Positions 1-20,499 of a stretch of DNA of 20,499 bases are shown piece by piece. The position numbers were made by a program, and so were the translations under genes. Position 1 is the first letter of the stretch, and each line of letters begins with the position of its first letter. Where the stretch lies: the IMG/VR virus record IMGVR_UViG_3300028189_000067. One strand, given 5' to 3'. The stretch is from a virus. The notes below the pieces were generated by a model, which was not told where the DNA came from, did not search any database, and saw only the letters and a program-made list of their open reading frames with translations.

Positions 1-849
1 ATACTTCTCTGCCAATTCTAAAAGACCGTAATAACGATTAAGGCCTTCATCATAACTTAGAAGTACATCAACTCTCTTGTTTTCTTTCGCAAGTCTGGAT
101 TTAAAGTTTTTACAATGAATGATGTTACCAACTACATCCGTGCCGACTTTTTCCTTTTTCTTGGAGAGGAAAACGATATTAGATGCTGCGTACTGCAAGC
201 CAGAACCTCCCCCCATAATGTCTTGAGGAAACATAGCTCCGACTTGTTTGTATGTGTGATTAGTAACCAGTAACGGTATTCCAGCTTTGGCAAGTTTAAG
301 AGTCAATACTCTAAATGCACCCTTTACGATTCGTGCCTTAGTCATATCTACTTTATTCGCACCCACAGTAATGTCTTCAACTTCTTTTGCTGTAGATAAC
401 ATACCAAGACTATCAAGACAAAGTAAAAGTGGTGCTTCACTTTTCTCTATATGTCTGTCTACTACTCTTGATGCTTGTTGAGCAAAGTCCTGTATCGTCG
501 CGACTGGTAATTGAATAAATCTTGTTTTATCAATATCCCGCTCTTCAATCATTTCTGGCGTTAGAGCAGACTCAGACTCAAAATACAAAACGCCGCCGCT
601 AGGATTATCTGCAAGAAACTGTCTGACAATCCCAAGTATGAAGAAAGTCTTACCCGTTGCTGACTCACCCGCGAAAGCAGTGATTTTATTGGACGGTAAA
701 CCTTTGTGAATGCTTCCCGAAATAAGTGCATTAAGTATATAACTTCCTGTGTCAATATATTCATTTACGCTCCCTAGCATCCCTTCTGAAACTTTGGATG
801 CATATTGGTTTCCTGTTATTCCTATTAATTCATCAAAATAATCGCTCAT
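1..849 (-). CDS. uvsX: RecA-like recombinase UvsX (3' end truncated by window start)
   Basis: Not in the ORF track because it has no stop in the window. Manual translation from ATG 849: [23 protein letters not shown]...[39 protein letters not shown] (Walker A)...[11 protein letters not shown] (Walker B)...VTNHTY...[12 protein letters not shown]. Start overlaps the upstream stop (ATGA). Confidence 0.95.
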
Positions 850-1586
850 AATTTAACCTTGTAATTGTCGTTTTGTGCATCTACACTTTGTTTTATCAAG
901 TTTAATTGTTCCACGGAAATCACATCAATATTAAAGGAAATTCCTCTTCTTTCACCGGCACCTTTAAATGGGTATACTTGATGATTCAAAGTGCTAGGAA
1001 AAAGATACATCCAACCAGCTTCTGGTGGAACATTATATTGAACTGTAGTTGAAAATAGATCAGCACCACCCATACCAGTAAATACTAGTTGGCCATCTTT
1101 TCCACCCTTGATTGCTATATCATTATTACTTTGGTTTATTTGTTCTGGAACTTTGAGATAAAGAACACCAGAAATTTTGCAAGATTCTCTTTGATTGTAA
1201 TGAGTATGAACTGGAATATACTCATTTTCTTTTTGACTCACAACCCATGCATCAACAATTCTTGTATGCCATTGAGTGTGTGGGCCGCCAGGAATTAGTT
1301 CATCTAAATTACTTCCAACATTACCATTACTTAAAATAGTTTTCATGTAATTTTCAACCATTTCCATAAGATATTTTTTTACATCATATTTTACAAATTT
1401 ATCGTCTGAGATTGCCCAAGGCAGCGGTATTACCCCACCTCCATGATTATCTTCAGAAGTTGCAGCCTCATCCATTATTTCATTACTTATTGCATAGAAT
1501 TTTACCAATTTATCCTCTGGTATTTCTGTACAACAAACTAACTGTGCCCAAGGGGCATGAACATACCAATTATCACCTAATTTCAT
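846..1586 (-). CDS. Putative 2OG-Fe(II) oxygenase-like protein (HxH...H DSBH type), paralog A
   Basis: HTH ... ISGVLYL ... [13 protein letters not shown] ... ERRGISFN is the pattern of the phage-enriched putative 2OG-Fe(II) oxygenases (TIGR02466/PF13759-like, recognised by eye). Confidence 0.75.
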
Positions 1587-2314
1587 AATTCTCCTTTTTT
1601 GTTTTCTTCTTCAATTCGTTGTTGTTCAATAATTGAATCCACTTGTTTTTGAGAAATAATATCTGCGTTAAAAGATAAACTTCTTCGTTCTCCCTTACCC
1701 TTAAATGGATAAACTGAATGTCCTAATGACGCAGGAAAAATATGTAATACTCCAACCTCTGCTGCGTTAATATTCAATACTGGGGCAGTACACCATGCAT
1801 CAGCACCACCCATTCCTGTAAATATTAAATGTCCATCAAGTCCTTTAAGATGTTCTTTTACTGGTGGATCAATATTTTCTGGATATTTTAAATGCATCAC
1901 TGCAGATATTTTACAATTAGCATGGTCATGTATGGGGTTATATTCATTCTCAAATTGATGAACAGTCCAAGCACTTGTAATCTTAGCTGCATAGTTAAAT
2001 CCGTGCGGCCCGTGTTCAAATCTTTTATCCAAATGTTCCATCATATTTCCATTTGTAAGAACGGTTTCCCAATATTTGGCAGTCACACCAATAAAATACT
2101 TCATCAATCCAGTTTCATGAAGCTTTTCTTCTGTAATGAAATATTCATTGTGTATTGCTCCAGCTAATCCTGCACCCGCACTATCCCGATTTTCATCTTC
2201 ATAAATATTATCCGTCATTTCTAACGCGTTTTTGAATAATTCATCCGGTACTTTGGTACTTGCAACTAATTGAGCCCAAGGTGCATTCACTTGCCAGTTG
2301 TCTTCCATATTCAT
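1583..2314 (-). CDS. Putative 2OG-Fe(II) oxygenase-like protein, paralog B
   Basis: HDH ... ISAVMHL ... IFPASLGHSVYPF ... ERRSLSFN. Collinear with paralog A (DNWxVxAPWAQLV, [13 protein letters not shown]). Confidence 0.75.
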   Translation of the reverse strand: MNMEDNWQVNAPWAQLVASTKVPDELFKNALEMTDNIYEDENRDSAGAGLAGAIHNEYFITEEKLHETGLMKYFIGVTAKYWETVLTNGNMMEHLDKRFEHGPHGFNYAAKITSAWTVHQFENEYNPIHDHANCKISAVMHLKYPENIDPPVKEHLKGLDGHLIFTGMGGADAWCTAPVLNINAAEVGVLHIFPASLGHSVYPFKGKGERRSLSFNADIISQKQVDSIIEQQRIEEENKKGEL

Positions 2315-2323
2315 AAAATTTTC

Positions 2324-3031
2324 CTATCTAAGTATTGAAACTTTTTTAACCATTGAATTTAAATGATTATTGCACAAATCTCGTAAAATAACAACATCTT
2401 CAAGAGCCATCATTTCAATAGAAAACTTATCTAGTTCTATATGACCTTCTAATGTTATAGTGCGGTCTATCGCTTGGCCTGGATTCATGTATTGTCTTGC
2501 CATATCACCAGTTGCAACAGATCTTCCTGTGCGTGGATCTCTTCTAAGACCTTCGTATAAAACAACCCTTCTTATATCACAAGCTAAACCATAACCAGTA
2601 TCAAGATGTGAAGTTGAAAACACACCCCCATCAACAGCAGCGCCTGGGGCGGTCTGAGGATTAGCTCTACGAGCTTGAGATTCTTCAGGCCGTGACATTT
2701 TTGCTTCAGTCTCTTCCCCCTCAAGATCCCTTCTGGAATCCCGCTCTTTACGATCCCATTCTAATTCCATTTTGGCTTGGTCAAGAACTTTACGTTGATG
2801 AGCAATCTGTTCTGCCGTTTCTTCTTTTCTGACAACACCAATATTGTCAGCGTTATAAGCATCAAGAATTTGTTGGCCATCAACACTAATAGGAATGCTA
2901 TGTTTCCTTCTCATTTCAGCGAGAGTAAGACCATCAAATTCTTCTGTTCTTTCTCTTTTGTTATTCTTTTTAAGATCTTTATCATGAAGATCTTTTTGTT
3001 TTTTTATTTCTTTTGAAGTTTTTTTAGCCAT
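2324..3031 (-). CDS. Hypothetical protein, 235 aa (charged helical N-terminal half, compact C-terminal domain)
   Basis: Long ORF tightly packed in the operon, with AGAGGA SD upstream. No family recognised. Confidence 0.8.
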   Translation of the reverse strand: MAKKTSKEIKKQKDLHDKDLKKNNKRERTEEFDGLTLAEMRRKHSIPISVDGQQILDAYNADNIGVVRKEETAEQIAHQRKVLDQAKMELEWDRKERDSRRDLEGEETEAKMSRPEESQARRANPQTAPGAAVDGGVFSTSHLDTGYGLACDIRRVVLYEGLRRDPRTGRSVATGDMARQYMNPGQAIDRTITLEGHIELDKFSIEMMALEDVVILRDLCNNHLNSMVKKVSILR

Positions 3032-3042
3032 TACGAATTCCT

Positions 3043-3201
3043 CTATCTTGAGTGTATTTCAGTTAAAATAAGTTTAAGTATTTGATTAATTTCTGCACGG
3101 TCACTGTACATTTCACCGCGATCTCTTTGTTTTTTCAAATAGTCGTAGTGTTTTTTAAGGTCTTCTGTAAGCCAACCGCCGTAGTCGTAATCATCATCCA
3201 T
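3043..3201 (-). CDS. Hypothetical protein, 52 aa (MDDDYDYGGWLTEDLKKHYDYLKKQRDRGEMYSDRAEINQILKLILTEIHSR)
   Basis: Below the track cutoff and translated manually. GGAG lies 6 nt before the ATG, and the start overlaps the upstream stop (TAATG). Confidence 0.75.
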   Translation of the reverse strand: MDDDYDYGGWLTEDLKKHYDYLKKQRDRGEMYSDRAEINQILKLILTEIHSR

Positions 3202-3407
3202 TAGAGGCTCCTGTCTTCTTTAACTGTTGCGTAATAACCTTCAGTGTTCATATGTTGTGCATATTTGTTAGCTTTGGTATAATTATCAAAAAATCTTCTT
3301 TGAATATCTTTAGGATCTGGTGTATAGATAGTTTCATTCTTACTCATTTGAGCATGACTGCCACTGGTTGTGTTAGGAATTTTCCACCATTCTACCCAAA
3401 TATTCAT
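3201..3407 (-). CDS. Hypothetical protein, 68 aa (start revised to MNIWVEWW)
   Basis: AGGAGG SD precedes ATG 3407, which sits 1 nt after the stop of the upstream 46-aa ORF. The track start at 3428 lies upstream of this SD. Confidence 0.7.
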   Translation of the reverse strand: MNIWVEWWKIPNTTSGSHAQMSKNETIYTPDPKDIQRRFFDNYTKANKYAQHMNTEGYYATVKEDRSL

Positions 3408-3408
3408 T

Positions 3409-3549
3409 TTACCTGCCCTCCTTGGCATACCCTGTTAATCCAAACAGAATTCCTATTACTAGACCCGAAATTACAGGATTTACATCAAACCCTGTGTATA
3501 AGAAACCCATCAAAAAACATCCCACAACTATTCTACTAATATTCAACAT
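3409..3549 (-). CDS. Small two-TM membrane protein, 46 aa (MLNISRIVVGCFLMGFLYTGFDVNPVISGLVIGILFGLTGYAKEGR)
   Basis: Manual translation. Two hydrophobic stretches and a basic tail. ATG lies 6 nt after a TATAAT box and the ORF fills the gap exactly. Confidence 0.7.
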   Translation of the reverse strand: MLNISRIVVGCFLMGFLYTGFDVNPVISGLVIGILFGLTGYAKEGR

Positions 3550-3555
3550 ACGTCT

Positions 3556-3583
3556 ATTATACCATATCTACAGGTTTTGTCAA
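3556..3583 (-). promoter_or_regulatory. Sigma70-type promoter P1 (TTGACA-N16-TATAAT, TGn extended -10)
   Basis: Minus strand reads TTGACAaaacctgtagatatggTATAATagacgtATG. The -35 contains the gp43 TGA stop. Confidence 0.8.
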
Positions 3584-6045
3584 GTGAAAAAACTCATGAT
3601 ATTAGTTTTTCTTTCATGTTCCCAGCCGATAACATTGAGAATACCGATTATAGGATCAAGGAAAGCTTTGGTAAATTGTTTTTCATAATCTATGTATGGT
3701 TTCAACTCAAACTCGTCTGGTAAAGCATTTAACATAGCAATTACAGTATCACCAGTTGGATTTGGTTCTTTTAGATAAGCAAACTTAATCTTCTCACCTT
3801 CTTGGATTTTTGGATACTTTCTTGTCAATCGTTTGTTCTGTAACATCTTATTGTAGATTAAAGAACCTTTAACATGAATCGGTGTAGACTTTTGATAGAT
3901 TGACGCTGCATCATGGTACTTGGCAAGACCTTTTACCGATCTTGGAAAAGAAACTTCTTCTGTAGGAAGTGACTTGAACTTAGTCTTGAAACCTTCAATG
4001 TAGTTGATTACATCTTCTTCAGTTCCATTCATCATAATCTTGAATGCCTCTTTGAGAGCGTTACGGCAAGATTCTGGAGTAGAACTCCTGACAGCTTCAA
4101 TACCCATAATCTTGAGTTTGGGTTCATCATATTGAACACCTTCAGAGTTGTGAACATTCAGAATGTAATGTTTCTTACTTGTCCAAATACCAACCTCTGC
4201 TAATACTTCGCGTTTCATTACCATCTTCTGTTCAAATGCATTTACATACTCGGCCATTTCACCATAACACTTATCAATTACATCTTGAATTTTACCTTCA
4301 CAAACCTTATCCATGAACTCTATAATTTTATCTGTATCTGTAAGACCTACTTTTTGTACAAGAGACTCAAGAGTAACGTACAGAGAGTCAGTATCGGAAG
4401 CAAGGACATAATCATGGTTTTCTGTCTCCATTATTTTGTTTAAGTATTGATTGACTGCTCTCTCAGCCCACCGAATGGAAAGTTGACCCGCAACGGATAC
4501 AGCTTCAGCATTCCTTACATCATAAAAACGAAACCATTGATTACCAAGGGCTCCGTAGGCTGAGTTGAGAGCAATCTTTAAGTTGATCTGCATATTGTGA
4601 TACTGAGCCAATTTGTTAGTATCTGCAGCCTTACCTTTCTTCTGTTCCGCAATCATCAAATCTTTATACTTGACGCGGTCAGTGTACATCTTCTCCATGA
4701 GTGCTGGAAGAAAACCCTGTTTCTTACGAGTATACAACGAACCATTTGGAGTCATGGTAAGATTTTTCTCTTTAAGAAAGGCAACATCAAATTCTCTATC
4801 AAGTAAAGCATCTACCAGACCAGACTCAGGATACATACCTACAAGAGTCTCAGGAGAAATATTGTACTGCATTATCAGATGCGGATACAAAGAATTCAAG
4901 TCAAAACTAGCAACCCACTTGTGCCGACCAATTTGAGGATCTTTCACATAGGCACCTTCATAACCTTCAGTTTTAGTCGAGTGTTTCTTTGGGGGAACAA
5001 CAATTTGTTGGTCTTTCAGATGATTGTAAATAATACAATCCCACATCTTTACTGGACTGAACACATCATTGAAATTACACTTTGACATGTAAGCTAGTGA
5101 GATAATCATCTCCAAGAGTTTCATCTTTTCTTCTAGTCTTTCTAACAAGACAACATCATGAACATTGTAATCAACGAATTTCTGAAAGTTTGTTTGATAC
5201 AGTTCATGTAGCGAAGAGTATTCTGAATAGTCTAGTTTCTTTTCTCCTAACTCTGCGTAGGCAATGTGATTCAAAGAATAAGACTCTTGATTGACATAAG
5301 TAAACTTCTTATAAGCGTCCATATAGTCAATACTTGAAATACCGACCAGATCAAAAACCTGCATCTGTCTATTACCAAATATATTTACTTCATGCTCTTT
5401 ATACCAGCCCCACGGCGAGAGTTTCTTAGCCATCTTCTCACCAAGTACTCTGACGATGCGATTAACAAGAAATGGAATATCAAAAAACCTTGAGTTCCAT
5501 CCAGTAATGATATCTGGATAATTCATAGACCAATCAAGTACAAAATTTTCTAATAGTCTTGTTTCGTTCTCACAATGAATATACTCAACACCTTCGGCCG
5601 GTGTGTATTCCTGACAACCATACACCTTGAAACTTTTTCCACAACGATAAGAGATAGCCAAGACTTCTTCATTAGCACTTCTTACATCTGGAAAACCATG
5701 TTCTGAGCTGGTTTCAATATCAATGAATCCAATCTTGATCTTATCTAAATCGTAGTCAACCATACCACGATAGTTATCAGAAATAAAAGAATATTGAAAC
5801 TGGTCAAATCCAAAAACATTACCGCCATAATCTTTCATGGCTTGGCGAGAATCTTTCATAGAGCCCCACTTCACAGGAGCAACATTGCGATCATCTAGAG
5901 TTTTCCATTGGGGATTTTGAGGTTTGTGAGATTCTACAAATAAGGTAGGTTCGTAGTTCAATTTTTCTTTGAAAGATTCACCACGATCATTCACACCTCG
6001 CAGAGCAATAAAATTACCATGAGGTTGGACATTAGTATAAAACAT
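3580..6045 (-). CDS. 43: Family B DNA polymerase, T4 gp43-like
   Basis: Exo I DIET, Exo II GWNSRFFD, FDLNSLYP, KIALNSAYG, SDTDS, KKHY motifs. C-terminal clamp-binding-type tail TNIMSFFT. No intein-sized insertion. Confidence 0.97.
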   Translation of the reverse strand: MFYTNVQPHGNFIALRGVNDRGESFKEKLNYEPTLFVESHKPQNPQWKTLDDRNVAPVKWGSMKDSRQAMKDYGGNVFGFDQFQYSFISDNYRGMVDYDLDKIKIGFIDIETSSEHGFPDVRSANEEVLAISYRCGKSFKVYGCQEYTPAEGVEYIHCENETRLLENFVLDWSMNYPDIITGWNSRFFDIPFLVNRIVRVLGEKMAKKLSPWGWYKEHEVNIFGNRQMQVFDLVGISSIDYMDAYKKFTYVNQESYSLNHIAYAELGEKKLDYSEYSSLHELYQTNFQKFVDYNVHDVVLLERLEEKMKLLEMIISLAYMSKCNFNDVFSPVKMWDCIIYNHLKDQQIVVPPKKHSTKTEGYEGAYVKDPQIGRHKWVASFDLNSLYPHLIMQYNISPETLVGMYPESGLVDALLDREFDVAFLKEKNLTMTPNGSLYTRKKQGFLPALMEKMYTDRVKYKDLMIAEQKKGKAADTNKLAQYHNMQINLKIALNSAYGALGNQWFRFYDVRNAEAVSVAGQLSIRWAERAVNQYLNKIMETENHDYVLASDTDSLYVTLESLVQKVGLTDTDKIIEFMDKVCEGKIQDVIDKCYGEMAEYVNAFEQKMVMKREVLAEVGIWTSKKHYILNVHNSEGVQYDEPKLKIMGIEAVRSSTPESCRNALKEAFKIMMNGTEEDVINYIEGFKTKFKSLPTEEVSFPRSVKGLAKYHDAASIYQKSTPIHVKGSLIYNKMLQNKRLTRKYPKIQEGEKIKFAYLKEPNPTGDTVIAMLNALPDEFELKPYIDYEKQFTKAFLDPIIGILNVIGWEHERKTNIMSFFT

Positions 6046-6118
6046 TATAATTTATTATGATTGAGGGTCAAGAATGGTCTAAGTATTTAACGTAATTCAC
6101 GTTTAACTTATCTAAACT

Positions 6119-6147
6119 ATTATAACACACTTTTATGTGTTTGTCAA
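6119..6147 (-). promoter_or_regulatory. Sigma70-type promoter P2 upstream of gp43 (TTGACA-N17-TATAAT)
   Basis: TTGACAaacacataaaagtgtgtTATAAT, a perfect consensus with TGn. Confidence 0.8.
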
Positions 6148-6196
6148 GCCATGCGGGTTTTGACAAATCGGAGATAATATTTAAGTCCGAGTTCTA

Positions 6197-6346
6197 TTAT
6201 TTTTCATTAAGATTATTTGAAAAATAGCAACATTTATTTAAGTTATTATAACATAATAGGATGTGATTGTCAATCCAATTCTTTCTTGAATTAAATTGGC
6301 CTATGAATAATAAAAATTCCAAATAAGCTGCCCACATATATTTCAT
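6197..6346 (-). CDS. Hypothetical protein, 49 aa, directly after the endolysin (MKYMWAAYLEFLLFIGQFNSRKNWIDNHILLCYNNLNKCCYFSNNLNEK)
   Basis: Manual translation. Strong AGGAGGA SD overlapping the endolysin stop, and a hydrophobic N-terminus. Confidence 0.55.
   Translation of the reverse strand: MKYMWAAYLEFLLFIGQFNSRKNWIDNHILLCYNNLNKCCYFSNNLNEK
6245..6273 (-). promoter_or_regulatory. Sigma70-type promoter P3 (TTGACA-N17-TATAAT), inside the 49-aa ORF
   Basis: TTGACAatcacatcctattatgtTATAAT, a perfect consensus with TGn. Confidence 0.7.
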
Positions 6347-6355
6347 ATTTTCCTC

Positions 6356-6847
6356 CTATGAGAGAAGGCCTGTCTTATATTGGGTCTTCCCATTGACTCT
6401 TAGAGCCGTCATTGTTTTACTACGATTACTCCCATCAAGTACATAAGAACAATGCACCCATCCACTATTTGGGTCAACTCCATCGTAGAATTCTAGAATG
6501 AGTTGATCGAATATTAAATTTTCAGAAATCCATTTTGCAAGGTCTGGATTAGAAATTCTTGTTGATTCAAAATCGGCAGCTTGACCATTACAATGCTGAC
6601 TTGTCTTTGAACCACCTACTGCCTTGTTTAATGCTGGAGAACGATATCCGCTATTGATGCGAATAACTCCGAATTCTTCTCTTACTGGTTGTAAGATAAA
6701 ATTGCAGAGATTAGTTAAATTAATAACGTGTTCTCTTGTTGCATCATTTGATATACCCAAACGATCTGCAGTTGAACTCTTTATCATTTCTTGATACCCA
6801 AAGTTTTTTGTCAGGTGACCATTATATGATGGTATCTTGACTGCCAT
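6356..6847 (-). CDS. Peptidase M15 family Zn-peptidase, probable endolysin
   Basis: SGYRSPALNKAVGGSKTSQHCNGQAADF ... WVHCSY matches the M15 R...H-x6-D...H pattern. AGGAG SD. Confidence 0.9.
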   Translation of the reverse strand: MAVKIPSYNGHLTKNFGYQEMIKSSTADRLGISNDATREHVINLTNLCNFILQPVREEFGVIRINSGYRSPALNKAVGGSKTSQHCNGQAADFESTRISNPDLAKWISENLIFDQLILEFYDGVDPNSGWVHCSYVLDGSNRSKTMTALRVNGKTQYKTGLLS

Positions 6848-6856
6848 GATATTCTC

Positions 6857-7162
6857 CTAAGTTTGTTTAATATCAACCGAACCAGTAGTAGGATCAAATA
6901 TAATTGTAAATGATTTTTCGATTGGTTTGAGTGTTCCGTCTGCTTTGACGATAGGTAACTTACCCTCAACAGCAGCCATCAATGCCTCTTTAGCATTTGT
7001 GAATTCGTGTGCGGGGTCATCTTTTATAGCTTTGTCTAATTCTTTTTTTGCGTTCGTTGGAAGTAAATCATCTATCATACTTTCCACATGCTCAGTCGCC
7101 AAGGTCTGAGCCTTATCTATAATAAGGCTAGAAATAACATTAAATAATAATAAAGGTAACAC
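6857..7162 (-). CDS. Hypothetical protein, 101 aa, hydrophobic N-terminus
   Basis: GTG start with AGGAG SD. Lies in the late operon directly upstream of the endolysin. Confidence 0.75.
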   Translation of the reverse strand: MLPLLLFNVISSLIIDKAQTLATEHVESMIDDLLPTNAKKELDKAIKDDPAHEFTNAKEALMAAVEGKLPIVKADGTLKPIEKSFTIIFDPTTGSVDIKQT

Positions 7163-7171
7163 AATATTCTC

Positions 7172-7351
7172 CTAAAATTGAAATCCTTTTGGGTCTTGAA
7201 GGTATTTTTCCCACATCTCTATACCATGTGCTGACATTGGACGTTGTGGTACTTTTGAGAAAAATTGATCACGCGTTAAAAAATCATATTCTATCTTTTC
7301 CTCCACATCATCAAAAAGAACTTCTTTTAATACTTTTCTTTTTTGTGCCAT
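7172..7351 (-). CDS. Hypothetical protein, 59 aa (MAQKRKVLKEVLFDDVEEKIEYDFLTRDQFFSKVPQRPMSAHGIEMWEKYLQDPKGFQF)
   Basis: Manual translation. Starts 1 nt after the upstream stop and fills the gap. Apparent paralog of 7353..7610. Confidence 0.75.
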   Translation of the reverse strand: MAQKRKVLKEVLFDDVEEKIEYDFLTRDQFFSKVPQRPMSAHGIEMWEKYLQDPKGFQF

Positions 7352-7352
7352 T

Positions 7353-7610
7353 TTAATTCTCTAATTTGAGATGATTCCTGTAACCATCGGTGTCTGATTG
7401 ATAAAGATCCCATTCTGAATTAACATTAACTTGATCTGCACTAAGACCTGACTTGTCTATTGCTGCAGCAAATGCTTCTTTAGTATCCCAATGAGTTTCA
7501 TTAACATACTTAGCAGCAACTTCAACTGTCTTTTCAACTTTTTTAGGAGCCTTTAAAATTTCTCCCATTACTTTAGATACTTTCTTTTTAGTTTTCTTTG
7601 CCTGTGCCAT
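7353..7610 (-). CDS. Hypothetical protein, 85 aa, Lys-rich N-terminus
   Basis: First ORF after the TATAAATA late promoter. AAGGA SD. Confidence 0.8.
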   Translation of the reverse strand: MAQAKKTKKKVSKVMGEILKAPKKVEKTVEVAAKYVNETHWDTKEAFAAAIDKSGLSADQVNVNSEWDLYQSDTDGYRNHLKLEN

Positions 7611-7656
7611 ATATATCCTTTTTACTCCTATTAAGGTTTCACTTTATCTATACATT

Positions 7657-7664
7657 TATTTATA
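7657..7664 (-). promoter_or_regulatory. T4-type late promoter (TATAAATA)
   Basis: Exact T4 gp55 consensus in an intergenic position, directly after the hsp20 hairpin and upstream of the endolysin operon. Confidence 0.7.
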
Positions 7665-7666
7665 AT

Positions 7667-7689
7667 CCCCCAATCTTGCGGATTGGGGG
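7667..7689 (-). terminator. GC-rich hairpin after hsp20 (probable terminator or 3' stabiliser)
   Basis: CCCCCAATC-cgcaa-GATTGGGGG, a perfect 9-bp stem. No clean U-tract, so termination efficiency is uncertain. Confidence 0.6.
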
Positions 7690-7700
7690 CACCACGATGG

Positions 7701-8162
7701 CTATTGACCGATAGGAATCAGTCTAGGCTTTTTCTCATCTGGAATTACACGTTCCAGATTCACTATAAGCATACCGTCTTGAAGGTCGGCACTCTGAACA
7801 ATAATATCATCACTCAGTTGAAACGCCCGAGAAAAAGTTCTCTTGGCAATTCCACGATGTACAAAATTGATTTCATTGTTTTCATCATTATCAGCCCCAT
7901 CATCTTTCTCGGTAGTAGAACGGATGGTAAGAGTACCATCAGTTACTTCTACTTCAATATCACTTTTTGAAAAACCAGCAAGAGCTAGCTCAACAACATA
8001 CTGTAAATCATTAATTTTGCGAATGTTATACGGTGGATAACCAGATTGGGCGGTATCCATAGTATTAAGACGATTAAAAAGTCCATCGAATCCAACGCTG
8101 AATCCGAGCATCTTTTGTAAGTCTTGTTGAGTGGGGAATGTGTGTGGTGCTAATGTTAACAT
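7701..8162 (-). CDS. hsp20: Small heat shock protein (Hsp20/IbpA-like alpha-crystallin domain)
   Basis: YPPYNI ... ELALAGFSKSDIEV ... HRGIAKRTFSRAF ... ADLQDGMLIVNLERVIP. Confidence 0.95.
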   Translation of the reverse strand: MLTLAPHTFPTQQDLQKMLGFSVGFDGLFNRLNTMDTAQSGYPPYNIRKINDLQYVVELALAGFSKSDIEVEVTDGTLTIRSTTEKDDGADNDENNEINFVHRGIAKRTFSRAFQLSDDIIVQSADLQDGMLIVNLERVIPDEKKPRLIPIGQ

Positions 8163-8324
8163 AGGGCCTCCTGTAAAGCGAGGTTAATAATACACTCCAA
8201 TCTTCATCACGTAGACTTGGAGTAAGTTAGAGGTCACCACTATTGGTCAACCTCAATCACGCCATCCTTCTCCTTTGAAGAGATGATGACAGCGATGTTT
8301 TAAAACAGTCCAAAATAGACTGCT
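8163..8324 (-). promoter_or_regulatory. Structured hsp20 5' leader ending in a ROSE-like RNA thermometer hairpin (8167-8183)
   Basis: Last hairpin CCUCGCU-UUAC-AGGAGG pairs UCGCU, with a bulged G, against the SD. Upstream hairpins at 8194-8223, 8230-8254, about 8257-8296 and 8304-8324. Confidence 0.7.
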
Positions 8325-8433
8325 CAAGGAATCTGAAGTATAATTTCCAGTTTCTTTTACTATCAATTTATATTTAGTCTTCATAATCTTTTCATCAATT
8401 TGCCAATTACTATTATAGTATTTAGTCATAATA

Positions 8434-8467
8434 TAAAAAAAGTTAAAAGGGTGAGTTTAATCACCCT
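8434..8467 (-). terminator. Rho-independent terminator ending the gp62-regA-dut-membrane protein unit
   Basis: AGGGTGA-ttaaac-TCACCCT followed by TTTAACTTTTTTT. Confidence 0.8.
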
Positions 8468-8485
8468 CTGTCAGATTATGTATGA

Positions 8486-8707
8486 TTACTTTTTGGTATA
8501 AATTCCCCAAAGTACCCATACTGCGACTAGACCAACTAGGCCTTCGCTTCCGAGTGATTTAACTACCTCGGTAACTGATCCAATGACATCAATGCCAAGG
8601 AAAGGAACAGCTGCTCCAAAAAGAATTTGAAGAACCACGCCTAATGCGATTAACGCAAGACCAGCTTCTGTAAGACTGCGAATCCAGCCTGTTGCTTTTT
8701 CTAACAT
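8486..8707 (-). CDS. Small membrane protein, 73 aa, at least two hydrophobic helices (start revised to MLEKATGW)
   Basis: GGAG lies 7 nt before ATG 8707. Sequence LALIALGVVLQILFGAAVPFLGIDVIG...GLVGLVAVWVLWGIYTKK. Confidence 0.8.
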   Translation of the reverse strand: MLEKATGWIRSLTEAGLALIALGVVLQILFGAAVPFLGIDVIGSVTEVVKSLGSEGLVGLVAVWVLWGIYTKK

Positions 8708-8757
8708 AGGATTACTCCCTTTTTTTTGAATTATAGTTTTGGTCATATAACTAATTG

Positions 8758-9285
8758 TTATACGCCGGTTGAACCAAATCCACCTTCACGCTCGGTCTTC
8801 TGAACTGGTGGTTTTTTGATTTCGGTTAAACCATGATATATCTTTTTCACCAATTCAGCCTGACATACTCTATCTCCATTATTTATGGTCTTTGGAGCTT
8901 GAGATATGCTAGTCATCATAACGAAAATAGGATTTACATAGTCAGAATCTATTATACCTTCACTATTTGTTAAGTATAACCCATCGTTCCAAGCCAAACC
9001 TGACCTAGAATGAAGTCTAACTGAGTAACCTTCTGGAATATCAAAAATCAATCCAGTAGGAATCATTACTCGTTCCATGTTATTTATTTGAAGAACTCCG
9101 TTCTTGAATGGTTTTTCGATTACTCTATTTAGAGTATCTTGACGGATTTGATATTTTTCTACTCCGTCAAAACACGCGTGAATATCGAAACATGCTGAAC
9201 CCTCTGTTGCATAAATGGGGTCTTTAGCATTCGGATGTAATTTATAAAATTTTAATATTTCATTCTTGGTTGTTTTGGTCGCCAT
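8758..9285 (-). CDS. dut: Trimeric dUTPase (start revised to MATKTTK)
   Basis: ATEGSACFDI, HSRSGLA, EGIIDSDY, GDRVCQ, REGGFGSTG (motifs I-V). Confidence 0.95.
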   Translation of the reverse strand: MATKTTKNEILKFYKLHPNAKDPIYATEGSACFDIHACFDGVEKYQIRQDTLNRVIEKPFKNGVLQINNMERVMIPTGLIFDIPEGYSVRLHSRSGLAWNDGLYLTNSEGIIDSDYVNPIFVMMTSISQAPKTINNGDRVCQAELVKKIYHGLTEIKKPPVQKTEREGGFGSTGV

Positions 9286-9688
9286 CTTCAGTCCTTTTAC
9301 TTCCAATATTATATTTTGCTGTAAGATCCCATTGGTCTTTTTCTTTAAAAGATAGGATCTTTAGTTGATTCAATGGAACAACTAATTCACTTGAAGAGTC
9401 TGGATTCACTAGTGCAATTAAGCCCCATTCCGATAAAAGATTTGCTATTGTATTACGTCTTGCTTGGTCGTTTTCTGAGAAGTTGGTTGGTTTACCATCA
9501 AGTGCAAATAATTCTTTAAAATGTACGATATAGTATCTACCCTGTTTATGTAGTATGTGACAAGATTGATATATTATTTTGTCTTTTCGGGAAGCTACCC
9601 CGATTCTAGTAAGTGTTTCACGCACCTTGAGAAAATCATCTGGATTTTCCAGAGTGCACTCCACCATGTTCTCTGTTCCTGTTGTCAT
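9260..9688 (-). CDS. regA: Translational repressor RegA (start revised to MTTGTEN)
   Basis: PDDFLKVRETLTRIGVASRK...QSCHILHKQGRYYIVHFKELFALDG is the T4 RegA signature. GGAG SD precedes ATG 9688. Confidence 0.95.
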   Translation of the reverse strand: MTTGTENMVECTLENPDDFLKVRETLTRIGVASRKDKIIYQSCHILHKQGRYYIVHFKELFALDGKPTNFSENDQARRNTIANLLSEWGLIALVNPDSSSELVVPLNQLKILSFKEKDQWDLTAKYNIGSKRTEDGDQNNQE

Positions 9689-10064
9689 TTTCCACTCCAC
9701 CTTGATTCAGTTTATCTATGATATAAGCCAACTGATCCTCGGAGAGTATTCTTAGAGCATCTTTGGCTTTCTCATAACTAAATCCATAATACTCTTTCAC
9801 CAATTCAACATTCTGTAGTTTCTCTGGTTTCAGCCACTTACTATACCTTCGTTTCTTTCTAATATTATTTATAAGATAGTCAAACTGAAGTCGGCTGTCA
9901 AGGTGGTGGTTGCGATTCATCTCATTTACTTGAAATATGGTGTCCATAAAGAAAGATAGACCGCGATTAACGATAAAAGGTGAATACTTCCTCTCATCTT
10001 GAGGAGTAAGCATTACATTCTCTTTGGTTTCGTTAATTGATTTTAGGTAATCAAATGGACTCAT
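9636..10064 (-). CDS. 62: Clamp loader small subunit, gp62-like
   Basis: PFDYLKSIN...YSPFIVNRGLS...KRRYSKWLK...VKEYYGFSYEKAKDAL. Directly precedes regA as in T4. Confidence 0.9.
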   Translation of the reverse strand: MSPFDYLKSINETKENVMLTPQDERKYSPFIVNRGLSFFMDTIFQVNEMNRNHHLDSRLQFDYLINNIRKKRRYSKWLKPEKLQNVELVKEYYGFSYEKAKDALRILSEDQLAYIIDKLNQGGVENDNRNREHGGVHSGKSR

Positions 10065-10070
10065 AATACT

Positions 10071-10098
10071 ATTATACCATATTAAAGTGTTTTGTCAA
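10071..10098 (-). promoter_or_regulatory. Sigma70-type promoter P4 for gp62 (TTGACA-N16-TATAAT, TGn)
   Basis: TTGACAaaacactttaatatggTATAATagtattATG. Confidence 0.8.
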
Positions 10099-10111
10099 GT
10101 TTTTTATCCAC

Positions 10112-11047
10112 TTATTTTTCAATAAAATCTTTCAAGTTTGACACTACGGATTCACTAATACGTTTTTCGGATAAAGCAGCATACTCTGGATTTAATTCAC
10201 ACCCAATGTATTTTCTTCCATTATTACGAGCAACAACAGCTGTCGTTCCACTTCCCATAAATGGGTCAATCACAATTCCATTCGGTGGGCAAGTAGAGAG
10301 TATCGGTCTTTCAATTAGTTCTGGTGGATACACAGCAAAATGTGCACCCTTGTAAGATGAACCAGAAATATCCCACACGCTGAACATCGGTCTACTTGGG
10401 CATTTGCCAGAAGCAATCAGTTCATCATAATTGAAATCTTTTTCAATATCCAAAGACTCTCTCATTTTAGCATAGTGTTGGTCTTGTCTTTTAGAACTCA
10501 AAGAGAATCCTTCTTTCTCTACAGTGTCAACATCTTTTCTTTTCTCAAGATGATTAGTAGAGAACATTCTACGAATAGTCACTTCTGCTTGAGGAACTTG
10601 AATTGGTTTTCTGTCAAAATAGTAACCTTTTGTTTTCTTCACAAACCAGAAAATCTTTTCGTGATTAGACCAAAACCTATCTTTAGAAGATATGGGTTGA
10701 GGATTGGGTTTGTTCCAAATGATTTCGTTTCTCAGACTCCACCCAGCATCGCTCATAGCAATCTCAAATCTGGAAGGAACTTGTAACAATTTTTTGTCTG
10801 AATAAGTATCACCAATATTTACCCAGCACGAACCAGTAGGTTTCATAACTCTGTAAATTTCATTGAACACTTCAATCAGACCATCTACAAAATCAGTTAC
10901 AGTAGGTTCGGAACCAAGTTGATCATCATTCTTATAATCTCTTAGATTGTAATACGGTGGCGATGTGATACACATATCCACCGATTCATCGGGCAATGTT
11001 TTCAATGTTTCCACGTTGTCACCCACATAGATGTGATTTGTTTTCAT
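10112..11047 (-). CDS. Beta-class amino-methyltransferase (N4-C/N6-A), MTase-1
   Basis: Catalytic TSPPY near the N-terminus and SAM-binding DPFMGSGTT near the C-terminus (beta order). Confidence 0.93.
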   Translation of the reverse strand: MKTNHIYVGDNVETLKTLPDESVDMCITSPPYYNLRDYKNDDQLGSEPTVTDFVDGLIEVFNEIYRVMKPTGSCWVNIGDTYSDKKLLQVPSRFEIAMSDAGWSLRNEIIWNKPNPQPISSKDRFWSNHEKIFWFVKKTKGYYFDRKPIQVPQAEVTIRRMFSTNHLEKRKDVDTVEKEGFSLSSKRQDQHYAKMRESLDIEKDFNYDELIASGKCPSRPMFSVWDISGSSYKGAHFAVYPPELIERPILSTCPPNGIVIDPFMGSGTTAVVARNNGRKYIGCELNPEYAALSEKRISESVVSNLKDFIEK

Positions 11048-11050
11048 AGA

Positions 11051-11584
11051 TTAAGGTTTCAACTTATAGGTTTCAAAAGGAAATGTTTTAAAAAATCTAG
11101 TCTTACCAATAGCGGCTTTCTTATTAAGTACTCCACTACGATACAACTCCAATACTTCATCTGATGAGATCTCGTATAACTTAGGATTGGTACGAAGTCT
11201 ATCTCTCAGATCGACAAAGACATAAGAATCGATTGACTCAAGTTTATCAAGGAATGTAGACTCTTCAAAGAATCGACCTTTACCCCTCGCTGTAGAAGGA
11301 GCAAAAGAAATCTCTGCCGTGAGACATATGTTACGAACTTCAATTTTTTTACGAAGTCTATGAAATGCTACAACATCCCACTTCAACTGCTCACCCAAAA
11401 TACGTTTAGCGTTCAACTTGTTTGCTACCCACTGTTCACTAATTCCAGACAGGGTAGTTCCAGTAACACTTTCGACATATTCTTCAGCTGACACACCTAA
11501 CGCTTTAGCGATGGTATCTACGTCAACTTCTACTTCAGCAAAATCACTTATTCTATTTGTATTTTTCAATAATTCCATAATCAA
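11051..11584 (-). CDS. Putative PD-(D/E)xK restriction-like endonuclease
   Basis: SE(helix)...KWD-x10-IEVR fits a degenerate E...D...ExK/R core, and the gene is flanked by MTases. Function is inferred; the ORF itself is solid. Start may be 11578. Confidence 0.55.
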   Translation of the reverse strand: MIMELLKNTNRISDFAEVEVDVDTIAKALGVSAEEYVESVTGTTLSGISEQWVANKLNAKRILGEQLKWDVVAFHRLRKKIEVRNICLTAEISFAPSTARGKGRFFEESTFLDKLESIDSYVFVDLRDRLRTNPKLYEISSDEVLELYRSGVLNKKAAIGKTRFFKTFPFETYKLKP

Positions 11585-11599
11585 ATTTTATTTAATGTT

Positions 11600-11626
11600 A
11601 AAAATGGAAAGGGTCAATCCCTTTCC
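11600..11626 (-). terminator. Terminator-like hairpin between promoter P5 and the nuclease start
   Basis: GGAAAGGG-attga-CCCTTTCC followed by ATTTTT. Confidence 0.6.
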
Positions 11627-11642
11627 TTACTCTCTAACTATA

Positions 11643-11671
11643 ATTATACAGATTCGAGTAACCTTTGTCAA
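11643..11671 (-). promoter_or_regulatory. Sigma70-type promoter P5 (TTGACA-N17-TATAAT) upstream of the nuclease-like gene
   Basis: TTGACAaaggttactcgaatctgTATAAT. Confidence 0.8.
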
Positions 11672-11681
11672 GCCAAATCTT

Positions 11682-12698
11682 TTAATCTTTATAAAATGAT
11701 TCTAGTGTTTGTTCATTGGTTCTTTGATTTTCAATCTGTATATTCTCTTCTGTAATTTTGAAGAACTGCTCAGAAGCCTCAAATCCTATGTACTGCCTAC
11801 CTAGTTGAGATGCCCGAACTAATGTAGTTCCTGTACCCGAAAATGGATCAAGAACAACTCCACCTTCTGGACATCCTGCTATAATAGGTTTATCAATTAG
11901 TTCTGAATTATATGATGCAACGTGAGAAGAACTATTCCCTTTAGTTGGAATATTCCAGAAATCTGACACATCTCCTGGATTCTTGCCGTTCTTATTTAAA
12001 TGTGTTTCACCATTTTTCAACTTTTCATCCATATTATCATATCCAACATACTCTCTTTCCTTAGACATGGTATTCACTGGTTCACATGGTACGGTTCCTG
12101 AGTATTTATTCTTATTAGAACCGCGCATTGCTCTTTTGATCGAACCAATCATATGTTCTTCGCGAATACTATCAAGATCAAAATAATAACCAGTAGGGTT
12201 CTTTGTCATTAAAAATATGTATTCGTGTTTCTTTGAAAATCTATCACGAACTGGTTCAGGCATACCATTTCTCTTTGCCCAAATAATATCATTACGAATA
12301 GTCCATCCACGGTCATAACAACCAATTGCAAATCTATGAGGTATCAATAATAATGACTTAATTTTCATTGTTGGTTGTGATATCCTCATTTTACCCAAAT
12401 AATTACCAGACTTTGATGGTTTTTTCCAACCAGACGCCAATCCACCAGATTTAGTAGAATATGTATCACCAAGATTAATCCACACTGTTCCAGTATCCTT
12501 TAATACTCTATGAATTTCATCCATCATCTTCCATAGATTTTCAAGATACTCATGGAAAGTGGGTTCTAATCCCCATTGACCATCAAACCCATAATCCCTA
12601 AGTTGCCAGTATGGTGGTGAAGTTATAACACAATCAACTGACTCGGAATCTAACTTACCGAACCCTTCCATTATATCACAATTGAATATTTTATTCAT
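11682..12698 (-). CDS. Beta-class amino-methyltransferase (N4-C/N6-A), MTase-2
   Basis: TSPPYWQLRDY ... DPFSGTGTT. Same subfamily as MTase-1, with a different central target-recognition region. Confidence 0.93.
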   Translation of the reverse strand: MNKIFNCDIMEGFGKLDSESVDCVITSPPYWQLRDYGFDGQWGLEPTFHEYLENLWKMMDEIHRVLKDTGTVWINLGDTYSTKSGGLASGWKKPSKSGNYLGKMRISQPTMKIKSLLLIPHRFAIGCYDRGWTIRNDIIWAKRNGMPEPVRDRFSKKHEYIFLMTKNPTGYYFDLDSIREEHMIGSIKRAMRGSNKNKYSGTVPCEPVNTMSKEREYVGYDNMDEKLKNGETHLNKNGKNPGDVSDFWNIPTKGNSSSHVASYNSELIDKPIIAGCPEGGVVLDPFSGTGTTLVRASQLGRQYIGFEASEQFFKITEENIQIENQRTNEQTLESFYKD

Positions 12699-13504
12699 TA
12701 TTTTTTGATAATCAATAGTTCTGTACCTACAGACTGTTCTTTTTTAGCAGACGCCATACTCGCCTTTTTATAATCTTTTTTAACCCACTCGTACTTATCT
12801 TCTGGATACCATTTTTTCATCTCTGGAAATTCGTAGTAACTCAGAATCCAACGACTCCTACAGTGGTTCAACATATCAGCCAGTTCTTCGTGTTTCTCTT
12901 TCGTGAAGTTATGAAACGAGTAGAGATTTTCTGTTCCGTAATATGGGGGGTCTACATACAAACAAGTTCCAGAGCCATCAACTGACGGAATGAAATCTTC
13001 AAATGACTGAGATACTACTTTGATCTTTTCTAGTTTTTTCTGAACTTTTTCATTCTTGACTCTACCAGTAAAAGAATTATACTTTGAATTGTACTTCCCC
13101 TTGAGGTCAACGTATTTTACTTTCTCCGACATGATACCAGAAAAACATTGTGTGATAATATACACATACTTTGCAGCTAATTCAAAATCTGGCATATTAA
13201 TAATGTTACCAGAATTTATAACATCTAGAACATCACTCTTACAACGATTGAATTCTTCCGCACCTATTTGAGCAACGCGGGATTCTAGAAACGGAATAAA
13301 CTTCTCATACTCACTACAACAATACAAAAGATTTGCCATCTGAGTATTGAAATCATTATAGTGAACATCATCTGCGTTTACTTTCCCATTGACGTATACC
13401 CACATCGCACCACCAAATACTTCAGCGTATTTTTCATTATTATTTGGAACATATTTCGATATCCACTTTGCCTGTCTATACTTACCACCTATGTAAGAAA
13501 ACAT
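12698..13504 (-). CDS. Alpha-class (Dam-like, D12) N6-adenine methyltransferase
   Basis: FSYIGGK (motif X), EVFGGA (motif I), YVDPPYY (motif IV). Specificity not determinable from sequence. Confidence 0.9.
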   Translation of the reverse strand: MFSYIGGKYRQAKWISKYVPNNNEKYAEVFGGAMWVYVNGKVNADDVHYNDFNTQMANLLYCCSEYEKFIPFLESRVAQIGAEEFNRCKSDVLDVINSGNIINMPDFELAAKYVYIITQCFSGIMSEKVKYVDLKGKYNSKYNSFTGRVKNEKVQKKLEKIKVVSQSFEDFIPSVDGSGTCLYVDPPYYGTENLYSFHNFTKEKHEELADMLNHCRSRWILSYYEFPEMKKWYPEDKYEWVKKDYKKASMASAKKEQSVGTELLIIKK

Positions 13505-13580
13505 ATTATACCTTTTTATTCATTATTATTTTAGAGATTTACTTATGGTACATCTATTTCATTCATTAACAATTTATCAA

Positions 13581-14525
13581 TCATTTAAATGAACACTCGA
13601 CCATAATTTCCGTCAGACAAGCCACCATATTGATTTCTTGGTCTGCCACGAATGCCGACTTATACTGGTAGTCAGCGACAATTAACACAGCCTGAGGAAC
13701 AGACTGAGGTTTGAGATGTTGATGAAAATTATCATACAACTTGCGAAATAACTTAGCGGTGTCTTGATCCATGTTCTGGTTCACCCACTTGCGAACTTCA
13801 GAAAACTTTTTACCCCTCAATCCATTGACAAGTTCTGCAAGATTAATCTCATTAAGATTACTAAGTATGCCGGTATCAATTACACCCGAAACAGAATATC
13901 GTTGTAACTCATTTAACACTCTCCGAAAATCTGGAAAGTATTTCATAATGAGTTCAGCCAAAACTTTACGTTCAAACCTTACTTCTTCTTTCTCAAGAAT
14001 ACCTTCACATAATTTGAGATAGTTCTCAGCAATCTTTGGTTTCTCATTATTTGGAATTACAAAATCAAAGACAGCACAGCGAGAGTGAATGGGATCAATA
14101 ATACGACTACGATAATTACAAGTAAAAATAAAAGAGACATTATTTCCAAATCTTTCAATGAAACCTCTCAGTGCGGGTTGAACCGAATCAGCATTCATGT
14201 AGTCAGCTTCATCCATGATGATGGCTTTACGTTTGCCAGTCATGGAAACTGAACTACAGAATTGTGTTAAAGTAGTTCTTACAGTATCTATGTTCCTACC
14301 TTCATCAGAACCATTGACCATCAAATAGTCAAGACCAACTTCTTCACAAAGAGCTCTAGCAATAGTTGTCTTACCACTGCCGGGGCCACCACATAAAATT
14401 AAATTGGGAACTTTGCCTTGCTCCACATATTCAGAGAAGGGCTCTTGAAGATCACTAGGTAGGACACATTCAGATACTTTTGATGGGCGATACTTTGAAA
14501 CCCATAAAAAATCATCTCGTTGCAT
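13581..14525 (-). CDS. 44: Clamp loader large subunit (AAA+), gp44-like
   Basis: GGPGSGKT, MDEAD, SRC and FPDFRR motifs. Confidence 0.96.
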   Translation of the reverse strand: MQRDDFLWVSKYRPSKVSECVLPSDLQEPFSEYVEQGKVPNLILCGGPGSGKTTIARALCEEVGLDYLMVNGSDEGRNIDTVRTTLTQFCSSVSMTGKRKAIIMDEADYMNADSVQPALRGFIERFGNNVSFIFTCNYRSRIIDPIHSRCAVFDFVIPNNEKPKIAENYLKLCEGILEKEEVRFERKVLAELIMKYFPDFRRVLNELQRYSVSGVIDTGILSNLNEINLAELVNGLRGKKFSEVRKWVNQNMDQDTAKLFRKLYDNFHQHLKPQSVPQAVLIVADYQYKSAFVADQEINMVACLTEIMVECSFK

Positions 14526-15181
14526 TATCCTCCAAATGTTGAATCAGATTCGGTAGCAATATAATAATGAAGAGGTGTAGAGGTATGCGTAAACTTTGAA
14601 ATACCTTTAGAAGTAATTTCAACATTATAATCACCATTGAATAATTTAAGATTTTCAATCTTGAAAACCATATTAAAAGTCAAACTTGTTTCACCAAGTT
14701 CTGTAGTAAACTCATCAGAAGAAGAATTGTTAATATCAGTTGCAACAATAGTCATCTTACCACCTTTACTTTCAACACAAATATGAGGAAGACCAAGAAC
14801 AGCAGCTGCCTTAATTACTTGAGAGAAATCACCCCTACTCAAAGTAAAAGAAACTTCTGGATCTGGAAAAACCAAATCTTTTTCTGGTGGAGAAACAATC
14901 ATCGCTGGGTCAGCAAACATATAGTCTACCTTTCCACCAATCTTCATAGTCTTATCTCCAATTTCCAAATCTGGATCTTGAAACAAAGACATCACACCAA
15001 GCAGTTTGTTCAAATCATAAATCGCAAAGTCGCTTGGGAATGACTCTGGAATTTCTGCAGACACAAGAATGTTCTTCTGTGCAGAAATGGTTTGAATTCT
15101 ATTACCAGCCTTGAACTGAATATTCTGGTTTATTCCAGAAAAGTTTTTCAGTAAGGACACTGTTTGTTCACTTAATTTCAT
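14525..15181 (-). CDS. 45: Sliding clamp, gp45-like (start revised to MKLSEQ)
   Basis: MKLSxxTxxLLKNFSGINQ ... FAIYDLN signature. GGAG lies 6 nt before ATG 15181. Confidence 0.95.
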   Translation of the reverse strand: MKLSEQTVSLLKNFSGINQNIQFKAGNRIQTISAQKNILVSAEIPESFPSDFAIYDLNKLLGVMSLFQDPDLEIGDKTMKIGGKVDYMFADPAMIVSPPEKDLVFPDPEVSFTLSRGDFSQVIKAAAVLGLPHICVESKGGKMTIVATDINNSSSDEFTTELGETSLTFNMVFKIENLKLFNGDYNVEITSKGISKFTHTSTPLHYYIATESDSTFGG

Positions 15182-15208
15182 AGTATACTCCATTTAGTTT
15201 GTATAACC

Positions 15209-15236
15209 ATTATATCACAATATAGCATAATGTCAA
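15209..15236 (-). promoter_or_regulatory. Sigma70-type promoter P6 for gp45-gp44 (TTGACA-N16-TATAAT, TGn)
   Basis: TTGACAttatgctatattgtgaTATAAT. Confidence 0.8.
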
Positions 15237-16196
15237 CTATTTTTTCTCTTTTCTGCTCTTTCTGGCTGATTTTCTTTTCTCAGAACGATTCAAAGTTTTA
15301 CCTGCTGCTTTTTCAGCTTCTTTTTCTTCTTCTTCAGAAATGTTATGGGGTCTACTTTCCATATCATTACCATGTGCAGCAAAGTCCAGATTACCAAGTG
15401 CTGGTAAAGTTCCATTGAAAACATAAGAACCGACATGGCCAAGTTTCATCCAAGGACACAACCAAGTTGAAATACCAATCTTGCGAGTGAACTGACAGAA
15501 CATATAATCTTCTGAAAGATAGCGGTCACTTCCACCAGACCCCTTTCCAGCAAATGCTTCAGAGTCAATCACAGTATCAAAGAATGCGTGAATGTATCTT
15601 GAACCATCAAAGTTTTCTGACCGATTGTGGTCAGGCTTGTAGGAAAACTGAGGATATGCATCTCTAAACTTCTCCAAAACTTCTCTGGCAATCAACATAA
15701 AGCCAGTTCCAATTTCAAGAACTTCAACTGGTTCTGATACTTTGATTTCTGTTGTTCCACCAATCGGATTGAACACAAAGTCACCAGTAAATTCTTCAAG
15801 TTTGGTGGGGTCATCATCCGCCATTCCAGCATCAACTGCGTTACGAACTTTCTCCCAAGCAATAACTTTTTTAGGATAGGGTGCGCCAATAATCTCTTTA
15901 TCAAGTGCTGCCAAAGTCAAAACATCATTTGGATTAAAGTGTATGTCTGAATCAATGAACATCAAATGAGTATAAGGACTACGGAGAAATTCATCAACCA
16001 GATAATTTCTTGCGCGTGTAATTAGACTTTCATTAAACAAATAGAAAAACCTTACATCCATACCATACTGAGTGGCTATGGTTGCTAGGTCAGCTGTAGA
16101 CTTTGTGTACATTCCAGAACACATACCACCATACATGGGTGTTGCTACAAAGATTTTCTTTTTGCGGAGTTCTTCAATTTTAATTTCAATTTCCAT
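15237..16196 (-). CDS. GT-A fold (GT2-like) glycosyltransferase-like protein
   Basis: IFVATPMYGG ... NESLITRARN ... HLMFIDSDI (DxD) ... LSEDYMFC ... KLGHVG. Charged low-complexity tail. Confidence 0.8.
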   Translation of the reverse strand: MEIEIKIEELRKKKIFVATPMYGGMCSGMYTKSTADLATIATQYGMDVRFFYLFNESLITRARNYLVDEFLRSPYTHLMFIDSDIHFNPNDVLTLAALDKEIIGAPYPKKVIAWEKVRNAVDAGMADDDPTKLEEFTGDFVFNPIGGTTEIKVSEPVEVLEIGTGFMLIAREVLEKFRDAYPQFSYKPDHNRSENFDGSRYIHAFFDTVIDSEAFAGKGSGGSDRYLSEDYMFCQFTRKIGISTWLCPWMKLGHVGSYVFNGTLPALGNLDFAAHGNDMESRPHNISEEEEKEAEKAAGKTLNRSEKRKSARKSRKEKK

Positions 16197-16219
16197 TAAG
16201 TTTACCTTTCACTAGGACA

Positions 16220-16254
16220 TAAAAAAATAAAGGATAACAGTTTCCCATTACCCC
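16220..16254 (-). terminator. Rho-independent terminator overlapping the P7 start region
   Basis: GGGGTAATGG-GAAA-CTGTTATCCT (10 bp including G-U pairs) followed by TTATTTTTTT. Confidence 0.65.
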
Positions 16255-16256
16255 TT

Positions 16257-16285
16257 AGTATAACATATTTATAAGTTGCTGTCAA
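16257..16285 (-). promoter_or_regulatory. Sigma70-type promoter P7 (TTGACA-N17-TATACT) with a late TATAAATA motif (16266-16273) in its spacer
   Basis: TTGACAgcaactTATAAATAtgtTATACT. The -35 contains the TGA stop of 16282..16500. Confidence 0.7.
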
Positions 16286-16500
16286 GAGCCTCTGTTTTTC
16301 TTAGTGTTCTCAAGAGTAGTTTTGGCTCTTTCAAGTTTTTTCTTACGAAGCTTTTCAATTTCTTCTGGAGTTTTTGAAAGTTTCTTATCTTTCAAAATTT
16401 TAGTTGTAAGTTCAACTCCGGCTTCATGAGCATCAATTGTATTTGTAAGTCTTTCAATTGCAGATTCTCTTCGCAGTTCTTTACCAGAATGACCTTCCAT
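16282..16500 (-). CDS. Hypothetical protein, 72 aa, basic helical
   Basis: GGAGG SD. Start overlaps the upstream stop (TAATG). Confidence 0.75.
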   Translation of the reverse strand: MEGHSGKELRRESAIERLTNTIDAHEAGVELTTKILKDKKLSKTPEEIEKLRKKKLERAKTTLENTKKNRGS

Positions 16501-16778
16501 TAGTTGCCTCCAGTTATTTCAACACAAGAATCACGCCAGTCGCCCAACTCTTCTGTAAAGTCTCCATCAGCTGTGTCAGTCTTGAAACTGACTGGCCTTG
16601 TATTGCCCCCGCTTGGGTCATCCCACATATCGCAGGGTAGAGGATTTTTGTTCGTTCCATAATCAAGATTTGGTTCATTTTCAAATACATGAACTGAACC
16701 ATCTAAATCTCTAGCCATAAAATTAAAGTTGGCTGGAACCAATGTTTCTACTACTATTTTTCGTAGTGTTTCTGACAT
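16500..16778 (-). CDS. Hypothetical protein, 92 aa (ARDxDG...EP...W pattern)
   Basis: AAGG SD and operon packing. Confidence 0.75.
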   Translation of the reverse strand: MSETLRKIVVETLVPANFNFMARDLDGSVHVFENEPNLDYGTNKNPLPCDMWDDPSGGNTRPVSFKTDTADGDFTEELGDWRDSCVEITGGN

Positions 16779-16830
16779 TTTTACCTTTTATAATAATAAA
16801 AATTTTGAAGCTTCAAACATAGATAACCAT

Positions 16831-17025
16831 TTACCTATGTCCACTCCAATTCAAATAAGGATCATCGTACATTTCCATTTGGATACGTTCGCGTGCCCTC
16901 TCTCTAGCCATGTCTGCTTTTAGCTCGACTCTGGCAGATACTTCAGAAGATATTTCTACAAAATCTATTTCTGCATTTTCATCTTCTATCAATTCTTCAA
17001 TTAGTTGTTTTTTCATTATACCCAT
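16831..17025 (-). CDS. Hypothetical acidic protein, 64 aa (start could be 17016)
   Basis: ORF directly downstream of tRNA-Pro. Confidence 0.6.
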   Translation of the reverse strand: MGIMKKQLIEELIEDENAEIDFVEISSEVSARVELKADMARERARERIQMEMYDDPYLNWSGHR

Positions 17026-17044
17026 AATACATCTCTTTTAAATT

Positions 17045-17121
17045 TGGTCGGCGTAACACGATTTGAACGTGTGACCTCTTGCTCCCAAAGCAAGCGTTCT
17101 ACCAAGCTGAACTATACGCCG
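17045..17121 (-). tRNA. tRNA-Pro(TGG), CCA encoded
   Basis: Acceptor CGGCGTA/TACGCCG-A-CCA; anticodon arm CTTGC-TT-TGG-GA-GCAAG; T loop TTCAAAT. Confidence 0.97.
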
Positions 17122-17123
17122 TT

Positions 17124-17200
17124 TGGGTTGACGGACGAGGCTTGAACTCGCAACATCCAGTTCCACAAACTGGTGCTCTACCAGTTGAGCTACCGTCAAC
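17124..17200 (-). tRNA. tRNA-His(GTG), encoded G-1:C73 and CCA
   Basis: G-TTGACGG/CCGTCAA-C-CCA; anticodon arm CCAGT-TT-GTG-GA-ACTGG; T loop TTCAAGC. Confidence 0.97.
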
Positions 17201-17202
17201 AT

Positions 17203-17278
17203 TGGAGCTGGTGATTGGATTTGAACCAACGACTTTCTCATTACAAATGAGATGCTCTACCAACTGAGCTACACCAGC
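17203..17278 (-). tRNA. tRNA-Thr(TGT), CCA encoded
   Basis: Acceptor GCTGGTG/CACCAGC-T-CCA; anticodon arm TCTCA-TT-TGT-AA-TGAGA; T loop TTCAAAT. Confidence 0.97.
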
Positions 17279-17634
17279 TAGAATTTTCCTTTATTTTCAA
17301 TTACTCTACATTTTATTAATCTAGTCCATCTTATTCTATTGCCCGATTCATTAAGAAAAAAATTATTAGTTCCTTTCCATTTTACAAATCCCTTTATCGT
17401 TAGACAATCATCCTTTTCGTAAGGAATCAATTTTTTAGGACAATCATATTGTTCGACATCTCTCTTATAAGGCTCTATGCCATTATACCATCCAAAATAA
17501 AATTCATCTCTAGTAATTCCATAGGTAATTATAAATGATTCTTTATCTACAATTTTTACTATTTTTACAAAAGGGTCTATTTCTTCTCCAAGTTTATATG
17601 TGGTTTTCTTCCCCACATTTTTTTTCATATTCAT
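17278..17634 (-). CDS. Hypothetical protein, 118 aa, visibly AT-rich
   Basis: Fills the gap between the AAA gene and tRNA-Thr. No SD and no recognisable motif. Confidence 0.6.
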   Translation of the reverse strand: MNMKKNVGKKTTYKLGEEIDPFVKIVKIVDKESFIITYGITRDEFYFGWYNGIEPYKRDVEQYDCPKKLIPYEKDDCLTIKGFVKWKGTNNFFLNESGNRIRWTRLIKCRVIENKGKF

Positions 17635-17639
17635 ATAAA

Positions 17640-18842
17640 TTAAAAGGGTGTACGATCAACATTAGTTTCTTCTACAGAAATCTCTTCAACTGTTTCAGTT
17701 GACTCTTCATCAGTTACTACGACTTCTGAATCACACTTTGAATACAGGTCAAGAAAACTAGTTTTTGTATCATCATCAAAACGAGCGATACACATTTCAA
17801 TAGCTTTCTTACGATCACTAAAGATTGCATACGCATTAACTATGTGAACCAGACGCCGTGTCGCGATGATTTCATCAATTCCACCTTCATAAAAGGTTTT
17901 ACGAATGATGTCTGCCCAAGTAACTAACTTCTCAGCAAAATCACCATACTCAGTAATATCAAGACTAGCAAAAACTTTATCGAGAATCTTTCTCTCAACT
18001 GACATTGAAGGATACTCTTGTTCAACTGTGATAGGAAATCTTTCAAGGAAAGCTTCGTTCAAAATGTTAGTTCCGATAAAGCGTCCATCTTCTGAACCTT
18101 TACCTTTAGTGTTAGCAGTTGCCAAAACATTAAAACCAACAGAAGGAGAAACGAACCGATTTACTTTTTTCAGATAAACACCCTTGCCTTCAAGTACGGG
18201 CTGTAAACACATAATCTTGGAAGATGCTAAATCAATCTCATCAAGGAGAAGTATCGCACCACGTTCCATGGCTTTAACAACTGGGCCATCTTGCCAAACT
18301 GTATTACCATCAATCAACGCGTAGTGACCGAGCAAATCATCTTCATCAGTTTCTACTGTAATGTTCACTCTGAAATATTCACGTTTGGCTTTTGCACAAG
18401 CCTGTTCTACCATGAAAGTTTTTCCGTTTCCAGAAAGACCAGTAATAAAAGCTGGGTAATATCTACCAGACTTAATAATACTGAAAACATCATTGAAATT
18501 ACCAAAAGGTACATACAATGGATCTTTTTCTGGAACAAGATTTTCTGTAGGATTGTGATATGCCACAACTGACTCTTCACCAACTTCAGAATTTTTCATC
18601 ACAGGAAGTTTTACTTTTTTAGGTTTTACAGGAGTAATCACATCTCCGTCTACTGGAAGTTTAAATTTACCAGTACCCACACGATATGGTGCACGAACAA
18701 ACCAAGTTGGACAACAAATGCCAGATTTTTCAGCGAATGTTGTAACTTTATCTTTCGTTAATATAGCACCCACACCATATTCAGTAGATGCGAGGTCAAC
18801 AAATTTCTTTTTCGCGGGACTTAAATTCATAATCATTCTCAT
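17640..18842 (-). CDS. MoxR/CobS-like AAA+ ATPase of T4-like phages
   Basis: GLSGNGKT (Walker A), LLDEID (Walker B), ATANTKG (sensor 1), AFLERF (Arg finger), ATRRL. About 100-aa N-terminal extension. Start could be 18836 or 18830. Confidence 0.9.
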   Translation of the reverse strand: MRMIMNLSPAKKKFVDLASTEYGVGAILTKDKVTTFAEKSGICCPTWFVRAPYRVGTGKFKLPVDGDVITPVKPKKVKLPVMKNSEVGEESVVAYHNPTENLVPEKDPLYVPFGNFNDVFSIIKSGRYYPAFITGLSGNGKTFMVEQACAKAKREYFRVNITVETDEDDLLGHYALIDGNTVWQDGPVVKAMERGAILLLDEIDLASSKIMCLQPVLEGKGVYLKKVNRFVSPSVGFNVLATANTKGKGSEDGRFIGTNILNEAFLERFPITVEQEYPSMSVERKILDKVFASLDITEYGDFAEKLVTWADIIRKTFYEGGIDEIIATRRLVHIVNAYAIFSDRKKAIEMCIARFDDDTKTSFLDLYSKCDSEVVVTDEESTETVEEISVEETNVDRTPF

Positions 18843-18886
18843 TTAGGTTATTGAGTGAAAAACCCTTTCTCACTCTTTCATGTACT

Positions 18887-18915
18887 ATTATACAGATTTG
18901 AAAGTCATCTGTCAA
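18887..18915 (-). promoter_or_regulatory. Sigma70-type promoter P8 (TTGACA-N17-TATAAT) followed by a hairpin at 18853-18875
   Basis: TTGACAgatgactttcaaatctgTATAAT, then GAGTGAGAAA-ggg-TTTTTCACTC. Confidence 0.8.
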
Positions 18916-18943
18916 GACAATAATGCAATTATCTTGCTTTTTT

Positions 18944-20499
18944 TTATGCTGCCACCATGTCAACGAACTTGGAAAGAAGAACACGATTTTTCAACTTACC
19001 CTTGTTGAACTTAGCAAATGCTCTCTTGATTTCGCCCTTTTTGGCATCTTCTTTTGTTTCAAAAATTGATTCTTCGACTCCAAGGTTTTTTCCACCTTTA
19101 ATCAAATACAACTCAGACCATCCACCATAATTTTCAGCAATGATATGACCTTCTTTTCTGAATTTGGAAAGAATCACTTGTGGTGGAATATCAGCAGTAG
19201 AAAATTCTGACGCATCATATTTTTTGAATATATCTATTATGTAAAAATTGACAACATTACAACTATGTTTGTCGCGAAGAGCTTCGACTAACGCGTTTGT
19301 TACAGAACCACGACTAAATCTAATATAGTAACTGTCAGATATCTCATATTCTTTTTTGGTAACGGTGTCACGAAGAAGGACGTGATTTTTACTACCAAAA
19401 CGCTCAGTTTCTGAGTCATCTCTACGTTTCCAAACTGAATGACCACCAAAAGACTCTCCATCAGTAAGATAAATTAAGTTTACAATCTGTACTCCATTTT
19501 TTGCTTTAAACTCTGGAATAAAAGTGTTTATTGCCAAAAGTGAAGCATTCAACGGAGTTCCACCAAGTGACAATTTACTAGGAAGAGTTCTATAACTGGA
19601 GTCGTAATAATGACTATAAGTTCTATCGTAAGCACCAGCTATGGCTGTCATATTGATATACGCAGTATGTAGTTCGTTTGCTCTCATTCTTGAAGAAAAC
19701 ACATTCAAAAGATGATGTTTATCAATAACTAAATCACCTTCTTTTCCACCATCTTTATGAGTCCAACTTTCAGAATCATGTCTATCAGTTGACTTCATAA
19801 ACTCTGAATGATATGAATCTGAAAACAGAAAAACTTCAAAAGGAATGTTGACTCTTTTGGCGAACATCACCAGAACCATCATTTGGTCAATCGTACCTTT
19901 AATATTGCGACCCATAGAACCAGACCAATCAACAACCATAACCAAACCATGATTCTTACCATCGGCAGTTACGTTAATCTTTCTGAAAATATGTTCGTTG
20001 TATTTGTAAGTATGAAGCATTCCAGTATCAATGATTCCAGAGTTAGCTGTTGCCGTTCTGGAATGTGCATCGGCTGCTTTCTTCATTTCAAATTCTTTTG
20101 CAAGGTACTCTACAGTTTTCTTGTTTTTGTTTCTAAAATCTACAAAGTCTTTACCAGCTTCTGTTATCTCTTCTGTGCGGTCATGAGTTTCACCTCCGCG
20201 GACATACTCTTCACCAGAAACACTATAGTGATCAGAAATTACTTTATGAATCTCTTTATGGTCAATAATAATATTATCAAGATTTGCGACAGGAAGATTT
20301 ACATAAAACATTGAAGCACTCTCATCCGTAGTGACTAATTCACTTTCGCGTGAACGAAAGTTTTCATCAGTTGTAGAATGGGGAATGTAAGGTTCATCAG
20401 AAGGTGAACCAACTCCAGCTCCAGGCCCCATTGAATTTGAATCTTTTTCACCTTCTCCATCAGAGTTTCCAGAACCTGCTTTTGATTTGTCTCCATCTT
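18944..20499 (-). CDS. VWA (MIDAS) domain protein, CobT-like partner of the AAA ATPase; 5' end outside the window
   Basis: VVDWSGSM (DxSxS), GGTPLN, LTDGES. The frame stays open upstream of track start 20431 (DGDKSKAGSGNSDGEGEKDSNS), the acidic Gly/Ser linker typical of these proteins. Confidence 0.88.
   Translation of the reverse strand, partial: DGDKSKAGSGNSDGEGEKDSNSMGPGAGVGSPSDEPYIPHSTTDENFRSRESELVTTDESASMFYVNLPVANLDNIIIDHKEIHKVISDHYSVSGEEYVRGGETHDRTEEITEAGKDFVDFRNKNKKTVEYLAKEFEMKKAADAHSRTATANSGIIDTGMLHTYKYNEHIFRKINVTADGKNHGLVMVVDWSGSMGRNIKGTIDQMMVLVMFAKRVNIPFEVFLFSDSYHSEFMKSTDRHDSESWTHKDGGKEGDLVIDKHHLLNVFSSRMRANELHTAYINMTAIAGAYDRTYSHYYDSSYRTLPSKLSLGGTPLNASLLAINTFIPEFKAKNGVQIVNLIYLTDGESFGGHSVWKRRDDSETERFGSKNHVLLRDTVTKKEYEISDSYYIRFSRGSVTNALVEALRDKHSCNVVNFYIIDIFKKYDASEFSTADIPPQVILSKFRKEGHIIAENYGGWSELYLIKGGKNLGVEESIFETKEDAKKGEIKRAFAKFNKGKLKNRVLLSKFVDMVAA

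Follow-up and report, generated by a model that had tools for sequence, protein, structure and literature searches.

The 3.5-kb insert that separates gp44 from gp62 in the viral DNA analysed here (IMGVR_UViG_3300028189_000067; the whole stretch of 20,499 nucleotides is called the window) is probably a composite of independently acquired cassettes, in which orphan methyltransferases (MTases) adjoin a phage-borne Type II restriction-modification (R-M)-like module with orf177 as R and MTase-1 as M. All genes of the locus lie on the minus strand, and their assignment via Pfam and PHROGs (Table 1) bore out the order given by an earlier, sequence-only reading, namely gp45, gp44, a D12-class MTase, the beta-class MTase-2, a consensus promoter with a stem-loop, the putative nuclease gene orf177, the beta-class MTase-1, a second consensus promoter, gp62, and regA. 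The RM-like island that this reading had placed between gp44 and gp62 survives in part: a predicted nuclease/MTase unit of R-M type is situated there, but the four genes do not constitute one system. A run belonging to a different study contains a 1638-base DNA contig that agrees with positions 10252-11889 without a difference and reaches from MTase-1 across orf177 and the promoter into the end of MTase-2, so the gene arrangement is not a quirk of a one-sample assembly.

Table 1. Features of the gp45-regA locus, with coordinates in the window.
Feature	Position	Strand	Basis or remark
gp45 sliding clamp	14525-15193	(-)	gp45-slide_C 5e-14; phrog_223 1.6e-72
gp44 clamp-loader large subunit	13581-14525	(-)	Gp44_lid 2e-15, AAA 3.7e-15, phrog_168 1e-117
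D12-class (alpha, DPPY) N6-adenine DNA MTase	12698-13504	(-)	PF02086 7.6e-22
Beta-class MTase-2, motif IV SPPY	11682-12698	(-)	PF01555 2.1e-49
Promoter and stem-loop border (PeSL-type)	11606-11671	(-)	promoter 11671-11643, stem-loop and T run 11626-11606
orf177	11051-11578/84	(-)	177 aa with a TTG start, 175 aa with an ATG start; 11578 is the ATG version
Beta-class MTase-1, motif IV SPPY	10112-11047	(-)	PF01555 9e-55
Segment swapped in sister contig L050	10082-11572		blastn; 1491 bp here vs 2457 bp in L050
Sigma70-like promoter before gp62	10071-10098	(-)	perfect consensus; constant right border of slot
gp62 clamp-loader small subunit	9636-10064	(-)	Phage_clamp_A PF16790 1.4e-13; phrog_225 2.2e-42
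regA translational repressor	9260-9700	(-)	PF01818 9.7e-46

orf177 and MTase-1 are a conserved pair. MTase-1 starts 3 nt past the orf177 stop, and at all 18 IMG/VR loci the orf177 homolog is immediately followed, in the same orientation, by an ortholog of MTase-1 (57-92% identity); with L025 and L155 added, this holds for 20 of 20 contigs. The genomic surroundings of the pair are of at least six kinds. Type II R-M systems are recognised by adjacent, co-inherited nuclease and MTase genes and by an MTase with motifs IV and I, and both features are found here, with orf177 as the predicted nuclease: the MTase-1 translation contains TSPPY as motif IV and DPFMGSGTT as the SAM-binding motif I, scores 280.6 bits against PADLOC MTase_II, and is matched by M.PvuII (1boo) at E 2.3e-18. 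MTase-1 probably yields N4-methylcytosine. M is better conserved than R (about 68-75% vs 44-51%), two of eight close MTase-1 orthologs (L022, L023) stand without orf177 beside a D12 MTase, and no controller (C) gene was seen with the pair. The sequence-only reading was to be abandoned if relatives routinely carried unrelated genes at this place and the MTases occurred independently of the 177-aa gene; the slot does routinely hold other genes, and the D12 MTase and MTase-2 do occur independently of orf177, but MTase-1 stays tightly linked to it.

The D12-class MTase is read as an orphan and MTase-2 as an orphan that is independently mobile; most likely, the former (N6A) and the latter would pre-methylate the phage DNA against host restriction. 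The stop of the D12 MTase overlaps the start of MTase-2 (TAATG), and its score against TIGR00571 dam (69.4 bits) is under the cutoff of 114.85. Orthologs of it (85-99%) are found alongside MTase-2 in L050, L051, and L075 and without MTase-2 in L022. The 26 viral loci found with MTase-2 orthologs include none with orf177, and of the 20 contigs with orf177, none has an MTase-2 ortholog nearby and only one (L014, 37% identity) a Dam-like gene. In L052, a 97% identical copy of MTase-2 adjoins a DNA polymerase that is just 49% identical. A two-MTase, Type IIS-like system was discarded as a candidate, with MTase-2 and the orf177 pair separated by ~40 kb on a contig of 115 kb.

By sequence, orf177 falls into no curated nuclease family: it matched no Pfam, PHROG, or NCBIfam family (0 Pfam families even at E <= 10), its family profile found NhoI in the PDB only at E 0.89, and membership in the PvuII family (PF09225) was rejected, with no Pfam match and an hhalign probability of 1.8% against the PvuII-family alignment. 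PADLOC REase_II PDLC03550 matched weakly (E 1.1e-4, 140/160 profile positions), and the closest ESM-Atlas cluster, auto-named 'putative R.RsaI endonuclease' (0.96), serves as a lead only. The AF2 model of orf177 (pLDDT 81.6) looks like a restriction enzyme with a full-length PvuII/BisI-type PD-(D/E)XK fold that would form a symmetric homodimer. Searched with Foldseek, the model gave eight matches at E <= 0.001, all of them BisI-family restriction enzymes (NhoI, Eco15I), with PvuII next (E 0.005-0.1). VIA-align yielded Z 9.9 for NhoI (132 aligned, rmsd 3.7), Z 8.9 for Eco15I, Z 8.8 for the PD-(D/E)XK homing endonuclease I-Ssp6803I, which is thus among the best structural matches, and Z 8.5 for PvuII (129 aligned, rmsd 3.5), such scores of 8-10 being only modestly higher than the stated background of Z 7-8. 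The alignments with NhoI and PvuII take in residues 10-175, that is, almost the entire protein. Counting against an R-M reading, the enzymes matched best in structure are modification-dependent and need no cognate MTase.

The predicted homodimer is symmetric with contact through residues 16-61 and scored 0.65, 0.69, and 0.64 (none of the 3 controls exceeding 0.00), the dimer mark of this scale being attained by 20 of 30 solved homo-pairs as against 1 of 23 single chains; the models agree in at least 94% of contacts and have a pLDDT of at least 84. In the model, the motif E48 / W-D68 / E80-V-R82 sits on the expected helix and strands and parallels the E50 / WD / QVK described for NhoI (PMC11347163). 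E48, D68, E80, and R82 are conserved in 90% or more of the 62 family members, a diverse set in which the relatives compared share only 21-50% identity. Because the position of the canonical (D/E)XK lysine is taken by arginine (R82) throughout the family, catalysis by orf177 is not assured. Arginine in place of this lysine is not known from any characterised PD-(D/E)XK restriction enzyme.

Both promoters named in the sequence-only reading are present as perfect TTGACA-N16/17-TATAAT elements (12/12 positions for the one ahead of orf177); seven such promoters occur in the window, all on the minus strand, vs 0.02 expected from shuffles. Downstream of the promoter ahead of orf177 lies the stem-loop GGAAAGGG-ATTGA-CCCTTTCC with its T run (8-bp stem; the stem region folds at -16.8 kcal/mol), so that MTase-2 and orf177 are separated by a strong promoter with a terminator-like stem-loop. 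That gp62 has a promoter of its own, as had been proposed, is likewise supported: the -10 ends 6 nt ahead of the gp62 ATG, a register kept in 35 of 75 relatives regardless of cargo. Promoter-early stem-loop (PeSL) cassettes are documented mediators of gene shuffling (PMC2839356, PMC4122927); they combine a strong sigma70-like promoter with an intergenic stem-loop upstream of a variable ORF and lie at replacement breakpoints between close relatives, and the element at 11606-11671 shows both properties, homology to the sister contig L050 stopping at 11573.

L050 is identical to the window by 81% in gp44, 92% in the D12 MTase, and 99% in MTase-2, and shares the promoter and stem-loop, which there lead into another ORF, of 169 aa, and a DPPY beta MTase. 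The blastn alignment of the two is collinear over 16226-11573 and 10081-7707, without homology between, so that it ends just past the PeSL element and restarts inside the gp62 promoter. The 169-aa ORF carries the canonical D..EYK motif of the PvuII family, and its 57%-identical homolog P0222 matches Pfam Endonuc-PvuII (PF09225) with 28.3 bits (cutoff 25). The module has also moved as a whole: L004 contains, between dUTPase and Hsp20, a block of 92.7% identity that comprises exactly the -10, the stem-loop, orf177, and MTase-1, in flanks of only 65-67% identity, the PeSL element having travelled with the module to this other site. The L004 allele is 99.8% identical (626 bases compared) to a copy upstream of gp62 in L026. 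In natural populations, the stretch is present to at least 78% in 14 DNA runs, and alternative slot alleles occur together in the same samples of seawater: the alternative-allele contigs X2 and X15 from the same runs have a loose end at 10093, diverging exactly at the gp62 promoter, and further contigs in the same samples carry other sequence right after the gp44 stop (loose end at 13583). Contigs from metatranscriptome libraries cover the locus as well, although such coverage is no proof of transcription.

With gp44 as its left border, the gp44-gp62 slot is a hypervariable hot spot of DNA modification and restriction across relatives. The contiguity of 45-44-62-regA that was taken as normal for T4-like phages fails for this lineage, as the Pelagibacter phages Mosig and HTVC008M, the Methylophilales phage Melnitz, and dozens of uncultured relatives have other genes between gp44 and gp62. 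Their cargo includes C5-MTases, a TET-associated glycosyltransferase, Mom proteins, and a SinI-like nuclease, the commonest alternative allele being a C5-cytosine MTase (22 of 42 loci).

Against the R-M reading, virulent phages seldom carry complete R-M systems, with 9 in 831 phage genomes vs 143 solitary MTases (PMC4176335), and the PvuII-family ORF of the cultured phage P-SSM2 lacks an annotated neighbouring MTase. Nuclease activity, a shared specificity, protection by MTase-1, and a biological role of the module, as we infer them, would combine as follows. Driven by its own early promoter with stem-loop (PeSL-type), the module would supply a small homodimeric PD-(D/E)XK endonuclease and an MTase that marks the same site. 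The phage DNA would arrive methylated and remain at least hemimethylated through replication, and orf177 could cut the unmethylated host chromosome in the infected cell, leading to shut-off and nucleotide salvage, as well as co-infecting phages without the mark. Recombination at its promoter and stem-loop borders probably moves and swaps the module itself.

One integrated four-gene system, be it two beta MTases for an asymmetric site or a DpnII-like trio of alpha MTase, beta MTase, and nuclease, as the sequence-only reading had suggested, is very improbable. In its favour, all four genes adjoin one another on a single strand, the first two overlap, and the order alpha MTase, beta MTase, nuclease is that of DpnII. 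Yet both versions founder because MTase-2 and Dam-like genes are rarely or never found with orf177; moreover, L050 retains the D12 MTase and MTase-2 with a different nuclease and MTase, the promoter and terminator-like stem-loop part MTase-2 from orf177, and orf177, lacking any Pfam match at all, thus has no match to a DpnII family. A free-standing homing-type or mobility endonuclease that spreads its own cassette, with MTase-1 as hitch-hiker or target-site protector, would suit the structural similarity to I-Ssp6803I, the evident recent movement (near-identical copies at two sites), and the abundance of free-standing homing endonuclease genes between core genes of T4-type phages (PMC2993671), but is unlikely as well: homing elements recur at one cognate site, so the variety of contexts of the module argues against site-specific homing, its strict MTase linkage implies a frequent short target needing genome-wide protection, the proteins matched over the full length are Type II enzymes that act as dimers, in line with the symmetric dimer predicted for orf177, and the promoter and stem-loop borders can account for mobility without a dedicated nuclease.

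We consider it very unlikely that orf177 is a modification-dependent, BisI-like nuclease against foreign marks, for example those of C5-MTase siblings, with MTase-1 either unrelated to self-protection or keeping the mark off the phage's DNA. NhoI and Eco15I are its best structural matches, the C5-cytosine MTase is the commonest alternative allele, and both alleles coexist in the same samples; such enzymes, however, need no tightly linked, probably co-translated MTase, the sequence match to the BisI family is not significant (E 0.89), and PvuII, a classical enzyme with a beta-class N4C MTase, fits nearly as well. Distinctly unlikely, too, is a catalytically dead (K to R) DNA-binding partner or regulator of MTase-1, with all three MTases serving purely for anti-restriction. 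While the family-wide arginine and the usually solitary nature of phage MTases speak for it, the conservation of the metal-binding E48, D68, and E80 among such divergent sequences is unexpected for a dead site, and the sister phage has the canonical PvuII-family ORF at the same position.

Chlorella viruses possess R-M systems that spare self DNA and cut other DNA, and such phage and giant-virus systems resemble the window's module, as predicted for orf177 and MTase-1, in that a virus encodes both nuclease and MTase. With PvuII R-M, the module has in common a nuclease of small size (about 160-175 aa) and like fold over the whole length, dimerisation via N-terminal helices (predicted for orf177), and a beta-class MTase partner with an S-P-P-aromatic motif IV in a two-gene unit; it differs in lacking a detectable sequence relation, in having EVR instead of E-x-K and no visible C gene, in its co-oriented order R then M, and in residing on a virulent-type T4-like phage rather than on a plasmid or chromosome. 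The BisI family shares the alpha-1 helix glutamate, followed by WD and by polar-x-basic on the next strand (PMC11347163), but requires 5mC in GCNGC and has no cognate MTase, whereas orf177 is always followed by an amino-MTase. The PeSL cassettes of T4-type phages (PMC2839356, PMC4122927) likewise place a strong sigma70-type promoter and a G-run/C-run stem-loop just upstream of a variable gene, and the core of the window's stem, A3G3-loop-C3T3, agrees with the consensus published for the nt-1 pair; the window's element, too, sits exactly at a gene-replacement breakpoint between close relatives. Their cargo is described there mainly as ORFans in hyperplastic regions, whereas the window's is a two-gene R-M-like unit inside a replication-gene cluster, with a promoter without stem-loop as right border.

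More speculatively, the junction between gp44 and gp62 might be, in this marine T4-like lineage, an 'epigenetic identity' locus, an idea we regard as possible but doubtful, at which siblings coexisting in the same seawater carry mutually exclusive marking and restriction cassettes (amino-MTases with PvuII-fold nucleases, a C5-MTase with or without SinI-like nuclease, a TET-associated glycosyltransferase, or Mom). If so, recombination between conserved promoter and stem-loop borders would exchange the cassettes, the nuclease alleles would be weapons in a phage-vs-phage contest during co-infection and tools for host-DNA breakdown, and the slot would be a phage counterpart of the bacterial defence island, inside the clamp-loader operon. 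Marine C5-MT/TET clusters, as described in PMC8256090, differ in being modification-only and are not presented as alleles of one gp44-gp62 slot, while the window's allele is an amino-MTase with a predicted nuclease; the neighbours reported for these contigs, Hsp, 'clamp loader A subunit', and DNA polymerase, are the same as here.

The window, 20.5 kb from a marine T4-like myovirus, is a block of replication genes, and every gene in it lies on the minus strand. Since the Pfam and PHROGs gene assignments and the promoter search agree with it, the gene order with two promoters described in the sequence-only reading is correct. Altogether, the window contains seven perfect TTGACA-N16/17-TATAAT sites, each of them on the coding strand, where shuffled sequences give an expectation of 0.02. 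The closest cultured relatives by gp44, at only ~55 % identity, are the Pelagibacter phages Mosig and HTVC008M, the Methylophilales phage Melnitz, and cyanophages, and a megablast search with 9200-15200 returned no match among 50,697 phage records. Just upstream of gp45, a 319-aa ORF (15237-16196; phrog_1574, 4e-65) has its own near-consensus promoter and is 85-100 % conserved among relatives. Several 4-base palindromes are scarce in the window relative to Markov expectation (GCGC 0.24, TCGA 0.45, CCGG 0.46, GATC 0.54, GTAC 0.59), 20 kb being too small and unspecific for a recognition-site call.

Genes and promoters of the block, with positions in the window
Feature	Position	Strand	Basis
gp45	14525-15193	-	Pfam/PHROGs
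gp44	13581-14525	-	Pfam/PHROGs
D12-class N6-adenine MTase	12698-13504	-	Pfam/PHROGs
MTase-2, beta-class N6_N4 MTase, 338 aa	11682-12698	-	Pfam/PHROGs
Promoters, perfect TTGACA-N16/17-TATAAT	11671-11643 and 10098-10071	-	
orf177, 175 aa from ATG	11051-11578	-	matches no family
MTase-1, second beta-class MTase, 311 aa	10112-11047	-	Pfam/PHROGs
gp62	9636-10064	-	Pfam/PHROGs
regA	9260-9700	-	Pfam/PHROGs
dUTPase, Hsp20, M15 peptidase, DNA polymerase (downstream of regA)	3580-6045 (DNA polymerase)	-	Pfam/PHROGs

The genes between gp44 and gp62 do not travel as one block. An IMG/VR search seeded with orf177, the predicted nuclease, yielded 18 loci, all 18 with an MTase-1 ortholog (57-92 %) immediately downstream on the same strand. 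The same order was seen in L025 and in the one contig (L155) retrieved by a narrow-alignment profile search of genome contigs, giving 20/20 orf177 contigs with MTase-1 directly downstream; several of these loci are near-duplicates, and the contexts differ. The pair precedes gp62 in the window and in L005, sits between dUTPase and Hsp20 in L004, precedes a Dam-like gene and gp45 in L014, and follows a cluster of tail-fibre, 2OG, and endonuclease V genes in loci of the L011 type. It comes after a helicase in L006 and L016 and before one in L019, lies near Mom-like and cobS genes in L021, and is carried on a contig of 48 % GC in L020. A search seeded with MTase-1 gave 30 loci, eight of them at ≥67 % identity; among these eight, orf177 lies upstream in five, a D12 MTase takes its place in two (L022, L023), and one breaks off at the contig end. 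At L022 (3116-4581), a 194-aa ORF (phrog_1111 'endonuclease', 2.9e-12) precedes a D12 MTase and an MTase-1 ortholog without orf177, a slot allele that may represent a further nuclease/MTase combination.

Because orf177 was absent from all 26 loci of an MTase-2-seeded search, as opposed to the 20/20 linkage with MTase-1, orf177 and MTase-1 are one unit, and MTase-2 and the D12 MTase are separate passengers. The D12 MTase itself accompanies MTase-2 at only 3/26 loci (L050, L051, L075), a 97 % identical MTase-2 adjoins a polymerase of only 49 % identity in L052, and one 115-kb contig carries MTase-2 and the orf177 pair ~40 kb apart. One integrated multi-MTase system, as the sequence-only reading had proposed for the three MTases and the nuclease, is thus disfavoured by the co-occurrence data. 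In L051 (3400-8400, compared with window 1-849), gp45 and gp44 proteins are 100 % identical to those of the window and the DNA is 96.9 % identical over window 11682-15131; beyond MTase-2, other genes follow, namely those for glutaredoxin and a 2OG oxygenase, an intein-bearing RecA/UvsX-like gene, and a DnaB/gp41-like gene with Hint/intein domains. L051 also matches window 1-204 at 99 %, and either a real rearrangement skipping ~11 kb or a chimeric assembly would account for this.

The module of orf177 and MTase-1 can be exchanged for another. In the sister contig L050, gp44 (81 %), the D12 MTase (92 %), and MTase-2 (99 %) share the given identity with those of the window, DNA homology stops at 11573 and restarts at 10081, and between these breakpoints, behind an identical promoter and stem-loop, L050 encodes a different ORF of 169 aa together with a DPPY beta MTase and another two ORFs. 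The 169-aa ORF has 460 metagenomic homologs, one of which (57 % identical) passes Pfam Endonuc-PvuII; its family retains D58..E67-Y-K69 and weakly matches PvuII itself (E 0.03). The position after this regulatory element is hence filled by either of two sequence-unrelated pairs of a small predicted nuclease and an MTase. Homology between the orf177 family and that of the L050 ORF is not supported at sequence level, as hhalign gave non-significant probabilities of 0.6 % for the orf177 family against the L050 ORF and 1.8 % against its family alignment; the D and E-x-K/R columns coincide when the two families are aligned. In the cultured Prochlorococcus phages P-SSM2 and P-TIM68, 49-51 % homologs of the L050 ORF are annotated as hypothetical (PSSM2_100.1, L156, and gp050, L157); gp050 has an annotated methylase gene on each side, and no MTase is annotated beside PSSM2_100.1.

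The module has also moved. Over the block 11648-10112, which comprises the -10 element, stem-loop, orf177, and MTase-1, identity to L004 is 92.7 %; the L004 copy sits between dUTPase and Hsp20, and its flanks are only 65-67 % identical. L026, with gp62, regA, and dUTPase proteins 100 % identical to those of the window, carries the L004 allele of MTase-1 upstream of gp62 (99.8 % over 626 bases). The window allele differs from that of L004/L026 in patches, namely by 20 aa within orf177 residues 31-144 and by 24 aa within MTase-1 residues 147-256 (window 11100-11500 and 10200-10600, respectively), and the ~400 nt between the patches are identical. As the patches fall in the core of the nuclease and in the central, variable part of the MTase, the two proteins could conceivably have changed specificity in step.

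The left border consists of the promoter at 11671-11643 and, 16 nt after it, the stem-loop GGAAAGGG-ATTGA-CCCTTTCC with a T run. In T4-type phages, promoter-early stem-loop cassettes (PeSLs) combine strong sigma70-like promoters with terminator-like stem-loops, which in one subclass lie downstream of the -10 element, and mediate modular shuffling (PMC2839356, PMC4122927); the nt-1 PeSL consensus reads A3-4G3-loop-C3T3-4 (PMC4122927). The border agrees with PeSLs in having a promoter and stem-loop, in the position of the stem downstream of -10, and in its association with shuffling. Stem-loops are also located within ~40 nt downstream of the strong promoters 18887-18915 (-10.5 kcal/mol) and 16257-16285 (-14.5 kcal/mol, followed by a T run), and PeSL-like elements are therefore not confined to the cassette.

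The orf177 protein has 35 close metagenomic homologs and 88 at E ≤ 0.001 among 1.8 billion cluster representatives, none of them named, the clusters of ten distant relatives bearing only 'hypothetical protein' names. Nothing meaningful was retrieved from Pfam, PHROGs, or NCBIfam, tblastn against 50,697 phage records gave no match, and a profile of 62 family sequences found NhoI as the best relevant PDB sequence at a non-significant E of 0.89. Matches of 6/62 members to DUF6998 are uninformative, and the automatic name 'R.RsaI' of the nearest protein-atlas cluster is a lead only. A PADLOC model of Type II REases was matched weakly but over nearly its full length (E 1.1e-4). An AlphaFold2 model from a 15-row alignment (mean pLDDT 81.6) gave eight Foldseek matches at E ≤ 0.001, all to restriction enzymes of the BisI family (NhoI, Eco15I), with PvuII next (E 0.005-0.1). 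According to VIA-align, whose own note places background at Z 7-8, NhoI scores Z 9.9 (132 aligned, rmsd 3.7), Eco15I 8.9, I-Ssp6803I 8.8, and PvuII 8.5 (129 aligned, rmsd 3.5), followed at lower values by archaeal Hjc, RecU, and DpnI. With scores this near background, the fold call relies, beyond the score itself, on the consistency of the list and on full-length coverage, the NhoI and PvuII alignments spanning residues 10-175.

Seven residues are conserved in at least 90 % of the 62 relatives (21-50 % identity), namely E48, D68, E80, R82, S95, K112, and D123. In the model, E48 is placed on the helix that precedes the sheet, W-D68 opens a strand, and E80-V-R82 sits on the next, an arrangement that, as modelled, is the canonical PD-(D/E)XK layout except for arginine in place of lysine. 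The corresponding motif of NhoI is E50, WD, QVK (PMC11347163, section 21), and the same paper names PvuII as the classical enzyme most closely related to the BisI family. A homodimer prediction passed with scores of 0.65, 0.69, and 0.64 (best of three controls 0.00), at a mark reached by 20/30 solved homo-pairs and 1/23 single chains; contact agreement is ≥94 %, pLDDT ≥84, and the interface spans residues 16-61. As similar dimers are solved, this is a likeness and not a proof.

Motif IV reads SPPY in both beta MTases, and SPPY in the solved N4-cytosine MTase N4CMT stands at the place of DPPY in the adenine MTase CcrM (PMC10406627). Together with the annotation of the best cultured-virus match of MTase-1 (44 %) as an N4-cytosine MTase, this suggests that the two may methylate N4 of cytosine; PDB similarity does not discriminate here, as CcrM, N4CMT, RsrI, and PvuII MTases all match. 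The D12 MTase has DPPY and scores 69.4 against NCBIfam dam, below the cutoff of 114.85, so that a GATC specificity is not established.

The best-supported reading is that of a PeSL-borne Type II restriction-modification (R-M)-like module beside two orphan MTases, whereby methylated phage DNA would be spared and unmethylated DNA of the host or of rival phages would be cut. Its weak points are the K-to-R change, the lack of sequence-level family membership, and the middling Z scores of the predicted structure. Alternatively, orf177 might be a homing-type nuclease, which we regard as unlikely, or, more doubtful still, a dead nuclease-fold partner; a modification-dependent nuclease seems slightly less probable again. 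Regarding the R-M-like module, complete R-M systems are reported as rare to nearly absent in virulent phages (9 in 831 genomes, PMC4176335), cyanophage MTases are commonly regarded as a passive means of anti-restriction (PMC12801897), and the available parts of the cyanophage and other-phage literature describe no complete system in marine T4-like phages (PMC12801897, PMC12707154, PMC4176335). A recurrent, mobile R-M-like module in these phages is a modest novelty. It brings forward an uncharacterised candidate nuclease family for which Pfam, PHROG, and NCBIfam have no model. The family always comes with a single MTase lineage, is spread over six or more sites in the genomes of aquatic T4-like phages, and can be swapped for a PvuII-family pair that follows an identical promoter. 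Should it prove active, the module would provide marine phages with offensive restriction against host DNA or rival phages and be a source of new restriction enzyme and MTase specificities.

A more interesting by-product than the module are the DNA-modification alleles massed at a single junction of the clamp-loader operon. Genes 45-44-62-regA had been taken as normally contiguous, which does not hold in this lineage: the gp44-gp62 slot contains a 2OG-Fe(II) oxygenase in Mosig, a hypothetical gene and a 2OG-Fe(II) oxygenase in HTVC008M, and a 60-aa ORF in Melnitz. In an IMG/VR scan seeded with gp62, from which the best 80 of 250 relatives were retained, spacing ranged from 3 bp to ~6.8 kb (tblastn coordinates); the gap measures 3-342 bp in ten distant loci (L145-L154, gp44 ~52 % identical), and the slot is occupied in all nearer relatives. 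In L014, gp44 and gp62 are 5 bp apart. Slot ORFs were read in 42 of the 80 loci, leaving aside 27 with less than ~1.2 kb visible upstream of gp62, L116 (the L050 contig), and the ten distant ones; the 137 ORFs formed 54 clusters, of which one representative each was compared with Pfam. At 22/42 loci, the cargo consists of a C5-cytosine MTase (PF00145, 1.1e-51) and a class-I SAM MTase of 230 aa, mostly accompanied by an Asn-synthase/QueC-like protein and at two loci (L131, L132) also by a SinI-like nuclease adjoining gp62 (PF09570, 25.8 bits, cutoff 22). Six loci carry a TET-associated glycosyltransferase (PF20691, 4.4e-38) and a 118-aa ORF, five Mom-family proteins (PF25680), and four an uncharacterised 433-aa protein, followed in L123 and L124 by thymidylate-synthase-like and AsnB-like genes; the remainder hold other N6_N4 MTases, endonuclease VII, or ORFs without match. 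GmrSD_N-like matches in other alleles (24.3 and 32.0 bits) fell below the Pfam cutoff of 33.2 and were not counted. MTase-1 adjoins gp62 only in L026 and L076 among the best 80 of 250, both cut by contig ends.

Given this varied cargo, the slot is a hyperplastic hot spot in which genes for DNA modification and restriction are strongly enriched. The neighbours reported for marine C5-MT/TET clusters (Hsp, 'clamp loader A subunit', and DNA polymerase genes; PMC8256090) fit those of the window, whereas a single allelic junction is not described in the available part of that source. With DNA-modification diversity concentrated at one defined junction of a core replication operon, the slot can serve as a practical marker locus from which phage epigenetic strategies are readable in metagenomes. 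A tRNA-3'-end-like sequence, ...GGTTCGA(T/G)TCC...GCTCGCTCCA, forms the end of the 60-nt stretch directly upstream of gp62 in L130, L133-L136, and L138-L140 as well as L086 and L101, and by this resemblance some slot alleles seem to include a tRNA gene.

The right border is constant. Whatever the cargo, exactly 6 nt separate the -10 element of the gp62 promoter from the ATG (TATAAT-AGTAYT-ATG) in 35/75 relatives, a register found at window 10062-10098 and in L077-L104, L111, L116, L131, L132, L142, and L144. Transcription from this promoter would begin at the AUG or beside it, so that the mRNA of gp62 may lack a leader. In public data, a 4-kb stretch is ≥78 % covered in 14 DNA runs, and a DNA contig from another study spans MTase-1, orf177, and the end of MTase-2 without a difference. 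Contigs from metatranscriptome libraries (X15 records 2-5, X17 records 19-20) match orf177 and MTase-1 with 0-4 differences, which does not show expression since DNA may be present in such libraries. In runs X2 and X15, contigs with a match to gp62 part from the window at 10093 and go on with a sequence whose reverse complement is the C5-MTase-type allele flank of L104 and L142, and one further public-run contig diverges right after the gp44 stop; as these divergent contigs occur in the same runs, alternative slot alleles coexist in the same samples.

Follow-up and report, generated by a model that had tools for sequence, protein, structure and literature searches.

Do DNA methyltransferases (MTases) of T4-like phages travel on the replication clamp? 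The question is raised by a 20,499-nucleotide stretch of viral DNA (IMG/VR record IMGVR_UViG_3300028189_000067; hereafter the window), in which two beta-class MTases end in a short peptide resembling the C-terminus of gp43, the DNA polymerase encoded in the same window (Table 1). Sliding clamps serve as a hub to polymerases, ligase and repair proteins, as well as to late transcription in T4, and the C-terminus of T4 and RB69 gp43 is an established gp45-binding peptide. A preliminary description of the locus had proposed that the tails tether both MTases to the clamp, an interpretation that is partly supported by the analysis reported here.

Replication and methyltransferase genes of the window

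The window derives from a marine T4-like phage. The clamp gp45 and the two clamp-loader subunits, gp44 and gp62, are all encoded within it, and its gp45 is a full-length homologue of T4 gp45 (1CZD) and RB69 gp45 (1B77/1B8H); 1B8H is the structure of RB69 gp45 with a bound peptide. The identities named in the preliminary description for the MTases, polymerase, clamp and loader were confirmed by Pfam and PHROG matches. The gene order given there, with the MTases between the clamp and clamp-loader genes, needs correction: the MTases lie between gp44 and gp62, downstream of gp45. The argument built on gene position also fails in relatives, as in the complete genome of one of them (G008) the MTase is found at ~74 kb and gp45 and gp43 at ~168-175 kb. 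A megablast search with the region as query found no match among 50,697 phage records, and the full-proteome comparison was made on G008 in place of the window's own phage.

Table 1. Features of the window that bear on the proposed clamp docking, with coordinates in the numbering of the window
Feature	Coordinates	Strand	Remarks
MTase-1, beta-class (PF01555) DNA methyltransferase, 311 aa	10112..11047	minus	motif IV TSPPY, motif I FMGSGTT
MTase-1 C-terminal tail SNLKDFIEK + stop, candidate gp45-docking peptide	10112..10141	minus	matrix score 5.4; kept in homologues
MTase-2, second beta-class (PF01555) DNA methyltransferase, 338 aa	11682..12698	minus	
MTase-2 C-terminal tail QTLESFYKD + stop, candidate gp45-docking peptide	11682..11711	minus	matrix score 10.0
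gp43 family-B DNA polymerase, 821 aa	3580..6045	minus	phrog_262; reference clamp client
gp43 C-terminal tail TNIMSFFT + stop	3580..3606	minus	
gp45 sliding clamp, proposed docking platform	14525..15193 (likely start 15181)	minus	PF09116; phrog_223, E 1.6e-72
gp44 clamp-loader large subunit	13581..14525	minus	phrog_168, E 1e-117
gp62 clamp-loader small subunit	9636..10064	minus	PF16790 and phrog_225
Dam-like D12-class MTase without tail, internal negative	12698..13504	minus	ends GTELLIIKK + stop
orf177, upstream partner of MTase-1, possible restriction endonuclease	11051..11584	minus	

Both MTases match PF01555 (E-values of 9e-55 for MTase-1 and 2e-49 for MTase-2; bit scores of 186.5 and 168.9 against a curated cut-off of 26.7) and phrog_67 (E-values of 4e-79 and 4e-57). 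They are 37% identical to each other, and the homologues of MTase-1 are 68-94% identical to it. Motif IV, TSPPY in both (residues 28-32 in MTase-1 and 26-30 in MTase-2), precedes motif I (DPFMGSGTT at residues 261-269 and DPFSGTGTT at 284-292, respectively), which is the order produced by the beta-class circular permutation. The PDB relatives of MTase-2 include N4-cytosine MTases, CcrM, M.MboIIA and M.RsrI. The methylation product is probably m4C, because motif IV reads SPPY and the best PDB names for MTase-2 are 'DNA cytosine-N4 methyltransferase' (8S9M/8S9N).

In almost every one of the loci L085-L117, the gene immediately upstream of the MTase-1 homologue is a homologue of orf177. No Pfam or PHROG match was obtained for orf177; among Atlas clusters the closest to it is 'putative R.RsaI endonuclease' (0.96), which is a lead only. 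The protein is possibly a restriction endonuclease, and MTase-1 may then supply the protective activity of a restriction-modification pair borne by the phage. This would offer a possible rationale for tethering: with such a candidate endonuclease as the partner of MTase-1, nascent phage DNA would have to be protected at once.

The C-terminal tails and their likeness to the gp43 tail

The translations end in SVVSNLKDFIEK for MTase-1, NEQTLESFYKD for MTase-2 and KTNIMSFFT for gp43. The pattern [NT]-[IL]-x-[SD]-F-[FIY], which the preliminary description had read at all three C-termini, indeed fits each of them. The interval given there for the MTase-2 tail encodes QTLESFYKD and the stop codon; one residue too many had been printed. 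The remaining 27 complete ORFs, orf177 and the Dam-like MTase among them, all end differently, as had been stated earlier for those inspected; the Dam-like MTase ends in the last strand of its fold.

The Pfam domain stops short of the C-terminus, at residue 294 of 311 in MTase-1 and 318 of 338 in MTase-2, and the tails therefore lie outside the catalytic fold. In the AlphaFold2 model of MTase-1 (overall pLDDT 78), residues 303-311 are under 50 and a short helix is drawn at residues 305-310, likewise with pLDDT under 50. In MTase-2, a short helix at residues 332-337 (pLDDT 67) follows the last catalytic helix (310-328). The tails begin past the Pfam domain, and the short helices are placed there with low to moderate confidence. 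Distant homologues stop directly behind the last helix (RIAEVE), and the alignments with PDB relatives of MTase-2 end near the equivalent of residue 320.

The exact pattern was observed within the last 12 residues of 0/1421 ORFs other than those of MTases and gp43, and once in the 60,173 residues that make up the proteome of a related 193-kb phage. As this pattern had been fitted post hoc, a separate scoring matrix was built from gp43 tails only (16 distinct tails of relatives, no MTases used). The matrix is narrow and was left so, as widening it would have cost its independence from the MTases. In the window, gp43 scored 20.3, MTase-2 10.0, MTase-1 5.4 and the next ORF 2.7. The maximum over the 241 background ORFs was 5.06 and their 99th percentile 2.8; MTase-2 and MTase-1 rank second and third in the window, above all of them. 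The resemblance of the MTase tails to gp43 tails is not due to chance. In 86 relatives the gp43 tail is conserved as [STN]-[IL]-[MED]-x-F-F-[STG], and the TLESF of MTase-2 is itself present in gp43 tails of relatives (ATLESFFGN).

Many tails of the MTase-1 clade get low scores from the gp43 matrix (KVGGIFT, GILAFT, GLLALL, SLGKFLD). The motif is one of low information, and MTase-1 exceeds the background maximum narrowly (5.4 versus 5.06).

Tail type across genomes and clamps

Conservation of the tail in homologues had been set as a check beforehand, and the tail was found to be kept across both MTase clades. Where one contig carries both an MTase and gp43, the tail of the former follows that of the latter. 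In one genome (G002), gp43 ends in NVLDDFL, the MTase-1 homologue in STLDDFL and the MTase-2 homologue in PTLDGFLTL. The corresponding gp43 and MTase ends are NVLDDFL and VTLDEFLIT in G003, VSLEDFF and PTIEDFI in G005, and GSLTSFFS and ASLGKFLDTVA in G008. Some close homologues are without the tail (KRISESKV), which indicates that it is dispensable in at least some genomes or assemblies. In the cyanophages S-SSM4 and P-SSM7, MTase homologues end in L-[ST]-D-L-[LI] and the gp43 tail is TLEFLFA; this match hints weakly at the same relationship, through the loose pattern L-x-x-hydrophobic-hydrophobic only.

Farther afield, homologues in archaeal viruses end in GQAGFEAYTD (HRTV-29) and IKPLSEYGK (Drs3), which are only vaguely PIP-like, and the motif was not found in the MTase homologues of archaeal genomes examined for a PCNA-type tail. 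The homologue of a Staphylococcus Twort-like phage ends in QSVLEMFNKLKNKK and that of mycobacteriophage PopTart in SALNFEEPVP, neither of which has a clear reading. No motif is present at the C-terminus of the Dickeya JA29 homologue.

Similar tails were also observed on other enzymes. In T4-like loci, the tails outside gp43 that score at least 7 are all on DNA-modifying enzymes or on a small phrog_33194 protein. A third PF01555 MTase ends in SSPLMDFM, and a D12 Dam-like MTase in locus L086, a homologue of the tail-less one in the window, ends in NLGRFFA. Mom-like proteins end in VLDDFFLT in G002 and in ATLEGFF in Methylophilales phage Melnitz. Unrelated folds in T4-like phages have converged on this tail.

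Q-x-x-[LIM]-F is the C-terminus of homologues of both window MTases found in bacterial genomes and in small phages without gp45. The carriers of these tails, which include exact QLNLF and QLSLF, are temperate-like phages and bacterial genomes, and one of the phages has a DnaN gene of its own some 3.4 kb away from that of the MTase. The two tail types dissociate when distinct MTase-like ORFs are compared by matrix score (at least 5) and by the presence of Q..[LIM]F at the end. The score was reached by 15/41 MTase-like ORFs in T4-like loci and by 0/56 in non-T4 loci; the Q..[LIM]F end was found on 37/56 in non-T4 loci and on 0/41 in T4-like loci, and neither window MTase carries this beta-clamp motif. 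For non-MTase ORFs, the counts were 9/596 for the score in T4-like loci and 10/622 for Q..[LIM]F in non-T4 loci.

A corresponding distribution was observed for the clamp. The gp45 family (phrog_223) was found in 5/11 records of at least 30 kb with a T4-type MTase tail, the other 6 being fragments that are 16-48% complete, and in 0/34 records with a Q-x-x-L-F tail or none, 24/34 of which are at least 90% complete. The association between gp45 and tail type has a Fisher p of ~4e-4, a value that overstates the number of independent events, since the records are related and the MTase-2 tree shows roughly one origin of the T4-type tail. The preliminary description had expected the tail to be confined to gp45-encoding genomes. 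Indeed, gp45 was found only in tail-bearing records, and the T4-type tail is absent from gp45-less phages. Nor is the tail equally common in non-phage MTases, which would have spoken against the proposal: the non-T4 homologues have no tail or have Q-x-x-L-F.

Candidate clamp docking, its rivals and known clamp systems

It appears likely that the tails are short linear motifs by which DNA-modifying enzymes dock on the replication clamp, as a prokaryotic counterpart of DNMT1-PCNA. The gp43-like tails in the window, together with the bacterial clamp peptide on relatives elsewhere, suggest that the MTases most likely methylate DNA while riding the clamp. The last 6-9 residues of both MTases would be a docking motif for the phage's own gp45, with a flexible stalk joining it to the last helix of the catalytic domain. 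Once gp44/62 had loaded gp45 on replicating DNA, the Leu/Ile and Phe-aromatic residues of the tail would slot into the hydrophobic pocket of whichever gp45 subunit is free. The enzyme would thereby be concentrated on freshly replicated phage DNA, and its sites would be methylated soon after synthesis. Physical binding to gp45, the pocket used and the coupling of methylation to the fork are inferences.

A generic amphipathic helix acting inside the enzyme, in fold capping, dimers or DNA contact, might also form such a C-terminus and resemble gp43 by coincidence. The shortness of the motif and the small helix drawn by AlphaFold2 are in keeping with this, as are the score of MTase-1, barely above the background maximum, and the only loosely hydrophobic ends of several members of its clade. 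This explanation is nevertheless unlikely. The same tail is carried by unrelated folds (beta-class MTases, a D12 MTase, Mom-like proteins and gp43), is exchanged whole for Q-x-x-L-F in phages lacking gp45 and is wholly absent from distant homologues and PDB structures, and the low pLDDT argues against tight packing. The exchange also bears on the thought that the tail is recognised by, or docks on, a partner other than the clamp, either a protease (for which it would be a degron limiting the lifetime of the enzyme) or another replisome protein contacted by gp43, which we consider improbable. Hydrophobic C-termini are known as protease tags in bacteria, but a degron is not expected to switch with clamp type, and in T4 and RB69 the gp43 tail is established as binding gp45. 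The tail in gp45-less phages, moreover, is the published beta-clamp pentapeptide, down to exact QLNLF and QLSLF (PMC9690074).

Very improbable is a constraint at the level of DNA, or recombination at gene ends (cassette borders, overlapping promoters), in place of selection on the peptide. T4-like phages are known for the shuffling of cassettes at promoter-like sites, and a TTGACA...TATAAT promoter-like site lies within about 10-20 nt after each of the three genes. These sites, however, sit after the stop codons, and the codons of the shared residues differ (ATC ATG AGT TTT TTC; TTG AAA GAT TTT ATT; CTA GAA TCA TTT TAT), which places the likeness in the peptide and speaks against a shared DNA element behind the tails. 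The peptide pattern also persists in homologues with quite different genomic contexts.

Clamp docking, if true, would explain how fast-replicating phage genomes are methylated quickly enough to escape host or own restriction, and the tails of modification enzymes would give a sequence rule predicting which clamp replicates a phage. A broader proposal stands, in our estimate, at an even chance. Phage DNA-modifying enzymes (two N4/N6 MTase classes and Mom-like proteins) and some of their bacterial relatives would be recruited to the clamp via an exchangeable C-terminal peptide that is re-tooled to the clamp of the genome: T4-like phages would use the gp45 type, and Q-x-x-L-F would serve the beta clamp in other genomes. 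New DNA would thereby be protected in step with replication, as in DNMT1-PCNA, and MTase-1 and orf177 may be a restriction-modification pair.

No published description of clamp-docking tails on phage MTases was found in the literature, and DNA methyltransferases were not among the beta-clamp or sliding-clamp clients in the prokaryote and virus literature found. With the PF01555 MTases M.PvuII, M.RsrI, M.MboIIA, CcrM and DpnA, the window MTases share the catalytic fold and the order of motif IV before motif I. The solved relatives stop at the last helix or, in the case of CcrM, have a DNA-binding domain, and none aligns with the window tails.

The closest known counterparts are the gp45 clients of T4 and RB69, whose C-terminal gp45-binding peptides on gp43, gp33 and gp55 are of the LDFL type (PMC9690074). 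As in these clients, the window MTases have a peptide at the extreme C-terminus with a Leu/Ile...Phe-aromatic core after a flexible linker; the genome also encodes a gp45-family clamp, and its gp43 and MTase tails are of one motif family. In contrast to gp43, gp33 and gp55, the candidate clients here are DNA methyltransferases, which are not among described gp45 clients, and the spacing is L-x-x-F-aromatic as against L-D-F-L-F in T4. The comparison with gp33 and gp55 made in the preliminary description is unsupported in this lineage. The gp55 of cyanophage S-SSM4 ends in ETNSRGY, without a hydrophobic tail, and the gp55 homologue of G008 resembles it in this respect. As gp33 was not identified when sought as a positive control, gp43 is the sole reference.

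In bacteria, the beta-clamp motif QL(S/D)LF is found on Pol II, Pol IV, UmuC, MutS/L, Hda and phage Mu MuC (PMC9690074; bioRxiv 10.1101/2025.01.04.631326); it is matched by homologues of the window MTases and not by the window proteins. In animals, DNMT1 is tethered to PCNA by a PIP box (PMC9690074, its reference 93). DNMT1 is a C5-cytosine MTase with the PIP box Qxx[IL]xxFF in its N-terminal region, whereas the window enzymes are beta-class N4/N6 MTases with the motif at the C-terminus. Neither tail has the canonical PIP spacing Qxx[ILM]xx[FY][FY]: in MTase-2 (Q-T-L-E-S-F-Y) the Leu is at position 3 and not 4, and MTase-1 (S-N-L-K-D-F-I) lacks both the Gln and a second aromatic residue. The logic would be the same, a maintenance-type MTase brought to new DNA by a short clamp peptide, and clamp docking by the phage enzymes, if true, would provide a prokaryotic parallel to DNMT1-PCNA by analogy, not homology.

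Gene context and C-termini of the window methyltransferases

Every gene of the window lies on the minus strand, and gene identities were taken from Pfam and PHROG scans (table). The sliding clamp, gp45, shares 45%–49% identity with its counterparts in Pelagibacter phage HTVC008M and in marine cyanomyoviruses and aligns over its full length with the T4 and RB69 gp45 structures; the source is accordingly an uncultured marine T4-like myovirus. In T4 the clamp-loader genes 44 and 62 are neighbours; here a 3.5-kb methylase cassette of three methyltransferases (MTases) and orf177 lies between them (gp44 through gp62, 9636-14525). A D12-type MTase and small ORFs also lie between gp44 and gp62 in cyanophage S-SSM4 (L182, record positions 109492-113108), and methylase genes seem to insert at this junction repeatedly.

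Features of the window, in transcription order
Feature	Position	Strand	Basis
Peptidase	18944-20431	minus	Pfam + PHROG
CobS-like AAA protein	17640-18842	minus	Pfam + PHROG
gp45, sliding clamp	14525-15193	minus	Pfam + PHROG
gp44, clamp-loader large subunit	13581-14525	minus	Pfam + PHROG
D12 Dam-like MTase	12698-13504	minus	Pfam + PHROG
MTase-2 (PF01555)	11682-12698	minus	Pfam + PHROG
orf177	11051-11584	minus	no family match in Pfam + PHROG
MTase-1 (PF01555)	10112-11047	minus	Pfam + PHROG
gp62, clamp-loader small subunit	9636-10064	minus	Pfam + PHROG
dUTPase, Hsp20, endolysin	in between	minus	Pfam + PHROG
gp43, family-B polymerase	3580-6045	minus	Pfam + PHROG
Two 2OG-Fe(II) oxygenases, UvsX	846-2314 and 1-849	minus	Pfam + PHROG
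Sigma-70-like sites	about 3535-3579, 10067-10111, 11637-11681	minus	

The sigma-70-like sites lie within ∼10–20 nt of the stops of gp43, MTase-1, and MTase-2; both MTases are followed by TTGACAAA...TATAAT and gp43 by GTATAAT, so that each gene downstream of these three seems to be served by an early-type promoter of its own. In nearly all related loci (L085–L117), including those of large phages whose MTase has no T4-type (gp43-like) tail (L114, L116), the gene immediately upstream of the MTase-1 homologue is an orf177 homologue. The nearest Atlas cluster to orf177 is "putative R.RsaI endonuclease" (0.96), followed by PvuII-, DpnI-, and Bsp6I-like clusters; orf177 and MTase-1 look like a phage-borne mobile type II restriction-modification cassette.

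The preliminary description had reported similar C-termini on MTase-1 (SNLKDFIEK), MTase-2 (QTLESFYKD), and gp43 (TNIMSFFT), the reference clamp client. These translations read as claimed, and no other complete ORF of the window has the shared pattern, [NT]-[IL]-x-[SD]-F-[FIY], at its end. The MTase tails, described as lying beyond the SAM-motif region, are past the Pfam domain end (residue 294 of 311 in MTase-1, 318 of 338 in MTase-2) and past the endpoint of solved beta-class MTases. In AlphaFold2 models of both enzymes (pLDDT 77–78) the last catalytic helix is followed by a short helix, at residues 305–310 in MTase-1 (pLDDT under 50) and 332–337 in MTase-2 (pLDDT 67).

Likeness of the methyltransferase and polymerase tails

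This pattern has no match among 1421 other ORF tails and a single one in 60,173 proteome residues. As it was fitted to the same three tails, a gp43-only matrix was used instead. The gp43 tails gathered from 86 related loci follow the consensus [STN]-[IL]-[MED]-x-F-F-[STG] (for example NIMGFFT, TIMDFFS, TLESFFGN, SLEDFF, and VLDDFL), and the matrix was made from their 16 distinct six-residue cores, with MTases left out. Among window C-termini gp43 scored 20.3, MTase-2 10.0, MTase-1 5.4, and the next ORF 2.7. The background of 241 ORFs, from the window and its complete 193-kb relative G008, had a 99th percentile of 2.8 and a maximum of 5.06, only narrowly below MTase-1. The tail motif is short. 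Endolysin homologues (L312–L324) end in YKQGLIF, which fits a loose beta-clamp pattern (the window endolysin, 6356-6847, ends in YKTGLLS); this is regarded as a coincidence that illustrates how little information the motif holds.

Where gp43 and an MTase are encoded on one contig, their tails match in detail. The gp43 tail NVLDDFL is accompanied by STLDDFL (MTase-1 homologue) and PTLDGFLTL (MTase-2 homologue) in G002 and by VTLDEFLIT in G003; VSLEDFF is paired with PTIEDFI in G005, and GSLTSFFS with ASLGKFLDTVA in G008. When the motif was relaxed, six of the 216 ORFs of G008 matched it within their final 12 residues: gp43, the MTase, three proteins of the virion, and an ORF without annotation.

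Tail conservation and clamp type

Hundreds of relatives came from searching 5.8 billion proteins and IMG/VR. Nearly all members of the MTase-1 clade (68%–94% identity) carry a hydrophobic-aromatic C-terminal motif (SNLKDFIEK, STSLDDFFV, SSLESFFT, SASLSEFFEKD, TSTLDDFL, KVGGIFT), although in many the fit is only a loose L-x-x-hydrophobic-hydrophobic and a few end directly behind the last helix. The fit is equally loose in cyanophage homologues, with L-[ST]-D-L-[LI] beside a gp43 tail TLEFLFA. Close relatives of MTase-2 (above 60% identity) end in T-[LIV]-[ED]-x-F-[YFLI], and those at 47%–57% identity almost uniformly in Q-x-x-[LIM]-F (QQTKLF, LQKTIF, NQLKIF, SQLNLF). Still more distant gut-phage homologues of MTase-1 stop at the last helix (RIAEVE). 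The tail is thus an add-on outside the fold. The closest annotated phage-database homologues of MTase-1 are from the archaeal tailed viruses HRTV-29 and Drs3 (L183, L184; 44% and 38% identity); their ends, GQAGFEAYTD and IKPLSEYGK, are only vaguely PIP-like, and no clear PIP box was found in either.

The preliminary description had proposed that the tail should be restricted to gp45-encoding genomes. A search for gp45 (phrog_223) covered 49 viral records, each 30 kb or longer. The clamp gene was present in 5 of 11 records with a T4-type-tailed MTase, the same five also having gp43; the other six are 16%–48% complete fragments of genomes estimated at ∼185–190 kb. In a further 34 records the MTase ends in Q-x-x-L-F or lacks a tail; none of these has gp45, although 24 are at least 90% complete. 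These gp45-less phages encode integrase, RecT, KilA-N, and DnaA-C-like proteins and look temperate or small. Only two have their own DnaN-like clamp, in one case ∼3.4 kb from an MTase ending in VQKELFV. The ends of homologues from bacterial genomes are AQKQLF, SQLNLF, EVQLSLF, TPQLF, and QPSLFQLLP; the pentapeptide known from the literature to bind the beta clamp is C-terminal Q-L-[SD]-L-F (PMC9690074).

Among distinct MTase-like ORFs the two tail types dissociate fully, with counts inflated by relatedness of the sequences: gp43-matrix scores of at least 5 were reached by 15/41 in T4-like and 0/56 in non-T4 loci, and Q..[LIM]F ends by 0/41 and 37/56. The corresponding numbers for non-MTase ORFs were 9/596 and 11/622, and 3/596 and 10/622, about half of the last 10 being mis-started MTase fragments. 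In a catalytic-domain tree, the MTase-2 relatives with a T4-type tail fall in essentially a single clade amid Q-x-x-L-F enzymes. MTase-1 and MTase-2 share only 37% identity and show no alignment in their tails, and MTase-2 is nearer to the Q-x-x-L-F enzymes than to MTase-1; at least two separate lineages have thus gained the T4-type tail.

Other tailed proteins and interpretation

When the gp43 matrix was run on the C-termini of all 680 distinct ORFs of T4-like loci, the only non-gp43 tails scoring at least 7 belonged to MTases, a Mom-like protein, and phrog_33194 proteins. Besides MTase-1 or MTase-2 homologues, these were a third PF01555 MTase adjoining gp45 (L167, SSPLMDFM), a D12 Dam-like MTase (L086, NLGRFFA), a Mom-like DNA-modification protein (L112, VLDDFFLT; gp43 of the same contig ends in VLDDFL), and small phrog_33194 proteins (STLEEFL). 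In the cultured T4-like Methylophilales phage Melnitz, ATLEGFF is the end of the Mom-like protein, and in Prochlorococcus phage P-SSM2 the phrog_33194 protein ends in GSLEKFL. A polymerase-type tail is thus common to three unrelated enzyme folds acting on DNA bases (PF01555, D12, and Mom-like).

The tailed Mom-like proteins (PF25680) are at L112:227-1126 (contig G002) and L358:492-1301 (Melnitz); their alignments with homologues from Listeria, Psychrobacter, and Edwardsiella phages stop at about residue 250–277. The D12 MTase (L086:2111-2965), 37% identical to the tail-less Dam-like gene of the window, adjoins gp45, gp44, and gp62, and its extension IGDYNLGRFFA follows the fold's last strand. 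The phrog_33194 proteins (L098:3866-4168, L101:3866-4162, L104:2831-3073, and L359:344-619, PSSM2_045 of P-SSM2) have 80–100 residues, occur only in marine T4-like phages, and consist of a basic Ser/Lys-rich linker followed by S-[ST]-L-E-x-F-L. Their genes, often directly downstream of an MTase-1 homologue, encode candidate clamp clients.

A hydrophobic C-terminal clamp-binding tail has been described for T4 gp55, which the preliminary description had also used for comparison. That comparison does not carry over, as the tail is absent from gp55 of cyanophage S-SSM4 (L195:49472-49939) and of G008 (160322-160792), leaving gp43 as the only reference. Clamp-coupled late transcription may be different, or absent, in this marine T4-like lineage.

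A shared DNA element as the cause of the likeness is excluded: the three tails differ in codons, and the TTGACA...TATAAT sites come after the stop codons. A structural or dimerisation role leaves unexplained why the same tail occurs on unrelated folds, is missing from distant homologues, and switches with the clamp. The tail could also be a degron or the ligand of another common partner, which is disfavoured: the two kinds of tail correspond to the two clamp-binding motifs already established. Docking on gp45, as first proposed, came through the computable tests proposed for it and is strengthened by convergent evidence; the MTase tails are probably gp45-docking peptides.

Docking of C-terminal peptides on the clamp is well established for T4/RB69 gp43, gp33, and gp55 and for bacterial beta-clamp clients, and MuC of phage Mu is a recent case (PMC9690074; 10.1101/2025.01.04.631326). 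A full-text literature search of a limited collection found no published clamp motif on any phage, bacterial, or archaeal DNA methyltransferase. From sequence comparison, the MTases would form a further class of clients for clamp docking, an interaction already known; to our knowledge, clamp-tethered DNA methylation is established for DNMT1–PCNA only.
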